Source of the DNA: a virus
Strand: one strand, 5' to 3'
Length of the DNA: 64,000 bases
IMG/VR virus record: IMGVR_UViG_3300049491_000383
Coordinates: 32,001 to 96,000 of that record
The notes beneath the pieces are model-generated. The model was not told where the DNA came from, searched no databases, and saw nothing but the letters and a program-made list of their open reading frames with translations. Positions 1-64,000 of the stretch are shown here, one piece after another; position 1 is the first letter of the stretch; each line of letters opens with the position of its first letter. A program made the position numbers and the translations under genes.

Positions 1-306
1 ACAGTCAACATGATCGACACCCACATCTGTTCCCAGGGATTGAATCATTGCCGTTAATGATGCTTCATCCCAGGTAGACCTATCTTCTTCGAGGGCGAAG
101 GACAAATTTACCTCGTTGGGATTCATAATGTTTACATAGGCGCTGGCTTCAATCTTGTTAAAGATAATTTCGGCCGCAGAGAATGGAACTGGTTGTCCGA
201 AGCTGTTTATCGCACCACTGAAATCAGCACCGCACACAACCCAATGGGACAAGGAACCAGTTAACATCTGGTCATTAAAGACGCCACCGCTCGTTCTAAT
301 TGGCAT
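1..306 (-). CDS. Virion-like protein, 3'-truncated by the window edge; paralog of 405..977
   Basis: ATG at 306 with AAGGA RBS and GATAAATA at 332-339. Translates MPIRTSGGVFNDQMLTG...QPVPFSAAEI, similar to NGGIINDQTLTG...RPVPNSAAAI of the neighbour. Confidence 0.7.
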   Translation of the reverse strand, partial: MPIRTSGGVFNDQMLTGSLSHWVVCGADFSGAINSFGQPVPFSAAEIIFNKIEASAYVNIMNPNEVNLSFALEEDRSTWDEASLTAMIQSLGTDVGVDHVDC

Positions 307-362
307 AAGGGTATTCCTTGATTATTTCTAGTATTTATCAAGAAATCCAGTTCGTGAGATCA

Positions 363-385
363 AAAGAAAAGGGCCCGAAGGCCCT
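363..385 (-). terminator. Rho-independent terminator
   Basis: AGGGCC-TTCG-GGCCCT hairpin plus T-run on the minus strand. Confidence 0.75.
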
Positions 386-404
386 AGACTCGAATTGACT
401 AAAA

Positions 405-977
405 TTAAGCCAATGTGTAGTAAGTTGCTGTTCCTAATGAGAACGAAACCTCAGTAACTGTGCATGCTGCAAAGGATGCTACCACTGGCACCGGTGGTGT
501 CAATGGATTAGGAGCACCTACAGTGATATAAACTGTTGCATTCGGCAATGCCTGTAATGCTGCCTGCATTTCAACTGCTGCGTTTGTTGGCGAAGTTGGA
601 AGCTGTTGTTCGTCGGCGTTTGCTGGAGGAACGCTATACAAAGGTAGATCAGAACCCCAACCAAATGCTGATGCAGATACAGCAATATGAATTTCTGTTG
701 TGGCTCCGTATACGTTTGGCAACAGACCAATGACAACAATGTCAGCTTGTTTGCTAATTTCCTTTAGGGCAATAGCTGCTGCACTGTTTGGAACAGGACG
801 CTTATCACCTACTACAAAATATGTTGTTGTTAAAACTGCGCCACCTTGAACTGTAACAGGCAAGTTGACCGAGCCATCTGAAACTGTCCAAGCAAAAGGG
901 CCTGTAATTTTGAAAAATCTCATGCCACCTGTCAATGTCTGATCATTGATGATGCCACCGTTAACTTGGAATACCAT
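405..977 (-). CDS. Putative virion structural protein
   Basis: Ala/Val/Thr/Pro-rich 190 aa, GGAG RBS, own late promoter (1004-1011) and terminator. Confidence 0.6.
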   Translation of the reverse strand: MVFQVNGGIINDQTLTGGMRFFKITGPFAWTVSDGSVNLPVTVQGGAVLTTTYFVVGDKRPVPNSAAAIALKEISKQADIVVIGLLPNVYGATTEIHIAVSASAFGWGSDLPLYSVPPANADEQQLPTSPTNAAVEMQAALQALPNATVYITVGAPNPLTPPVPVVASFAACTVTEVSFSLGTATYYTLA

Positions 978-1033
978 GTTTGTAATCTCCTACAATGTTG
1001 ATGTATTTATCACTAAACAGAAATTTTAGTCAA

Positions 1034-1060
1034 CAAAAAAGCTCGCAGAGCGAGCTTCTT
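1034..1060. terminator. Rho-independent terminator
   Basis: AAGCTCGC/GCGAGCTT inverted repeat flanked by A/T runs. Confidence 0.7.
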
Positions 1061-1081
1061 GTTTGGTACCTACTAAACGAA

Positions 1082-1678
1082 TTAGTATGGTAGGCCGACT
1101 GGGTAGTAGCCTGGAGTACCAGTTGGGCTGTTGGTAGGTGTTGCACCCGAAGTTGCACCTGGTCCGAAGTCCAAGTCGCCTGCTGCGAATGTTGCTACTG
1201 GCATTGTGCCGTCGAATGCTGCGAATTCCATTGAGAATGTAACTGCGGCTGCTGCGACGCTAACCAATGCGCCAACTACGTTTGTTGGTGCTGCACCAGC
1301 TGTTGTTACAACTGCTTGTGCGCCAAGAACTGGAAGGCCAGTTGCGATCAAACCAGCTGCATCAGAGAACCAACCTTCTGCATAACCAAGCATAACGTCG
1401 ACTGACGATTCTGTTGGGCTAACGACATCCAATTTGCTGATAGCAAGAACTGTCGACTTTGTTTCTAGAGCCTTAAGAGCCTGGACCATTGCGCTTTCAA
1501 CAACTGCGAAAGACGAATCAGCCACAGTACCTGCGCCGGCTGGTGTTAGTGTGCCAAGAACCAATAGGTCAGCTGCTGCAAGAGCAGAGATGTCCTTGTT
1601 GAACTTTAGCTTGATGAATGTAACTTGCTTTTCTACCCAGATACCTGCGTAGGCTGCACCATTTACTTTTGTTGTCAT
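1082..1678 (-). CDS. Putative virion structural protein
   Basis: 198 aa Ala-rich, N-terminal MTTKVNG like its neighbours, late promoter at 1727-1734. Confidence 0.6.
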   Translation of the reverse strand: MTTKVNGAAYAGIWVEKQVTFIKLKFNKDISALAAADLLVLGTLTPAGAGTVADSSFAVVESAMVQALKALETKSTVLAISKLDVVSPTESSVDVMLGYAEGWFSDAAGLIATGLPVLGAQAVVTTAGAAPTNVVGALVSVAAAAVTFSMEFAAFDGTMPVATFAAGDLDFGPGATSGATPTNSPTGTPGYYPVGLPY

Positions 1679-1725
1679 GATAAAAAATCTCCTGAATTTG
1701 TGATGGGGTTATCCCATTCATAAAC

Positions 1726-2610
1726 TTATTTATCATTTGGTGGAAGATATGCGGCAATTTCTGGGGGATATTCGAACAGTTTTCCTTGTGGCCAGTCATA
1801 AAAGTTGCTGGCTGCACGCTTCCAAATGCGTTCCTGATCGGTCATTCCATAGTTACTCTTAACTGCTGCCATCAAAGTTTCAAGACTATTAAGGTCTCCA
1901 ATGTGACTACTGTAAGGAAATAGTACAGTCCTCACCTCATACGGATCTAGGTAGGGTCCATCTAAAACAATATCCTTTTGCTTACGCATCCAGTTACCGT
2001 CTCTATCTTTCTGGCTCAATCTATTTACCTGTATCAATCCATCTTCGCCAAATTTCCAACGAATAACAGATGTGGGGCGATTAAACTGATCCCATGGTTC
2101 AACAATTGTATTTTCTGGTATGGGTCCTGGTTCTACATTTGTTACAGCACAAATTGCTGCAATGAATAGATTTCGATGCGCTCCTTTGTATTCGCTATTT
2201 GCATCGGAATAATGGTAGAACTTCTGCCATTCTACATTACCAAAGTTGAAATCTATTTGAACAAAACCCGTGCGTGGTAATGCTTCCTTATATTCAGCAT
2301 TATATCCAACAATGGGATATCTTAGATGAATCATATTTCCATGGCGCGATACACAATCTTTGCCAAATTCATCCTCAAGCAACTCTCTAAATGCTGCGAT
2401 ACCATCAGTTGGGATTACGACATCAATATCGCCGGAATACTCACGTTTTCCAGTTGAACCAAGTGTGTTTTCGTTCAAGTCAAACGACAACCCAATATCC
2501 TCTGATAGTTTGGTCAGTGTCTTATCAATCTCTGTAGAATGGATTGTGCCACAACCAAAAATGGCTGTTCCTCCCAAGTCAGTGGGAGTGCTGATGTATT
2601 TTAGTTTCAT
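1726..2610 (-). CDS. Pol-beta-superfamily nucleotidyltransferase-like protein
   Basis: hGS-x8-GDID motif (LGSTGKREYSGDIDVVI) and a later VQIDF third aspartate. Confidence 0.65.
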   Translation of the reverse strand: MKLKYISTPTDLGGTAIFGCGTIHSTEIDKTLTKLSEDIGLSFDLNENTLGSTGKREYSGDIDVVIPTDGIAAFRELLEDEFGKDCVSRHGNMIHLRYPIVGYNAEYKEALPRTGFVQIDFNFGNVEWQKFYHYSDANSEYKGAHRNLFIAAICAVTNVEPGPIPENTIVEPWDQFNRPTSVIRWKFGEDGLIQVNRLSQKDRDGNWMRKQKDIVLDGPYLDPYEVRTVLFPYSSHIGDLNSLETLMAAVKSNYGMTDQERIWKRAASNFYDWPQGKLFEYPPEIAAYLPPNDK

Positions 2611-2825
2611 TTGTCAATTATTTGATTTAGACTGATATCAATCTGGTTAAGAAGTGAGCTGTAATGCCTACGTGATCTCATTCCCTGTTGCCAAGATTGT
2701 AATACCTGATTCTTAATTCGTGTAACATTCAAGTCCTGAGGTTTAGCTTTGATGCTATTCATCAGCTTGATAAAACTGTCCGAATTAAGGACGTCGTTTA
2801 ATGTTACAATCTCGTCAAGTCTCAT
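2607..2825 (-). CDS. Hypothetical protein
   Basis: 72 aa, tightly packed in the operon, MRLDEI N-terminus. Confidence 0.6.
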   Translation of the reverse strand: MRLDEIVTLNDVLNSDSFIKLMNSIKAKPQDLNVTRIKNQVLQSWQQGMRSRRHYSSLLNQIDISLNQIIDK

Positions 2826-2826
2826 G

Positions 2827-4227
2827 TCAAATTTCGCCTAACTGTTTTCCTACTAAAATATTCAAAAGATCATTTGTGTCGTTTGCTTGTAACGCGGCAC
2901 TTTGAGCTTCAGTAATTTGTTGAAAAGCCTGTGCAAACGTCTGCTTTGTCCTTTCTTTAATCGCGGCTGACAAGAATCCTCTTGTGCCTGCGGGAAAGTC
3001 GCTCTCTTCTTTCTCATATTTATCTAATTCTCTTTCAAGTTCCTGCTGTCTTACTTCTAATAAGGAAACCCAATATTGACGTACAGTTTCGAAATTTATT
3101 CCACTAGAGAGTGTTGACAATCTCTCTTCTGTGATTGTTCCTGCCTTACGGAGATAATTCTTTGCCTGCATAGTACCTAGTTCTGGATGGCCAATTGATG
3201 TTGCCATATCCAAAAACAACTTACCCATGAAGCTTGATGCACCTTCTGTACTCTTTGCACGCTCAATAAGGGTATTTCTCTTCTTCCATGCCATCTCACG
3301 GATTGTTCCAAAGACATCTTTATCTACAAGTTTAACCATTCTGCCTGTATCTTTGTGACGTAGAACAATACCCTCAATCCATCCGCCATCTTCCACAGGT
3401 GGCCCAAATGAGCTTGCAGTTTCTCTTACAAAGTTATTCAGCAGCACAGTCTTCAATGGAAGGATATGGTCTTTCTCTAGATCGTAGCGAATTTCTTCCT
3501 TACGTTCTTTAAGATATTCCTTTACGTGTTTCCACGTACCTGTGATTACCCATTGAGGAATTTTGTTAAGCGGTGTCTCAAGAATGACGCCTAGAGGCTG
3601 CAGAGTAAATGAATCTTGCATTGCAAGATAACGCTTCATCTCAGCTAGACGACGAGTAATGAGTGCCACATTGTAATTTTTCTCAATGATGGGTACACGG
3701 GCAAACTCCCATGTATTGATCGTCTCCCTCAATGTAATACTTTTTCCATCGTCTGTGAAAGGTGACACAAGGGAGACGGAAACCGCTTGACCATCAAGCT
3801 TCTGCTTCAAACGGTCAATATTCACGGTGCCCTCGGTAGTGCGCAGGAAGATTAGATAGTTTGTATCCGCAGAATATGGGACAACATTTGGAACTTGTCC
3901 ATACAACACTTCTGCCTCAACTTGATCACCGGGTCTCAAACCAGCACCTTTTAAGACAGGCAACATCTGTTCCAATAGCTTGTGTGCGGAACGCATGTAT
4001 GTTGAAGAGAATGTTATGCCATAATCCTCTTCGTTATAAATTCTTGCTCCACCCTTAGTCTCCCGACTGGTGTAGAATCCTTTGCCATCAATGCCAAATA
4101 GAATTTGGGCACCATCAACTTTTTCGGTTATCTCAAAATTGGAGAGATTAGTGAGAATTTCTATAATCTCTCCAACAGGCACATCCTCAATATGCGATAT
4201 ACCTCTCGATACTTCTATTAGATTCAT
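2827..4227 (-). CDS. ATP-dependent ligase-fold (RNA-ligase-like) nucleotidyltransferase
   Basis: Motif I TEKVDG, motif III EAEV, motif IV EGIVL, motif V MVKLVD. Confidence 0.6.
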   Translation of the reverse strand: MNLIEVSRGISHIEDVPVGEIIEILTNLSNFEITEKVDGAQILFGIDGKGFYTSRETKGGARIYNEEDYGITFSSTYMRSAHKLLEQMLPVLKGAGLRPGDQVEAEVLYGQVPNVVPYSADTNYLIFLRTTEGTVNIDRLKQKLDGQAVSVSLVSPFTDDGKSITLRETINTWEFARVPIIEKNYNVALITRRLAEMKRYLAMQDSFTLQPLGVILETPLNKIPQWVITGTWKHVKEYLKERKEEIRYDLEKDHILPLKTVLLNNFVRETASSFGPPVEDGGWIEGIVLRHKDTGRMVKLVDKDVFGTIREMAWKKRNTLIERAKSTEGASSFMGKLFLDMATSIGHPELGTMQAKNYLRKAGTITEERLSTLSSGINFETVRQYWVSLLEVRQQELERELDKYEKEESDFPAGTRGFLSAAIKERTKQTFAQAFQQITEAQSAALQANDTNDLLNILVGKQLGEI

Positions 4228-5492
4228 TTTTTTGTGCGGCCAAGTTGTGTTTGTTCCTGTTGTTTAATAAGGTGCATTCTTTCGGTGCGTTCTTCTTGTA
4301 CCATAAAAGTGAATATTTGTCTAACGTCTTCCGACATTGCTTTTCTCTTATCTAAACCAAGCTCATCTGCAAACTCTTGTTCCAAAAAGGCCCTTAGTTG
4401 CTTAGACAATCCATATTCTTTAGCTAAATCTGCAACTTTCTGCACTGCTGGACTACCTGCCGGTGCATCCGAGATGTCATCGTATTCTTTATCGTCGGTT
4501 TTGAAGACTTGAGCAAATACCTTATTAATTTCCTTTTCGCTATATCCGAATTTTAACAGTATACGCTTAATGTCGTTTGTGTCATCCGAATATCCATCGG
4601 AGCCATCTCCAGAGAGACCGTCGGCCCATGCTTGACGCAAATCTTCGACATCAACTGCGTCTTTCCTTAGACCCTTGAACACCTTTCCTAGGCCAGTCGG
4701 TTTGCTGCGTAGATATGCAGCATCTTTGAAGAGTGCCTCGGCATCTGCACGGTTAATTATAGACTCTGATAGGTTTTCACCGAGCGCTCTCCACAGAGCT
4801 TTTCTTTGCGGTGGAGTCATGATCTCACGCACCATCTGCTTGAGCTTTCTCATGTACTCTTGCTTCTTGGCAATCTTTTCCTCTTCGGATGGCTCTGGCT
4901 CACCTGCTGGTTCTTCTGGTTCAGCCTTAGGTGATAGAAGGATATTGAAGATTTCCTTAATATCAGCTTCCTCAAGCTCTACACCCTGGCGATCATAGAA
5001 ATCTTCACTTAGACGGGTTGGATTCTTACCGGGACCCTTATACTTGAAACGTGGCTTTCTCTTATGTGTAAGAGTTAGTGGATCCGAAGTATCTGTTGGA
5101 TCAATATCTTCTGCATCGTCGTTTGAGTATTTCTTTGGCTTATCCTGAGGTTGCAACGGAGTTGCTGGATTTTGCCTCTCACCCGGGGTTACTTCGTTCT
5201 GAAACCAAGTCGACAAATCACCCTCGGGTTTCTTACCCGGAAGTGCTTTAGGCTCGTCTTGCGGAGCCTTTGTGCCTGCACCCTTCTTGTAGACTACAGT
5301 TCTAATTGCCTTGCGAACATCTTCTTCGTCAAAGTCAGTTTTTAAGTCAAGGAAACGGATTAATTCCTGTACTGTAGGTTTTCTATTGTATTTGAGCTTA
5401 CCGGTCTTTGGATCCGAATTACTATTTGCAATCTGATTGCTCTTTAAGAACTGGATCCATTCCCTAGTAAGTGATGTGAGATTAATTGCCAT
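4224..5492 (-). CDS. Hypothetical protein (possible internal head protein)
   Basis: 422 aa charged ORF with LSE motifs, overlapping its neighbours. Confidence 0.6.
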   Translation of the reverse strand: MAINLTSLTREWIQFLKSNQIANSNSDPKTGKLKYNRKPTVQELIRFLDLKTDFDEEDVRKAIRTVVYKKGAGTKAPQDEPKALPGKKPEGDLSTWFQNEVTPGERQNPATPLQPQDKPKKYSNDDAEDIDPTDTSDPLTLTHKRKPRFKYKGPGKNPTRLSEDFYDRQGVELEEADIKEIFNILLSPKAEPEEPAGEPEPSEEEKIAKKQEYMRKLKQMVREIMTPPQRKALWRALGENLSESIINRADAEALFKDAAYLRSKPTGLGKVFKGLRKDAVDVEDLRQAWADGLSGDGSDGYSDDTNDIKRILLKFGYSEKEINKVFAQVFKTDDKEYDDISDAPAGSPAVQKVADLAKEYGLSKQLRAFLEQEFADELGLDKRKAMSEDVRQIFTFMVQEERTERMHLIKQQEQTQLGRTKK

Positions 5493-5763
5493 CGACGTCT
5501 TCGTCTCCTTCGCAACCTGTTCTAATACGCTTTACCATTCGAGTAAAACGATTAGGATCAGATCCGCGAATGCTAGAGACAAAACGCTTCTTTAATGCTT
5601 CAGCTTCTTCGGCAGTGAACGCTGCATCGATAGATTCTAACAGATTGATAGCCGAAACTATAATATGCTGCGCTCTAGCCTCGATTAGGTCTTCCTTACT
5701 CTTTTGAGGAACGTAAGTGCTAATTTCCTCTAGAATGGACCTGCTTTTGCGATTAATGGACAA
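5482..5763 (-). CDS. Hypothetical protein
   Basis: 93 aa, TTG start with GGAG RBS, late promoter at 5789-5796. Confidence 0.65.
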   Translation of the reverse strand: MSINRKSRSILEEISTYVPQKSKEDLIEARAQHIIVSAINLLESIDAAFTAEEAEALKKRFVSSIRGSDPNRFTRMVKRIRTGCEGDEDVDGN

Positions 5764-5823
5764 GTTATAATCTCCGATTATTTTTCTATATTTATCGATT
5801 AATCAGCTTTATCTGGTATTTTG

Positions 5824-7269
5824 TTACTTACGGTTTCTCTGCATTTCTCTAACTAGAGCCGCACCAGTTAAAACATTAGCTCCTGCAGAAATTTGTGTCG
5901 TAGAAGTAATCTCACCAGATTCTGGATCAACCTTCTCGCCCGACTTTACAACACTACGTTTCTTCAACTGATCATAGATATTCTTAGTTGTCGCAGTCAC
6001 AGCGTTATCTTCGCCTTCTTCGAGGTCAGTAATTCGCAAACTCTTATTATTGAATGCCAGATCAACCTTTGAGCCGACGCCAGAACTTGAACGTGTCTTA
6101 ATGAATTGAATTTGATAGCGACCACCCTCCTTCATCGCAGCACTTGTGAAAATACCCACAACATTATCTGCTGTGTTAACTTTAGAAATACCACCAGCAA
6201 TGTGACTTGGATCGTATTCAATTTCTTCATAAGATCCACGATTCAACTGCGATGCCGAAACAGTAACAGTGTTTAGTTCAACCGCAAGGTTACGCAATTC
6301 TTCAGTGATGTACTTGTCCTTAACAAACAAGTTCTCTGCAGAAATCTTCTTAGACATTGGCATCATCAAATCCAAGTAGTCAACTAGGATACAATCAACC
6401 TTTACCTTTGCGTGAATTTCGTATTCTTTGATGAATGCGCGAATATCATTAGCTGTACACCCGTTAGGTAACTGCTTTACACGAAGTGTACCATGACTTT
6501 TTTGTTGTGATGCCCTTACTCTCATGTGAACATCATCAATGTTACGCATAACCTCACGAGTTTCAAAACCCGTGTGCATTGCATCAATACGCATTGAACA
6601 CAATGCTTCGCTCAATTCGAGTGACAGGTAAACTACGTTCATCCCTGCCTGCGCCCAATTTACTGCAAGGTTCTGCAAGAATAGGGATTTACCTGCACCG
6701 GATTGCCCAGCGAAGATTGTAATTTCACCCTTGTTAAATCCGCCGTAGAGTTTTTCGTCTACTGTTTTCCATCCCGTGGATACCTGCCCTTTACCTTCTC
6801 GAATAGCTTCGAGTCTAGCTTTCGGATTTGCGTAATAATCAGTTCCGAGGTCTTTAACAAGGGCAATCTGAACCGCCGCTTTGATGGTTGCTTCAACTTC
6901 CCCATAACGTCCATTATCCAATAAGTCGGGCGAAGCTAGAATTGCATCACGCAACGCCTTGTGTCTACAAAACTTCTCAAACTCCCTTAAAAACCAATTC
7001 TCATGTGTGGCCGCCTCGACCTCCATGATTTCGATATCTTTCTTTGTGAGTGCCTTAATTTGTGGCAACGACGGAATATCCGAAAAGTCAACACTATAGC
7101 TTTCAATGAAAGCAACAGTATCTCTGTTCTGCTTATCATCAAAATAATCTGACTTTAGAATACCCTTACAACGAATAAAGAGGTCTGGCCTGCTCATCAT
7201 AAAGTTGATGAACAAGTCCTCTACATCTTTGCTGTAGTCGTTTATCTCACTTGCGTTTTCTTCGCTCAT
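5824..7269 (-). CDS. 41: Replicative DnaB-like helicase (T4 gp41-like)
   Basis: Walker A AGQSGAGKS, YLSLEL, VDYLDL, SASQLNR. Confidence 0.92.
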   Translation of the reverse strand: MSEENASEINDYSKDVEDLFINFMMSRPDLFIRCKGILKSDYFDDKQNRDTVAFIESYSVDFSDIPSLPQIKALTKKDIEIMEVEAATHENWFLREFEKFCRHKALRDAILASPDLLDNGRYGEVEATIKAAVQIALVKDLGTDYYANPKARLEAIREGKGQVSTGWKTVDEKLYGGFNKGEITIFAGQSGAGKSLFLQNLAVNWAQAGMNVVYLSLELSEALCSMRIDAMHTGFETREVMRNIDDVHMRVRASQQKSHGTLRVKQLPNGCTANDIRAFIKEYEIHAKVKVDCILVDYLDLMMPMSKKISAENLFVKDKYITEELRNLAVELNTVTVSASQLNRGSYEEIEYDPSHIAGGISKVNTADNVVGIFTSAAMKEGGRYQIQFIKTRSSSGVGSKVDLAFNNKSLRITDLEEGEDNAVTATTKNIYDQLKKRSVVKSGEKVDPESGEITSTTQISAGANVLTGAALVREMQRNRK

Positions 7270-8302
7270 TCTGCTGTATATCCCAGGTTAACTGTATCTT
7301 TTCCTTTCCAGATACTGCGGTAGAAATGATAGAGTGAGTAGTCAAGAGTCTGCCATAAACTTCTGATGCCTTTGCAGCATCTTTAATGTCAGACGGCCAG
7401 CGAGGAAATGCTACTGCCCAATTGTTCTCAATTGCTGCATCAACCAAATCGCCACCACTTTTGTCTCTATCGGGGCACACAATCACCTGCTTCTGCAAAC
7501 GATTGATAATGTCTACCTTTGCTTGTCCAATTTCGCCTAATGTACTTATGCCGTCGACCGACCAGGCATCAAGCACGCCCTCATTGACGAGGACATATTT
7601 ACGTGCCCAACCTTGTTGTGGGTCGAGGTTATAGACAAAGTCCATTGGACATTGCTGATAGTATTTTGGTATTGTTTTGTCGTCGGTATCGTAGCACAAA
7701 CGTGAGGTAAATCCAACGATATTCCGCCTATAATAATAGGGTATGATGAGACGTTGATTCAGATTATGTGTACGGTCTGGACACCAATAAAATTGATCTA
7801 AATCGTAAATGCGTCGTGTCAACGCATAATTGACAACTTTTAGAAACTGTGGATCATCTAATCCGTGTTCGAGCCATTCTGTAATACGCATAGAGTCTTG
7901 TGGCAACTCCATAGGCTTCCATTGCTGGAAAAGCTTCTTAAGCTTGCTCTCTCTATCTTCTGTAACTTGTCCCTCGCGGGTGGTCTCTATCTTATTCTTT
8001 GCCCTGAAGATCTCAAACTCAATTTGCTTGATGAATTCTTCGCCCACATGCAATTGACGTAAGAAGAACTTCATTGACTTAGATAATTCTTTGCCCTCTG
8101 TATAGCCAGCGGTAAACTTGCAATTGAAACAATTGCAAGCTATAGAATCTGAATTAAACTGAATTCCAAAGCGATTGCGTGTATCTTTGCCGTGCCCTTG
8201 GGTGTGGCAAAGCATACAGTGACGTTTATACCAGCCCTTAGGGGCTTGTTTCAACGGACCAATGTTTTGTAGAATTGCGTCTTTGAGTGAGTCAAGGATC
8301 AT
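7247..8302 (-). CDS. 61: DNA primase (T4 gp61-like)
   Basis: Zn finger CMLC...CFNC, TOPRIM EGVLDA and PDRD, KDAA; adjacent to the helicase. Confidence 0.88.
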   Translation of the reverse strand: MILDSLKDAILQNIGPLKQAPKGWYKRHCMLCHTQGHGKDTRNRFGIQFNSDSIACNCFNCKFTAGYTEGKELSKSMKFFLRQLHVGEEFIKQIEFEIFRAKNKIETTREGQVTEDRESKLKKLFQQWKPMELPQDSMRITEWLEHGLDDPQFLKVVNYALTRRIYDLDQFYWCPDRTHNLNQRLIIPYYYRRNIVGFTSRLCYDTDDKTIPKYYQQCPMDFVYNLDPQQGWARKYVLVNEGVLDAWSVDGISTLGEIGQAKVDIINRLQKQVIVCPDRDKSGGDLVDAAIENNWAVAFPRWPSDIKDAAKASEVYGRLLTTHSIISTAVSGKEKIQLTWDIQQNERRKRK

Positions 8303-8333
8303 TGAACAACTATAACAGATTCTCTATCGAAAA

Positions 8334-9206
8334 TCAAGTACGAACAATGAGCTTCTCTAAGACACCAGGATCAAGCACTTGCTGGCTTGGGAAGTATCTA
8401 AACTTCAGCCACATAAAGTTTGCCTGGAACGACCATGCTTGTGTGCCGGTGTAACCAGTAAATGTGATATCCTGTGCCATTGACGATGGATAGATTTTAA
8501 ACCAACGTGCAGAACTTAGGTATGGATCTGGTGTTTCCTCCAGTGATCCCCAAATTTCTAGTATGCCAGTGAAGTTATTTGTAAAGGTTGAAAATGTCTG
8601 AACTGACTCAATGTGGTTCAATACTCTGCCACCCGGAATTCTTGCCGAATAGAAGCAAGGTGCAGGTGCAGTCATTGTACCGACGAGAATGTCAGGTGTC
8701 CAATCTCCTGGAAGAATTGTAACACTTGGTTGCGGTGCTTTGAATGCTTGTTCTGTAATTTCAATTTGCATTGCAACATTGTCATTCATATCACTGTACA
8801 AAGGCTTTTCTACATAGTAGTCAGGTGCATTGGATACAAATTCTTGCGTTCTAATAAGAACAATTTCATACAGACCGGCGTGAACTAAAGCTAAGTCTCC
8901 ACCATCTAATTCTAATGTGATGATACCCTTTGCTGGTCCAAGGCGGCAAAGTTTTTCAAGTACAACTGTTCTGTTTTCCGGATCAATGATCCTTCCGTAG
9001 ACTTGTTGGTCACAAGCAATGTCTTGTGGAACTCTATCTGGGCCCAATACTCGGAAAATAAGCTTGTTATCGATACCCTTGTGTGCTTTCAGTGTTATGT
9101 TATTGTTCATAGGTCCATTATCCTTACAAGAGCAGAAAGTATCACCAACGGCCAACAATTGCCAAACGTGATCATACATATACATTTTATGAAAAGTTAC
9201 ATCCAT
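8334..9206 (-). CDS. Hypothetical (probable virion/baseplate-associated) protein
   Basis: 290 aa beta-rich ORF. Confidence 0.6.
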   Translation of the reverse strand: MDVTFHKMYMYDHVWQLLAVGDTFCSCKDNGPMNNNITLKAHKGIDNKLIFRVLGPDRVPQDIACDQQVYGRIIDPENRTVVLEKLCRLGPAKGIITLELDGGDLALVHAGLYEIVLIRTQEFVSNAPDYYVEKPLYSDMNDNVAMQIEITEQAFKAPQPSVTILPGDWTPDILVGTMTAPAPCFYSARIPGGRVLNHIESVQTFSTFTNNFTGILEIWGSLEETPDPYLSSARWFKIYPSSMAQDITFTGYTGTQAWSFQANFMWLKFRYFPSQQVLDPGVLEKLIVRT

Positions 9207-9220
9207 TTGTGCCTATTTTA

Positions 9221-10168
9221 TCAAACAGTTACCGAAATATATGCTGTCTTGGTGTTATTATATGGTGTTCCGCCAATAGTTGCAGTTAAACTTACTGTAA
9301 AGTTGGTGTTCGATGGGAGACTATTTACAAATGGTACTGTCGGAACAGGTTGTGTTGTATCAGACCACCGAGCAACACCATTTGTAATTTCAAGATCATC
9401 AATTTGCCCAATAAAAAATTCATTTAAGAAGGATTTTCCTAATACAAAATCTGTCGATGATGATGTAGGGATAGCCGACATTAAATCATTACTTACACGA
9501 GTACCATCAACATATAATTTTAATCTTATCTCATCATATGATGCAGAAATATAATGCCAATTTCCATCATTAACTACTACTCCAAAGTTTCGAAACACAG
9601 TTCCATCTCTAATAAATTGCAATTGACCGGCTGATAAACGAATTCCATAGCCGTTTGAGCTAGTTAAGCTCGAAGTAAATAACCCGGCATTTCCTGTCTG
9701 TGATGTCTTAACCCAGAAAGAAAAGGACCACGGTCCCGAATTTAGCTGTAATGCTGATGTTAATGGACATGTAATGAGACCTGTTCCCTGAAATCCTAAT
9801 GCACCAGTTCCAAATTTTGGCGATGAGGTATCAACAGAGGTGCCCGTGCCGGTAACTGTCATAGGATTTGCTACATCACTACTATCAATGATTACAGTAG
9901 ATCCATTTGTACCGTCGCCGTGGAGACCTAATATTACAAGATCCCAATATGGATCCTCAAGGATATATGTATGGGATGGATTCTGCAGAGAACTTGTATT
10001 ACCGTCACCGAAAGTCCAATTCCAGGCGGTTGCACCACCCATAGACAGATCAGTAAAATCTACAGATAATGGAGTAGAACCCGACAATGGTGTTCCAATA
10101 AAATCAGAAAATATATTTATAGATGAAATCTTAAGACCCGAGAGATTTACCGATGATAATTTAGTCAT
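9221..10168 (-). CDS. PKD-domain + LamG/concanavalin-A-like protein
   Basis: PKD signature PLSVDFTDLS..WNWTFGDGNTSSLQNPSHTY; LamG signature WSFSFWVK, DGNWHYI, LYVDG, GQIDDLEI. Confidence 0.8.
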   Translation of the reverse strand: MTKLSSVNLSGLKISSINIFSDFIGTPLSGSTPLSVDFTDLSMGGATAWNWTFGDGNTSSLQNPSHTYILEDPYWDLVILGLHGDGTNGSTVIIDSSDVANPMTVTGTGTSVDTSSPKFGTGALGFQGTGLITCPLTSALQLNSGPWSFSFWVKTSQTGNAGLFTSSLTSSNGYGIRLSAGQLQFIRDGTVFRNFGVVVNDGNWHYISASYDEIRLKLYVDGTRVSNDLMSAIPTSSSTDFVLGKSFLNEFFIGQIDDLEITNGVARWSDTTQPVPTVPFVNSLPSNTNFTVSLTATIGGTPYNNTKTAYISVTV

Positions 10169-10253
10169 GAAACTTCCTTATAGTTTCACATATTTATCAC
10201 AGCAAGCACCAAAAAAAGTTTTATCCTTTGCTAAGATACATAAATAACATCGT

Positions 10254-10625
10254 ATGATAAACCTTGACGATATCAAAGAAAAATTCCCCTTTCTTACCGG
10301 TCTGCGATGCCAAAACCACGAGTATATTGGTATTATCCAAAATTCTGACGATAAGATTATTAGTTTCTACGATTATGAATCGATCCGCTCTGCTGAAGAG
10401 AAATTGCTCTTTATTGAGCACGGAGAGACATGGTGGTGGGAAAGTAATCGCTTACTTCCAATTAACATTTTCTTACAAGGTCAAATGCAATCGTTTCGCT
10501 ATTGCATGAAGACAGTGGTAAACAAAGATGTGGAAATTATGTTTGGTCCTATCACGAGCCTAAACAATATCATGAAGAAACGGATTAAAAAGCGCCAGAT
10601 TCAGTTAATCAGGCGAATGGACTAA
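10254..10625 (+). CDS. Conserved phage hypothetical protein
   Basis: 123 aa with GETWWWESNRLLPINIF; CATAAATA at 10239-10246. Confidence 0.75.
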   Translation: MINLDDIKEKFPFLTGLRCQNHEYIGIIQNSDDKIISFYDYESIRSAEEKLLFIEHGETWWWESNRLLPINIFLQGQMQSFRYCMKTVVNKDVEIMFGPITSLNNIMKKRIKKRQIQLIRRMD

Positions 10626-11212
10626 TCCTTCGACATTTCCTCTATCAATAAATTAAGATTCACAACAATTGCCGAAGCATAGGCGATACCGTGAGCTCTT
10701 TTGAATTGGTAGGACTCCTCTCCCTCAACTTTTAGCCAAACTTCCTTCTTAATGCGCTCCCAGTCGTGCTGCTGTAGGTACGCCTTGGCTGGGCGCATAA
10801 TCGCCAGAATCATAGCTAAATCCTCCACAGATTGTGGCCTGTATCTAACTAGCAGATTGCTGTGATCCTTTAGATGGAATAATTGATCAGTAACTTCCTG
10901 ATACAAGAAAAAATCCCACGGCGGTTCTTTGTGCAATAAGTCTAACAGGTGCTGCTCCGACTTGATACCTTTGTACATATTCACATTCAAGAAGTCAATC
11001 TTGAAGTAACCATAATCCTTTGCAATTCTATGGTCAAGCGTTGATATATTAGTAGTAGGATCTCGCGGAATATTCTGAAAGTAAACCCCGGTATTGTGTT
11101 TCTCAACTTTACCGTCGGGACGGTCGATTCGGCCAAAAATACATTCGATACCTTTTAGTATCTCGTCTCTTCCAAAGACGTCTACGTCGACGTCGGTCGT
11201 AATCTTTTTCAT
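10622..11212 (-). CDS. Short DNA polymerase III alpha (DnaE)-like protein
   Basis: DVDVD, HNTGVY, GYFKIDFL, LAIMRP, FKRAHGIAYA match DnaE palm/finger motifs in only 196 aa. Confidence 0.75.
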   Translation of the reverse strand: MKKITTDVDVDVFGRDEILKGIECIFGRIDRPDGKVEKHNTGVYFQNIPRDPTTNISTLDHRIAKDYGYFKIDFLNVNMYKGIKSEQHLLDLLHKEPPWDFFLYQEVTDQLFHLKDHSNLLVRYRPQSVEDLAMILAIMRPAKAYLQQHDWERIKKEVWLKVEGEESYQFKRAHGIAYASAIVVNLNLLIEEMSKD

Positions 11213-11487
11213 TTCGTTAAAGGCATATAGGGACAGTAATAGAAAGAATCATCAACACTTGACTTCCCTTTGTACCCCATTACCTGAGGTGGAAGTCTTT
11301 TTGAAAACTTTAAGGTGAAGGCGGTAAAGTCTTCAAGCTCCTTGAAGAAATACATTTTGCTGGTAGAGTTGCCACCATGTGCGGCAATAGCGTAGACATC
11401 CATATTACCGTCAACAACCCAATGTGCAAATTCGGTATACGAAACATCGTAATCATTTAGGTTAATCGACATTGAGAGATCGTTCAT
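11209..11487 (-). CDS. Hypothetical protein with a capsid-like C-terminal peptide
   Basis: FFKELEDFTAFTLKF motif; C-terminal GYKG...YYCPYMPL. Confidence 0.6.
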   Translation of the reverse strand: MNDLSMSINLNDYDVSYTEFAHWVVDGNMDVYAIAAHGGNSTSKMYFFKELEDFTAFTLKFSKRLPPQVMGYKGKSSVDDSFYYCPYMPLTK

Positions 11488-11692
11488 TTTCTATCATCTC
11501 CTCTACTTTTATTTTATGCCTATTGATTCCAAATTTTAGTGTAAATGCCATAGCATCTTCCTCTGATCCAAATGAAATCTCACCTGTAATCCATTCATAA
11601 GTAATATCGCCCAATAAGCCGTATTCTTTCAGCCAAATCCCAACATCGGCTCTCATATTCTGTGGCAACTTGAAGGTTACAGGAATATTCAC
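11462..11692 (-). CDS. Hypothetical protein (F-x2-EED-x3-F-x-L-KF family)
   Basis: FGSEEDAMAFTLKF motif. Confidence 0.6.
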   Translation of the reverse strand: MNIPVTFKLPQNMRADVGIWLKEYGLLGDITYEWITGEISFGSEEDAMAFTLKFGINRHKIKVEEMIENERSLNVD

Positions 11693-12390
11693 AATCCTGC
11701 CTGTTCTAAAAGTGTCCTAATGTATTCAACATCGTCGTCGGCTTTCTTAAACTTGCGCATCCAGAAGCCCGGATCAATAACCTGCCCAATCATTTTTGCA
11801 TGGTCGTCATTGAATCTATCCATAAGTTCGCTACCTGTTGCACACAAATAGAGAACCCACGGGCTAATTCTACCAGTCTTAATAAGGTATGCCGCTTCGT
11901 TTGCAGAGATATTAGAAAAGAACTGGTTAAACTGTGAATTGTTTTTCTCAGACCAGGCCACAATTGTCGTAATAGATCGCTCCGCAGCACTTGAAGGTGG
12001 TTCGGTCTTAACAAGATTTTCAATGTAAAGTTCGTATACTGGATCTGTCGTCCATTTTGGCATTTTAAGACCACTTAGTATAACGAAATCAATATACTGT
12101 TCAATGTGTACTGGTTTCAGCAATGCTAAGTGATTTCCAAATTTTACAAAATCAATGTAATATGGACTATCAACAAAATCCTCAAATGATTTGATTTTCT
12201 TAGAGGTAGTTGTTAGTGTATAGAATCTTTGAAAAGCTCTCAGACCGAAACGCGATCCGTCTGTGTTGGCGTCTAAATGTCGACGCTTCTTAACACACAT
12301 ATGGGTCGCGAGTGTAGATTCCTTGTGAAACTTACTTCCACAGAACTTACAATCAAACTTTTGTTCCATTGCTTTCTTTTTTGCTAACAA
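11689..12390 (-). CDS. Zinc-finger-containing conserved phage protein
   Basis: CKFCGSKF...LATHMC N-terminus; GRISPWVL. Confidence 0.7.
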   Translation of the reverse strand: MLAKKKAMEQKFDCKFCGSKFHKESTLATHMCVKKRRHLDANTDGSRFGLRAFQRFYTLTTTSKKIKSFEDFVDSPYYIDFVKFGNHLALLKPVHIEQYIDFVILSGLKMPKWTTDPVYELYIENLVKTEPPSSAAERSITTIVAWSEKNNSQFNQFFSNISANEAAYLIKTGRISPWVLYLCATGSELMDRFNDDHAKMIGQVIDPGFWMRKFKKADDDVEYIRTLLEQAGL

Positions 12391-12951
12391 TCACTTTCCC
12401 TTTGTCAATAGTTCTTTGATTGTCTTATCGTCAAATCCATTATCTTTGAGAAACACTTCTAAATCCTCAGTGCTGTTAATCTGCTGGAACAATTCTAGTT
12501 CCGCACCACGTAGATTTGGAAAATATTGTAGGATAACTTCCTCAACCTTATTCTTTTTCATACCCCTTGGTGGTGCAACCCACTCATGACGCTCTGGGCG
12601 ACCTGTTCCTGCAACTGCAAGCAACATCCATTGAAGTTCTTTATGCTTTGTGAGTACCTTTGAATGTACATTGCAAATCGCATTCACATTACTCAGTTGC
12701 AGGTCAGCATCTCGTACAGTTGAGCTCATCCACCGTGTTAATGTCCAGATAGAAATGTCTTTCTTCTGTTCATCGTTGAGTCTACTATAAAACTTCTTGT
12801 CGCGTCGATCAAGCGCAGGAATAACGTCCTTAAACAAGTCGTTTTTGTATTCCTTACTTTTCTTTTCCTTAGTCTCCTCTACCTTTACAGCATCCGGATT
12901 TAATTCAAAGAACTGTTCGACCCAATTACTCAAAAAGTGCTCCAATATCAA
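12391..12951 (-). CDS. Putative clamp-loader small subunit (gp62-like)
   Basis: WTLTRWMS...NVN...HKELQWMLL...HEWV pattern resembles gp62-like proteins; replication context. Confidence 0.5.
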   Translation of the reverse strand: MILEHFLSNWVEQFFELNPDAVKVEETKEKKSKEYKNDLFKDVIPALDRRDKKFYSRLNDEQKKDISIWTLTRWMSSTVRDADLQLSNVNAICNVHSKVLTKHKELQWMLLAVAGTGRPERHEWVAPPRGMKKNKVEEVILQYFPNLRGAELELFQQINSTEDLEVFLKDNGFDDKTIKELLTKGK

Positions 12952-13429
12952 TTACATCGGGTAGTTTACTGACTTCCTTAACAAAGAGCACGCAATTCGG
13001 GATTGCCTTGTCTTCTACGGGCACTACTAGAATGTTTCCGTTCTTCAACTTAGGAAAGAACCATTTTACTTCTGCATACACGTTTGTAATATTGATTTCT
13101 TGTGGTCTCGGTACCATATGCCTTAGTGGATTGAAAACCATTGTATGAAAGCCTCTATCATTTAAGCTTGTAAGAGGCATAACTTCCATATCACTGTAAT
13201 CATCATCGCAAACCAGGATTGACCAATCTAAGGGCATTTGGACTGTATATTGTCCTATCTTTAGAACCACTGCTGGTGCATAAAAGCTTTCAAGGAAGAT
13301 TAATGGGATGAAAAAGTAATCAGGATTTTTAGGATCTGAATAATCCATTACGCAATAGCGTATATCCTCAATCTCATTTGGAATCTTATCTAAGTTATAC
13401 GCCCGATTTTCATTTGTTAAAATATTCAT
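12926..13429 (-). CDS. Conserved hypothetical protein
   Basis: 167 aa ORF in the replication operon. Confidence 0.7.
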   Translation of the reverse strand: MNILTNENRAYNLDKIPNEIEDIRYCVMDYSDPKNPDYFFIPLIFLESFYAPAVVLKIGQYTVQMPLDWSILVCDDDYSDMEVMPLTSLNDRGFHTMVFNPLRHMVPRPQEINITNVYAEVKWFFPKLKNGNILVVPVEDKAIPNCVLFVKEVSKLPDVIDIGALFE

Positions 13430-13761
13430 TATCTAAATCCTAGTTGTTCACGCCTGTATTTTTCCCAATCTTCATCTAGCTTCTTCATATCACGTTTTAC
13501 TACAGTTCTTCCAATTGAAATCATGCTAGGAGAATAACCGAGACGTATAAGATAATCAATTAACATATTTTCAAATCCAAGATGTCTAAATGACATATAG
13601 GTAATTGACAACGCTGTTTCAGAATTATCCTCATACTCCATTGTAATCAAATTCTTTGAAACTTCAGCCCTTAATGAACACTTTACGTCAAGGTTATTTG
13701 CCCTGAAGAATGTTTCTATTAGATCTAAGAAACCATATGATATAATCGAATTAATAACCAT
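13429..13761 (-). CDS. Hypothetical protein
   Basis: 110 aa, translationally coupled. Confidence 0.55.
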   Translation of the reverse strand: MVINSIISYGFLDLIETFFRANNLDVKCSLRAEVSKNLITMEYEDNSETALSITYMSFRHLGFENMLIDYLIRLGYSPSMISIGRTVVKRDMKKLDEDWEKYRREQLGFR

Positions 13762-14095
13762 AGCTTATTGTTGATGACAGTATTTTCTTTTCTATCTCGT
13801 CTCTGAAATCCTTAAATGCATCTTCTATGCTCCCATATTGCAAAGTTATCATTGTTGCAGTGTGTTTTGTATCTTCGTCATCAGGAATTTCATATACTAC
13901 ATAATTTCCCGGTGCTGCCCATTTATTGGGTTTCTTTTCATAAAATCCCAATCTTACCTTATCTAATCCACTTGAGTCTAGGAAAAATTCAAAGTGCTCA
14001 AACTCTGCCACAGATATATTTGTCCGCACAGAAGTAATCATCATTCGTTCAGTACGATACTTTAGTGATAGAGAATGGGTATTGGGCTTCAGCAT
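13751..14095 (-). CDS. Hypothetical protein (true start may be the ATG near 14045)
   Basis: ORF fills the gap between uvsW and the next gene. Confidence 0.5.
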   Translation of the reverse strand: MLKPNTHSLSLKYRTERMMITSVRTNISVAEFEHFEFFLDSSGLDKVRLGFYEKKPNKWAAPGNYVVYEIPDDEDTKHTATMITLQYGSIEDAFKDFRDEIEKKILSSTISYGY

Positions 14096-15539
14096 AAAAC
14101 TTCTTTCTCTTTGTCAAGTGCCTCTTAGAGAATTTACAATTCGAGCAAACGTCATAAACGTTTACAAAGTCCTTATCTGGCGCAACTCTAATGCCACGAC
14201 CAATACTTTGAATAACACGAACAAAACTTTTGCCTGCCTCGAATAGGACTAGGTTAAAAATACGAACGATATTTATGCCCGTAGACGCCACACCATAAGT
14301 GGCTATAATAACTTTGCCGTCAACTTCTTGAACTTCCTTGTATTCTTCTTTACGTGCTTTTGATTTCATCTTACCAGAGACGAACACCGAGTCCGGTATA
14401 AGCAATTGTAACTTTTCTCCAGTCTCAATGCGATCAACCAATATAAGTGTGTTTCCACTCTCGGCCATCTCGATAACCTTCTTGGCCAAGAACTTTAGAC
14501 GTGATTGATTTGTAGTAAGCCATTTTAGTTCAGACTGATAGTTGTCAAACTTATCACCCTTGAGTACACTGGCTGTTTGGTCTACAGGATCTTGGTCCTG
14601 CATCTGCCAAACATTCACATGAAGTTGTGCAAGTATACCCTTATCCTGAAGCTCTTTAGTGTTGATCTTACCGAGCATTGGCCCAATACATGCTATTACA
14701 GAGACTTTCTCATGCTCCTCTTCTGGCATTGTACCAGTCAATCCCCACCTTACCGGGGCGTTCTTCAAATATGTCGATAATAACTTTCTCAATACATCGG
14801 CTTTTGCTTTGTGAACCTCGTCCACCATAACGCAAACCACTCCCTTGAAGAAATCGTTTATATCGATCTCTAAATCGATTTCTTTTGAACGCTTTGCTAG
14901 GCTTTCTAGACTTTGCCATGTGCATATTGTGTGAGTCTTAAGATATTCTTTTCTGTCGCCGAAGAATACACCCACATCTAATCCTAAATTTTTATAATCG
15001 TCTTCGGTTTGTGTTACTAAATCCTTGGTGGGTACAATTACGATGCTGCGACCGTAAGGCTGAACCTTGTGGCTTAAAATCGCCGTAATTAGTGTTTTTC
15101 CCGACCCTGTAGGGGCGATGTTTACTCCAGTGAGGTTGTTGAGATAAGAGTTAATTACCTCAACTTGGTGTTCCTGAAGTTTTATAGGATCTCCTGCACG
15201 CTGATGACCCTTAGGCCAACAGATGTTGGAATAGCTGCCTTCATTCACTTCATCAAACACAAAATTATGAGTTGTGTCTCTAAGGTCTTCAATCTCAATC
15301 TCATACCCGCTCTGTTGAACGATAGGTAACAATTTATCTAATAGATTAAGATATGATCTTGCGCCTATATCACAGAAACTCAGCATGCCATCCCATCTTC
15401 CTAATTTATAGGCCGGGGTGTGTCTTGCGTACTCTAGGAAATATTTTACTGAATCAGAAAGTTTTCTACGAGTTACAACATCGAGACCCTCGAATTTTAT
15501 GTTAACTTCGTCTTGGATGATAAGTTTGGTTACTGCCAT
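14049..15539 (-). CDS. uvsW: UvsW-like SF2 DNA helicase
   Basis: APTGSGKT, DEVH, GLTGT, QSIGRGIR. Confidence 0.92.
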   Translation of the reverse strand: MAVTKLIIQDEVNIKFEGLDVVTRRKLSDSVKYFLEYARHTPAYKLGRWDGMLSFCDIGARSYLNLLDKLLPIVQQSGYEIEIEDLRDTTHNFVFDEVNEGSYSNICWPKGHQRAGDPIKLQEHQVEVINSYLNNLTGVNIAPTGSGKTLITAILSHKVQPYGRSIVIVPTKDLVTQTEDDYKNLGLDVGVFFGDRKEYLKTHTICTWQSLESLAKRSKEIDLEIDINDFFKGVVCVMVDEVHKAKADVLRKLLSTYLKNAPVRWGLTGTMPEEEHEKVSVIACIGPMLGKINTKELQDKGILAQLHVNVWQMQDQDPVDQTASVLKGDKFDNYQSELKWLTTNQSRLKFLAKKVIEMAESGNTLILVDRIETGEKLQLLIPDSVFVSGKMKSKARKEEYKEVQEVDGKVIIATYGVASTGINIVRIFNLVLFEAGKSFVRVIQSIGRGIRVAPDKDFVNVYDVCSNCKFSKRHLTKRKKFYAEAQYPFSITKVSY

Positions 15540-16000
15540 TAAATGCTCGCATCATCTAAACCTGCGACCCTAAGTTTTATGATATGTCCAGTCATGAAGT
15601 TCTTTGCTTCGAAACCCTTACTTATTCCTAAGAACTTGTTTCGTAACAGAGCCACTTCATTAACCAACATAGTTGTGTCTACAATGCTCTGCACTCCATC
15701 GACATACTTTTCAGCATCTCTGGAGCTTAGTGATTTCTGATAGGCCTCTAAGAATTTCTTAAACTCTGCCGACCGTTCTCTACGCAATTTGATGTTTAGA
15801 TATTCAAGTACAGCCTCAATCTCTTGCAACTGAGAGAAACGTTGTTCAACCAAACCGGGAAGTTCGGCCGCGTGCTTCTCTAGGGACTTACCCTTTAAGG
15901 ATAGTTCCCTTCGCGCAATCTCTAGTTCCGCTTCATAGTAATCTATGAAGCCGGTTACTTGTGAGAGATCTGAGGTTACTTTGTAATACCAACTGCTCAC
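15539..16000 (-). CDS. uvsY: UvsY-like recombination mediator
   Basis: Helical 153 aa with AEKYVDG and C-terminal IKLRVAGL; lies between uvsX and uvsW. Confidence 0.75.
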   Translation of the reverse strand: MSSWYYKVTSDLSQVTGFIDYYEAELEIARRELSLKGKSLEKHAAELPGLVEQRFSQLQEIEAVLEYLNIKLRRERSAEFKKFLEAYQKSLSSRDAEKYVDGVQSIVDTTMLVNEVALLRNKFLGISKGFEAKNFMTGHIIKLRVAGLDDASI

Positions 16001-16338
16001 AATCCATGCACTCGTTTAATAGCGATTTCCATTGCTTGAATCAGCAATACTGATTTCTGAGTTCTAGACATTAATACTCGTTTGATAGCCATAGCACGGG
16101 GAGGGACACCTAGGTCTTCTGCCAAGGCCTGATGTACCCTAGTCAGATTTGCTGGTTCAGAAATCCAGGTAACGTAGTCGGCACCCACAGTCACATCTCG
16201 CATATTTGCTTTGAACTGCTGGACTTCCGTAATGGCTTTCTGAACATCCTTGCTTTTGATTGTTTCGAGTAGTAATTCTCCAGACTCTTTAGCGGTCATC
16301 ATCGAAATCTTCTCCAAATTCTTCTTCAAGTTCACCAT
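15997..16338 (-). CDS. Hypothetical protein
   Basis: Coupled ORF; start may be the internal MMTAK. Confidence 0.6.
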   Translation of the reverse strand: MVNLKKNLEKISMMTAKESGELLLETIKSKDVQKAITEVQQFKANMRDVTVGADYVTWISEPANLTRVHQALAEDLGVPPRAMAIKRVLMSRTQKSVLLIQAMEIAIKRVHGL

Positions 16339-16549
16339 CGGACAAATGGCTTCTTGCTGCGGCGCGCATTTCCTTATCTAGATCTTCATCTAGCAAGTCA
16401 TCCTCTACAAGACCAAATTCATCAAATACCACCATAAGAATATCTGCAACTTCTAGACGTTCCTTTGGTGCAATGTGGGATTTAATTCTAGCCCACAATT
16501 CTAGTAATAGTTCGTGATTGTCGTTTACCATCTTATACCTCTTCAACAA
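16289..16549 (-). CDS. Hypothetical acidic protein
   Basis: Follows uvsX; acidic tail. Confidence 0.6.
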   Translation of the reverse strand: MLKRYKMVNDNHELLLELWARIKSHIAPKERLEVADILMVVFDEFGLVEDDLLDEDLDKEMRAAARSHLSDGELEEEFGEDFDDDR

Positions 16550-17630
16550 CTTTAATGGCTATGCCATTTTCTGGTGTATCTGGAATTACAACTTTGAAGT
16601 CATCGTCGGTAAACTCATCCATGATAACCTTCATGCTTGTTTCATCAGTCTGCCATTCTTTTCTGAACATCCTGATGACTTCACCTGTCTTCTTTGAAGT
16701 GTAGGAATAGCGATTGCCTTCCTTAATAAGCACACCCGACTTTTCAAACAAGTCAAACAAACCAGACAATGGGTTCATACCCGATTCCCATGGAATGTCA
16801 ATCTTGATTGATTCGAAAGGTTTGGAATATCTTGTCTTCACAACCTTGCATGTCGAGCGAATACCTCTTACTTCTGAGACCTTGTTTCCTTCTTCGTCTT
16901 CCTTAAGTTTCCACTTTTTCATTGCAACAATGATACTTGATGCAAACATGAAGCCCGAGCCGCCGGAGATCTTGTCATCAGGATCAAACATATCTTGCGA
17001 TGCATAAGTGTGGTTAGTTACAACCATCCCAATGTTCAAATCGCCGAACATGTTTACGCAGTTGCCGACGAATGCCTTCAGCTGCTTTGCCTTACGACCC
17101 ATGTCACCCTTCATGTCACCTGCCTGGAATTGATTAATTTCAGTTGGTGTCAAAAGCATACCTAATGAGTCAATTACGAATAGGATCTTTGGACGGTTTT
17201 CTCTTGGCAAATCAATGTAATCAGCCTTGTAGGCTGTAACAAAGTCGTGAACAATCTTTGCCACTTCATCAATCATTGATGCGCTAATACGCAGCATCTT
17301 TTCTTCACTTGTGTCTACGCCAAGGTTAATCAACCACTTTTCATCAAGCGCGTTTTCTGTGTCAATCATGACAACAAAAATGTCTTGCTCTTGTGCTGCC
17401 TTAGCAATGTTACCGGAAACGATATATGACTTGCCTGCGCCGGAATCGCCTGCAAATACTGTAACCTTACCCATAGGAATTCCACGATAGAAATTACCGC
17501 TGATAAGATAGTTAAGTCCATAGGAACCTGTACTGATCCATGTGTCTGGATCATTGAATCCTGTAGAAATACCTGTGATGTTTTTAGTTAATGATTTGCG
17601 AAATTTCGCAATATCGAATGGCTTTGCCAT
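16533..17630 (-). CDS. uvsX: UvsX RecA-like recombinase
   Basis: AGDSGAGKS, IDTENALD, VIDSLG, ISGGSG. Confidence 0.93.
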   Translation of the reverse strand: MAKPFDIAKFRKSLTKNITGISTGFNDPDTWISTGSYGLNYLISGNFYRGIPMGKVTVFAGDSGAGKSYIVSGNIAKAAQEQDIFVVMIDTENALDEKWLINLGVDTSEEKMLRISASMIDEVAKIVHDFVTAYKADYIDLPRENRPKILFVIDSLGMLLTPTEINQFQAGDMKGDMGRKAKQLKAFVGNCVNMFGDLNIGMVVTNHTYASQDMFDPDDKISGGSGFMFASSIIVAMKKWKLKEDEEGNKVSEVRGIRSTCKVVKTRYSKPFESIKIDIPWESGMNPLSGLFDLFEKSGVLIKEGNRYSYTSKKTGEVIRMFRKEWQTDETSMKVIMDEFTDDDFKVVIPDTPENGIAIKVVEEV

Positions 17631-17631
17631 A

Positions 17632-18126
17632 TTATGTCCTGTCCTCTATATAAGTTGCAATTTTTCTTGCAATTTCTGAGCTCATGTTCGACTTCAATCT
17701 ATTTGCCTCATGACTAATCATAAAAACATTTCCTTTGATATAACCGAGTTCAGGAATAACCTTATCAAACACCGCCTTAGATTTATCTTGATTTCTTTTT
17801 TCGCCGGGCTTATTGGACCAACCATAATTGAGTTTTAAACCCAAGATTGGACAAAATTCCGGTTTATCAATGTCATCTAATTCTATATCAAAAGGTATTC
17901 CCTGACTCTTAGCTTTTAATCTTAAGGAAGTAAATTGTAATCTAATGCTGTTCTCATCGGTGCGATACTTATCATAGTAGCCGGTTAGGTGTAAATCTTT
18001 TTCACATGCCAAACATGCTGATGTTTTTGTACGACGTTCTGAGAGATGCCCTCTTTTACAAGGTTTCTTTGAAGTATATGTAGGCAAATTATGCTGTAGA
18101 GCACTTCGCCTAGAAATATTGTCCAT
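17632..18126 (-). CDS. Putative HNH/His-Cys homing endonuclease
   Basis: CKRGH..CLAC N-terminus; CPILG..DKVIPELGYIKGNVFMIS..AN; AT-rich, inserted between gene 32 and uvsX. Confidence 0.7.
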   Translation of the reverse strand: MDNISRRSALQHNLPTYTSKKPCKRGHLSERRTKTSACLACEKDLHLTGYYDKYRTDENSIRLQFTSLRLKAKSQGIPFDIELDDIDKPEFCPILGLKLNYGWSNKPGEKRNQDKSKAVFDKVIPELGYIKGNVFMISHEANRLKSNMSSEIARKIATYIEDRT

Positions 18127-18169
18127 AGAAAACTAATAGGGATATTTCTATCCCTATTCCTTTTACGAT

Positions 18170-19261
18170 TTACTTGTTTCTATTGCGAAGCATCGCCAGA
18201 ATCTCTTGAGGAGACTTTTCGGCCTTTACTTCAGTTTTTGCGACTTCCGCAGCGGCAATCGGCTTTACAGCATTATACAATTTTTCAACTGGATCAGCAT
18301 CAAACGGGGGATCGTTGTCATCGGCAGCCTCAACTACTGGCTTTTCAACCTGTAGACGAGTTGTCGGGACTTGGATGCGCGCTGTTTGAACTGCTGGGGC
18401 AGGTGCCGAAGAACGTGCAACACGTTGGCGTTCGCCACCGTCTGCATCTGGTTCACCAGAGTCGAAGCCGAAAGGCTTGTAATGCTGGCTGTACTTCGAT
18501 GGGTCATACAATTCACCGTCTACCGAGTCCTGGAACATTTCGAAGATGATTGCCAACTGTTCTGCGCTTGGGCGCTTTGGAAGGTATGTTGATAGGTCAA
18601 CCAGCTTGTGCTGTTCGACTGCTGCCATCATTTCTTCTGTAACGCTTGATTCTTTACGTGCCCACTTAGAAGTACCGTAGTCAGCAAAACCACCCTTGCT
18701 TGTCTTCGAAATAACGAAGTCAACGCCGTTGATGTAATCAACAGGGCTGTGTGGACCCATTTCTGGATCAAGAAGTGCTGCCTTGATAATTGCGAAAATC
18801 TGTGGTCCGATAATGAACTTACGGATTGGATTTTCTGGAGCGTCAGTTTCGTTAAGCGGATCTTGCTTGACAAAACCTTGCATGTAATAGGTACGCTTGC
18901 ACCAATACTTGCGAGCTGTGTCTTCTAGGGACTTGTCTTTCCACCATGGGCGAACTTCATTCAAAATTGGGCAGGTCTTTGGACCATCCCACATTTCGAT
19001 ACAAGGTACTTGAACGACAACTGGCTTGTTTTCATCTTGGCCTTTGATGCCTGGGAAAGGGAGCTTGATGATTTGACGTTCTGCCCAGAAGAATGTGTTG
19101 TCCTGGTTTGCGTCTGGAAGGAATCTGACGATTGCAGATGTTCCTTCTGGCATGTTCCAATGTGCGTAAGTTGTCTTATCGCCACCACTGAAATTGCTTG
19201 GGTTCTTACGGTTCTCGAGTGCCTGTAATTTCTTACGGATTTCGTCTAGTGTTTTTGCCAT
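18170..19261 (-). CDS. 32: Single-stranded DNA-binding protein (gp32-like)
   Basis: AIVRFLP, CPI, GVDFVISK, ADYGTSKW, low-complexity C-terminal tail. Confidence 0.88.
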   Translation of the reverse strand: MAKTLDEIRKKLQALENRKNPSNFSGGDKTTYAHWNMPEGTSAIVRFLPDANQDNTFFWAERQIIKLPFPGIKGQDENKPVVVQVPCIEMWDGPKTCPILNEVRPWWKDKSLEDTARKYWCKRTYYMQGFVKQDPLNETDAPENPIRKFIIGPQIFAIIKAALLDPEMGPHSPVDYINGVDFVISKTSKGGFADYGTSKWARKESSVTEEMMAAVEQHKLVDLSTYLPKRPSAEQLAIIFEMFQDSVDGELYDPSKYSQHYKPFGFDSGEPDADGGERQRVARSSAPAPAVQTARIQVPTTRLQVEKPVVEAADDNDPPFDADPVEKLYNAVKPIAAAEVAKTEVKAEKSPQEILAMLRNRNK

Positions 19262-19375
19262 GATATTTTATTTCCTGCTTTAGTTTAAATTGAACGCTAT
19301 TATTTGAGCTGCGATCTACTCGGGCCACGTTAGTCCCTTTCGCATCATACCTGCTAAAGGTCTTCGTATGCAGCT

Positions 19376-19404
19376 AGTGTACGAAAACCTTGTGTGTTTG
19401 TCAA
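19376..19404 (-). promoter_or_regulatory. Sigma70-like promoter for gene 32
   Basis: TTGACA-17nt-TACACT. Confidence 0.65.
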
Positions 19405-19411
19405 GAACTTC

Positions 19412-20905
19412 TTAGTAGAAGTTCCTCATATATTTATCAAAGTGAGCTTCGAGGTCTACTGATTCTTTGATATCCTGTTTAGGTGTATCAACCTTCTCAG
19501 CTACCTTAATGTTTTCAAGAACCTGCGTAAGTACCGCCTTCTCGAAATCATTAACTTGACCTTCCTTGCATAACTTTGAGCCGATTTTATTAACGAACCC
19601 AGCAAGTTCATCATTTTCAACGATCCTCAATGCCAATTCGTTAAGTTTAAATCCTAGGCGAGCATTCTCACTTGCAAATTCAAACATCGGAGTAGTATTT
19701 ATTGCTTCACGGCGAACCACGACCACATTTGCGGCAGCTTCTTCGATGCGCTTGTGGAAAGTATCCTTCTCTTGAACAAGCTGTTTGATGATTGGCAACA
19801 CGCCTTCAAACTTCTCGTCAAAGCGACGAATGGTGAATAGGTCTTTAAGTTGTGATGTATCATCCTCTGCAAGTGCTTCACGTTCAAATGTTTCTAAACG
19901 TGCCTTAACAGTTTCATATGTCTTCACGCCAGTAAGCTTCTTTAGCTCGGTGCGGATTGTCTCAATGTTTTCCTTAACAGTCTCAACGATACCAGAACTG
20001 TCTTCGTTGATTAACTTGTTGGTAGTAACATAACGATTAAAGGATTGAAGCTTCAGTAGGTTGTCTGTACTTTCAATAATGTAAGCGCCTACTTTGTCAG
20101 CCATTACTCCGCCGTGTGCCAAGTGTTGAGCCATAGCTCTTGCGCCAGGTAGATATGTATTTGGGAAACGGAAACGCTCACCATTGCATTCTAGGAAAAT
20201 AGCACCGATGTGGCGTGTTCTTGCTCCACGGACGTTCTCGTCAACTGGTGTCTTGTGCTTCACCAAAATACGGACATTTTCCAATGTTTGTTGCGATGTC
20301 TTCAACGAGCCAAACATCTTGCTAAAGCTTTCCATAATGGCCTCATCTACTGCGATTGAATATTCCATGTGTCCATTCTTGCCAGGAGTTGCAGCTAACT
20401 TTCCATCTGTAACAAGTTTATTCAATACGCGACGTGCTTGATCTAAATCATGCATACCAGTATTGCTACATAGGTCAGCCTCAGAGATTTTTCCACCCCA
20501 TCTCTTTACTGTCTTCATAATTTCACCTACGAGGTGATGGCTGTGTGGATTGATTTCTTCGTTCATTGCTGCACCCTTCATCTTTGCTTGATATGCGTAA
20601 TCTTTAGGTTGAATTGATTTACCAAAAATCTTGATCTTTGAATTCATCATAAATTGATCGGACAGTTTACGAATATTCTTTTGTAGTCCAAGAACAGATT
20701 CATCTACGTCCTTACCTTTGCTGAATTCGACTGTGTTGTTATCTTCATCAATGGTGACCATGATGTTTGGACTAACAACAAAGAAACGACGACCGGCTGT
20801 TGGATCGGTAGTTTCTGCACCAGCTTCGTCGAAGATTTTGACCTGTAGGCCGTTACCCTTTAACAGAGAGAACACTTTTTCCGACAGATCGCTCATTTCA
20901 ACCAT
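19412..20905 (-). CDS. Conserved hypothetical (probable head) protein
   Basis: 497 aa, late promoter at 20927-20934, GERFRFP..GARAMAQH motif. Confidence 0.65.
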   Translation of the reverse strand: MVEMSDLSEKVFSLLKGNGLQVKIFDEAGAETTDPTAGRRFFVVSPNIMVTIDEDNNTVEFSKGKDVDESVLGLQKNIRKLSDQFMMNSKIKIFGKSIQPKDYAYQAKMKGAAMNEEINPHSHHLVGEIMKTVKRWGGKISEADLCSNTGMHDLDQARRVLNKLVTDGKLAATPGKNGHMEYSIAVDEAIMESFSKMFGSLKTSQQTLENVRILVKHKTPVDENVRGARTRHIGAIFLECNGERFRFPNTYLPGARAMAQHLAHGGVMADKVGAYIIESTDNLLKLQSFNRYVTTNKLINEDSSGIVETVKENIETIRTELKKLTGVKTYETVKARLETFEREALAEDDTSQLKDLFTIRRFDEKFEGVLPIIKQLVQEKDTFHKRIEEAAANVVVVRREAINTTPMFEFASENARLGFKLNELALRIVENDELAGFVNKIGSKLCKEGQVNDFEKAVLTQVLENIKVAEKVDTPKQDIKESVDLEAHFDKYMRNFY

Positions 20906-20938
20906 GGTAAAAATCCTTATTCTGCTTATTTATCTGAA

Positions 20939-22513
20939 TTAGATAAAAATTGGCATTGGCGCATCGAAGCTCGAACTGACACCATCAGAGACGTCACTGT
21001 TAATGGCTTCCTGGGATTTATCATCCCATGTAGAAATGTAATCAGTCATTCTTACTGCTAAAATCATTGCCATAATCAAGTCATCGGTCTGTCCAATACG
21101 TGCCTCAAATGTATTACCACGTGAAACAAATACCTTCAGTTCAGACAGCAAGCCCTTTGAATTTATCTTCATCTTGCCAGATTCGATCAAGAATTTCAAT
21201 TTAGCACAAGCTTCAAGTTTAGATTTGTTGGTTGTAACAAAACCAGCACGGCGGCCTGTACGACCTTGCAGCCTATTCTTAGGATCGTGCAACATTGTAC
21301 CTGGAAAGTTTTCTTCACCAGTATCACGAATGACAACAAGTGCGGCTTCGCCAAGCGAATTACTTTCAACAGACCAATAAATGTCTCTTGCACCCAGTGA
21401 ATAAATTTCTTCGAGGATCTTCTTCATTGTACGAACCTGTTCTTCAACTGGTGCTTTGTTGTTACTCCATTCTCCAACCTGTACGAGTGTAGGCAATTCT
21501 AGAATTTGAATTGCTGCATTGTCACCACCTGTTCCCATTGAAGGATCAAGCGAGACAACATATGTAAGTTCTGGACGGATGTCGCCAAACCAACGTACTT
21601 GTCCAGTCTTTCTAATCGGAGTCTTAGCTTCAAGTTGTGCAAGCTTAACTGGATTGATAAGTGTTTCTTCGAATGTAATGAACTGACAGTTGTGTTCACG
21701 TAGGAATCTGTCCTCACCTAGAGCAGCCAATTCAGCATCGGCCCAGGTTTGGTCACGGTCTGGGTGACGGTCCCATGTTGCCATGTATGGACGGAATCCA
21801 TTTACACCAACAGTAGTTTCGTTACCGTTGGCATCAACCATCTTGTTTGCTCCCCACCAAATATCAGCAAATTGATCTTCATCGGTGTTTGGAGTAGAGG
21901 TAATAATACACTTACCACCTGTGGACAAAGTTGGTGATAGTGATGTCCAGAATTCCTTAGCAATGTTTGGTTCTACGAATGCAAATTCGTCCAGGTAAAC
22001 TAAGGACAATGACATTCCACGTCCCGTGTTTTCAGTTGTGGTTGTTGCAATAATACGTGAGCCATTATCGAAGTCTACGGAACGTTTGTTGTAGGACTTT
22101 GCACCTGCACGGATATGGTCTGGCACAGATTCGTAAGCATATCGAACTCTGTGCATAATTTCTTGCGCGCCATCGTATTTGTTAGATGCAATAAGGATTG
22201 TAGAATCTTCGTTGAACATAGCATACCATAGAAGGTAGCCCGCGGCGACAGTAGTCTTACCCATCTGTCGGCTGACCATGTTTACGGAGCGGCGCGAATT
22301 GTGGTAATTGTTAATTAAGTCATATTGGAAATCAAACAGATCGAGTTTCTGCCTACCTTTTGTGGTATGCTGAATATACATATAGTTCTGAATGAAGTAT
22401 GTAGGCCCAGTTACAGGGTCCATACATGCCTTTAATTCGTCAATCTGTTCTTTAGTGTACGATACCTTCTGGTATGCACGCTTGACAAGTTTGTCGTCTT
22501 GGTAAATCGCCAT
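20939..22513 (-). CDS. 17: Terminase large subunit (gp17-like)
   Basis: SRQMGKTT, LDEFAFV, ITSTPN, DPSMGTGGD, DDLIMA. Confidence 0.95.
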   Translation of the reverse strand: MAIYQDDKLVKRAYQKVSYTKEQIDELKACMDPVTGPTYFIQNYMYIQHTTKGRQKLDLFDFQYDLINNYHNSRRSVNMVSRQMGKTTVAAGYLLWYAMFNEDSTILIASNKYDGAQEIMHRVRYAYESVPDHIRAGAKSYNKRSVDFDNGSRIIATTTTENTGRGMSLSLVYLDEFAFVEPNIAKEFWTSLSPTLSTGGKCIITSTPNTDEDQFADIWWGANKMVDANGNETTVGVNGFRPYMATWDRHPDRDQTWADAELAALGEDRFLREHNCQFITFEETLINPVKLAQLEAKTPIRKTGQVRWFGDIRPELTYVVSLDPSMGTGGDNAAIQILELPTLVQVGEWSNNKAPVEEQVRTMKKILEEIYSLGARDIYWSVESNSLGEAALVVIRDTGEENFPGTMLHDPKNRLQGRTGRRAGFVTTNKSKLEACAKLKFLIESGKMKINSKGLLSELKVFVSRGNTFEARIGQTDDLIMAMILAVRMTDYISTWDDKSQEAINSDVSDGVSSSFDAPMPIFI

Positions 22514-22516
22514 AAA

Positions 22517-23030
22517 TCAATAATCCCTATCATCATAATCGGGCTCATAATCGTCGCCCGGATCATACTCAGGCGGATCTAGCTTATCTAATTGAGCCTG
22601 AAATGCTCCCAACATACCTTGCGAATATATTGCCGGATTTAACAACTGCTTTAACGTAGCAGGATGAATGTATTTATTAACTGAATGGAATGGAACTTCT
22701 TCATCTTGGATTAAAAACATAGAATCTGTTGAAAAGGCTACCGATTCTACAAGCACATCGGTTCCCGAAGCATATAATGAGCTAGAATATGTGGGACTAT
22801 CAGTTCCATGATTCCAACCTGTTGGATGTTCGTCTGATTCCCATTCGTAGTCAATCTTAGCAGTAATGTCAACATCAAAGCCCACATCAAGGACTTCGCC
22901 GCTGAGACCCATGGCTTTTCCGGCCATGTTTAAACCACCTTCATAGGTGATTGTACTTCCATCGGAATCAAAGTCTCCGTTATAGTCCTGTATGGACACA
23001 TCGGAGACTTGTACCGCTTCAGTTAACTTT
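22517..23030 (-). CDS. Acidic hypothetical ORF, possibly a frameshift extension of 23019..23918
   Basis: Protein-like sequence begins at KKKLTEAVQ at the A10 run; no clear own RBS or start. Confidence 0.5.
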
Positions 23031-23918
23031 TTTTTTTGGTTTTGCGGTTTCACCCAAGAAAGAACGATAGCTGTAAACAAGTTCCTTGTGAACTTCAGCA
23101 ATCTGCATCTTCTTCTGTTCTGGATTGTCACCCTGACGTGCGCCCGACGGACCTGTAGCACGAACTACTGGACTATCTGCACCATTTGGAAAGTAATCGT
23201 TGCCAGATGCATCGTTTACTTCATCGTAACCGTTTTGTAAGTCGAATGCTTCTTCAAATTCCATATCGCCAGCGCCGCCGTAGTCTTCATCACTACCGTG
23301 TCCTGCGCTTGCTAGAGCATCCGCATCAGCACTCATATCGTCGGGACCATTCATTTCTGGATCGTCACCATAGCTCATTAGACCTTCTTGTTCCAATGCT
23401 TGCTCAAATTCTGCAAGTGAATCTGGATCTAGATTAGCAGAAATTCTATCAAATGCATCTTCTGGTTCCATAAAATGGTTCATAACCATATTTTGAAAAT
23501 CTGACATAGCTTGTGCAACTACATCACTACGTTCTCCCATGCCTTCCATAGCGCATGCAGCATCCGCATCCATTGGGTTCCCTTGATTGCATGAATCAAT
23601 TGCCGGAACTGACTCTGTAGCCATTCCTTGTGATTGGTCAAAGGATGCGTAATCTTGATTACGACCTACAGTGCCTGCAGTTTGCATATCAGATTCAGTG
23701 TCTTCCTTCATAGCATTGCTTAATTGCTTTGTACCGGTGTCGGCCTTGTTGAATTCCTTGGCAACATCCTGGTTCATTCCGGTCTTCTTAGCGAAGTCTG
23801 GATTGTGTGCCGCTGCGGCCATAAAACGAGCCTGCTTTTCCGATGTTGATTTTTCATTCAATCCAGGAACAGCCATAATGCCTTCCATAAGGTTGATCAT
23901 TTCTCTCATGTTCTTCAT
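23019..23918 (-). CDS. Acidic hypothetical protein (possible prohead core/internal protein)
   Basis: 299 aa, very D/E-rich, many x-x-E motifs. Confidence 0.7.
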   Translation of the reverse strand: MKNMREMINLMEGIMAVPGLNEKSTSEKQARFMAAAAHNPDFAKKTGMNQDVAKEFNKADTGTKQLSNAMKEDTESDMQTAGTVGRNQDYASFDQSQGMATESVPAIDSCNQGNPMDADAACAMEGMGERSDVVAQAMSDFQNMVMNHFMEPEDAFDRISANLDPDSLAEFEQALEQEGLMSYGDDPEMNGPDDMSADADALASAGHGSDEDYGGAGDMEFEEAFDLQNGYDEVNDASGNDYFPNGADSPVVRATGPSGARQGDNPEQKKMQIAEVHKELVYSYRSFLGETAKPKKKVN

Positions 23919-24589
23919 AGCATACCTACCTTCAATAAGTTAGGTTTCTTGATTCTACCAAAGAGACCTACATCATCCTTCTTTAGATTTTTAGGATCAT
24001 TAAAACCATCGTAGCCCTTAGGCAGTGTGGAGTGGTCGGTCTTAGCAGCAGGGCTTAGTGGGTTTTCGACAGTAACAACTTCGCGGTTCTTACGGACTTG
24101 TTCTAGCTCCTTAAGGAAACTTGTGTTGTACTTTTCACCATACTTCTCTGCTTCTGCACCTTCTACTTCCTCGTAGTCACTGCCCAGTCTTGTCTTGTAC
24201 TTTTTCTTATACTCTTCCGAGTTTCTGTCTAGGTACAAATCTGTCTCAATCTGGCGTGGATCATTTTCTGAGTATACCGCTACACATGCAGGCGAAATGC
24301 CCATGCAGTTGCAAAGATATGTTCTTAGAAAATCAAGGGAACCAGGATAACCTAGTGTTAGATCGCAAATGAATACCGCTGTATTCTTTACGTTTGGAAA
24401 GTCTAGAGGACTCTCCTGAATTGGGGTTTTTCTAAATGACGAGGCTGACTTCAAATCATACTTAGCTAGACCGGCTTCAAGTTGATCAATCATAACATCT
24501 GTCATTTCATTCACGGCGAATTTCAAGACATACTTGTATTCTGTCTTGGTTTCAGCAACGTAAGTAGCAAATGATTTCTTTTCTGTCAT
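23915..24589 (-). CDS. Conserved hypothetical virion-region protein
   Basis: Start MTEKKSFATYVAE with GGAG RBS; late promoter at 24610-24617. Confidence 0.7.
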   Translation of the reverse strand: MTEKKSFATYVAETKTEYKYVLKFAVNEMTDVMIDQLEAGLAKYDLKSASSFRKTPIQESPLDFPNVKNTAVFICDLTLGYPGSLDFLRTYLCNCMGISPACVAVYSENDPRQIETDLYLDRNSEEYKKKYKTRLGSDYEEVEGAEAEKYGEKYNTSFLKELEQVRKNREVVTVENPLSPAAKTDHSTLPKGYDGFNDPKNLKKDDVGLFGRIKKPNLLKVGML

Positions 24590-24608
24590 ATTCGACTCCA
24601 TGTTACGA

Positions 24609-25115
24609 CTATTTATCAGATGTTTGCGTTTTATTGGAGACAATGTATTTCAGGAGTTCATTTCTATCGAATTCGCCACCACCGGCGCCTTTACGCTCGC
24701 CGTTACCTTGATCTAGGTCGATTTGTTCTGCTCGAACCTTCTTCAACTGTAAATCAATCATCTTTAGTTTTCTTTCGGCTTTTGCATTCTTAGCCTCAAG
24801 TGCAGTCTTGAGCATCTGTCCGGCAACTTCGTAGATCTTGCCAGCATGCAAATCAGGAACATTTCCACCTAATACAATCAAATCTTCGAAAGTCTTTACT
24901 GCCTTCCTGGCAATATCATCCATTTCGCTATCGTGTGTATCCAGACCCACTACTGTAGGTAGCGCCATATCAACTTTTTCAGCAGTAGTCAGGGCGGAGT
25001 AAATCTCCCTGGCTTCTACCATTAGCTGTTCCTTAGATTTTTCAGGTAATTCTTCAACTACCTCTGCTTCAATAGTAGGGGGTAAATTGAAAAACTCTTC
25101 CATCTTCTTCGTCAT
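24609..25115 (-). CDS. Putative terminase small subunit (gp16-like)
   Basis: Helical, GKIYEVAGQMLKTAL resembles the gp16 core; near the large terminase. Confidence 0.55.
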   Translation of the reverse strand: MTKKMEEFFNLPPTIEAEVVEELPEKSKEQLMVEAREIYSALTTAEKVDMALPTVVGLDTHDSEMDDIARKAVKTFEDLIVLGGNVPDLHAGKIYEVAGQMLKTALEAKNAKAERKLKMIDLQLKKVRAEQIDLDQGNGERKGAGGGEFDRNELLKYIVSNKTQTSDK

Positions 25116-25552
25116 GCTTTCCCTTTCGGATTATTGAAGATATTACCTTCATTCATAACCCTAAATGTCATGCCATGATTTCGAGCAAACGCCTGTGCTG
25201 CCTGCCATTTGAAAGTATTCAATGCGACCGCTGCCTTAGCCCTGGGACTCTTTGCCTCTTCGAGGAATGTCTCTTTGGCTGGCTTTACCTCAATAATCTC
25301 TGCCTTTTGATTACCTTTAGCGTCTACATAAGTAACAACAAAGTCTGGCACATACACAGTGTATTTACCAGTAAATGGATTCTTGTATGGTATCTTCACG
25401 GGTTCGCTGGCCCAGCTTGTAATGTTGGGATTCGAATCAAACATAACCATCACCTTATGTTCCCACGATGAGCGAAACACAATAGGATAAGTCCCTACAT
25501 ATTTTTCTGGATGGGCGGGTGTATATTTGCCTTGAACGTATGATCTGCTCAT
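25112..25552 (-). CDS. 4: Head-completion nuclease (T4 gp4 / TnsA-like)
   Basis: PEKYVG, FRSSWE, WASE, YVPDF, IEVKP. Confidence 0.88.
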   Translation of the reverse strand: MSRSYVQGKYTPAHPEKYVGTYPIVFRSSWEHKVMVMFDSNPNITSWASEPVKIPYKNPFTGKYTVYVPDFVVTYVDAKGNQKAEIIEVKPAKETFLEEAKSPRAKAAVALNTFKWQAAQAFARNHGMTFRVMNEGNIFNNPKGKA

Positions 25553-25554
25553 AG

Positions 25555-26028
25555 TTAAGACCTTATTTGACGTGCTTGTAGACTGTATCTGTTACTTGCT
25601 GAAGTAACAATACCAACTTGATTTCCGGGGTCTCTTAGATTGTTAAATGCTCTATATGCATTTTCAGAGAATAGTAACTGACCTGTAATATCAGCCTTTT
25701 CTAATAGTTCTTGTGGGGAGATTCCCATCTGTGCTGCCATATCAATAGCAAGTCCGGCCATTGTATCTGCGTACAATGAACCTACACCACGCGATAGGAA
25801 GAAACACTTAGTTGAATCAAAGGTGTTTGGGGAGTAGTTACCTACTACGCCGCCGCCAAGATCAGATTGTAGCACTGATCCTGCACTCGGAAACACTGTG
25901 TTACCCGATGCATATTTGAAGGTATTTGTAGGATTACCGTTTACGAACTTAACTGTCTTCTGCGCACCTAAATAGGTAAGCATCTGCGAGCTAAAACGGC
26001 CGATTGCTGCTACGTTTGAATTAGCCAC
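25555..26028 (-). CDS. Hypothetical tail-region protein
   Basis: 157 aa, coupled to the upstream gene. Confidence 0.6.
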   Translation of the reverse strand: MANSNVAAIGRFSSQMLTYLGAQKTVKFVNGNPTNTFKYASGNTVFPSAGSVLQSDLGGGVVGNYSPNTFDSTKCFFLSRGVGSLYADTMAGLAIDMAAQMGISPQELLEKADITGQLLFSENAYRAFNNLRDPGNQVGIVTSASNRYSLQARQIRS

Positions 26029-27289
26029 CTGGATTACCTCCGGTGCGGTTTACATCTCTATATGCTGTCGAATCCCTTGTTGCAGAAGATCCAAAGGGTC
26101 TAGTAGAAATTTTAGGTGCCGATGCCGGATGGTAAGGTGTTGGGGAAATATTTGCCAACCCATCTAATGCACTTGCGCTCACCCTGCGTACAATTTTGTC
26201 AGAGGCAAATGCTCCTGTAACTGCACCGAGACTTGATTGAACGTTTTTACCAATTCTTTGTAGGATTGGATTATCAGAATTTAGTAGAGGGTTGTTTGAC
26301 TCGATGAAATCTAGCAACCTTGCATTAAATGCTAATGCAGGTAGTTCAAGAAATTCACCGTGTTCAAATTGATCAATTGTTGAATTGTTATTTGTCTCAC
26401 CACCACCTAGCTTCAAGTTTTGAATTGTGTAATATGCATACTCATATTCAAACGTGAAAGTTAGCTCAAGTGTCTTACCGCTTTCTGCGTAGCTCAGTAC
26501 ATCGTGTGTAAATGCAGAAACTCGCGGGTTGACAAGTGTAACCTGGTTAAATCGTCCACCGTGTACCTGATAGATATCAATTTCTTGAATCAAGTTTCTA
26601 ACGTTCTGTACTGTAGGTAGGTTAAAACCAAAATAATGATTATTTAACGTATCAGCTACAATGTTTTGAGTGTCGCTTTTGCTTCCCAACTGATTTGTTG
26701 CACCCGGTTTACCCGAAAAAGGATTTCCCGAGATGATTTTCTTGATGCTTGCCGGTAGTCCTAAGATGTTAGGATTGAACGATGGAGTAATATTCTTTAA
26801 GAATTGCTCTGTTGTCATTGGACCAGACAGACCCATTGGTTTCTTAGCTTCGTTCTTTCCCGGTTCTGTACCGTCACCAAAATAGTACCTATAGTACATT
26901 TCCCAAAATTTCAATGTCTTGCCATCGGCAACGTCGTGGAAAACTACCTTAACTGGTTCAAATCCGATTTTAGTTTGGCTAAGACGCTTTCGATTATATT
27001 GATTGAGCGGAGTTGTCTCAATCTTGAAAGATGGCATTTCGATGGTCTTGACTAAAGGTTGAACTTGAGCCCAGGAAGGATTGTTGAAAAACTGTGAAAT
27101 AAACGAACTAGCCGTTCCTACATTGTTGAGCTTAATATCCATGTAGTATTCAAACGGAAAACGCGGCTGATTCCTGTATAAGGATTGCGCGTCTTGGTTG
27201 AAGTTATAGGTAGCGTGGCGAGAGTTCTTTTCATAAAAGAACCCTGCCCCTGTCAACGATGTAAAAAGACTTGAAAAGCTAGGCATCAA
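26021..27289 (-). CDS. Tail-tube-like baseplate protein (gp48/gp54-like)
   Basis: VKTIEMPSF..NQYNRKR..FEPVKVVFHD, LTFTFEYE tube fold; next to the tube gene. Confidence 0.65.
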   Translation of the reverse strand: MMPSFSSLFTSLTGAGFFYEKNSRHATYNFNQDAQSLYRNQPRFPFEYYMDIKLNNVGTASSFISQFFNNPSWAQVQPLVKTIEMPSFKIETTPLNQYNRKRLSQTKIGFEPVKVVFHDVADGKTLKFWEMYYRYYFGDGTEPGKNEAKKPMGLSGPMTTEQFLKNITPSFNPNILGLPASIKKIISGNPFSGKPGATNQLGSKSDTQNIVADTLNNHYFGFNLPTVQNVRNLIQEIDIYQVHGGRFNQVTLVNPRVSAFTHDVLSYAESGKTLELTFTFEYEYAYYTIQNLKLGGGETNNNSTIDQFEHGEFLELPALAFNARLLDFIESNNPLLNSDNPILQRIGKNVQSSLGAVTGAFASDKIVRRVSASALDGLANISPTPYHPASAPKISTRPFGSSATRDSTAYRDVNRTGGNPGG

Positions 27290-27309
27290 CCGCCTCCAAA
27301 AATTTCGGA

Positions 27310-27924
27310 TTAACCGAAAGTTGTACCACCAGTTGGGCTGGCGATATTTGGATATGGATCTCCACCGACTGTTGTACCTTGGTTGGTGTTTGGACCAGAA
27401 ACGTTTGTTGCGTTATCAAATCTAATTGTTAGAGTGACGATATTTGGGTCACCCGAAGCGTAATCACTGTCACCGGAGGCATATGCCTGAATCCAGCAAC
27501 CGTCTAGAACCCATGACTCAAGCTGTTCATTGTCAGTCCCGTCCATGGAATGGATTTCCATAGCGAACTTGTAATTGATACCAGCTACAGCACTTGTCTG
27601 TTCGAAATGGTTCATTTGCTTCTGAACCTGTGCACCAACAGATGAAATAACCGCATTGGTAATATCATCACGTAGTGTAATTTCGATTGTGTCATAGGTG
27701 TGCTTGCCCTGAATCCATGCAACCGAGTTGTATGAATCTAATTGGACTTCATTGTAGGTAATCTTTGGGCGTGTGCATGTAACCACGTTAGCAGTCATTT
27801 CTCGTAAGCCGTTATTCTCACCGAAGTTTTGCCATACGACTCTGAAACGATACTTTTGCTTCGGCTGTAGGATACCTAGCTTGTTTCCATCTAATGGAAT
27901 ACCGAACTTAGCTAAATTTGCCAT
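27310..27924 (-). CDS. 19: Tail tube protein (gp19-like)
   Basis: QPKQKYRFRV, GKHTYDTIEITLRDD, WVLDGCW, LTIRFDNA. Confidence 0.85.
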   Translation of the reverse strand: MANLAKFGIPLDGNKLGILQPKQKYRFRVVWQNFGENNGLREMTANVVTCTRPKITYNEVQLDSYNSVAWIQGKHTYDTIEITLRDDITNAVISSVGAQVQKQMNHFEQTSAVAGINYKFAMEIHSMDGTDNEQLESWVLDGCWIQAYASGDSDYASGDPNIVTLTIRFDNATNVSGPNTNQGTTVGGDPYPNIASPTGGTTFG

Positions 27925-27958
27925 CTTTTTCTCCTGCTATAAAAGCTAATACTATTTA

Positions 27959-28648
27959 TCAAATCACAGAAATATTTTTACCAGGGGTCACTCCTGCGAA
28001 CTCAGTAATGACATATGATTCACCAACATCTTGGTAACATTCGTAAGGCAGAACACCTATTCCGCGATCTCCCCAGGTTAAACCCAGAGAATTTCCAACA
28101 ATCCATGAACCACCTAGTAGTTCATCATCATACCCTATAACTGTAACAGCATGGCCTTTATGTTTTCTATTATCTGTTGTATTTATACTTTTATATACTT
28201 GGTTTGAAATTGGACCCTTCAATTTCCAAAACATTCGACCTGTGTAAAGTCCCAATATAATTGGTGTTTCATTATGCAGGTAATCTTTGAATAAATCTTT
28301 TCCTGCCCAGTTATATGAACCAACTTTGTACTGGGCCGCATCTGCGAATGCCGTTGCATTAGGCTCTGTATTTGTGCGATTAAAGTGGAAGGGCCAGGTC
28401 CGGTCAGTCGCTACGCCATACAGGGACATCGAGTCCAATGCATCACGTAATTCGGCGCCATTATGGCCAATGCGATCTCTTATCTTGCGGGCCTGGTAAT
28501 AGACAAAGAGTCGAGAGAGCCTTTCCTTTTTACCTGCTGTAGCTAATATCATTTCGGCTGCCAATAAACTTGCTGATGCGGTACAGCATCCAATGTTGTG
28601 CTGGGATGGGAGGTGCGAAATGTATTTCTGTAGACTAAAAGACGACAT
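27959..28648 (-). CDS. Papain-like (C1) cysteine peptidase
   Basis: Q-x4-CC-TA catalytic Cys, SRLFVYY, GHAVTVIGYDD, NSLG..WGDRG. Confidence 0.85.
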   Translation of the reverse strand: MSSFSLQKYISHLPSQHNIGCCTASASLLAAEMILATAGKKERLSRLFVYYQARKIRDRIGHNGAELRDALDSMSLYGVATDRTWPFHFNRTNTEPNATAFADAAQYKVGSYNWAGKDLFKDYLHNETPIILGLYTGRMFWKLKGPISNQVYKSINTTDNRKHKGHAVTVIGYDDELLGGSWIVGNSLGLTWGDRGIGVLPYECYQDVGESYVITEFAGVTPGKNISVI

Positions 28649-28663
28649 CCGATATTTATCGTC

Positions 28664-28694
28664 AAAAAAATACCCGGAGAGCTTCCGGGTATTT
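28664..28694. terminator. Rho-independent terminator after the sheath gene
   Basis: AATACCCGGA/TCCGGGTATT inverted repeat with T-run on the minus strand. Confidence 0.75.
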
Positions 28695-28709
28695 CTATAT
28701 CAGGTTCTA

Positions 28710-31493
28710 TCAAGGTGCTGTTAAGCTGGCACCTGTGTTCTTAATTCTGATAGGAATGTAGATGAATTCGATTGCCTTGACTGGTTGAATTGCGATATCA
28801 ATCCACAATTCATTTCTGTCGATACGAGCAGGTGTGTTATTTGACAAATCGCAAACAACCAAGAAGTCGTACAAAGCGCGAAGTGTAATCAATTCTGACA
28901 AGAATCTATCAAATGCATCCTTAACTGCCTTACGTGTTGTTGTATCGTTAGGTTCGAACAAGAACGGCATTGCAAGGTTGTTAAGTTGGTAGCGCAAGTA
29001 GTTTTCTAGACGAACTACGTTGATACGATCAGTTGCGCTTGAGTATGGTTGACGTGTCTTCTGACCAAATACAACGATACCACCAGTTGGCATTACGCGA
29101 ATTGGGTTAACACCGTTTTGGTATAGAATGTCACGTTGACCCTCATTAAGCTTAACTGAAACAAACTGGCCTGACGAATTGACATAACCTACCGCGGCAG
29201 CGTTATTGACAATACCGCGTTGCAAACCTGCTGGGGCAAACCACGGATATGCGACTTGGTCGTTGTATGCAATTGTGCGTAGAGCCATATGTGTTGGTGG
29301 AACAACAACATCAACACCGTCGACGTTTGTGCTCAATCCACTTGGATACCATGCAGCAAAATACTTGCTTGCCGATACCAAACCGTCTGGTCCGTTACCA
29401 AGAGCTGAACTTGAGTTTGTTGCCCAGTTCTGAAGTGCTGTGCCAGTTGCAGCCAATGTAAATGGTGTGTCACCAAGAACAAATGCTGTATCCTTGCGGT
29501 CATCATTCAAAGCAAGCATTTCATCAATTGCCTCAACATAACCCGGTGCTGCAATCAAGTTAAAGAACAAGTCTTCTGCACGAATTTCTTCGTTAGAAAC
29601 AATATCTGACTGAATTGCACGAACAATCATAATGTTCTGTGCTGCTGCGCCCATGTAAGGTGTACCGGCTGCATTGTTTCCAGAAACATTTGACCAACGA
29701 CCCAATGAGCCATTGTTTGTGTTGTCTGGAGAAGCTGTTACGCTATCAAAGACGTATGGAGCTTGCCATTCCTTAACATTGTCTGTCGAGTAACGAGTGT
29801 TCCACAACATGAATCCCTTTGGATACAAGTCTGCATCTGGTGCATCTGGATCCAAGTCTGGGTTTCCTGGGCCACCGTTGTATTCACCAGTTCCGCCCTG
29901 TGTATAGAGTGGATTTGGACGTGCATCTGTGAAGATGATACCGTGGTTAGATGTTTGGTCTTCGTTATCAACCAATACCCATGTTGTACCATTCCAGTAA
30001 TAAATCACTGGGTACGGATCTTGATCTGTATCAACCCAAATATCGTTTGCAATCAATACTGGTGCAGGAACGTTATCGCGTGGGTCGCCGGATTGAGCAA
30101 ATAGTGTTGGATCTGCTGGTGTTGGTGGAACGTCAACGAAAGTAAAACCTTCGAGGTTAATGTTCTGCCAGCTACCTGCACCGTCAGCAATAAGAATATC
30201 TACAGTAGATTGTCCGTTGCCATCAACGCCAATTTCAGCATTGAACCATAGTTGACCGTTTACAGGACCACTTGTTGGAACTGTTGTAGAACCAATGATA
30301 ACTGCCAAAGGAGCCCATGGACCAGAAACGCCTGTTGACTTTCTGAACTCTAATGAGTTTGTTGTTGATTGCGGCAATGCACCAGAAAGAACTGGTTCAA
30401 TGTAAACCTGACCGTTTGAACCTGCTGCGTTTGTGCTGTAGTAGGTATTCGCTGCGGCGTCGTTTGCTAGGATCGGAGCTTCAACTTGAACGAATTGCAA
30501 TAGTGTTGCATCCATTCTGCGTAGGACAAGATTTGCACCTTGTGCTGCTGATCCAGTCTTAACCCAATATTCTTCAGTTGTTGTAACTGCTGTTAGGTCT
30601 GGCCATACAGATTGAATTGTGATATCAAAGTATGCTGCCACTGTTGCTGCGGACAATGCTACCGAAGGTACAGCCGACAATGTAAATTGTGTTGGGCTGT
30701 CAACAGATAGAACTGTTGTATTTGCTGCAAATGTACCTGTACCTGCTGTAATGACTGGTGTCATTCCTGCAACTAGGCCTGCGGTTGAAGTTGTTGTAAC
30801 AACTGCACCAACGGATGTTGAGCTTAGTGCTGCCGAAGTGTAAGCGGTGTTACCAATCTGACTCCAGACTGAATTTTCCTTAACCCAATATGACATTGTA
30901 CCAGAAGCTGTTTGGTAGACAACTGCGTAATCGCCGTCGACACCATCTGCAGGAACTGGAACGTTTGCAATACCTGTTGCAAAATTGTAGATGAAATCAG
31001 GTGTAACTGATGTCCAAATTTCGTTTGGAAATACACCAGCACGAACAAACAATCCGTATGCCGATCCTGTTGAGGATTCATCAAACCAATATGTTCCGAC
31101 TGCTGCCGGGCTTGTTGGTTCTACGACTGTTGGTTCAAGTTGGGTTGTGTTGATATCTGCACGAACAATTCTTACTAGGTTTGACAAACCCAAGTATGAG
31201 TAGGCTGCAAGCAATCCATATTCGTTTAGTGGGTAACCATTCAAAGATGTACCACTTACAGAGTAGAAAATTGGATCACCGAAAGTCTGAACTAAATCGC
31301 GTTGCGAAGTAATTGACCAAACCTTTCCGGCATTTGCCTTAGTTGTGCCTTCAGCTACTGATGCTCCGTCGGGAGTCGACTTATCCTGCTGAGTAGCGAT
31401 AAAAATTAGGGGTACTGTTCCTGGACCGGCACCAACATTGATACTCTGATCAATGACTGAAATGCTTACGCCTGGTGATACTAATGTAGCCAT
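28710..31493 (-). CDS. 18: Contractile tail sheath protein (gp18-like)
   Basis: LVSPGVSISVID N-terminus; PWFAPAGLQRG, NPIR, DRINVVRL, FEPND, IQPVKAIEFIYI. Confidence 0.95.
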   Translation of the reverse strand: MATLVSPGVSISVIDQSINVGAGPGTVPLIFIATQQDKSTPDGASVAEGTTKANAGKVWSITSQRDLVQTFGDPIFYSVSGTSLNGYPLNEYGLLAAYSYLGLSNLVRIVRADINTTQLEPTVVEPTSPAAVGTYWFDESSTGSAYGLFVRAGVFPNEIWTSVTPDFIYNFATGIANVPVPADGVDGDYAVVYQTASGTMSYWVKENSVWSQIGNTAYTSAALSSTSVGAVVTTTSTAGLVAGMTPVITAGTGTFAANTTVLSVDSPTQFTLSAVPSVALSAATVAAYFDITIQSVWPDLTAVTTTEEYWVKTGSAAQGANLVLRRMDATLLQFVQVEAPILANDAAANTYYSTNAAGSNGQVYIEPVLSGALPQSTTNSLEFRKSTGVSGPWAPLAVIIGSTTVPTSGPVNGQLWFNAEIGVDGNGQSTVDILIADGAGSWQNINLEGFTFVDVPPTPADPTLFAQSGDPRDNVPAPVLIANDIWVDTDQDPYPVIYYWNGTTWVLVDNEDQTSNHGIIFTDARPNPLYTQGGTGEYNGGPGNPDLDPDAPDADLYPKGFMLWNTRYSTDNVKEWQAPYVFDSVTASPDNTNNGSLGRWSNVSGNNAAGTPYMGAAAQNIMIVRAIQSDIVSNEEIRAEDLFFNLIAAPGYVEAIDEMLALNDDRKDTAFVLGDTPFTLAATGTALQNWATNSSSALGNGPDGLVSASKYFAAWYPSGLSTNVDGVDVVVPPTHMALRTIAYNDQVAYPWFAPAGLQRGIVNNAAAVGYVNSSGQFVSVKLNEGQRDILYQNGVNPIRVMPTGGIVVFGQKTRQPYSSATDRINVVRLENYLRYQLNNLAMPFLFEPNDTTTRKAVKDAFDRFLSELITLRALYDFLVVCDLSNNTPARIDRNELWIDIAIQPVKAIEFIYIPIRIKNTGASLTAP

Positions 31494-31583
31494 TATGGTT
31501 TAACTCCTTTGGAAGAATTATGCTTCTTGTTAGTTGTATTTATCTAGGAGAGAGTTAAATATACGGCAAATGAAGCACCAGGA

Positions 31584-32216
31584 CTATAATATCTTCTTTA
31601 CAATTTCGTACACTTGCCTGTCCAAAGACTCTAATGTGTCATTATTATTTACCACATAGTCGAATTTAGAACCCACCCACGCCCATTCACTAAAGTGTGC
31701 GCTTGAATAGGTTTTAGTCATCGCTTCTTTGGCTAGAGAATTTCCCTTGTTTGCCATCATAGCTGTTTCATACCAGACTGGTGAAGGACCACGATCGACC
31801 CTTACCATAATTCCGCCCTGACTCTTAATAAATTCAACTTCGTTTGGGAAACGAACATCACTGATAACAACGTGCAGGTCTGGATTCTTACGAATTCTGT
31901 TTTCGAGAGTCATGAACCAGATACCTTCATTGAAATGATTACGAAGAGAGTCTGTACCAATCAACTGCAATGCAAGGCGTGGGCTGAAGTTTGGAATACC
32001 GAGTTTGGTTGCCCACCATTCGTCAACTTGTTCACGCCACTCACGAGAATGCTTTGTGTCACCCTCGATCATATTACGGGGCCAATCAAACATTGATGCA
32101 ACTGCGTCCTTTAGACTGGTAGCAAAGCTATCCTTTCTAAAGCCGAATTGATCTGTAAGCTGGTCTGCTACGGTGCTTTTTCCGCAGCCAATAAATCCTG
32201 AAATTCCAACGAGCAT
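31584..32216 (-). CDS. 1: Deoxynucleoside monophosphate kinase
   Basis: GFIGCGKSTVA, PRLALQLIGT, ISDVRFPNE. Confidence 0.9.
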   Translation of the reverse strand: MLVGISGFIGCGKSTVADQLTDQFGFRKDSFATSLKDAVASMFDWPRNMIEGDTKHSREWREQVDEWWATKLGIPNFSPRLALQLIGTDSLRNHFNEGIWFMTLENRIRKNPDLHVVISDVRFPNEVEFIKSQGGIMVRVDRGPSPVWYETAMMANKGNSLAKEAMTKTYSSAHFSEWAWVGSKFDYVVNNNDTLESLDRQVYEIVKKIL

Positions 32217-32279
32217 AAGAAAACCCCTAAGTTAGTTCTTGTAGTTATACAGAACCAGCCTAGGGGTTAGCGTTTTTTG

Positions 32280-33032
32280 TTAACCGATTACAAACGAATA
32301 GCCGTCACTACTTGTAACTAAATCAAGAAGTTGCTTCTCTAGCTTCTCAATTTCAACTTGCGCTTCTTGCTTTAGAGTAGCTCCGTTTAGTGTCACATTA
32401 CCGGTTGGACCCGGAAAACCTCCCGGGAATTTGTCTCTTGCCTCACCAAGCATATACTTTGCGTGAGCTGTAGCATAGGAACGCAACCAGGGTCCTGTAT
32501 AAGGATCATTGATTAGATCATCTTCCGACTTTCTTGCATAGACGCGAACAACTACTTCCTCGTCAGCTGTTGGTCTACGAATGATTGTCAGCTTATGATT
32601 ATTGACATCCCATGTGAAGTTCAATTGGCTTGCAAACACACGTTCTGTCGTCTCAAGGAACTGATTATAAAAATCCCACGTTGCCAATCCACCAGATCTA
32701 TTTGGTTGTAGCAAATAGATATTATAGAATGCAGCATCTACCGGGTCGAAATTTATTCCACCGTTTGTGTATGCACCGACACCACGGCGGTATAGACGTC
32801 TCACTTCTTGCACTTCTTCGGGGAGAGTGTACTCAACAATGTCTCGTGTAATGTGTAAGAAAATATCCTTCTCGAGATTAGCTCCGTCTGATTGCTGACG
32901 CAATTTTTGGAGTCCTAATGTAATGGCAAAATTCAAGTGATCTACGTCTAATTCAACATCAACCATTTGCGCACCGAGGCCAAGCTCGATTTGCTTCATC
33001 AACAAAACTCTAGGGGTAATTTGTGCGGACAT
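32280..33032 (-). CDS. 13: Neck/head-completion protein (gp13-like)
   Basis: LGAQMVDVEL, W..YATA.AK..LGEARDKF, PTGNVTLNG. Confidence 0.8.
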   Translation of the reverse strand: MSAQITPRVLLMKQIELGLGAQMVDVELDVDHLNFAITLGLQKLRQQSDGANLEKDIFLHITRDIVEYTLPEEVQEVRRLYRRGVGAYTNGGINFDPVDAAFYNIYLLQPNRSGGLATWDFYNQFLETTERVFASQLNFTWDVNNHKLTIIRRPTADEEVVVRVYARKSEDDLINDPYTGPWLRSYATAHAKYMLGEARDKFPGGFPGPTGNVTLNGATLKQEAQVEIEKLEKQLLDLVTSSDGYSFVIG

Positions 33033-33062
33033 TGTGTATCTTCTCCAGCGATACACTATTTA

Positions 33063-33536
33063 TCAGATCTCCCAAGTCATTCCAATCTTGTGGGCAATGG
33101 CCATAGCGGCTGCATCATCCATTGCATTATGAATTTGGAGATTATATTCCTTGAAGATATAGTTGGCATCGTCATCCATGATAACAAATTTGAAGTAATC
33201 GCTTCTGCTTAGATTTTCGGGCCAACATTCGGAAAGTAAACTTTCAAGGTGCGGACGATCCCAGGAGATATTATCAAGTGCTAGAATGCAATCGGGTCCC
33301 CGATCTTCAATCCAGTTGCCAATGTTTAGAGCACACTCATATCTGGTCATGCGATATTTTCCACCCTTAAGGTAGGGAAGAACATGAAGCTTAACAAAGT
33401 CTGAACAATCCTTTAACTCGTATGTATCGGTTAATTCGGCATAAAAGAATTCCCCATCCTCAGATACCAGGGCAATGCTAATAAGCTTATTCCCCGGAAT
33501 CAAATCTGTAAATTCTGTATCCAAAAACAACTTCAT
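33063..33536 (-). CDS. DEDDh 3'-5' exoribonuclease-like protein
   Basis: FLDTEFT, LISIALV, HNAMDDA. Confidence 0.8.
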   Translation of the reverse strand: MKLFLDTEFTDLIPGNKLISIALVSEDGEFFYAELTDTYELKDCSDFVKLHVLPYLKGGKYRMTRYECALNIGNWIEDRGPDCILALDNISWDRPHLESLLSECWPENLSRSDYFKFVIMDDDANYIFKEYNLQIHNAMDDAAAMAIAHKIGMTWEI

Positions 33537-34690
33537 TTGTCTATCCTAAGTATAACATGATGCTCATTGAGCTTGCCCTGTGCAGGTATATCTACAGTGC
33601 TTAAATCCTTCAAAAAGGTGCGAAGCTTCACCTTGCTTGCCTTCTTAAACTCTGCAAGAGTCTCTACGGGCTTACGTACAGTTTTTTCTGCAGAATCAGA
33701 TGAATAATTCTCTAAACTAGCGCCTTTAACAAGTAGGCCGCGCTCGTCAAGTGCCTTGTATTGGGCAATCTTACGTGTCTTTGTATTATACACCCAAACT
33801 TCTTTAGATCCAATGATCTGAATGGGACTCATGCTAACAATACCAAGAGATGTATCTTCCTTCTTATATTTGAGTTTGGATACTAACTTCTCTTGTGACA
33901 CCGGCTTCTTCTTACGTGGTGCTCGTTCAACCTTTGCCACTTCTTGCATCATAACACATGCACCAAGTATGTTCTTATAGAATTGACTGAACTTCTTTAA
34001 CTCGGGCTTTGTAAAATTGGAGTAACCTTCGTTTAAGTCTTTATCCTTACCTTCGACTGCAAGTTCAATCTCATTCGATCTACGTTCAAAAATTGTATGC
34101 ATGAATCTAACGTGTGGAGCCTTCAATTCATTTGCCTTAAACAGGTTTACAAATTCTTCTACAGTCTTTGGTTGTGCAGTCTTGCGTGCAAGGTAGTAAT
34201 CATCTATCCACCCCTCCACTTCCCCCGCAACCTCCCGTGTTTTTTCTTTGAGACGGTCTTGTATCGTAATAGTAGAAATTGTAGTAGACGCTTTTCCGAC
34301 CTCGCTATCAGCAACCTTTGGCGAGTTTTTTTCCTTCGTGGTGAGTCTGGTTTCTTCTTCTTCAATTGTCCTCTCCAGTGCTGGCATCATTCCTGCAAAG
34401 ATATCTTCGGGAAGTTCGCCGGCGTGGTTGAGTACATACATATACTTACCGATGGTACCAAACCTGTTCTCATCCATATCCTTAATACGGTCAAGAAATG
34501 AATGCTTCGCATCAAGTGTTTTTAGGTACTTGACAACTTCTTTCTTTAATTCAGCAGAAGTCAATTCATAGTGCGCGTACATCATCGCACCCTGATAGTT
34601 GGATCTGAAATATTTGTTAGTCTTTACTACCGTTGACCAGATTGGCTTGGGCCAACTAGCGTAAGAAGTAATCTTTTTCTTGCCTGCCAT
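33533..34690 (-). CDS. Conserved T4-like-phage hypothetical protein
   Basis: 385 aa; WVYNTKTRK, KTVRKP C-terminal domain. Confidence 0.75.
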   Translation of the reverse strand: MAGKKKITSYASWPKPIWSTVVKTNKYFRSNYQGAMMYAHYELTSAELKKEVVKYLKTLDAKHSFLDRIKDMDENRFGTIGKYMYVLNHAGELPEDIFAGMMPALERTIEEEETRLTTKEKNSPKVADSEVGKASTTISTITIQDRLKEKTREVAGEVEGWIDDYYLARKTAQPKTVEEFVNLFKANELKAPHVRFMHTIFERRSNEIELAVEGKDKDLNEGYSNFTKPELKKFSQFYKNILGACVMMQEVAKVERAPRKKKPVSQEKLVSKLKYKKEDTSLGIVSMSPIQIIGSKEVWVYNTKTRKIAQYKALDERGLLVKGASLENYSSDSAEKTVRKPVETLAEFKKASKVKLRTFLKDLSTVDIPAQGKLNEHHVILRIDK

Positions 34691-34792
34691 GTTAATATCC
34701 TCGTGATACTTAGCTATTTTAGCTATACATAAAACAGAAACGCAACTAATCTTGGTTTAGTTGCGTTTTAGGATATTAAATCGGGGAAGAAT

Positions 34793-34960
34793 TTAGTCGT
34801 CTGCGAGCCTCTTTTCGTCTCGCTTTTCCTTCTTTTTCTTGGTGTTGTGCGCGCCTGCGCCGCTAGTTTGTGCGTTCTTTGCTACAAAATTTCGAGGTGG
34901 AAGTGCCTTAGCTACAACCTTCTTGGCGGGCTTGGCTTCAAACAGTTCAAATAATCTCAT
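34793..34960 (-). CDS. Small basic protein (55 aa, not in the ORF track)
   Basis: MRLFELFE...PRNFVAKNAQTSGAGAH...KKKK, GGAG RBS. Confidence 0.65.
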   Translation of the reverse strand: MRLFELFEAKPAKKVVAKALPPRNFVAKNAQTSGAGAHNTKKKKEKRDEKRLADD

Positions 34961-34975
34961 AGCTTCTCCGTCTTA

Positions 34976-35052
34976 GAAAAATGCAGGAGTGGTAGCGAAT
35001 CACTCCTGCACGACGCCTGATCGGCGTAACAACGGTCCTAAAGGTAGTTGTT
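34976..35052 (-). ncRNA. Candidate small structured RNA or attenuator
   Basis: GATAAATA promoter (35058-35065), then three consecutive hairpins ending in a T-run. Confidence 0.5.
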
Positions 35053-35082
35053 AATTGTATTTATCAAAACTTCTGAAAATTA

Positions 35083-35457
35083 TTAACCGGCCGTTTTCTT
35101 GTGACGCAAGTATCCTTCGAGTAGCTCTCGAATATTTTCTGAACCAATTGGGTTCTTGCTGTGAACTGTGAAGCTGAAGTTTGCCGGCATGGTTTTTGTA
35201 TCCATGTCATATTCAACAAGCCACTTAGCAAAATCGAAACCAGTCTTACCATCGTCGTAATCACCGGCATAATGGTCCATACCCAAGTCGTGATCAAAAC
35301 TAATCACATCCGGGAAGCCGTTCTCTAATACCCACTCCTTTGCTTCTTCGAGACTGCGAACAATCTCCCAGGTCGCACCCCAGCTACCGACTCCACCAAT
35401 AAGGACCCAGGTAACATCTTTCGGGAATCGTTCATCATCAAGGAAAAGGTACTTCAT
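35083..35457 (-). CDS. Cyclic-phosphate-processing receiver-like domain protein
   Basis: LFLDDER.P, ISFDHDLG, TGFDFAKWL, HSKNPIG. Confidence 0.7.
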   Translation of the reverse strand: MKYLFLDDERFPKDVTWVLIGGVGSWGATWEIVRSLEEAKEWVLENGFPDVISFDHDLGMDHYAGDYDDGKTGFDFAKWLVEYDMDTKTMPANFSFTVHSKNPIGSENIRELLEGYLRHKKTAG

Positions 35458-35465
35458 ACCTTACT

Positions 35466-36323
35466 TTACTCGGGTTTGGTATTGCCTGTCAAGCGAATCT
35501 TGGTGTTGGCTACTTCTACTTCTCTAAGAACAGACAATCTTTCATTTACATCATATCCGATAATAGCCTTTACATCCTTAGGGAAGCAAGAACCACCATA
35601 CCCAAATTGACCATCTGGTCCAGGTACTAGGCTGTGACTATATCCAATGCGTAAATCCGTCTCAAGTATATCTGTAAATGCTTTCCATGTTTCGGGATGG
35701 ATTGGCGACTTCTCATACATATCGGCATAGAGTTGATATAGTTGATTCATAAATACAACCTTGCTGGCCAGGAATGTGTTTATTGCATACTTGGCAAGAG
35801 CAGCTTCTTTATAATCGCAAATATGAAATCTAGCATGTCGAATATGCGAATGATTTCTATATGCCTCTTCGAGCTCTTTGCAATCGTGGAACTCGCCAGC
35901 CATAATAATGTGTGGTGGCTTTAATGCATCTTCTTCCCAATAATCCTGACGCAAGAATTCGGGAGAATATACGTATCGTAGTGGCCCTTCCTTGTTGAAG
36001 ATTTTAGCCTTGCCGAATTTTACGTATAAATCGTGAACTACATCAGGTGGCAAAGTGCTCTTTAGCACTACGAGACCATCGTATTTTATGTCTGCTAATT
36101 GCTGGAAAACGTCGTAAATAATGCCTGCATCAACGCTTCTGTCATCTAGTGTAGGTGCGTTAATTGCCACAAAAGTGAGGCGCGGCCTAAACAAAGCCAA
36201 ATCCTCAATTCTATTCTCTGAATAAAGTGGATCGATGATAATGGCTTCACAGTTATGTTCAAAGGCCTTATGACATGCCTTTCCCACAAAACCATAACCT
36301 ATGAATGCTACTGAATTTAACAT
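35466..36323 (-). CDS. UDP-glucose/GDP-mannose dehydrogenase-family protein
   Basis: IGYGFVG, KSTLPP, SPEFL, KYAINTFLA.KV, GYGGSCFPKD. Confidence 0.88.
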   Translation of the reverse strand: MLNSVAFIGYGFVGKACHKAFEHNCEAIIIDPLYSENRIEDLALFRPRLTFVAINAPTLDDRSVDAGIIYDVFQQLADIKYDGLVVLKSTLPPDVVHDLYVKFGKAKIFNKEGPLRYVYSPEFLRQDYWEEDALKPPHIIMAGEFHDCKELEEAYRNHSHIRHARFHICDYKEAALAKYAINTFLASKVVFMNQLYQLYADMYEKSPIHPETWKAFTDILETDLRIGYSHSLVPGPDGQFGYGGSCFPKDVKAIIGYDVNERLSVLREVEVANTKIRLTGNTKPE

Positions 36324-36394
36324 TTATCTTACCTCAAAATTGTGTATAAGTCGTGGCGTTAGCACTAAGAAATGGCGTAGGCATTACACAAATC

Positions 36395-36430
36395 AAAAAA
36401 AATGCGGTAGCAAGTTTCCAAGCTACCGCA
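36395..36430 (-). terminator. Rho-independent terminator
   Basis: TGCGGTAGC/GCTACCGCA hairpin plus T8. Confidence 0.8.
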
Positions 36431-36433
36431 CAA

Positions 36434-36621
36434 AGCATGCACCTAGGCACCCCACCTAAGCTCCCCGCCCTGTATTGCGGAACCTCCGCGGTTACATTCC
36501 CTATATAGAGGAAAGTGCCGCACCATCCTTAATAGACGTATGGAAGCCGTCGACAGCTTTTGATCCAGGAACGCTACGTATTGATTACAGGTACTCATCC
36601 GGCCCTATAAGACCACATGCT
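36434..36621 (-). ncRNA. Candidate ~190-nt multi-stem RNA
   Basis: GC-rich intergenic segment, terminal AGCATG/CATGCT pairing, nested stems, followed by a terminator. Confidence 0.5.
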
Positions 36622-36625
36622 ACAA

Positions 36626-37021
36626 CTATTTCAACACACCAATTGTATAATATGCTTCGCACTGGACTTTAGCCAATGCCTCGATCTTCTCATCATACGG
36701 AATATCATCCTCTGGAGGCTTCTTACCGTAGATCCTTGACGTTATCTTGTCAAAGTTATGTATCAAATCGTACAGATTGTTCTGTGCAATCTTGGCGTAC
36801 GATTTTGTCTGTTTCTTGATGTAGTCTTCGACGCAGACTCGTATTTTCTCTTCCTTCTCGACTAAGTCAATCAATCCCTCTAATCCGATTGAGTTAGACT
36901 TATCAAATAAGTTACTAACTTCAATCGGATTCAAAGTTTCGATATTTAAGTCAGAGCTTTCTGCGTATGAATTTACGGAAAAAGCAAGCAGCAGAGAAAA
37001 TATTATTCTTCTCATTATCAA
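36626..37021 (-). CDS. Hypothetical secreted protein
   Basis: Signal-peptide-like N-terminus. Confidence 0.6.
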   Translation of the reverse strand: MIMRRIIFSLLLAFSVNSYAESSDLNIETLNPIEVSNLFDKSNSIGLEGLIDLVEKEEKIRVCVEDYIKKQTKSYAKIAQNNLYDLIHNFDKITSRIYGKKPPEDDIPYDEKIEALAKVQCEAYYTIGVLK

Positions 37022-37047
37022 ACGAAAGGGGCACTAGGCCCCGATCA

Positions 37048-38070
37048 TTAGACTTCTTCGTCGGTGCCGGCCTTGACAATTTTCAGTTGCGCCTTCTTCT
37101 GGCGCACGTTCTTCTCGACTTGTTCTTCGGCTTGTTCCAGGGTCAGATTCTCATACTCAACCCATTCGCCGTGAACACGTTGCAGGTCGTACAGTTGTTC
37201 ATCATCAACAACTTCTTCATCAGGCTCGTCGCCGTCTTCATGTACAACACCAGTAGAAAACGGCCACGCAGCTACTTGAGCAGCAGGAGCAACATACTTG
37301 TTGACTGGTGCCTGTGGCTTGCTGTAATCGCCGTTGACAGCCTTGGTGAATGCAACCGCTGGGTCACCTTCAACTTCAGCCACAACTTCATAGGCGCAGC
37401 AACGACCCTTGGCGCCATTGTAGTCGGTAGGGATGCTAACGACGTCGGCAGGATTGATCTTCAGGATCATCACTGGCTCGCTACCGCTACCAAAGTGACC
37501 CAGATAGCTTTCGCTGCAGAAATGCAGACCACTGGAGCAATGCGAATCCGGATTGTCATCGACGCCGTTGCGATCCATTTCCACGAATGCGCCAACGCTG
37601 TTATCGATTGTGCCGGTATGCTTGTCCTTGTAGTTGGAGCCAACACGCTTGTATGCGAGGAAATAGCCGTCTTCGGTGATCGGAAGCTTATTCTTTTCCA
37701 GGAAGCCGTAGACTTGATCCACGGAACGCTTGGATGGGTTGTCCATCAAGTTTTCCATGAAGCGCACCATCGGATCAATCGGGAATCCGTCTTGGTACAT
37801 TTCGATCATGCGTGTTGCCAGTGCATTGTGGAACGGCTTGCCCTTCCACAAAACCTTGTTGTCTTCGATCGACACGTAGCCGTAACCAAAGTTGACGATT
37901 GCCTTCTTCGGCTCAACTAGGTCGCGCAGGGCGTCCCAATCCTGGGCCTTGAGTGCATCGACAATCTTACCGTAGGCAATGTGTGTGTCTTTTGACACGG
38001 TATGAGATTTTCCATCCACAACTAAAATAATATTGCGACCCTGGAGTAAATAAGGCACTGCGTTTGTCAT
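37048..38070 (-). CDS. rIIB: rIIB-like protein
   Basis: FMENLMDNPS, ITEDGYFLAYK, CSSGLHF, NPADVVSIPTDYN..KGRCC.YEV. Confidence 0.9.
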   Translation of the reverse strand: MTNAVPYLLQGRNIILVVDGKSHTVSKDTHIAYGKIVDALKAQDWDALRDLVEPKKAIVNFGYGYVSIEDNKVLWKGKPFHNALATRMIEMYQDGFPIDPMVRFMENLMDNPSKRSVDQVYGFLEKNKLPITEDGYFLAYKRVGSNYKDKHTGTIDNSVGAFVEMDRNGVDDNPDSHCSSGLHFCSESYLGHFGSGSEPVMILKINPADVVSIPTDYNGAKGRCCAYEVVAEVEGDPAVAFTKAVNGDYSKPQAPVNKYVAPAAQVAAWPFSTGVVHEDGDEPDEEVVDDEQLYDLQRVHGEWVEYENLTLEQAEEQVEKNVRQKKAQLKIVKAGTDEEV

Positions 38071-38079
38071 AATAAATCC

Positions 38080-38805
38080 TCAATCTGTGTTAATTAAAAT
38101 ACGCCATTTTTTCGATGTTTTTTGAGCACCGCTTACCAATGCATATACATCAACTGGTGTCAGTTTAGCATATGCCCTAAATTGTTGTCTAGTACCTTCA
38201 TAGATTTCATTAGTTTTTATATGCTGAAATCTAAAGATAATCATATCTATTTTCTGAACACGTAGTTTACCTTTACGTGTAGCCAATGCTTTTTCTTTTA
38301 TCCCCGGGCGATGCATAGGATTCTTATCACCTACCATATGCGGAGCTTCAATACCGACCAAAGAATCACTAAGTTTTTTCTTAGTTTCAGCCTTCATTGG
38401 ACCTTTCTTTATTCCCTTATTTCTACTCTTACCTAAATTCGATGCACTAATCTTTTCTTTTACTTCATTTGGTCTAGGTTTACCAAAATTTACATTATTC
38501 TCGCCACTTGTCGATTCCGAATGTTTTCTTCTTAACCATCCATATAATTTATTGGTCGGTCTATTGCCACCTGTATTCATACACATCATTACCGCTGCTT
38601 TTATCAATCCATATTCTGATGGATAAATTTTTACCAGTAATTGATGTGCTAGATAATGTTCTTCCGGAGTTAGATCAACTAAATTTTCTACAGAATTATC
38701 GCCATTCATACATTTTGGTATAATGTGGTGAGATTCGGTATAGATATCTAATTTTCTATCTTTTGCTCGGTTGATAAGATTTTCATAGATGAGTTTATAA
38801 TTCAT
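38080..38805 (-). CDS. HNH homing endonuclease with NUMOD3-like repeats
   Basis: ESHHIIPKCMNG..NLVDLTPEEHYLAH; E.K.KIS repeats; AT-rich insertion between rIIA and rIIB. Confidence 0.88.
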   Translation of the reverse strand: MNYKLIYENLINRAKDRKLDIYTESHHIIPKCMNGDNSVENLVDLTPEEHYLAHQLLVKIYPSEYGLIKAAVMMCMNTGGNRPTNKLYGWLRRKHSESTSGENNVNFGKPRPNEVKEKISASNLGKSRNKGIKKGPMKAETKKKLSDSLVGIEAPHMVGDKNPMHRPGIKEKALATRKGKLRVQKIDMIIFRFQHIKTNEIYEGTRQQFRAYAKLTPVDVYALVSGAQKTSKKWRILINTD

Positions 38806-38829
38806 CTTTTATTTATCTTCTACCTTGTA

Positions 38830-40992
38830 TTAGGTGTGGGATTGTTTATCAACCATTGTGATGTACGCGGCAATATCGGCTTCAGTGATGTCACTTTGGC
38901 CTTCTCTGATGATCTTCAAGAGCGGATACTTCTTGTAAAGCGCCGTCTTTGAATCTTCAATCTTCTTCTTTACTGTATCAACTTGCACGGATTTACCGTA
39001 CGAGCCACAGAGTGTCACTAATTGTGTCACGTTTCCTTGAACACGTGGTACGCCACCGATATCGGTAACATATTTAGCGTAGTCGGAATCGGTCCCAACC
39101 ATCTTTGCGACCTTCTTATTAGTATAGACTTTGTTGTAATAGGAGTCAAGCATCTCCGCGACAACCAGAGACGTGATGTGCTTGTCGGAGATTTTCGCCG
39201 TTTCCTCTTTCAACTTGTCCTCAAACCAGACCCAATTGTCCAATTCTTTGATTTCTGCAATTCGACTCTTACGAACGCCAAGAATTCTGATATCCTGGAT
39301 GTCCTTGACTCCACATTCGTCCATCATTGCCTTGGTGGCAAAGAGCGGAATAGATGTTGATCCGTCCAGAGACGTGGGTTCGTGGTTGCTCAGCGCCACG
39401 TAATAGTACGTCACGTTCTCGTCCAATTCTTCGCGGAACGGTTCCCACATGTACGAATCCATGTAACCGGGGCGTGCTTGCGACTTCAGGCGAATATACA
39501 TGATACCCTGGGAAGACACCGGCTTTGCCCGAGCCTGTTTTTCAAGTGTGCTCGCTTTCAGGATGGTCGGAGGATTGTGCAATTCGGCAATGAGCTTGTC
39601 GTATTCGACTTGACGCACTGCCGGATCCGGATCCGAATGAGAAATACAATAAACTTGTCCTTCGGTACGAAGCGTATTGAAGTGATATCGAGCACGCGAC
39701 ATGCAGCCAGTCTTCAAGTCATTCAAGACTAAGACAACAGTCTTCTCAACAGGAATCTGCCAGGCCTTAACATAGTTTGATGCACCATTTACCGGAGACT
39801 TCACATATGAAGAATGCTCAGTCATCTTGCTGGTGGAGCCGTGACGCGCTCGGAAAGCCTGCACGGTAAGTCCACGAGCGGCCAAATCATCCACTGTGTA
39901 TTCAAAAACCTTCACGCCATAGTGACCCTTAAGATCATACAGCGGAAACTTTGTATCAGCAACGTATTTGTCAACGGCGGCCTGGTAGAGTCGGCTTTCT
40001 CGTTCCTTGTACAGATAGAAAGCACGATCCCACAGTCCGGGAATTGCGTCAGCCTTGGCTGCCAAATGCTTTGCTAGGTTTGCATTCAGCAGTTCCAGCT
40101 TTGCTTTGATGCTGTTGATAGTCAGCGTGACGTAACTAAGTTGTTCTCTGGATGCAGCAAAGTCCAGATCGCCGATTCCAAACTCCAAAACAAGGCCGCA
40201 TTCGAGCAAGCTGGCAACACTACCAATGTTCTTGCTAGGATCCGGAATGTTGTTCAACGGATAGGCAATGTTGCCCATCAGCGCCATGCTGGCGTCGTGG
40301 TTGTAACCGCTCTTGGTGCGATAATGCACACCAGGAACAATATCCTTTTCCACATATTCGATGTTGCGGTGGTTGAATGATTCCACACCAGTGATAATCG
40401 GCTTCTTGTCGAACCATGCAAATACGGTATGTGCTTCGTTACGGAAGGACTGATAATCGTTGCGATCGGTAACGCTGAACTTAACTTCGACTCCGTTACC
40501 TTCGGTGGTGTCCGAAACAGCCATTTCCGCGATAGACGGGACACCGGATTCGTTGATGAATGCACTATAAATGCGTTGCTTGCCGTCCTTGATAGCAGTG
40601 ACGGTAAAGTTTTCCGTGTAACTGAAGGGTGACTTGGAACCAAGGCCCAGGGCGCCAATAAACGCATTGGAGTCAGTCTTGGTAGATTCAAAATAGGTGG
40701 TGTAAATGTTGACAACCTGATTGGCGTCAAGTCCCATACCAAAGTCCTTTACCGCAAACCACGGCTCAAGGATGGTGGGAAGATGTACTTCAAAGGGAAC
40801 ATCAGCCTTACCTGCGCCAACGTGGCTGTCTACTGCATTGCAGGAAAGCTCACGAATAATAGCGCGGATTTTGTTGGAGTAAAGTCCGTCCGAAAGGATC
40901 TTAAATGCCTTAGCGGAATTGCGGATCTTGAATTCACCGGTAGTGCCCACATTGGACAGAACTACCTCATTTACGTCAGCTGCAAGCTTCAT
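38830..40992 (-). CDS. rIIA: rIIA-like protein (GHKL ATPase N-terminal domain)
   Basis: LYSNKIRAIIRELSCNAVDSH, KDFGMGL, GALGLGSKSPFSY. Confidence 0.9.
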   Translation of the reverse strand: MKLAADVNEVVLSNVGTTGEFKIRNSAKAFKILSDGLYSNKIRAIIRELSCNAVDSHVGAGKADVPFEVHLPTILEPWFAVKDFGMGLDANQVVNIYTTYFESTKTDSNAFIGALGLGSKSPFSYTENFTVTAIKDGKQRIYSAFINESGVPSIAEMAVSDTTEGNGVEVKFSVTDRNDYQSFRNEAHTVFAWFDKKPIITGVESFNHRNIEYVEKDIVPGVHYRTKSGYNHDASMALMGNIAYPLNNIPDPSKNIGSVASLLECGLVLEFGIGDLDFAASREQLSYVTLTINSIKAKLELLNANLAKHLAAKADAIPGLWDRAFYLYKERESRLYQAAVDKYVADTKFPLYDLKGHYGVKVFEYTVDDLAARGLTVQAFRARHGSTSKMTEHSSYVKSPVNGASNYVKAWQIPVEKTVVLVLNDLKTGCMSRARYHFNTLRTEGQVYCISHSDPDPAVRQVEYDKLIAELHNPPTILKASTLEKQARAKPVSSQGIMYIRLKSQARPGYMDSYMWEPFREELDENVTYYYVALSNHEPTSLDGSTSIPLFATKAMMDECGVKDIQDIRILGVRKSRIAEIKELDNWVWFEDKLKEETAKISDKHITSLVVAEMLDSYYNKVYTNKKVAKMVGTDSDYAKYVTDIGGVPRVQGNVTQLVTLCGSYGKSVQVDTVKKKIEDSKTALYKKYPLLKIIREGQSDITEADIAAYITMVDKQSHT

Positions 40993-41027
40993 TGTGTGTC
41001 ATCTTTCTGTGTTAACAATGTCTCTCT

Positions 41028-41056
41028 ATTATGTATGTGTTACAGATCTATGTCAA
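41028..41056 (-). promoter_or_regulatory. Sigma70-like early promoter for rIIA
   Basis: TTGACA-17nt-CATAAT, back-to-back with a plus-strand GATAAATA at 41060-41067. Confidence 0.7.
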
Positions 41057-41118
41057 CTGGATAAATAGTAGTCTATGCGGAAATAGTTCCACATATTAGA
41101 GTAAAGGAGAGGCCCATT

Positions 41119-41535
41119 ATGGGAAGACCTATTCAGAAAAAGTGGTTCGGTCCATCCGCTACAGCCGGTAACCAAATCGTCGTAAATGGTGTGCGTTGGG
41201 CAGACAACACAACATCAACAAGTGCCTACATTGTTAAGCAAACAGGTTTCAACGCCTATGTTGTAAGCAATGGTACAAAGAATGAAATCGTATTCATGGT
41301 AAATGCAAACGCAGTTGGAGCATTGCTTCCGGGCCAGTGTTTCATTACAGCAACACCGTTCGGTGGTGCAGCACTTCCATGCTACAAGATTGCACAGTTC
41401 CGCGTTGATATCTTCAACGTAGCAAATGCAGTTCCACGTGAGACAGGAGCTCCAGTTCCTGATGGAACAACAAGCTATAGCTGGTCAACCCAGCCTGCTG
41501 TTGCACCTGGACAAGCAGATTTGAACTTGGCGTAA
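41119..41535 (+). CDS. Putative virion protein
   Basis: MGRPIQKKWFG, strong AGGAGAGG RBS, own late promoter and terminator. Confidence 0.75.
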   Translation: MGRPIQKKWFGPSATAGNQIVVNGVRWADNTTSTSAYIVKQTGFNAYVVSNGTKNEIVFMVNANAVGALLPGQCFITATPFGGAALPCYKIAQFRVDIFNVANAVPRETGAPVPDGTTSYSWSTQPAVAPGQADLNLA

Positions 41536-41551
41536 TATCCACAGTCAAAAT

Positions 41552-41575
41552 AAAAGGGCCCTTGCGGCCCTTTTC
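41552..41575. terminator. Bidirectional terminator
   Basis: AAAAGGGCC/GGCCCTTTT between convergent genes. Confidence 0.8.
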
Positions 41576-41591
41576 CTTTTGGAAGATTAAT

Positions 41592-41912
41592 CTACCGTTC
41601 TTTCATTACTTTACGAATAATGTATTCGTCGTTTGGACTGTATGTCTTCATCTTCTTTTCTAGACGATTCATAAAGTCAAAATCCGGAGCTATAAAATAA
41701 TAGTCTCCGGATTCTTCTTTAGCTTTGCTCATGATTCCTGCTAGAACACAAATTAGATATTCTGCTTCATCTGTAAATGTAATTGTTGCTGTTGATGGTT
41801 GTCCATCAAATGACAATGATGAATTCTTAATGCCATGGCAACGCATCAACCAGCCGATGAGTTCTAGCTCTCTGGTCGGTACTTTGACTTTTCTTTCAAA
41901 AATTGTTTCCAT
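41592..41912 (-). CDS. Hypothetical protein
   Basis: 106 aa directly after a tRNA. Confidence 0.55.
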   Translation of the reverse strand: METIFERKVKVPTRELELIGWLMRCHGIKNSSLSFDGQPSTATITFTDEAEYLICVLAGIMSKAKEESGDYYFIAPDFDFMNRLEKKMKTYSPNDEYIIRKVMKER

Positions 41913-41920
41913 TGTAGTTT

Positions 41921-41995
41921 TGGTCCCGCTTGCAGGAATCGAACCTGCGTCTAAGGTTTAGGAAACCCCTATACTCTCCACTGTACTAAAGCGAG
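41921..41995 (-). tRNA. tRNA-Arg(CCU)
   Basis: Cloverleaf, loop ttCCTaa, GGTTCGATTCC, encoded CCA. Confidence 0.9.
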
Positions 41996-42000
41996 TTATT

Positions 42001-42090
42001 TGGAGGAAGATAATGGAATCGAACCATCCCCTGTTCTTCACAAAGGGCCGAGTTTTCGAGGCTCGTTATCGCCCAGCGATGCTATCTTCC
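42001..42090 (-). tRNA. tRNA-Ser(CGA)
   Basis: Loop ctCGAaa, long variable arm, CCA. Confidence 0.88.
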
Positions 42091-42210
42091 AGTTAACTAT
42101 TTATCCCAATTCGAAGAGAATTTCCTGCAACAAGTGAAGCCATACAAATCCGTTGATTATCGCTAGTATAACTATCGCTGCAAGTAACGCAAACCATTCA
42201 AGACCCGACA

Positions 42211-42381
42211 TTATCTTCTCTCGTCGTAGTCATGGTCTCGATCGAACTGTTCTTCTCGGTCCCGCTGGTGTTTTCTTTCCGCAGGATCGTCTTTCTTAAA
42301 TCTTCGAGGACCTCTTTTTGTATCCTCGTAATCGTCATCATCGTAATCGTAATCTTCGTCTGACGGTGATCTTCTTGGCAT
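42211..42381 (-). CDS. Small highly charged protein (56 aa)
   Basis: MPRRSPSDEDYDYDDDDYED..., GAGG RBS. Confidence 0.55.
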   Translation of the reverse strand: MPRRSPSDEDYDYDDDDYEDTKRGPRRFKKDDPAERKHQRDREEQFDRDHDYDERR

Positions 42382-42390
42382 ATCCTCTAA

Positions 42391-42624
42391 TTAGTTTTTA
42401 GCTAATTCCTGTCTAAGTCCAGTAAATCCGCCAGGTACAAGTTGTCCATCTTTGAAAATTTGTGGAACAGAACGTACCTTGCTTCCAACCCTTTCTTCCA
42501 AACTTCTCATATTTGCAGTGTCGTCGATGTCGATATAATCGTATTCGATAGATTTCGATTCACAGAGTGAAACTGCCTGCTTACAAAAGGTGCACCATTC
42601 CGCACCATAAATCTCAATCTTCAT
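42391..42624 (-). CDS. Glutaredoxin
   Basis: CTFC, SVPQIF, GGF. Confidence 0.9.
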   Translation of the reverse strand: MKIEIYGAEWCTFCKQAVSLCESKSIEYDYIDIDDTANMRSLEERVGSKVRSVPQIFKDGQLVPGGFTGLRQELAKN

Positions 42625-42698
42625 AGTAATATCTCCTTGGAGTATTACTTATCTCATCATACGCCATGACAAAACTATACAGATATCGTTGTTGCTTG

Positions 42699-42911
42699 TC
42701 AATCAATGACAGACATGAACTCTAAAGTGCCATCCGGGTATTCAAAAATACCAATTGTCTCCACCTTTCTTCCCGGGAATGGGTTTCTTGCTGGAAATTC
42801 CGCCACCTTCAAAACGATTACATTCTTGCGGTATGTTTCTGTAATTTTAATAATTGTGCCCTTAAAGCCGTTGAATGAGAGTCTTCCGCCCTCTCTGAAA
42901 AATGATGCCAT
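42699..42911 (-). CDS. Hypothetical protein
   Basis: 70 aa, coupled. Confidence 0.5.
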   Translation of the reverse strand: MASFFREGGRLSFNGFKGTIIKITETYRKNVIVLKVAEFPARNPFPGRKVETIGIFEYPDGTLEFMSVID

Positions 42912-42912
42912 G

Positions 42913-43434
42913 TTATCTCGGATATAATGTTACTATGGGTGTCCACAATGTACGATTCTTCATCTCAGTTAAATCTTTGATGTAGAGTGCCACTTCAGTT
43001 GGATCCATCTTAGTTGCGTTAATTTGTTGAACACGTGGAGTATCTATATACCCGGGCTTCACTAACATAACCTTACACGGTTGATATGCTTGCTGCAACT
43101 GGAGACAAGCATCTTGTAACGCTCTTTTCTGCACATTATATGGTCGTGCAAAATTTGGATTATAATCGGCTGCGTCAGACCCGATATTTACTATTAACTT
43201 TTCTTTATCCTTCCACTGTTCCCATAATTCGTAAAGGAGTGTTGTCTGTTCCCAACCTAAATCAGCATTGTTGATGAAAATATCACAATCCTGAATTGTC
43301 AGGAACATTCGTTGTCTATTAGCACGAAGACGTAGATCAAATCCATTAGTCCTTGAAAACCCAATTACATCTGTATACAGGTTGGATAACTCTTTTCCAA
43401 TGCCACTTGTGTGGCCAGTTATTGCAATCCTCAT
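42913..43434 (-). CDS. Short-chain dehydrogenase/reductase-like protein
   Basis: ITGHTSGIG, INNA, NIGS, YNVQK (YxxxK). Confidence 0.85.
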   Translation of the reverse strand: MRIAITGHTSGIGKELSNLYTDVIGFSRTNGFDLRLRANRQRMFLTIQDCDIFINNADLGWEQTTLLYELWEQWKDKEKLIVNIGSDAADYNPNFARPYNVQKRALQDACLQLQQAYQPCKVMLVKPGYIDTPRVQQINATKMDPTEVALYIKDLTEMKNRTLWTPIVTLYPR

Positions 43435-43991
43435 ACTGGTTTCTTGAGTTCTAATAAGGAACTAAGATCGTCTAGAACTAAATGTATTCTACGATTCCTA
43501 CTACCATTTACAAATGTATGTTTCTTTCGTGTATCCACAATATAAAGATTGCCATCACAGGGAATGTGATAGAAGGATGCATCTTTTGGAAACAAAAACA
43601 AACAATCGGGATTCGTATCTATCACATAATGATAGCGCATAGATAAATCACCGTGTATGGTATAGCACTTAGGACCATCCATGGTCATAATTCTAAATCG
43701 TCCAATATTAGGTATAGACTGATACATTTCAAATAAGGATGTCGATTTGAATGCTTCGTTGAAGATTGTAAAATCCCTTTCTTCAAACTTGAATTCTTTT
43801 GATTCGTAATCAAAAATAGACCCGGTACACTCTAGTACCTTTTCTTCCATCGATAGCTCAAGAGTCTTTGGAGAATGAGTTAACCCAATCTGCGGTAAAT
43901 TAAACTCTTCGATAAGAGTTAATGTATCTTTCTTAATTCTTTCAAAGTCGAATTTATACTCGGGTAGTTTTGTTACTATGCGAGGATTCAT
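43431..43991 (-). CDS. 2OG-Fe(II)/Asp-hydroxylase-like cupin
   Basis: HGD..RYH..HTFVNGS..RIHLV. Confidence 0.7.
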   Translation of the reverse strand: MNPRIVTKLPEYKFDFERIKKDTLTLIEEFNLPQIGLTHSPKTLELSMEEKVLECTGSIFDYESKEFKFEERDFTIFNEAFKSTSLFEMYQSIPNIGRFRIMTMDGPKCYTIHGDLSMRYHYVIDTNPDCLFLFPKDASFYHIPCDGNLYIVDTRKKHTFVNGSRNRRIHLVLDDLSSLLELKKPV

Positions 43992-43992
43992 C

Positions 43993-44067
43993 TGGTGCCC
44001 CTAGCAGGAATCGAACCTGCATCTAATATTTCGGAAATACTTATTCTATCCATTGAACTATAGGGAC
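43993..44067 (-). tRNA. tRNA-Arg(CCG)
   Basis: Loop ttCCGaa, T-arm GGTTCGATTCC, CCA. Confidence 0.88.
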
Positions 44068-44522
44068 GTTGTCTGCCTTGCGGATTCTAGATATATCTCA
44101 TCATATTTCCTACGATAGGATCTAGTTCCTTTGCCCTTATTTCTCCCGGCAAATGTTGGAGTCTGTGAATGGCAGTTTGGACACAGGAGTGTTAAATTTT
44201 CTTCCTTACTGTTAAGTCCATTACCATCAATGTGTTCTAAGGTAAGTGATAATGGTAAGCCTCTCCAGTCGGAAATACCACATCCAGTACATTTATTCTC
44301 AAATTTTTCTTCTATATATCGACGTATATGTCTACTTATTCCATAAATTACATCACCGGTAATCGATCCGGATTTCCATTGCTCTATGAAAATCCTGTGT
44401 TCTTCATCCTTTTGACATTTCTTACTGCAATATAAATTTGCATTACCGTGCTTAAAGTAATTCTCTTCATTACAATACAAACATCTATATGTTTTCTTAC
44501 TTCCCACTATTCCGGTTGGCAT
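44058..44522 (-). CDS. HNH endonuclease
   Basis: CxxC..YCS..C; LTLEHIDGN...NLTLLCPNCHSQT. Confidence 0.88.
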   Translation of the reverse strand: MPTGIVGSKKTYRCLYCNEENYFKHGNANLYCSKKCQKDEEHRIFIEQWKSGSITGDVIYGISRHIRRYIEEKFENKCTGCGISDWRGLPLSLTLEHIDGNGLNSKEENLTLLCPNCHSQTPTFAGRNKGKGTRSYRRKYDEIYLESARQTTSL

Positions 44523-44563
44523 AAGGTATTACTCCTACTACAAAGTAGTATTTATACCTTTAG

Positions 44564-44637
44564 TGGTGCTGGATGAGAGAATCGGACTCTCGTTCTTTCT
44601 TTACGAGGGAAATGTAATGCCACTATACTAATCCAGC
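44564..44637 (-). tRNA. tRNA-Thr(CGU)
   Basis: Loop ctCGTaa, variant T-loop TCCGATT, CCA. Confidence 0.8.
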
Positions 44638-44792
44638 TTATCTTCTTCGGTAACCTGTTCTACAAGTTGCTGCCACCAGTTCTCAATTGAACCGTATTTT
44701 AATTTCCATGCTGTGTGATCTTCCGAACCTTCAACCATATTTACCGATCGGTTGACAGACATGGCCCACTCGGGAATTTCTTCTTCTGGCAT
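44628..44792 (-). CDS. Small hypothetical protein (54 aa)
   Basis: MPEEEIPEWAM...VEGSEDHTAWKLKY; TAAATG coupling to the upstream gene. Confidence 0.5.
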   Translation of the reverse strand: MPEEEIPEWAMSVNRSVNMVEGSEDHTAWKLKYGSIENWWQQLVEQVTEEDKLD

Positions 44793-45032
44793 TTATTTCT
44801 TACTTGCTGCTATCATTAATGCTGCAATTCTTGCTGCCTCATCTTCGGCATAAGTTCCGTTGCGCTTTTTCAATTCAATTAATTGTTCCTTGACCCACAA
44901 AGGAAAGTGTGATCCGGATAAGTTATTTATATCCTCTTCGGAATAATTTTCTATGTTGTCGATTACTTCCTGCTGTGCAGGTTTCTTCTTCATTTTCTTG
45001 AAGAACTTGTCCGGATTATAGAAACTACGCAT
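44793..45032 (-). CDS. Hypothetical protein
   Basis: 79 aa, CATAAATA 5 nt upstream. Confidence 0.6.
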   Translation of the reverse strand: MRSFYNPDKFFKKMKKKPAQQEVIDNIENYSEEDINNLSGSHFPLWVKEQLIELKKRNGTYAEDEAARIAALMIAASKK

Positions 45033-45058
45033 CTCTATATTTATGACATAAATATTGT

Positions 45059-45532
45059 ATGCTCTTCAAATATTTAAGTCTACCAAAAATCCCGGACGAA
45101 TTACTTCTTCACAACGAAGAAGATTTTACCGAGATGGAAAACATCTTCAAAAATAAAGGTTCCAGATTCTATAAACAACACCTTGTTACCAATCCGGAAC
45201 TAAAAAAATTCATTGAGGACATTTTTGGCTGTCCCTGTTTCTGCACTTATCAGGTAATCAAAAATGGCATACCAGTACATAAAGATTCAGGAAGAACTGA
45301 ATGTATCAATTACCTAATTACCACAGGTGGTCCCGATGCAGCACTGGACTTCTACAATAATAGATTCAAGGTAGAACATTCAGAAAAATTACCTGCCCAT
45401 GTATGGCATTGGCTTAATGTTTCCGGACTACACGGTGTGTCGGGCCTAACATCAACACGGATTTCAATATCTATCGAATTACGCGGTGAAAGTAATGTAC
45501 TTGCACAAACCAGTAACGATTCCATTCTCTAA
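45059..45532 (+). CDS. Cupin/2OG-Fe(II)-like protein
   Basis: PVHKD..INY..WHWLNV..HGV..RISISI. Confidence 0.6.
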   Translation: MLFKYLSLPKIPDELLLHNEEDFTEMENIFKNKGSRFYKQHLVTNPELKKFIEDIFGCPCFCTYQVIKNGIPVHKDSGRTECINYLITTGGPDAALDFYNNRFKVEHSEKLPAHVWHWLNVSGLHGVSGLTSTRISISIELRGESNVLAQTSNDSIL

Positions 45533-46055
45533 AATACTCATTGACTTAACGGAAGAATATCTTAAGGATATGAATTCTGAAATGCTCTATGTTAAGGTTA
45601 TTCCATTACCTAATATAGTACGAGATGGGATTAATGAATACCTACGAAGTAAAAATGTAGGAGATATCTTATCAGCACTTGCATTCAAGAGAAAGAATGT
45701 AACTGCATCCTATGTCTACAGCCATATTGATTGGTCATCAAAATGGGGAATAATGAATTGTTCTGTTGTTATTCCCACCTCGGGCCTGGGTGGGCAAGTC
45801 TGGTATGACGGCGATTACGATTTCAAAGGTGAGCAGGTCGCGGGTGCAAACGGTCTTGTTGATTACGGGAAGATAACCTGGAATGGGGTTGGTAATCTTT
45901 TAGAATCAGCAGATATCGTTGATGGACCGGAACTTGTTAGGACCGATCTTCCACATAATGCGTATTGTGATGGAAACGGATATCGCACAACCTGCACAAT
46001 TCGTTTTCACGGAAACGAAGACTTTGATACCTTATATAGGAAACTTAGTACCTAA
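45486..46055 (+). CDS. Cupin/2OG-Fe(II)-like protein
   Basis: HID..VRTDLPHN..R..CTIRF. Confidence 0.6.
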   Translation: MKVMYLHKPVTIPFSKILIDLTEEYLKDMNSEMLYVKVIPLPNIVRDGINEYLRSKNVGDILSALAFKRKNVTASYVYSHIDWSSKWGIMNCSVVIPTSGLGGQVWYDGDYDFKGEQVAGANGLVDYGKITWNGVGNLLESADIVDGPELVRTDLPHNAYCDGNGYRTTCTIRFHGNEDFDTLYRKLST

Positions 46056-46521
46056 TCTTTGTTTCATCAAACTCAAAGTAATATACGTTTCCATACCCGT
46101 ATGCATTACTCATGAATTTATTACCAATGCAATCTGTATCTTTGTAGAAATACATCTTACCTTCATACATAAAAATAATCATTAGGTAATCTAATTGCTT
46201 GATTTGGACTATGCGCTTATAGTCTTCAAACTTCTTATCGACTGTAAAACACTGCTTACCCTTAAATGGATAGAGTGATGATTTCACTTTTACATCAACT
46301 GCAAATCTACCTTTTGGAGAGCCGGGTTTATTGTAAACACAGAAATCCGGTTGTATAACCTTTCCTTCTGTGCCTATCATACGAGGCCCATATCCGTCGC
46401 CGTGGACTTGGCTTCGCGTATCTTCAACCAGACCGAAGTTCTTTATCAGATATTCAAAAACTGCATCTTCACCGGCTATGCCGATAGCAAGGCTTTCCTG
46501 AAATTTATCGTCCGTTGACAA
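46045..46521 (-). CDS. PD-(D/E)xK nuclease-like protein
   Basis: GED..QPDF..VDVKVK. Confidence 0.55.
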   Translation of the reverse strand: MSTDDKFQESLAIGIAGEDAVFEYLIKNFGLVEDTRSQVHGDGYGPRMIGTEGKVIQPDFCVYNKPGSPKGRFAVDVKVKSSLYPFKGKQCFTVDKKFEDYKRIVQIKQLDYLMIIFMYEGKMYFYKDTDCIGNKFMSNAYGYGNVYYFEFDETKIRY

Positions 46522-46987
46522 TTATTTCTCTCGCTTTCATAAGCACAACACCAAGAAGATTCTGTCCATCCCACTGTGTCGGATCAGTTGCACGTGGATC
46601 GTTCTGTGTCATACCAATTCCCCACACCTTGTCATAGGGACTGGCTTCAACAATGATAGAATCACCAGTATCAAGCATGCAATTCAAACTGTAGGTATCT
46701 TGTGTGAATTTTGAAACAAGTGCCGGGACCATGATTTCTTGGCACGCGGCCATCCAGACTTCTTGATCAAACCCACGAACCTGACGACCGAGGAATTTCT
46801 GTTTGCGTGGATGAGCCTGTTCCATAATCATTTCAGCAACATCAATGTCTTTGAAGAGCATTGCCTTCTTGTACATCATATATTGTTCGGAACAATTGTA
46901 TCTGTGTCCTTCGTGATCAAAGGACTGTGGATACCAGTTGGAGAATGGGCTGTCAGATTCCCAGAAGAATGTGAATTTTTGTGTCAT
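46505..46987 (-). CDS. NADAR (YbiA-like) family hydrolase
   Basis: FSNWY, SEQYMMYKKA..F.D, KFTQ, EASPYDKVWGIG, GQNLLG. Confidence 0.92.
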   Translation of the reverse strand: MTQKFTFFWESDSPFSNWYPQSFDHEGHRYNCSEQYMMYKKAMLFKDIDVAEMIMEQAHPRKQKFLGRQVRGFDQEVWMAACQEIMVPALVSKFTQDTYSLNCMLDTGDSIIVEASPYDKVWGIGMTQNDPRATDPTQWDGQNLLGVVLMKAREIIVNGR

Positions 46988-47180
46988 AGTGCTGATGCAA
47001 TAAACATGACAACTGAAATTACTGAAAGAACTGCGGTAGCAATTGCTCCCCAGATCATCATAAATCCCCAAACAGTTTCGTAGTTGCCGACTTTGTTAAC
47101 CATGTATAGGCCGAAGAAGGCCACAACCAAGGCGATAACAATCAATATTGCTAATATCATGTGTGTCTTTCAAAGTGAAA

Positions 47181-47254
47181 TGGTCCCTCGTGAAGGAGTC
47201 GAACCCTCCGAACCTGGTTTAGAAGACCTGGTGCCAAAATCCGTTGGACGAGAG
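47181..47254 (-). tRNA. tRNA-Arg(UCU), atypical D-arm
   Basis: Acceptor CTCTCGT/ACGAGGG, loop ctTCTaa, T-arm, CCA. Confidence 0.75.
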
Positions 47255-47261
47255 AAATGTA

Positions 47262-47336
47262 TGGTAGGACTTACAGGGTTCGAACCTGTGACCTTCACAA
47301 TGTCAATGTGATATTCTACCGCTGAAATAAAGTCCT
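47262..47336 (-). tRNA. tRNA-Val(GAC)
   Basis: Canonical cloverleaf, loop ttGACat, CCA. Confidence 0.92.
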
Positions 47337-47562
47337 ATATTCTATTTACCTGATACGTGTCTTTGATGTTGTTATGAAAGAAAAAGCCTTTCGACGGTGC
47401 TTTCAACCAACGCTCAAATATTGTACGACTAATACCAGGGATTGAATATGAAATGCCGTTTGACAATCTCATAGTCAATACCTTGTTGGGTCTATTATAT
47501 GTTAGATCGGAAATCCAGGCCGACATCACCTGCTTTTCATTAATGACTTCCGATGCTCTCAT
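47335..47562 (-). CDS. KTSC-domain protein
   Basis: SAWISDLTYN..Y..PG..APSKGFFFHNNIK. Confidence 0.8.
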   Translation of the reverse strand: MRASEVINEKQVMSAWISDLTYNRPNKVLTMRLSNGISYSIPGISRTIFERWLKAPSKGFFFHNNIKDTYQVNRI

Positions 47563-48022
47563 TTCTTAAATATTCAACAAACCTATAATTATAGTTTTCG
47601 TTGCTCCCTGCTAGTGTACTATTTATCTTCCACTTTGTCAAGTCGATGCCAGGGAAAAATACATCGGCTTCAAAGTCTTGGTCAATGTGTGTAATGACTA
47701 ACTTAGTTGCCAAATCAATTGTCTGTCTATAAATCGATGCACCACCAATCACCACAAGCTCATTGTAACAATGCTCAACAGACAATGCGGATTCAATATC
47801 TTTTGCAACTACCACACCCATCATTTCCTGATGTGTTACAACAATATTCTTACGTCCCGGGAGTGGTCTTCCAATGCTTACAAAAGTATTGGAGCCCATA
47901 ATAACTACCTTACCCATTGTGTAAGACTTAAAATGTTTCATATCCTCCGGAATTTTCCAAAGAAGCTGATTTTTGAGTCCTAACTCATTATTCCGCCCAA
48001 TAGCGGCGATAAGGGTAATCAT
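47540..48022 (-). CDS. frd: Dihydrofolate reductase
   Basis: LWKIPEDMKHFK, IMG..TF.SI.RPLPGRKNIV, IGGASIY, DVFFP. Confidence 0.95.
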   Translation of the reverse strand: MITLIAAIGRNNELGLKNQLLWKIPEDMKHFKSYTMGKVVIMGSNTFVSIGRPLPGRKNIVVTHQEMMGVVVAKDIESALSVEHCYNELVVIGGASIYRQTIDLATKLVITHIDQDFEADVFFPGIDLTKWKINSTLAGSNENYNYRFVEYLRNESIGSH

Positions 48023-48225
48023 AGCGGCCAGCGAACATCCTTGATGTCGTCGGACTTAAGATCCTTCAGAATCTGGCGTTTTACCGGACCTAAACTCTGA
48101 ATTAGCTCACCGGGCTTTGCATGGTTGTTTGTCGAGCTCAATACGTGATGCATCATAGCACCCTCGGCTAATTTCTGCATTACTTCCTTAGCTTGATTAC
48201 GCTTTGTCTTCATTTGAATCCTCAA
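48019..48225 (-). CDS. Hypothetical protein
   Basis: Coupled ORF. Confidence 0.5.
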   Translation of the reverse strand: MRIQMKTKRNQAKEVMQKLAEGAMMHHVLSSTNNHAKPGELIQSLGPVKRQILKDLKSDDIKDVRWPL

Positions 48226-48493
48226 CCATTTCCCTTAGCTCAGTAAGGTTTGCTCTAAGATGCTTTAGTTTTTCAACCAGAAGCTCTGTAATCTTAACTA
48301 ATGCTTCCATGGGAGGATACATTTTACGAATAGTATCACATTCAAGTTGAATCATTCTCATAGCTGCACGATTTTGAATTGGTGCAGCCATGATTGATGC
48401 ATTCAAATATTCTGTGCGCCGCCTCTCGAACTCAGCAGGGTCGGTTTCGTAAAGCCTTGACCATTCATCAAAGTTGAATTTATCCATAGACAT
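48197..48493 (-). CDS. DUF3135-like protein
   Basis: FDEWSRLYETDPAEFERRR. Confidence 0.6.
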   Translation of the reverse strand: MSMDKFNFDEWSRLYETDPAEFERRRTEYLNASIMAAPIQNRAAMRMIQLECDTIRKMYPPMEALVKITELLVEKLKHLRANLTELREMVEDSNEDKA

Positions 48494-48505
48494 AGTGTAA
48501 TATAT

Positions 48506-49036
48506 TTAGCCTAGGAAGTCAATAATCTTACCGACTGCGTCTCTGCCAGTTTCGATAATATGATAAGGAACTCCTTGACTATTTAACATATTCTTAACGT
48601 CAATATCAAGTTCCTTAGCTTCATCCTCTGTCTGGAAACGACCTTTAGGATTGTAGGGCTTATTACGTACTAGGAAAATATTCAAGTTGTCATATATGTT
48701 GTATGCTTCTCGAATAGCTGTGCGCAATGAAGGGATTGGAAAATCGTCGGGCATATAGATTAGCCCAAGGAATAAAGGACAGTCGGTAACGATTACATCT
48801 ACATCCTGAGCGCATCTACGCAGGCGGAAATGTTGCTTACCGAAAATATATTCCTGTGCTTGGAAAACTTTGGGGACACCTAAATGGTTTGTTCCAAATT
48901 CCCATGCTTTATCTTTTGCGTACTCTTGAACGTATTCGCAGTTTACACCACGAAACTTTAGCTCAGCAAAAACCGCCGCAGCGGTTGTTGATTTGCCTGT
49001 ACCCGGACCACCATACAGATTTATTACCTTAGTCAT
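48506..49036 (-). CDS. P-loop kinase/ATPase (NadR/AAA_28-like)
   Basis: INLYGGPGTGKST, EYAK, IVTDCP, GRFQT. Confidence 0.8.
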   Translation of the reverse strand: MTKVINLYGGPGTGKSTTAAAVFAELKFRGVNCEYVQEYAKDKAWEFGTNHLGVPKVFQAQEYIFGKQHFRLRRCAQDVDVIVTDCPLFLGLIYMPDDFPIPSLRTAIREAYNIYDNLNIFLVRNKPYNPKGRFQTEDEAKELDIDVKNMLNSQGVPYHIIETGRDAVGKIIDFLG

Positions 49037-49052
49037 TACTGACCTTTCACAA

Positions 49053-49142
49053 TGGAGGAAGCAGTGAGATTCGAACTCACGGACCCGATTAAGAGTCGCT
49101 AGTTTTCAAGACTAGAGCCATCAGCCGCTCGGCCATACTTCC
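49053..49142 (-). tRNA. tRNA-Ser(UGA)
   Basis: Loop ctTGAaa, long variable arm, CCA. Confidence 0.92.
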
Positions 49143-49147
49143 ATTTT

Positions 49148-49246
49148 TGGTAGGAGAACTTGGAATCGAACCAAGGACGTGCCCCTATCTGGGGCCACGG
49201 AGTGCCGGTGTATAAGGCCGGTGTTTTACCACTAAACTATTCTCCC
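49148..49246 (-). tRNA. tRNA-Ile(UAU) with an oversized variable arm
   Basis: Acceptor GGGAGAA/TTCTCCT, loop ctTATac, ~29-nt extra region, T-arm, A73-CCA. Confidence 0.75.
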
Positions 49247-49253
49247 GAATACT

Positions 49254-49376
49254 TTACTTCTTTGCTTTGAATGCTGCCCACTTTGCTGCAATTGCATTCT
49301 GAACCATCTTTGCCCAGAACGGTTGTGGGAAGTTCCATCCAATAAATGCACCAAGTGCAATCCATACTAATGTCAT
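49254..49376 (-). CDS. Small membrane protein (40 aa)
   Basis: MTLVWIALGAFIGWNFPQPFWAK; AGGAG RBS; GATAAATA at 49407-49414. Confidence 0.6.
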   Translation of the reverse strand: MTLVWIALGAFIGWNFPQPFWAKMVQNAIAAKWAAFKAKK

Positions 49377-49409
49377 GATAAACTCCTAGCACAAAATTGT
49401 GCTTAGTAT

Positions 49410-49688
49410 TTATCCTTTTGCAATTTTCCTGGCTGCAGAAATCTCGTTTTGGAACTCTTCTCTATTTCTAGCAAACAGATCCCTGACTTCATCTCCAGTT
49501 AGTTCCCTGAATCTTCCGTCGGTCCATTCACTGTATGGACGAATCCATGCTTCTCGATCAAATGGCCAAACATGATTATATACAGTCCAGAGACTTTTGT
49601 CAACGGTACTCTTTGCCTCTGGCACAAGAACTTCATAGACACCACCATACCGGTGTTGGTAATATTTGTATACTTGTGGTTTTGTCAT
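49410..49688 (-). CDS. DUF1653-like protein
   Basis: YQHRYGGVYEV..WIRPYSEW..RF. Confidence 0.65.
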   Translation of the reverse strand: MTKPQVYKYYQHRYGGVYEVLVPEAKSTVDKSLWTVYNHVWPFDREAWIRPYSEWTDGRFRELTGDEVRDLFARNREEFQNEISAARKIAKG

Positions 49689-49885
49689 TTCTTGATCGGG
49701 GTTGCAGGTGTGATAGTAACCGCACTGGCTGCCTGTGCAGGAGCAATAGCCTTCTGTTCCTTAACTTCCGGTTTTGGATAAACTTTGATTGTTGGAATCA
49801 ATCCGAGATCCTTGATAGGAAGTGTTGGTTGTGTTTGGGCAAGGGAGCAAACAGGAATCAATGCAACAATTAGAAAATATTTCAT
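49685..49885 (-). CDS. Small secreted protein
   Basis: Signal-peptide-like N-terminus. Confidence 0.5.
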   Translation of the reverse strand: MKYFLIVALIPVCSLAQTQPTLPIKDLGLIPTIKVYPKPEVKEQKAIAPAQAASAVTITPATPIKK

Positions 49886-50625
49886 TATTGATTAGGTACA
49901 ACTGTTGTATCTCTCCTTGGTCCGGTTAATGGTGGTAAATCAGTACGTTTTCCATCCCAATTTACTCCGTTGCATAATTGGTATGTGGTGGAACCAATTC
50001 GTGCATTTGCACAAAGGTCTGCAAGCTGAGCTCTAATTTGAGCATTCCTTGCCTCGACTGCAATTTTTCTATCATTAGCAATATTGAATTGATCAAAATT
50101 GCTCTTCATAGTATCGGAAATTTGATTAATTCGATCTGTTTGGCGCTTGATAACATCACGAATTGGAGCAAGTCTTGAACGATCTAAATCTGTTACCATA
50201 CCACGGATGGTTGCATCCCCGGATGATTTCATGTTGTTGATTCTTGCAGTGTAGGTTGCATTCATTGACATACACCAATCATATCGAGCCTGCGGCAATT
50301 GACCGGTGCAACCAAACCCGTTGTATTCTGCCACTACTGCATCAATGCCAGCTTGTAAGGCTGCCTTCTTATCGTCAATTTCTTTCTGCGCTACCACTGT
50401 AGCAGAAGCAAGGTTCTTATTCTGTTGATCTCTATTATCAGCCAGTACCCTGTTTTCCTTCATCAGGCGTTCATTTTCAAGAGTAAATCCCGAAAGTGTT
50501 CCTTGTAATGAAGTTGATTCCTGCAGACCGGCGCTTAAATCCGACATAAGGCTCGGAACAGTTACCTGCGAATACGCGGCAACAGATACAAAGCAGAGTG
50601 CAATCAGGGACATTTTGAATTTCAT
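49885..50625 (-). CDS. Secreted coiled-coil protein
   Basis: Signal peptide, long helical body, Cys pairs. Confidence 0.65.
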   Translation of the reverse strand: MKFKMSLIALCFVSVAAYSQVTVPSLMSDLSAGLQESTSLQGTLSGFTLENERLMKENRVLADNRDQQNKNLASATVVAQKEIDDKKAALQAGIDAVVAEYNGFGCTGQLPQARYDWCMSMNATYTARINNMKSSGDATIRGMVTDLDRSRLAPIRDVIKRQTDRINQISDTMKSNFDQFNIANDRKIAVEARNAQIRAQLADLCANARIGSTTYQLCNGVNWDGKRTDLPPLTGPRRDTTVVPNQ

Positions 50626-50644
50626 AAGTTCACCTTTGTGTGTA

Positions 50645-50718
50645 TGGAGCGGGATAGGAGAATCGAACTCCTTTGACTAGCTTGGAAGGCTAGGACACAA
50701 CCAATATGCCAATCCCGC
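50645..50718 (-). tRNA. tRNA-Gly(UCC)
   Basis: Loop ctTCCaa, U73-CCA. Confidence 0.92.
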
Positions 50719-50719
50719 G

Positions 50720-51880
50720 TTATTTAAGATATTCTTTTAGATACTCTTCTGTTCTCTCAGCTAATACTGGATCAAAAGTAACATTCTGTAAGAAGCTATT
50801 AAACTGCTCAATTGTATTTAGTTCTTTCTGATCCAACAATTTTTGCAATCGGTCGTTAATTTCAATTCGGGCCATTTGATCAACTATACCCGATTTCATC
50901 GAAGTTACATCAGTCTCAGAAATCGGGTTGATGTCAAATGTTATACCCTTAAACCCTTCTTGTCTAAGCTTCAATACATATTCCATTATATCTCTAACAT
51001 TCATATAATTCATAATATTCATTGTGAACTTTATGATAATATTAGTATTTGGGTATTGTTTTCTTCTTTCCTGTAAACCCGACACAATGATCTTAAAATT
51101 TCGATCCCAGAGATTCCAGTTTAAATATTTGCGTGTTGGATTTTCACCAATTGCATCAAGACTACACATTAATACGATGTTAGGATGCTTATCAACAATA
51201 CCATTTAGGATACCAAGTACGGCAGATCCATAAGATAGATTTGTAATAATAGAAATATACCTATTAGAATCAAATGGCAGAGCCATCATAAAATCAATGC
51301 AATCTTGGTCAAGCATTGGTTCACCACCAGTTACTTGCACGTTTTTAAGCAAGTTTACATCAAGTATATCGTGTATTCTTCTTGCTTCTGCAGGTCTTAC
51401 TGCAATGCCTTTGAATTTAGTAAATCTCGATTGCTGATCTTCCCACATCGATGATACAGTCGGGTAGCAATAAACGCACATCAATTGACACTTGTTTGAA
51501 AATGCAATTTCAGCATTTCTAACAGGTTGATATACATCCAGATTTTTCCAATCTAATGGTCTACTGTCGTGGTGTGAGTGGCGGCGCCTGTATGATGGAC
51601 CACCATCGTCGTCAATTTTCCAGCAAGAAGTGCATTGCGCATTCCTCTTGTTATCCTTAATGTCCCGACGAAGTTCAATAAACTTCTTATTCAGTACACC
51701 TGTAACAGGATCAATTGGACTTGAACGAACTTTACAACAGGGAGAAACACTGTTGTCATAGAGATGAATCTGAGGCAATCCAGTAAATGGAATTGTGCAA
51801 CGATTATCTTGTGTCATAAATGTGACCCCATTGCCTTGTTCCACACTTCCCGTAAGTAGGAGGCTAGAGGGGGCATTCAC
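50720..51880 (-). CDS. Radical SAM protein with an N-terminal Cys (twitch/SPASM-like) domain
   Basis: CQLMCVYC (CxxxCxxC), TGGEP, N-terminal PCC..CTSCW. Confidence 0.88.
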   Translation of the reverse strand: MNAPSSLLLTGSVEQGNGVTFMTQDNRCTIPFTGLPQIHLYDNSVSPCCKVRSSPIDPVTGVLNKKFIELRRDIKDNKRNAQCTSCWKIDDDGGPSYRRRHSHHDSRPLDWKNLDVYQPVRNAEIAFSNKCQLMCVYCYPTVSSMWEDQQSRFTKFKGIAVRPAEARRIHDILDVNLLKNVQVTGGEPMLDQDCIDFMMALPFDSNRYISIITNLSYGSAVLGILNGIVDKHPNIVLMCSLDAIGENPTRKYLNWNLWDRNFKIIVSGLQERRKQYPNTNIIIKFTMNIMNYMNVRDIMEYVLKLRQEGFKGITFDINPISETDVTSMKSGIVDQMARIEINDRLQKLLDQKELNTIEQFNSFLQNVTFDPVLAERTEEYLKEYLK

Positions 51881-51929
51881 CTCTTAATGCAGATGCTTTT
51901 AGAAACGATGCGCATCCACAAAATGAATT

Positions 51930-52130
51930 CTATACTACCAGTATCTGGTCTTCTGTCAGACCAATATCAACGCCTGTGTCAAGTTCAATGAGTTTATTCA
52001 GTGATGGCACAATGTCTTTTCTTGCTTTTTCTTTGTCCTTACTTGCAACATAGAAACCAGGAAAATCATCACAGATATATATATGCCATCCATCAGTTTC
52101 CTTATGTTGAACTAGGACGGGAAAGTTCAT
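51930..52130 (-). CDS. HicB/DUF1902-like small protein
   Basis: YICDDFPGFYVAS..E.A pattern. Confidence 0.5.
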   Translation of the reverse strand: MNFPVLVQHKETDGWHIYICDDFPGFYVASKDKEKARKDIVPSLNKLIELDTGVDIGLTEDQILVV

Positions 52131-52366
52131 GCAACCGAATTCCTAATGTCTTGTGCTGTACGGATTTCGTCTGCTTGACGGATTAGGAATCGACCAAGTT
52201 GCTCAACCTGAGTAGGTGTTAGAAACATTTCACTACATCCACGAATTTCTTCGGGAAGAACGTGACGATCAAACTTGACATAAACCGATTCGGAGTACTC
52301 GTCGCTTTCGCGAACAGTTACATCGATTGTGAATGTCGGATTTGCATTAATTCTGAGTTGTGCCAT
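52127..52366 (-). CDS. Hypothetical protein
   Basis: 79 aa after a tRNA. Confidence 0.6.
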   Translation of the reverse strand: MAQLRINANPTFTIDVTVRESDEYSESVYVKFDRHVLPEEIRGCSEMFLTPTQVEQLGRFLIRQADEIRTAQDIRNSVA

Positions 52367-52383
52367 TTTGATTCCAAGTTAAT

Positions 52384-52459
52384 TGGTGCCCCCGCCATGA
52401 TTCGAACACGGGACCCCCGCATTACAAGTGCGGTGCTCTACCAGCTGAGCTACAAGGGC
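52384..52459 (-). tRNA. tRNA-Thr(UGU)
   Basis: Canonical, loop ctTGTaa, CCA; TTGACC-17-TAAAAT promoter at 52480-52508. Confidence 0.93.
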
Positions 52460-52512
52460 ATATCCTTATTTAGTATCTTATTTTACAGCATTGTTCTTAT
52501 ATGGTCAAGCAC

Positions 52513-53334
52513 TCAATTAATTGAGCAAACTGCGCTCTTGGCCTTGTTAGCGCTCTTGGTCCGCGAGGGCCAAATTGTATCTGCAAATTTCGCCTGTTTT
52601 GGCATAGGAAACACAAGCTTAGAGTCCTTTTGTACCTGTGCCAAGCTCGTCACAAATTGGTTCAACGAACCTTTTCCAGTTTCGTGCTTAAATTCAAACA
52701 CAATAACTTCGTTGGTTTCAAGATCGACCAAAATCTTGTAGAATCCGTTTGGAACAGTTACCATGCTAGTACCGATTGTCTTATCTTGAGCTCTATTATA
52801 GACTGGGCCAGCATAGATTAGAATCCTGTGATCGCGATTAACTGCCCACGCGCGTGTCTGGGCTTCAAGCTTACTCCAAATTCCGCGATTGAATGCTGGC
52901 AACTGTGGAGTCATGTTTGAAAGGATAAAACTTTCACGAGCTACTTCTGGATCCCAACTCATGTCTGCCGAGTTAGCAATGTGACCCATATCATATCCGG
53001 ATTTACTGTAATCCTTAACTTCTGCACGTTTATCTGCTGGAAGTGATCGATCAGATTTGAATGCACTTAGGCGCTTTTCGCAACCGGTTGCATTTGCTGG
53101 AGTAAGGACATAGGCAACCCACTGTGGGATCTTTGCCTTGTTATCGTGCTCAAGGAAATACGCTTTTCTGCAAATTAGGGTTGTATCCTGTTTTGCACCT
53201 GTTGGTTGACCAAACGGAACCTGTGCAGCACATTGCTTCACATCCAATGGATCTGACTGTGATTGTGCATTGGCTGTTGAAGCGAACGCAACTAGAATGG
53301 TAAGGAGTATATTTTTGATCATAAAAAAGCCCAT
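52513..53334 (-). CDS. Secreted DNA/RNA non-specific endonuclease (NucA-like)
   Basis: Signal peptide, SGYDMGHIA, SNMTPQ..FNRGIW..LE, VPNGFYKI. Confidence 0.9.
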   Translation of the reverse strand: MGFFMIKNILLTILVAFASTANAQSQSDPLDVKQCAAQVPFGQPTGAKQDTTLICRKAYFLEHDNKAKIPQWVAYVLTPANATGCEKRLSAFKSDRSLPADKRAEVKDYSKSGYDMGHIANSADMSWDPEVARESFILSNMTPQLPAFNRGIWSKLEAQTRAWAVNRDHRILIYAGPVYNRAQDKTIGTSMVTVPNGFYKILVDLETNEVIVFEFKHETGKGSLNQFVTSLAQVQKDSKLVFPMPKQAKFADTIWPSRTKSANKAKSAVCSIN

Positions 53335-53384
53335 GTGATAATATACGTATTTATCACAGGGGCTGTCTACCTGGAGCGGGCAAG

Positions 53385-53573
53385 TTATTTCTTAGCAGGT
53401 GCTGCTACTTTCTTTGCCTTTTTTGCCTTCTTGACTTTCTTCTTTGCTGGTGTTGCCTTCTTGGCAGCGACAGCAGATGCTGCCTTTGCTGGTGCGGGTG
53501 CTACTGGAGCAGCAGCTGATGCACCAAACGACACTGCTAGTAGAACTGCAAGTGCTAATAGTGATTTCTTCAT
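53385..53573 (-). CDS. Small Lys/Ala-rich exported protein
   Basis: Signal peptide plus AKKATPAKKKVKKAKKAKK; AAAGGA RBS. Confidence 0.65.
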   Translation of the reverse strand: MKKSLLALAVLLAVSFGASAAAPVAPAPAKAASAVAAKKATPAKKKVKKAKKAKKVAAPAKK

Positions 53574-53590
53574 ATAATTCCTTTTTGTTA

Positions 53591-53666
53591 TGGAGCGGGT
53601 AAGGAGGCTCGAACTCCTGACATCTTGCTTGGCAAGCAAGCTCTCTACCAACTGAGATACACCCGC
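53591..53666 (-). tRNA. tRNA-Gly(GCC)
   Basis: Loop ttGCCaa, U73-CCA. Confidence 0.92.
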
Positions 53667-53682
53667 GGCAATCTATATTTAT

Positions 53683-54081
53683 CTAGTATAACGGAAGTCC
53701 CAATGATTTGCGACCTCTACCCTTATTTGCCGCACCACGATGTGGTGATTGACTGTGACAGTTGGGGCAGATTAGGCGAACATTAGATGGTTTATCATCT
53801 GCAGAATTTCCATCAATATGATCAACCTCAAGTGTGATAGATTTCCCTAACCAATCAGTTACTGTGCAACCTTCATTTTCACAATTATATCCACGGTCTT
53901 TTGTAAGATATTTTCGTATGGTGGGACGATCAATCTTCTTTTCTAATGTCCCCGAATACCAGGCCTCTTTGTGTAGCTTTGATTTGTGCAATCCTCTGCA
54001 TGTATTTGAACAATACTTTCCAGAAAACTGATGTGGAGAATATTCAAAATCTTTTTGACAATTAAGACAAGTAGCTTCCAT
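53683..54081 (-). CDS. HNH endonuclease (paralog of 44058..44522)
   Basis: CLNC..YCSNTC; LEVDHIDGN..NVRLICPNCHSQ. Confidence 0.88.
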   Translation of the reverse strand: MEATCLNCQKDFEYSPHQFSGKYCSNTCRGLHKSKLHKEAWYSGTLEKKIDRPTIRKYLTKDRGYNCENEGCTVTDWLGKSITLEVDHIDGNSADDKPSNVRLICPNCHSQSPHRGAANKGRGRKSLGLPLY

Positions 54082-54174
54082 GGTAGAGTCCTTTTGATTT
54101 ATTTATCACTCTACCGCACTCACTCAGTCGAAAAGGAGAGTCTCCAGACTCTCCTGCTCTACGCTACCGACCTC

Positions 54175-55608
54175 TTAGAAGTCGTAACGCTGGACCATGA
54201 CGGTCTTCAGCATGATGCTGATCGGTGTCATTTCTTCACCACCTAGCACTGACTTAACAATGCTTGGAGAGAAGCCAGACACAAGAGCTGCACCAGCCTT
54301 GTTATAGGTCACCGGGCTGTTACCGGCGCGGCCGTTCAAGTTCCAGAATACAACCTGCGGTACCTTGTACCCTGCAGCCTGATATTCCTTCTCGATGAAC
54401 TCCATCGCCGATACGCTAACCGGGCCGCCGCCTGTCGAGTAACGACCGCTCTTACCAGTACCACCCGAAGTGATGCACTGGTCGAATTCCATGTCCGACA
54501 AGATCAAGACCTTTGTCGGCATTTCCTTCTGCGGAACCTTACCCTTGATTGCGGCAGACAAGATTAACTTGAATACTGCACCCAGGTCGGTGTTCATTCC
54601 CCAATCCGAACGTTCCATCTGGTTGAAACGCTGTTCCAAAGTACCAGACAACTTTACCATCTGTGGCGAACCAGAGAAAGTAACGAACTGATCCTTGAAC
54701 ACACCACCCATACGCTCGGAAGTGTACAGGCCAAGTGATACAGCTACGTCCAGCGCAGTTACGCTACCGGATACGGCCACACCGCTCATCGAGCCCGAAA
54801 CGTCAACAACCGGTAGGATGTTTTCGTCAGAACCTTCCAAGTAGTTAGGCAATGCCTTCCACTGTGCGTTTGCAACAGCCTTGTCACCGTTACGAAGCGA
54901 ACGGATCACATCGTAAGGGTACGCAACCGAAGCGTTGATCTTGGCTTCACCAGATTCCAACTTCTCCTTGTACTTTGCGTAACCGGCCGGGTCGTGCTTC
55001 AAGAATGCCTTCTGGTAACGACCAGCAGCAACTGAAGGAACGTGTGGGTACACGATTCCAGTCCAGTCCTGAGCGCACATCTTCTGTTCAACAGTGTTGG
55101 ACAGACCGACCAAAAGCTTACGGTAAGCCTTAGGAGTCAACTTCATGTACGAACGGATCTTGTTGGCTTGTTCGCCCTGACGCGGCATCCACTTCGCGCA
55201 CAGACCGTCTTGCACGTCGTTCAACGCGAAAGCAATCATGCGCAGAGCATCACGCTCCAGCACAGTACCAAAAGTCATCAAGACGTCGTCCCAACGACCA
55301 AGTTCGGGAACCTTCACCAACAGGCGTTCTGCAAGCTTCGGCTCGGAACGGATTACGTAACCGAACAGCTTACGGAAAGTTTCACGCTCACCCGCACCAC
55401 CACGTGCGTCACGAGCCCATTCAAGGACACGGATCGCAACTTCGGAGTCTTCCACCAAAGCACCTGCGAAAGTGCTTGTGATGTCCTTACCACGGCTTGC
55501 ACCGGCCAAGAAGAAGAGGTCCACGTTCTTGTTCAAAGACGAGGAGTTTGTAACTGCGCCGTTGGAAGTTACTGCGGATGCGTTTACGGCTTCAAATAGT
55601 GTTGTCAT
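54175..55608 (-). CDS. Ro60/TROVE-related vWA protein (DUF2828 type)
   Basis: Helical N-domain WARDARGGAGER, GRWDD, AKWMPR; vWA MIDAS VDVSGSM, MNTD, ILSDMEFD, VFWNL, SGFS. Confidence 0.8.
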   Translation of the reverse strand: MTTLFEAVNASAVTSNGAVTNSSSLNKNVDLFFLAGASRGKDITSTFAGALVEDSEVAIRVLEWARDARGGAGERETFRKLFGYVIRSEPKLAERLLVKVPELGRWDDVLMTFGTVLERDALRMIAFALNDVQDGLCAKWMPRQGEQANKIRSYMKLTPKAYRKLLVGLSNTVEQKMCAQDWTGIVYPHVPSVAAGRYQKAFLKHDPAGYAKYKEKLESGEAKINASVAYPYDVIRSLRNGDKAVANAQWKALPNYLEGSDENILPVVDVSGSMSGVAVSGSVTALDVAVSLGLYTSERMGGVFKDQFVTFSGSPQMVKLSGTLEQRFNQMERSDWGMNTDLGAVFKLILSAAIKGKVPQKEMPTKVLILSDMEFDQCITSGGTGKSGRYSTGGGPVSVSAMEFIEKEYQAAGYKVPQVVFWNLNGRAGNSPVTYNKAGAALVSGFSPSIVKSVLGGEEMTPISIMLKTVMVQRYDF

Positions 55609-55625
55609 TTTGTTTTTCCTTTATC

Positions 55626-55745
55626 AGAATCAGTTTTACTTTGCCTGCTGCTCTACCAACTGAGCTACCTCACTATTTCTAGTGAAGGCGGGACTCGAAC
55701 CCACGACCGTCTGGTTATATTAAGTTTTGTTGCGGAATTGATTCT
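55626..55745 (-). ncRNA. Y-RNA-like (YrlA-type) permuted tRNA mimic
   Basis: Order T-arm (GTGGG-TTCGAGT-CCCGC), GAAA-capped acceptor stem, D-arm (GCTC-AGTTGGTA-GAGC), enclosed by AGAATCA/TGATTCT; directly upstream of the Ro-like gene. Confidence 0.8.
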
Positions 55746-55803
55746 TTATTATAGAGAGGTATTCGATACAACTCAGTGTTCGGATACATCCATAAATAAA
55801 ATC

Positions 55804-55902
55804 AGATTAGCTTTTGGCGAGTTTTTGCTTTCCCCTCCGGAAAGGTTCTTTGACCCGAAGGCCAAATAGTTCATGGTTTTATTTTGTTGCTGTAACTAAT
55901 CT
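55804..55902 (-). ncRNA. Second Y-RNA-like element
   Basis: AGATTAGTT/AGCTAATCT closing stem, ACAGCAACAAAA, internal cUUCGg hairpin and a second hairpin. Confidence 0.65.
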
Positions 55903-55924
55903 TTAGTGTTTGCAAGTGTCTACT

Positions 55925-56305
55925 TTATACTTCTTCCACAATCTCGTCAATGAATTCAGTTACGTATCCGGGGTTTGGGCAACTTACAGCCGGGTCAACA
56001 AGAATTGTTGCTCCAATTGTAATCTCTTCATCGTCGGAATCAACCAACTCATAAGAGATATAGTAACCACCGGTGCCTGTAAACGAATGCCATTCATCGG
56101 GGAGTTCAACCTTGAGTTGCTTCTCTTTGATGATTACCTTAGCATTATTCATTGCACCCCTTCGAATCATCTCCTGAATGCTTTTCATTACATCAAAAAC
56201 ATTCTGGGGTTCCGAAGGCCATTTAGTAACGCTCGTATTCTTCTCCCAAATAAAGGCTGCGGCCTCGTGTAAGGCTGCGAGAGGATACGATACATTAACA
56301 ATCAT
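55925..56305 (-). CDS. Hypothetical protein embedded in the RNA array
   Basis: 126 aa ORF between RNA elements. Confidence 0.65.
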   Translation of the reverse strand: MIVNVSYPLAALHEAAAFIWEKNTSVTKWPSEPQNVFDVMKSIQEMIRRGAMNNAKVIIKEKQLKVELPDEWHSFTGTGGYYISYELVDSDDEEITIGATILVDPAVSCPNPGYVTEFIDEIVEEV

Positions 56306-56330
56306 TGTGCTTCTTTCTAAAGTAGAAAAC

Positions 56331-56590
56331 AGAGTGATGTCAGGGACAAACTTTTCATCCGGAGATTACTAACTTTGCTAAGAGAGCCTAACCCCTCGTT
56401 CGAACCTTTTACATCGTCCTAGGATGTTTGCTGTACGTAACATCTGGTTTCAACGCCATGCTTCTTGAGGCTATAGCTCCACCAGAATTACTAATGCACA
56501 CCTTCAACGGGTTGCCCCTCCACTATGCATCTTTTAACCAGCGCCATGATACGGATTTTACGCCGTGAATTGGTTTGCTGTATTCACTCT
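56331..56590 (-). ncRNA. Third (double/nested) Y-RNA-like element
   Basis: AGAGTGA/TCACTCT stem + TACAGCAAA; nested GATGTTA/TGACATC stem + TACAGCAAA. Confidence 0.6.
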
Positions 56591-56608
56591 TTGTATATAA
56601 CAAGTCTT

Positions 56609-56638
56609 ATTATATAGTGTGTTTACTTATCCCGTCAA
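56609..56638 (-). promoter_or_regulatory. Sigma70-like promoter for the RNA array and Ro-like operon
   Basis: TTGACG-18nt-TATAAT, 18 nt before the first RNA element. Confidence 0.65.
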
Positions 56639-56676
56639 CCTAAAACCGTTGCGATAATAGGTCAAAAATGACGGTT

Positions 56677-57423
56677 TTATTTTTGCGATTGGACGTGTTG
56701 TAACTCTTTGTCAATGAAATCTGCACCACGCTTCAAAAGCCGCTTATAATCCGGAGAATTATTTTTATCTCGGAACATGCCTGCTACGTCATGTACTTCT
56801 AATTCATACTTGAGCATTTTGTGTGCCTTGTTTCGTGCCTCAATCTGTGGCAGGGCTGCAAGACGTTTGATCTTTGGTACAAGAGAATTTAGGACTTGGA
56901 CAAATCTAGCATTTATTTCTGCAGGCTGCGCCAGATACTTCATATCTGGAGCATAAGGATCGTTCTTCGACTTTCTATATTCTTTATCTTTAGGAGTTGA
57001 ATATCGCTTACTTGCTGCTACTCTGTATTCAGATTTAACATCGTCCAACATGTGTCTAAGTTCATGAGCTATCGTAGACTTCATGAAATCCGATGATAGA
57101 TAATCAGAGTTAAATATCATTGATTTAGTATTTGCATCCCAGAGGCCGCCAGGTGCATCTTTAGTGCCCGGATTTTCTTTTCTGACACGATCCAATAATG
57201 CAGAGTCGGACATGATGACAATCTTTATGTCATCTATTCCCTCAAATGGTGTGTCGAGGATTTGCCCAATCTTCCCTACATACAATGTTTCAGTATTTTC
57301 GTCGTCCCAATCTAAATCCTGATCTGCATATTTTTGCAGGAAAGAATAAAGCGGGTCAGCTAGGGAGATTAGTGCCCTATCTTCTTCTGTAGTTTCAACT
57401 AGGAATAATTCTTGCAGTCTCAT
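56677..57423 (-). CDS. Hypothetical protein with an HExxH metallopeptidase-like motif
   Basis: STIAHELRH, Y..QPAEINA; MRLQELF N-terminus; late promoter at 57442-57449. Confidence 0.65.
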   Translation of the reverse strand: MRLQELFLVETTEEDRALISLADPLYSFLQKYADQDLDWDDENTETLYVGKIGQILDTPFEGIDDIKIVIMSDSALLDRVRKENPGTKDAPGGLWDANTKSMIFNSDYLSSDFMKSTIAHELRHMLDDVKSEYRVAASKRYSTPKDKEYRKSKNDPYAPDMKYLAQPAEINARFVQVLNSLVPKIKRLAALPQIEARNKAHKMLKYELEVHDVAGMFRDKNNSPDYKRLLKRGADFIDKELQHVQSQK

Positions 57424-57454
57424 AGCGTATCCTTGATACGCTATTTATCACAAA

Positions 57455-57841
57455 TCAGGTAACAGCAACACCACGAAGAATGTCAAACTCGTTTGGACGA
57501 AGTTTGAGTTCAATCATGATATCGCGGCGCTCTTCGTCTGTCTTTTTGATCCAGGCAGTCATAGACTTTTCATCACCACGCATATAGGATGGCATATTGC
57601 CATCAATCCATTTAGCAAGGTCCTTGAAACTCCTACCGCTCCATGAACTATCAGCTCGTAGTATGGCTGTCTGAAAGTTATTCTTCAGCACTGCTTCCAG
57701 AAAGCTCCCTGGTGGCAATCCATAAGCCATGTAGTTCCACAATCCTTCCCGAATAGCATCTGGAACAGAATCAAAATAGGCAAATGTTGCCGTAAATTGC
57801 GGATGGATTGATCTGTAGTCCATAAGTGGCCTATATTCCAT
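57455..57841 (-). CDS. Conserved phage hypothetical protein
   Basis: YMAYGLPPGSFLEAVLKN...RAD. Confidence 0.7.
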   Translation of the reverse strand: MEYRPLMDYRSIHPQFTATFAYFDSVPDAIREGLWNYMAYGLPPGSFLEAVLKNNFQTAILRADSSWSGRSFKDLAKWIDGNMPSYMRGDEKSMTAWIKKTDEERRDIMIELKLRPNEFDILRGVAVT

Positions 57842-58018
57842 TAATGGATCTTGAATCCAGTAAGGTTAAGCAACCAGCCAAGAACGTAGAGCAGGGCCAA
57901 CAATGGCCACGCAATTCCGAGCAGTAACGAGTCCTGTTTGGAGACAGAACTCTCGCGTGTGCGGTAAGCAACGATTCCACCAATCAGAAAATAAATCAAC
58001 AGTGCAGTTAAAATCATA

Positions 58019-59104
58019 TCAATCCTCTTCCTTTAATAGGAATTTGTTGCTGATGGTTTTGAAACTAAAACCACCATCCATTCTCTTGTAAACAAGACCT
58101 TCACGAATCGCATGCTTGATGCTAGGACCTTCTGCAAATGCAAGCAACTTATCCACATCAAACAACCCGAATTCATACAATGGAACATCCATATGCAGAA
58201 CAGGGACATGATGTACCATCTCGCGATTTACACCTCGTGCCCAAAGCTCATCCAAAATCAGATGACGTTCTCTCGGAGGTACATAACCACCTGTGGTAAT
58301 ATTGAAGATGTCAAACACAAACAATTTATGCGAAGCAAATGCCTCACGATTCTTCTGTATACCCGGGCCCATGAGCTCAGCTTGTACAGCAAAATCTCTG
58401 TCAAAAGAGCGCATAATATCGTGTAGCCCGCTGTCTACAAACATGCGTACCAAACTATTGTGCTCGTTTTTAGGATCATCCAACTTCAGTTCCCAATTAC
58501 GACCGCAAACACCCGGAACACCATCCTTTACAAATGCAGTAAAGGAAGTACCATCGAACTTCATGCTGATTTCGTAACGTGCATCCGCGTTATCAACAAA
58601 GATATCGCGCTTCATGTTTTGGCAACGTTCCTGATCAGTCTTTCGAATGAATGCAGGGAAGTTACCCTTCACTTGACCAGCAAGTTCTGTAGGAATGGCA
58701 GCTTCATACTTCTGGATATCCAACAAGTCAGATACGTCGGTGCCGACCATAAAGAACTCTGAAAGTTCCTGTCCTTCATCTTCGTCGGAATCAATAAAGT
58801 CGTTGAAGAACAAATTCACAGGTAATGCAAGGCCCTGGCTGAGCTGACCACGCAACTTAATAGTCTTGATACGGAAACCCTCACGCTCTCCCATTCTCTT
58901 GGAGGAGTTTCTGCGCAAGATTTCGAATTCGGGACGGACAGGCAAATGGCTGTCGATTTCAAAGTAGACACACAAATCGCCCACATTGAATTCAGACTTC
59001 TTTACCACGCATTGCCAGCCATCAATTTTTGCCAGCTGAACTAAGTCCGCACCTTCGATAGGTAGCAGATCATCAATCCTACGTATTGTTGCAAGCTTTC
59101 TCAT
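58019..59104 (-). CDS. RNA ligase (DRB0094/Rnl2-like) with an N-terminal OB domain
   Basis: RKLATIRRI, YFEIDS, LRGQLSQGL, KTDQER, KFDGTS, AELMGPGIQKN, REGLVYK, FKTISN. Confidence 0.9.
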   Translation of the reverse strand: MRKLATIRRIDDLLPIEGADLVQLAKIDGWQCVVKKSEFNVGDLCVYFEIDSHLPVRPEFEILRRNSSKRMGEREGFRIKTIKLRGQLSQGLALPVNLFFNDFIDSDEDEGQELSEFFMVGTDVSDLLDIQKYEAAIPTELAGQVKGNFPAFIRKTDQERCQNMKRDIFVDNADARYEISMKFDGTSFTAFVKDGVPGVCGRNWELKLDDPKNEHNSLVRMFVDSGLHDIMRSFDRDFAVQAELMGPGIQKNREAFASHKLFVFDIFNITTGGYVPPRERHLILDELWARGVNREMVHHVPVLHMDVPLYEFGLFDVDKLLAFAEGPSIKHAIREGLVYKRMDGGFSFKTISNKFLLKEED

Positions 59105-59172
59105 AAGACACCTATTTTACATTAGTACAAATGGAAATGCTACCTTCCCAGGTAGCATTTCCGGCGAGTTAA

Positions 59173-59376
59173 TTACTCGTCTTCATCGTCTCGGTAGTTG
59201 CGATAAGGACTTGCGTATCGAGCGTCTACCAATACTCCGGGCTGTCTTGGGTCTCTTACCCAAATCGCATTTTCACAGCTTGCGGACCATTTACATTTGT
59301 TGCAACCACTCCAGAAGTTGTCTTCCCACATGGTTGCTTCATCTGTATTCCCACACTTGGGGCAACGAACGCCCAT
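59173..59376 (-). CDS. Small zinc-ribbon protein
   Basis: CPKCG...CNKC; TAATG coupling. Confidence 0.55.
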   Translation of the reverse strand: MGVRCPKCGNTDEATMWEDNFWSGCNKCKWSASCENAIWVRDPRQPGVLVDARYASPYRNYRDDEDE

Positions 59377-60299
59377 TACTTCTTCTTGGTAGCGACAGCC
59401 GGGGTCGGCAGGTCGTAGTAGGCCCACTTACCCTTGTTGGCTGCATCCACTTGTGCCCAGGCCGGGTGAGCGCCATCAGCATCTTGGAAGACACCGATGT
59501 TGTCATACACACACTTGCGGAAGCTGGCCAACATGCCAAGCTTGTCCGGAGTGTTGTAGGTACGTGTCACCAGCAGAGCTTCAGTGGCAATCGTGCCAAC
59601 TGCGGTCGGGCTCAGCTTCGGATACGACAGCTTGTCAGCCACATACACAGTCTTCAGCAGTTCCACAGTCTTCGGCTGGAAACCCACGAGCTTGAACTCG
59701 GCACCCAGCGCCTTGACGTTGCCCAGGGGTTGACCACCAACCATCATCACGCCTTGCACTTGACCAGCTTTCAACAGGGCGAGAGCTTCATCATTGTCCT
59801 TGGCAGGAACAACAGTGTAGTTCACCTGACCTTGCAGCTTCACCAGCTGGGCGGTAATCATGGAACCACCTGCGGCAGCAACCTTCATGTTGGCAAGGTC
59901 TTCCACAGTATTGAACACAACTTCCTTGCCGCCGAAGCCAGCAACGCCACCACTCTTCAGACCCGAAGCCGACAACACAACAACGTGAGCCGCTTCACGG
60001 TTGAAAGCAACCAGCGTCTTGATGTTGCCCAGGTCGCGGCCTTGTGCCGAAGCGAACAGTGCATCGGTCTGCATGAATGCAGCGCCAACTTCCTTGCCGC
60101 TCAGCTTGTCGAGGTTTTCCAGCGAACCGCTCGAAGGAACTTCGATCATCGCCATTTGGTCACCGCACTTTTCAGCAATGTTGGCGAACAGCGCGTGGTA
60201 AGTACCCTTCGGACCACCAGTTGCCACCTTCACTTGTTGAGCTTGTGCGGCCATTGCACATACAGCCAGCACGGCTGCAAAAATCATCTTTTGTTTCAT
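59376..60299 (-). CDS. TAXI-family TRAP solute-binding protein
   Basis: Signal peptide, VATGGPKGTY, GSLENL, FMQTD, E.AHVVV. Confidence 0.8.
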   Translation of the reverse strand: MKQKMIFAAVLAVCAMAAQAQQVKVATGGPKGTYHALFANIAEKCGDQMAMIEVPSSGSLENLDKLSGKEVGAAFMQTDALFASAQGRDLGNIKTLVAFNREAAHVVVLSASGLKSGGVAGFGGKEVVFNTVEDLANMKVAAAGGSMITAQLVKLQGQVNYTVVPAKDNDEALALLKAGQVQGVMMVGGQPLGNVKALGAEFKLVGFQPKTVELLKTVYVADKLSYPKLSPTAVGTIATEALLVTRTYNTPDKLGMLASFRKCVYDNIGVFQDADGAHPAWAQVDAANKGKWAYYDLPTPAVATKKK

Positions 60300-60324
60300 G
60301 TTACTCTTTCTGTGTTGAATGTGT

Positions 60325-60477
60325 TTAGTTAATCTTCAGGCCTTGCAACGCACCAGCATTGGGATCAACCTGTTGCGTATTGCTCGTTGGATGCGGTGCG
60401 CTGTCATCGTATGTCAAAACATACACCGCAACAAGAATTGCCAGAACAAACAATGTTCCAAAAATTCGTGCTTTCAT
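60325..60477 (-). CDS. Small membrane protein (50 aa)
   Basis: MKARIFGTLFVLAILVAVYVL; TAAATG coupling. Confidence 0.55.
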   Translation of the reverse strand: MKARIFGTLFVLAILVAVYVLTYDDSAPHPTSNTQQVDPNAGALQGLKIN

Positions 60478-61293
60478 TTAGCGACTCACTTTCTGTGTTT
60501 CGCGAACTTGCGTTACAGGGATCTCCAGTACCACAGATTCACTATGACCTAATTGTGCTGCAGGTTGGGCAGGCTTGTCGACCGCATCTACATCCAGGGC
60601 CGCTGCAACTTCAAGTTGAGCGAATGCCATGTTCATGGATTCAAAGACCGCATCACATGCTGTATCAGCCTTCAACTTCTCGAATGCATCACCAGTGTCC
60701 ATACCAGCGGCACGGTTGGCTTCAATCGCGTCCTTGGACATTTCGTAATATGCCTTCATTTCTTCCAGCTTGTTGTCGCCGTCTTCCAGTGAAGTCTGTG
60801 CTTCGGAAAGCGCCTTCTTCTTGCGTTCAACCAAATCAGTCATACGTGCAAGTTGGGTCTCGAATTCATGGGCGCGGGCAGGATACTTCAATTTGAACTT
60901 TTCAACCTTGTCCTTGAAATTGGAGCGTGCAGTGATAGCTTGAGTTACCGAAGCCTTGAAGACATTGTATGCCTGCTTCTTTGCGATAAGCAATGCTGTC
61001 AATGTTTCAATTGGGTTCTGTTCCGCTGCGGCAGTAACCTTTTGAATGTGCTCAACCTTCTCAGCATCGATAAGGCGATACTTCCAGTTTGCAACCTTGA
61101 GTGCAAACCACGGAGAAAGCTGGACGAGGACAAATGCAATTGCGGCGGCAACGCCAAGACCTACCAAGCCGCCAATTGCCATGAAGATGAACGGCGCCAC
61201 GATTAGGCCGATAACACCCATGCCAGCAAGGGTGGCGATAAGCTTCAGACGGTTGTGTTTCTGTTCAATCAATGCGGGAGTTTGTGTTTCCAC
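60478..61293 (-). CDS. Membrane-anchored coiled-coil protein (PspA-like body)
   Basis: Two TM helices then a long coiled coil; sigma70 promoter upstream. Confidence 0.7.
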   Translation of the reverse strand: METQTPALIEQKHNRLKLIATLAGMGVIGLIVAPFIFMAIGGLVGLGVAAAIAFVLVQLSPWFALKVANWKYRLIDAEKVEHIQKVTAAAEQNPIETLTALLIAKKQAYNVFKASVTQAITARSNFKDKVEKFKLKYPARAHEFETQLARMTDLVERKKKALSEAQTSLEDGDNKLEEMKAYYEMSKDAIEANRAAGMDTGDAFEKLKADTACDAVFESMNMAFAQLEVAAALDVDAVDKPAQPAAQLGHSESVVLEIPVTQVRETQKVSR

Positions 61294-61322
61294 TGTATGT
61301 CCTTTCTGTGTTAGACCATCAT

Positions 61323-61351
61323 ACTATATAAGTATGTCAATCTTGTGTCAA
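61323..61351 (-). promoter_or_regulatory. Sigma70-like early promoter
   Basis: TTGACA-17nt-TATAGT. Confidence 0.7.
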
Positions 61352-61358
61352 TCAAACC

Positions 61359-61442
61359 TGGTACCCCAACCCGGACTCGAACCGGGACGCCTCTCAGCAG
61401 CAGATTTTGAGTCTGCCGTGTCTACCATTCCACCATCAGGGC
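61359..61442 (-). tRNA. tRNA-Leu(CAA)
   Basis: Loop ctCAAaa, variable arm, CCA. Confidence 0.93.
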
Positions 61443-61810
61443 ATTTTGAATAACGTCTTGTGTGCGTATTTATTCGTTTCTCTAACTTCGTTGTGCAATA
61501 AATGTTCCCACTCAATGCCCAATTCTTTCAACTTAGCAATTGCTTCATCTCGTGTGACTCTGATACGGAATCTCTTATCGGTTTCACTGTGTTCGTAAGG
61601 AGCAACATATCCTTCAGTATGACTACGTTCATACATAAGACCTTCTTTTGCAAGCAATGAAAGGCAACGATGAATATGTCCTCGATTTTCGCCTGGAAAA
61701 TGAAAGCAAAACTGTGATAGTCCAAAGCCAGAGCCATAGGCTGGATTATTTTGAAGTGCCCTGATTAGCAGCACCTCTTCACGAACTTTATCGAGGAGTT
61801 TTGGATCCAC
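61436..61810 (-). CDS. Hypothetical (winged-helix-like) protein
   Basis: RGHIHRCLSLLAKEGLM. Confidence 0.55.
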   Translation of the reverse strand: MDPKLLDKVREEVLLIRALQNNPAYGSGFGLSQFCFHFPGENRGHIHRCLSLLAKEGLMYERSHTEGYVAPYEHSETDKRFRIRVTRDEAIAKLKELGIEWEHLLHNEVRETNKYAHKTLFKMP

Positions 61811-62039
61811 GTTGCTTCTCTTGTTGATAATTTACATAGCTAGTGCGAAATGCGTCAGAGAGAAATGCATACAAAATTGTGCCCCAGAAAGAAAGGGCTG
61901 CAATTGTAAGCACGACTCCAATAATGACATGGACTGCGTAAGAAGCTCCAACAACTAATACAGTTACCAGCATACACGGAAGTATCAATGCAGGATCCCT
62001 ACCAAATGCACGCTTAATAAGCCAACGAATGTGATCCAT
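61788..62039 (-). CDS. Membrane protein
   Basis: Two hydrophobic helices. Confidence 0.55.
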   Translation of the reverse strand: MDHIRWLIKRAFGRDPALILPCMLVTVLVVGASYAVHVIIGVVLTIAALSFWGTILYAFLSDAFRTSYVNYQQEKQRGSKTPR

Positions 62040-62040
62040 A

Positions 62041-62439
62041 TTAGAAGAGTGGCAGATTGCCAGTTATAAGGTTGATTTTGGCGGCGTCATCGGGACCGAC
62101 GCCTACAGCAGTAAGTGTAGGCACGCCATTAAATTCTGTCAAGCCTGCATCTGTAATCAATGCTGTAGCGATACCCGCCTTCTTTGCTTGATTGTAGATT
62201 TCGGCAAGTTGGTCATCTGTTTCTACATAACAGGTAATCTTTGTAAACCTACCAATGATCCATTCATAGACAAAGGGATTTTCAAGATTGATAACGAAAT
62301 TCTGGCACTCGGGATCCATCCGACCAAGTGATAACAGGGCACCAAGACTTGCATGGGCACCCTGTGCAACATATTTTCCTGTTCGTAGATTTTGCGATTT
62401 AGGAAACTTCTTCATTACCAATACTTGCTTACTCGCCAT
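62041..62439 (-). CDS. Peptidyl-tRNA hydrolase, Pth2 family
   Basis: KQVLV, GKYVAQGAHA, DAGLTEF, TAVGVGP, TGNLPL. Confidence 0.9.
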   Translation of the reverse strand: MASKQVLVMKKFPKSQNLRTGKYVAQGAHASLGALLSLGRMDPECQNFVINLENPFVYEWIIGRFTKITCYVETDDQLAEIYNQAKKAGIATALITDAGLTEFNGVPTLTAVGVGPDDAAKINLITGNLPLF

Positions 62440-62686
62440 ACAATGTCCAGTATATTTTGAATGCGTTGAAATCGTCTTCAGTTTCAAATTCTAAAGCATC
62501 AACGTCTTCAGGATTATCATTATCAATAATCGAGCCGTGATATTTCTTAATAGCCTTATCGAGTTCAAAATTCATTAAGGCTTGTTTATGCGTAGGTATA
62601 TCTTTTGTAGTACACAAGACAAAGTTTCTCCACCAGACAGGGCAGGCGGAGAAACATGTGAACATGGTGAAGTCGATCTTCACCAT
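62429..62686 (-). CDS. Hypothetical protein
   Basis: C-terminal EFETEDDFNAFKIYW motif. Confidence 0.55.
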   Translation of the reverse strand: MVKIDFTMFTCFSACPVWWRNFVLCTTKDIPTHKQALMNFELDKAIKKYHGSIIDNDNPEDVDALEFETEDDFNAFKIYWTLYGE

Positions 62687-62693
62687 GTTGGAC

Positions 62694-63311
62694 TTACTTC
62701 AGTGCAGCAACAGCCGAGTCGTACACCTTGTGGTACACGCCGCGGAAGAACTTGGTTACCAGCAGTTGGATACCGTTGATCAGGTCGCCGACGATGTTTT
62801 CCACCATGGAGAACGGCCAAATCATGATCCACGCAGTGATGGTGCCAAGCATTGCCTTCGGATGAAGTTGTGCCAGAACACGTTCCTTGTTGGAGGCACT
62901 GGTGTCACGGTTGGCTTCAACCACCTTCTCGGCGTGACGCTTGTATCGCCAGAAGCTCCAGAACAGGCCGATTGCAATGTAAGCAACAGCACCAATTCCA
63001 AGCGCGATCAGGGAGACGTTGAAGAACAGGTATGCGACGCCCATCGAAACCAACGCAGCAAACACAGCCCAGCCACGTGCGCCGTTGTGTTCAAACAAAA
63101 TGCCAAGCACGATCAGCGCAATCAGCGCCGGCCATGTAAGCAGGAAGCCTGCAGCGAAGGCAAAGAGAGAAGCGAAGAAGCCGACTTCAACGGCAGTAGT
63201 GACAGCACCAACAACTGGTGCAGATGCTGCAACAGCCGGAGCAACCGTACCAGCGAATGCAGCCGATGCGCCCAACATAGCGGTCAGAGCCGCCAGAGAT
63301 TTCTTAAACAT
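62694..63311 (-). CDS. Multi-pass membrane protein
   Basis: Signal peptide plus several TM helices; AAAGGA RBS. Confidence 0.7.
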   Translation of the reverse strand: MFKKSLAALTAMLGASAAFAGTVAPAVAASAPVVGAVTTAVEVGFFASLFAFAAGFLLTWPALIALIVLGILFEHNGARGWAVFAALVSMGVAYLFFNVSLIALGIGAVAYIAIGLFWSFWRYKRHAEKVVEANRDTSASNKERVLAQLHPKAMLGTITAWIMIWPFSMVENIVGDLINGIQLLVTKFFRGVYHKVYDSAVAALK

Positions 63312-63359
63312 GTGTATCCTTTGTGTGTTAATAAGTGAGCGCACCTATTGCGCCCACTA

Positions 63360-63388
63360 ACTATAAGTGCAGTCGACCTTAATGTCAA
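63360..63388 (-). promoter_or_regulatory. Sigma70-like early promoter
   Basis: TTGACA-17nt-TATAGT. Confidence 0.7.
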
Positions 63389-63394
63389 CGTGGT

Positions 63395-63784
63395 TTAGAA
63401 TGCACCAGCCTTGTAGGACATTGTGGCTGCGGTGAAACTACGCTTCCACGACCACTCGTCAAGAACAAGTTGGTTGAACACGTCTTCTTCAACTTCAATA
63501 ACATCCTCTACCGACAATTCCAACATACGGATTGCACGCTTGTAATCATTCTCGTAGGACACGGGTGCGCCGGGCATGCTCTTCATCTTCTTGAAGTCTT
63601 CCAGATCAGCAGTCTTGGCAAGCTTTACATTGCCTTGTGCAATCTGCAGTACCAACTTCTTGTAATCCTCAACGGATTCAACAAATTGTGCAACGTGTGT
63701 AATCTTGTTGGCTTGCACAATGGCAAGCAACTCAAGACGATTCATTTTGATGGCGTTCATAACATTCCTCGATGGGTTTAGCAT
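63395..63784 (-). CDS. Conserved phage hypothetical protein
   Basis: Start reset to MLNPS because the longer ORF overlaps a tRNA; YKRAIRMLELSV..FNQLVLDEWSW. Confidence 0.75.
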   Translation of the reverse strand: MLNPSRNVMNAIKMNRLELLAIVQANKITHVAQFVESVEDYKKLVLQIAQGNVKLAKTADLEDFKKMKSMPGAPVSYENDYKRAIRMLELSVEDVIEVEEDVFNQLVLDEWSWKRSFTAATMSYKAGAF

Positions 63785-63800
63785 ATTTGATCTTTCTTGA

Positions 63801-63893
63801 TGGCGGATGGGTAGGGAATCGAACCCTCGGCAGTTTTCACCACTCCACTTACTTTCCAAGTAAGGCTTGTATCCCAGACAAGATACCGCATCC
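63801..63893 (-). tRNA. tRNA-Ser(GGA), with mismatches
   Basis: Loop ttGGAaa, long variable arm, G73-CCA; TTGACA-17-TATACT promoter at 63903-63931. Confidence 0.8.
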
Positions 63894-64000
63894 AGATATG
63901 AAAGTATACACGAACGTGATACTTATGTCAACCTTTTAGCCAAGCAATGCTGCTACCAAAAGATACTCTTCTACTAACTCTATGTCGTTATTTATTCTTA

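What the first reader, a model, noticed from the sequence alone, without database searches (positions are those of the whole stretch)
54175..56638. Ro60-related (DUF2828-type) gene preceded by an array of Y-RNA-like elements sharing a stem + CAGCAA module
Seen: downstream of one sigma70-like promoter are three non-coding elements that begin almost identically on the minus strand: AAAGAGTGAATACAGCAAA (56590), AAAGATTAGTTACAGCAAC (55902) and AAAGAATCAATTCCGCAAC (55745). In each, the first 7-9 nt pair with the element's own 3' end (TCACTCT, AGCTAATCT, TGATTCT, each followed by G). The stem sequences differ while pairing is kept, the unpaired C(A/C)GCAA is conserved, and the interiors are completely different. 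The last element ends about 17 nt before the ATG of a TROVE-like + vWA (DxSxS) protein. Established: Ro60/Rsr binds the terminal stem of Y RNAs encoded next to it, and the variable Y-RNA module tethers effectors such as PNPase. Inference: this is a modular phage RNP in which one Ro-like protein loads several scaffold RNAs through a common handle, each with a different payload. The CAGCAA handle differs from the classical Ro60 site, so it may define RNA partners for a poorly characterised family. The elements could also be operators for autoregulation.
Basis: partly seen in the sequence, partly recalled or inferred. Interest (0 to 1): 0.92.

Follow-up and report, generated by a model that had tools for sequence, protein, structure and literature searches.

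The report
Phage Ro60-like protein with partner RNAs
A giant freshwater phage encodes a ring-shaped relative of the RNA-binding protein Ro60, preceded by three small RNA genes that share one conserved "handle" but carry different bodies (one a scrambled tRNA); the same pairing recurs in very different phages and seems undescribed.

Summary
Three minus-strand elements (56593-56330, 55905-55801, 55748-55623) each have a 7-9 bp stem joining their ends, an unpaired C(A/C)GCAA starting 10 nt after the stem begins, and a G after the 3' strand. A covariance model built only from relatives' DNA ranks elements 2 and 3 first in the 64-kb window (E 1.7e-6 and 2.4e-5). Element 1 is supported by nine homologues with compensatory changes.

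In 25 related viral loci, all 49 model matches lie on the gene's strand, and the stem covaries (95% paired, 7 of 7 pairs with double changes). I found the handle in 10 of 12 distant named phages, including Felix O1, Bas63 and mycobacteriophage Faith1.

The 477-aa protein (Pfam DUF2828 + DUF7788) is predicted with high confidence to fold like Ro60. Element 3 carries a YrlA-type permuted tRNA module. The handle is not the published GNCGAA Ro60 site. It resembles the Dictyostelium Class I RNA handle.

Binding and expression are untested. A 126-aa ORF interrupts the "array". I found no Rfam family at threshold and no paper describing these RNAs. This scan has noted the same system before on other genomes.

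The parts
56609..56638 (-). Sigma-70-type promoter, TTGACG-18-TATAAT. It would start transcription a few nt before element 1.
   Evidence: 11 of 12 consensus positions, the best site in 53600-57600. This is a consensus match only. No transcript data.
56330..56593 (-). Handle RNA 1, about 260 nt. Terminal 7-bp stem (56590-56584 with 56337-56331), unpaired CAGCAA from 56580, and a large conserved structured interior.
   Evidence: The alignment with 9 homologues keeps the terminal stem, with changes on both sides in 5 of 7 pairs, and shows three internal covarying helices. No Rfam match below E 1. The models mis-pair its 3' end.
55925..56305 (-). 126-aa ORF of unknown function inserted between handle RNAs 1 and 2.
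   Evidence: No Pfam or PHROG match. Homologues of 32-54% identity in L011/L013, L012 and L021.
55801..55905 (-). Handle RNA 2, about 100 nt. 9-bp terminal stem, UUACAGCAA, and an interior with two small hairpins.
   Evidence: R2 40.7 bits, E 1.7e-6. R1 27.6 bits. Fold z-score -2.43. End-to-end but sub-threshold match to Rfam RF01414, 15.7 bits.
55623..55748 (-). Handle RNA 3, about 120 nt. 7-bp terminal stem, CCGCAA, and a permuted tRNA-like interior (T arm, 7-bp closed acceptor-like hairpin, D arm). It ends 16 nt before the ATG.
   Evidence: R2 35.6 bits, E 2.4e-5. Rfam YrlA RF02553 35.8 bits, E 3e-5, model positions 27-81, below the gathering score of 69. Fold z-score -2.57.
54175..55608 (-). 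Gene for a 477-aa Ro60-like protein with a helical-repeat ring and a vWA domain carrying a DxSxS MIDAS motif.
   Evidence: Pfam DUF2828 1e-26 and DUF7788 3.8e-51. phrog_850 'RNA-binding protein' 6e-150. AlphaFold2 pLDDT 89.9, pTM 0.89. The 12 best Foldseek rows listed are all Ro60 chains. 44% identical to Bas63 gp130.
54131..54155 (-). Terminator-like hairpin of about 9-10 bp followed by TTTT, just after the stop codon.
   Evidence: Read from the sequence. The scan did not call it because the T run is only 4.
56677..59104 (-). Syntenic upstream genes: an RNA ligase (58019-59104), ORF128 (57455-57841) and ORF248 (56677-57423).
   Evidence: Ligase: PF09414 plus the PHA02142 OB domain and phrog_968. 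The order ligase, ORF128, ORF248, RNA array, DUF2828 recurs in many related loci. ORF248 has no family.

Best explanation
The three elements are genes for small structured RNAs of one family. They are the likely partner RNAs ("Y-RNA-like") of the Ro60-like DUF2828 protein encoded just downstream.

Shown:
- Each RNA closes its 5' and 3' ends in a 7-9 bp stem whose sequence is free but whose pairing is kept.
- Each displays an unpaired C(A/C)GCAA starting 10 nt after the first stem base, and has a G (usually UGA/UGU) after the 3' strand.
- This handle sits on the gene's strand beside DUF2828 genes in phages of Proteobacteria, Firmicutes, Actinobacteria, Campylobacter and Fusobacterium.
- The protein is predicted to fold as a Ro60 ring.

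Inferred:
- The transcript from the promoter at 56638, and tRNA-type polycistronic transcripts elsewhere in the genome, are cut into discrete RNAs.
- The protein recognises the stem plus CAGCAA, as Ro60 recognises the conserved 5' strand of the Y-RNA stem.
- The variable interior acts as a payload. In this window the payloads are a YrlA-like permuted tRNA, two small hairpins and a 240-nt structured domain. Elsewhere in this genome they include anticodon-loop-like hairpins. A payload could recruit or decoy tRNA-recognising factors.

The module sits in the tRNA region and is syntenic with an RNA ligase. The Bas63 homologue counters the Ppl defence. I therefore think the particle acts in tRNA/RNA surveillance, repair or counter-defence during infection. 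The last handle, 16 nt from the ATG, may also let the protein regulate its own translation.
For: Structure and specificity
- 3 of 3 pattern matches in the window are the three elements.
- model R2, built from relatives, ranks elements 2 and 3 first in 128 kb searched (E 1.7e-6 and 2.4e-5).
- element 1's stem and three inner helices covary in 10 sequences.

Association with the gene
- 49 of 49 matches at E<=1 in 25 loci are on the gene strand, 43 upstream and 6 downstream. Thirteen of the 49 are the training sequences.
- a strict descriptor gives 87 matches on the gene strand outside the gene, 4 inside it and 17 on the opposite strand. 31 of 36 loci have at least one.
- 95.3% of cells paired, against 72.1% in shuffles and 44% or less in slid controls. 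78 cells show double changes against 24.6 expected.

Distant phages
- handles found beside the gene in Felix O1, Bas63, Campylobacter CPX, Listeria AG20, Staphylococcus BE02, Enterococcus iF6, Fusobacterium phiKSUM, Faith1 (three in tandem downstream) and Thrax3, and 10 kb away in Ci1. That is 10 of 12.

Trans-acting copies
- five more handle RNAs lie 15-43 kb from the gene in this genome. Four abut a tRNA gene on the same strand within about 10 nt. The fifth lies among tRNA genes.

Protein
- see parts.
- a profile search of the PDB puts Ro60 chains first (E 0.02).

Payload
- YrlA T arm, acceptor-like hairpin and D arm in element 3.

Context
- RNA ligase synteny.
- Passages of PMC11482910: Bas63 gp130 counters Ppl; it is 44% identical to this protein (E 1e-129).
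Against: - No direct evidence of binding or of discrete RNAs.
- Pfam TROVE is not matched. Sequence similarity to solved Ro60 is marginal and limited to the MIDAS region (E 0.02; no Ro60 match with the single sequence).
- Bas63 gp130 alone, expressed from a plasmid or from T7, restored plaquing on Ppl (passages of PMC11482910). At least that activity may not need the phage RNAs.
- No handle was found in KVP40 or ME3.
- Neither model recognised element 1 with its true 3' partner.
- Alignment A2 was fitted to the model, so its pair counts lean towards the structure.
- In 18 of 25 related loci a handle ends 12-34 nt before the start codon. This also fits a purely cis-regulatory role for that copy.
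- The loose descriptor has a high background of about 0.25 per kb.
Confidence: 0.7

Rival explanations
1. The elements are cis-acting sites rather than stable partner RNAs. The protein, or another factor, binds the handle in the 5' leader to repress translation of the DUF2828 mRNA or to time its processing. The upstream copies would be extra operators.
For: Element 3 ends 16 nt before the ATG, right next to the AAGGA ribosome-binding site. In 18 of 25 related loci a handle, often a minimal hairpin of about 40 nt, ends 12-34 nt before the start codon.
Against: Five more copies lie 15-43 kb from the gene, inside tRNA arrays. In Felix O1, Bas63, BE02 and Faith1 the copies lie downstream of the gene. 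Payloads such as a complete permuted tRNA module and a conserved 240-nt structured domain are not needed for an operator.
Confidence: 0.15
2. The handle is a processing or punctuation signal of phage tRNA operons, read by an RNase or by a factor unrelated to DUF2828. It would lie near DUF2828 only because that gene also sits in tRNA regions.
For: Many copies abut tRNA genes on the same strand. At gathering thresholds the loci contain only tRNAs (85 matches, all on the gene strand). I did not scan tRNA-rich phages that lack DUF2828, so specificity to the gene is not proven.
Against: In Fusobacterium phiKSUM the handle sits directly before the gene with no annotated tRNA in the 7.5-kb stretch fetched. 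In Faith1 three handles follow the gene with no annotated tRNA in that stretch. Nothing about a processing site alone requires a conserved single-stranded heptamer at a fixed distance from a covarying stem, although this is my inference. The architecture of terminal stem, conserved motif and variable body is that of Y RNAs, and the neighbouring protein has the Ro60 fold.
Confidence: 0.1
3. Chance resemblance: three AT-rich hairpins that happen to share a short motif.
For: The 5' pattern alone is not significant by count (16 of 100 shuffles give 3 or more). 6-7 bp stems within 300 nt are common.
Against: Independent models from other genomes pick these sites as the top two of 128 kb. Strand bias is 49 to 0. 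The stem covaries. The handle recurs in distant phages.
Confidence: 0.02

Closest known systems
Bacterial and phage Ro60 (Rsr, TROVE + vWA) with the Y RNAs YrlA/YrlB (Rfam RF02553; Chen et al. 2014, PMC4201824) and Thermus phage phiLo Ro60 with Yrl1/Yrl2 (PMC12135203; PDB 9KOP, 9L5Y)
   Same: A ring-shaped helical-repeat plus vWA/MIDAS protein (predicted; 9KOP E 1e-8, 1YVP TM 0.64/0.59). Small RNA genes next to it on the same strand. RNA ends closed by a stem, with a conserved motif on the 5' side and a variable module. Element 3 has the YrlA order of T arm, closed acceptor-like stem and D arm. An RNA ligase is in the neighbourhood, as in the bacterial RNA repair operon with RtcB ligase and RtcA cyclase described in PMC7790460 (abstract seen in the listing).
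   Different: The protein matches DUF2828/DUF7788, not TROVE, at the sequence level, and is 12-19% identical to solved Ro60. The conserved RNA motif is C(A/C)GCAA at a fixed 10-nt offset, not GNCGAA(N)G or CGAA (passages). There are up to 8 RNAs per genome with very different bodies, some inside tRNA arrays. YrlA's gathering score is not reached (35.8 against 69).
Dictyostelid Class I RNAs (Rfam RF01414; Kjellin et al. 2021, PMC7919456)
   Same: A short terminal stem whose pairing, not sequence, is conserved. A conserved unpaired motif directly 3' of the 5' strand that contains ACAGCAA. A variable remainder. C/UG(U) after the 3' strand. A size of about 60 nt for the short phage members. The Rfam model matches handle RNAs of this phage genome end to end: 34.8 bits (E 4e-6), 25.6, 20.7, and 15.7 bits for element 2.
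   Different: The gathering score of 41.5 is not reached. Class I RNAs are eukaryotic, have their own upstream promoter element, and were reported as unique to Dictyostelia. Their one shown direct binder is an RRM protein (passages). Whether dictyostelids encode a DUF2828 protein was not tested here.
Bas63 gp130 (Felixounavirus), a counter of the Ppl defence (PhageMaP preprint, PMC11482910)
   Same: A direct homologue, 44% identity over the full length, lying next to a tRNA array. The authors noted Ro60-like structure and guessed that some annotated tRNAs might be Y RNAs (passages).
   Different: In Bas63 the best handle matches are not the annotated tRNAs. They are unannotated gaps between them (22070-22142, 22237-22300 and 22692-22765 of L060; E 0.17-2.8). 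The paper describes no handle motif in the passages I read.

Membership tests
DUF2828 / DUF7788 (Pfam PF11443, PF25043; phrog_850) | Matches both Pfam models above their gathering scores | tested here: met
   PF25043 173.9 bits (cut-off 27.1). PF11443 94.2 bits (cut-off 29). phrog_850 6e-150.
Ro60 / TROVE | TROVE domain detectable by sequence profile | tested here: not met
   No TROVE match at E<=0.01 in Pfam. The profile search against the PDB reaches Ro60 only at E 0.02, over the MIDAS stretch.
Ro60 / TROVE | Helical-repeat ring followed by a vWA domain (fold) | tested here: met
   Predicted model, pLDDT 89.9. The 12 best Foldseek rows listed are Ro60 chains aligned over about the full length, TM up to 0.64. 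This is a prediction, not a solved structure.
Ro60 / TROVE | MIDAS motif DxSxS in the vWA domain | tested here: met
   D269, S271 and S273 are invariant in 61 aligned sequences.
Ro60 / TROVE | Binds Y RNA on the outer surface of the ring | not testable with these tools
   No tool here models protein-RNA binding.
YrlA-type Y RNA (Rfam RF02553) | Reaches the family's gathering score | tested here: not met
   Element 3 scores 35.8 bits against 69, over model positions 27-81 only. No YrlA match at gathering score in 20 loci.
YrlA-type Y RNA (Rfam RF02553) | tRNA-like module with T arm, closed acceptor-like stem and D arm | tested here: met
   Alignment to the model consensus for element 3. Elements 1 and 2 lack it.
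YrlA-type Y RNA (Rfam RF02553) | GNCGAA(N)G motif near the 5' end (Chen et al. 2014) | tested here: not met
   The elements have CAGCAA, CAGCAA and CCGCAA instead. Motif definition from passages of PMC4201824.
YrlA-type Y RNA (Rfam RF02553) | Encoded next to, and on the same strand as, the Ro60 gene | tested here: met
   All three are within 1 kb upstream on the minus strand. Relatives: 49 of 49 on the gene strand.
Dictyostelid Class I RNA (Rfam RF01414) | Reaches the gathering score of 41.5 bits | tested here: not met
   Best in this genome 34.8 bits. Element 2 scores 15.7 bits.
Dictyostelid Class I RNA (Rfam RF01414) | Short terminal stem plus conserved 11-nt motif adjacent to the 5' strand | tested here: inconclusive
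   The stem is present. Element 2 shares UUACAGCAA with the model consensus. The first positions of the motif differ, and element 3 has CCGCAA.
Dictyostelid Class I RNA (Rfam RF01414) | Dictyostelid gene with the upstream promoter element | tested here: not met
   This is a phage with bacterial-type promoters.

The most novel reading that the evidence does not exclude
The phage handle (terminal stem + ACAGCAA + UG) and the handle of dictyostelid Class I RNAs are the same recognition element. DUF2828-type Ro60 paralogues, which also occur in fungi and plants, would then be its reader. That would define a second, ancient Ro/Y-like ribonucleoprotein lineage spanning phages, bacteria and eukaryotes. 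It would also name a candidate protein partner for RNAs whose function is still not settled in the Class I paper I read (PMC7919456). In phages the particle would display tRNA pieces, possibly as decoys or repair platforms against tRNA-targeting defences.
Probability: 0.2. Interest if true: 0.9.

Novelty: new variant of a known kind. Interest (0 to 1): 0.8.

Why it matters
DUF2828 is a very large family without a known partner. There are 6177 clusters at 50% identity with E<=0.001, and 710 of 50,697 phage records hold a homologue.

A conserved RNA handle next to the gene gives the family a testable ligand. It extends the Ro60/Y-RNA principle to a second protein lineage with a different recognition motif.

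It also marks unannotated RNA genes in well-studied phages: the tRNA-array gaps of Felix O1 and Bas63, and the gap after Faith1 gp55. It offers a mechanistic lead for a reported anti-defence gene, Bas63 gp130 against Ppl.

The resemblance to Dictyostelium Class I RNAs, if it is more than convergence, would connect a eukaryotic RNA class of unsettled function to a protein family.

Tried and rejected
- Nucleotide search of the locus against 50,697 phage records: no match.
- Single-sequence search of the PDB: no Ro60 match.
- RNA evidence: no RNA holder listed. All 14 runs listed are DNA. I did not lay reads.
- Model R1 is biased towards AU-rich AGAAU stems. It missed the handles of Faith1 and Thrax3 that a descriptor scan then found. 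It found nothing convincing in KVP40 or ME3.
- Two other model matches in the window (10803-10872 and 13618-13658) lie inside ORFs and I treat them as chance.
- A 9-bp stem with CCGCAA at 57812 lies inside ORF128, lacks the conserved flanks, and is probably chance.
- The nested CAGCAA in element 1 is not conserved.
- The loose descriptor has too much background to be useful (0.25 per kb in shuffles).
- ORF248: no family from Pfam, PHROGs or the ESM Atlas.
- Search for long DUF2828 homologues: plants, fungi and unnamed records, no dictyostelid among the 12 listed. The near-length set was not searched, so dictyostelid presence stays untested.
- Literature searches that returned no description of the handle: 'DUF2828', 'YrlA' + phage, Ro60 + bacteriophage + Y RNA, TROVE + phage + tRNA-like, 'Ro-like' + phage. 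The 'ACAGCAA' search returned mostly primers and was uninformative.
- Supplements were closed. The phage tables of Chen et al. 2014 and Supplementary Fig. 7E of the PhageMaP preprint could bear on novelty, and I did not see them.
- I did not scan tRNA-rich phages that lack DUF2828, which would be a specificity control.
Full report
**What is in the window.** The window is bases 32001-96000 of a 136-kb viral record estimated to be 35% complete. It carries 10 tRNA genes. On the minus strand lies a 477-aa ORF (54175-55608) that matches Pfam DUF2828 (1e-26) and DUF7788 (3.8e-51), and the PHROG family phrog_850, 'RNA-binding protein' (6e-150).

- Element 1: 56590-56331, G at 56330.
- Element 2: 55902-55804, G at 55803.
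- Element 3: 55745-55626, G at 55625, 16 nt before the ATG.

Each starts with (U/C)AAAGA. Each pairs its first 7-9 nt with its own 3' end. Each shows C(A/C)GCAA starting 10 nt after the first stem base, and is followed by G.

A near-consensus promoter (TTGACG-18-TATAAT, 11 of 12) lies at 56638-56609. A hairpin followed by TTTT comes after the stop codon.

- A 126-aa ORF (55925-56305) separates elements 1 and 2. It is conserved in four related loci.
- A weaker promoter-like site precedes element 2.

**Is it more than chance?** The 5' pattern AAGA-N7-CMGCA matches three times in the window on both strands, and these are the three elements. By count alone that is unremarkable: 16 of 100 shuffles gave 3 or more. 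The stronger tests use other genomes.

I fetched 37 viral loci encoding relatives of the protein, at 41-87% identity. Nearly all show the same kind of element just upstream of the gene. Many are minimal hairpins of about 40 nt directly before the ribosome-binding site.

Model R1 was built from 13 such minimal elements. It ranked elements 3 and 2 first in the window (27.8 and 27.6 bits). In 25 non-redundant loci it found 49 matches at E<=1, and all 49 were on the gene's strand, 43 upstream and 6 downstream. Thirteen of the 49 were the training sequences.

Model R2 was rebuilt from those 49 matches, none from this window. It scores element 2 at 40.7 bits (E 1.7e-6) and element 3 at 35.6 bits (E 2.4e-5). 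The next match scores 16.6 bits.

The terminal stem covaries:
- 95.3% of cells are paired, against 72.1% in shuffles and 44% or less when partners are slid.
- 7 of 7 pairs show changes on both sides.
- 0 of 500 shuffles reach the covariation score.
- The caveat is that the alignment was fitted to the model.

A model-free strict descriptor gives 87 matches on the gene strand outside the gene, 4 inside it and 17 on the opposite strand, in 36 loci. 31 of the 36 have at least one.

Both models mis-pair element 1, whose interior is about 240 nt. Nine homologues keep its terminal stem with compensatory changes and share three further covarying helices.

**The payloads.**
- Element 3 aligns to positions 27-81 of Rfam YrlA. 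It has a T arm, a 7-bp closed acceptor-like hairpin and a D arm, in the permuted order typical of YrlA. It scores 35.8 bits (E 3e-5), below the gathering score of 69.
- Element 2 holds two small hairpins.
- Element 1 is a conserved structured RNA of about 260 nt with no Rfam match below E 1.

Outside the window, the same genome has five more handle RNAs, 15-43 kb away. All lie among tRNA genes, and four abut a tRNA gene on the same strand. One has a T-arm-like hairpin. Three short ones have 7-nt loops that fit the anticodon-loop pattern of pyrimidine, U, three bases, purine, any base. I read those loops by eye from the sequences; the minimum-free-energy folds did not draw them. So the bodies are largely tRNA pieces.

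**The protein.** With a 61-sequence alignment, AlphaFold2 gives pLDDT 89.9 and pTM 0.89. Thirteen Foldseek matches have E<=0.001. The 12 best rows listed are all Ro60 chains aligned over roughly the whole protein:
- phiLo 9KOP, E 1e-8.
- Xenopus 1YVP, TM 0.64/0.59.
- Human 9NEN.
- Deinococcus 2NVO.

The MIDAS DxSxS residues are invariant. At the sequence level the link is weak. There is no TROVE match in Pfam. A profile search reaches Ro60 only at E 0.02, over the MIDAS stretch.

The family is very large: 6177 clusters at E<=0.001, and 710 of 50,697 phage records.

**Distant phages.** I examined 12 named phages that encode a homologue.
- R1 found handles with ACAGCAA and unrelated stem sequences beside the gene in Fusobacterium phiKSUM, Campylobacter CPX, Staphylococcus BE02, Enterococcus iF6, Listeria AG20 and Felix O1, and in Bas63.
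- The descriptor scan found three tandem handles right after Faith1 gp55, four in Thrax3 (three of them between the last tRNA and the gene), and two in Ci1's tRNA array 10 kb from the gene.
- I found none in KVP40 or ME3.

That makes 10 of 12.

In Felix O1 and Bas63 the matches fill unannotated gaps between tRNA genes just downstream of the gene. Their individual E-values are weak, 0.17 to 2.8.

**Context.** The order RNA ligase (PF09414 with an N-terminal OB domain), ORF128, ORF248, RNA array, DUF2828 recurs in many relatives. At gathering thresholds, 20 loci contain only tRNAs: 85 matches, all on the gene strand.

**Literature.** What I read of each paper was passages found by term search, unless stated otherwise.
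- Chen et al. 2014 (PMC4201824) found YrlA RNAs next to TROVE-annotated Ro60 genes in 254 bacterial species and 22 phages. They define the 5' motif as GNCGAA(N)G.
- The phiLo study (PMC12135203) used the CGAA motif to find Yrl1 and Yrl2, and showed that they bind the phage Ro60 and host PNPase.
- The PhageMaP preprint (PMC11482910) reports that Bas63 gp130 resembles Ro60, counters the Ppl defence, and works when expressed alone. The authors guess that some annotated tRNAs may be Y RNAs. Bas63 gp130 is 44% identical to the window's protein.
- Iyer et al. 2021 (PMC7824862) mention TROVE proteins with a tRNA-like partner in some jumbo phages.

None of the passages I saw describes the CAGCAA handle. 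The searches are named under Tried and rejected, and supplements were closed.

**The Class I resemblance.** Earlier notes of this scan pointed to dictyostelid Class I RNAs, so I tested the lead. The Rfam model RF01414 matches handle RNAs of this genome end to end, all below the gathering score of 41.5:
- 34.8 bits (E 4e-6).
- 25.6 bits (E 9e-4).
- 20.7 bits.
- Element 2, 15.7 bits.

Kjellin et al. 2021 (PMC7919456) describe a 6-bp terminal stem conserved in pairing only, an unpaired 11-nt motif next to its 5' strand, a variable rest and a transcribed CUGU. They report the class as unique to Dictyostelia. DUF2828 homologues exist in fungi and plants. I could not test dictyostelids.

**Reading.** The best explanation is a Ro60/Y-RNA-like particle of a second lineage. 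One DUF2828 ring reads a common handle on several RNAs whose bodies mimic tRNA parts. Given the ligase synteny and the Bas63 phenotype, it probably acts in tRNA/RNA surveillance, repair or counter-defence.

Binding, processing and function are inferred. Autoregulation through the leader handle remains possible as an added role. A tRNA-operon processing signal unrelated to the protein is the main rival, and I did not exclude it with DUF2828-negative controls.

This scan has reported the same system on many other genomes (468 notes). That neither raises nor lowers my scores.

Noticed in passing
Own record outside the window: G000:C1 102975-103033, 122521-122583, 123808-123875, 127057-127118, 130692-130799 (all minus strand): Five further handle RNAs. 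All lie among tRNA genes, and four abut a tRNA gene on the same strand within about 10 nt. Three short ones have 7-nt loops that look like anticodon loops (Thr-, Lys- and Tyr-like triplets), read by eye rather than from the predicted folds. One carries a T-arm-like hairpin.
   Followed up: partly
window 56330-56593 (-), with homologues in L002, L003, L006, L007, L008, L012, L014, L015, L018: The interior of element 1 is a conserved structured RNA of about 240 nt, with at least three covarying helices and conserved blocks. It has no Rfam match below E 1. Its identity is unknown.
   Followed up: partly
L060 (Bas63, MZ501086) 22070-22142, 22237-22300, 22692-22765; L049 (Felix O1) 4752-4824, 4919-4982, 5373-5446: Unannotated gaps between tRNA genes just downstream of the Ro60-like gene hold handle-type RNAs. 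The PhageMaP authors suspected the annotated tRNAs instead.
   Followed up: partly
L053 (mycobacteriophage Faith1) about 4472-4760: Three tandem handle RNAs with GC-rich UGGAC-type stems and CAGCAA sit in the unannotated 370-nt gap after gp55, the 'Ro-like RNA binding protein'. The AU-biased model missed them.
   Followed up: partly
window 56677-59104 (-): The order RNA ligase (PF09414 plus an OB domain), ORF128, ORF248 is conserved upstream of the RNA array in many relatives. ORF248 and ORF128 have no known family.
   Followed up: partly
window 57610-57812 (-): A perfect 9-bp stem with CCGCAA at the right spacing lies inside ORF128. It lacks the conserved flanks and is probably chance.
   Followed up: no
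window 50720-54081 (-): The tRNA region is interspersed with an HNH endonuclease gene (53683-54081), a non-specific DNA/RNA endonuclease gene (52513-53334) and a radical SAM gene (50720-51880).
   Followed up: no
window 55912-55930, 56596-56606; L015, L016, L018, L026 upstream of handles: A short ACTTG(C/T) motif recurs about 10 nt before several handles, just after -10-like hexamers. It may mark a phage-specific transcription start region.
   Followed up: no
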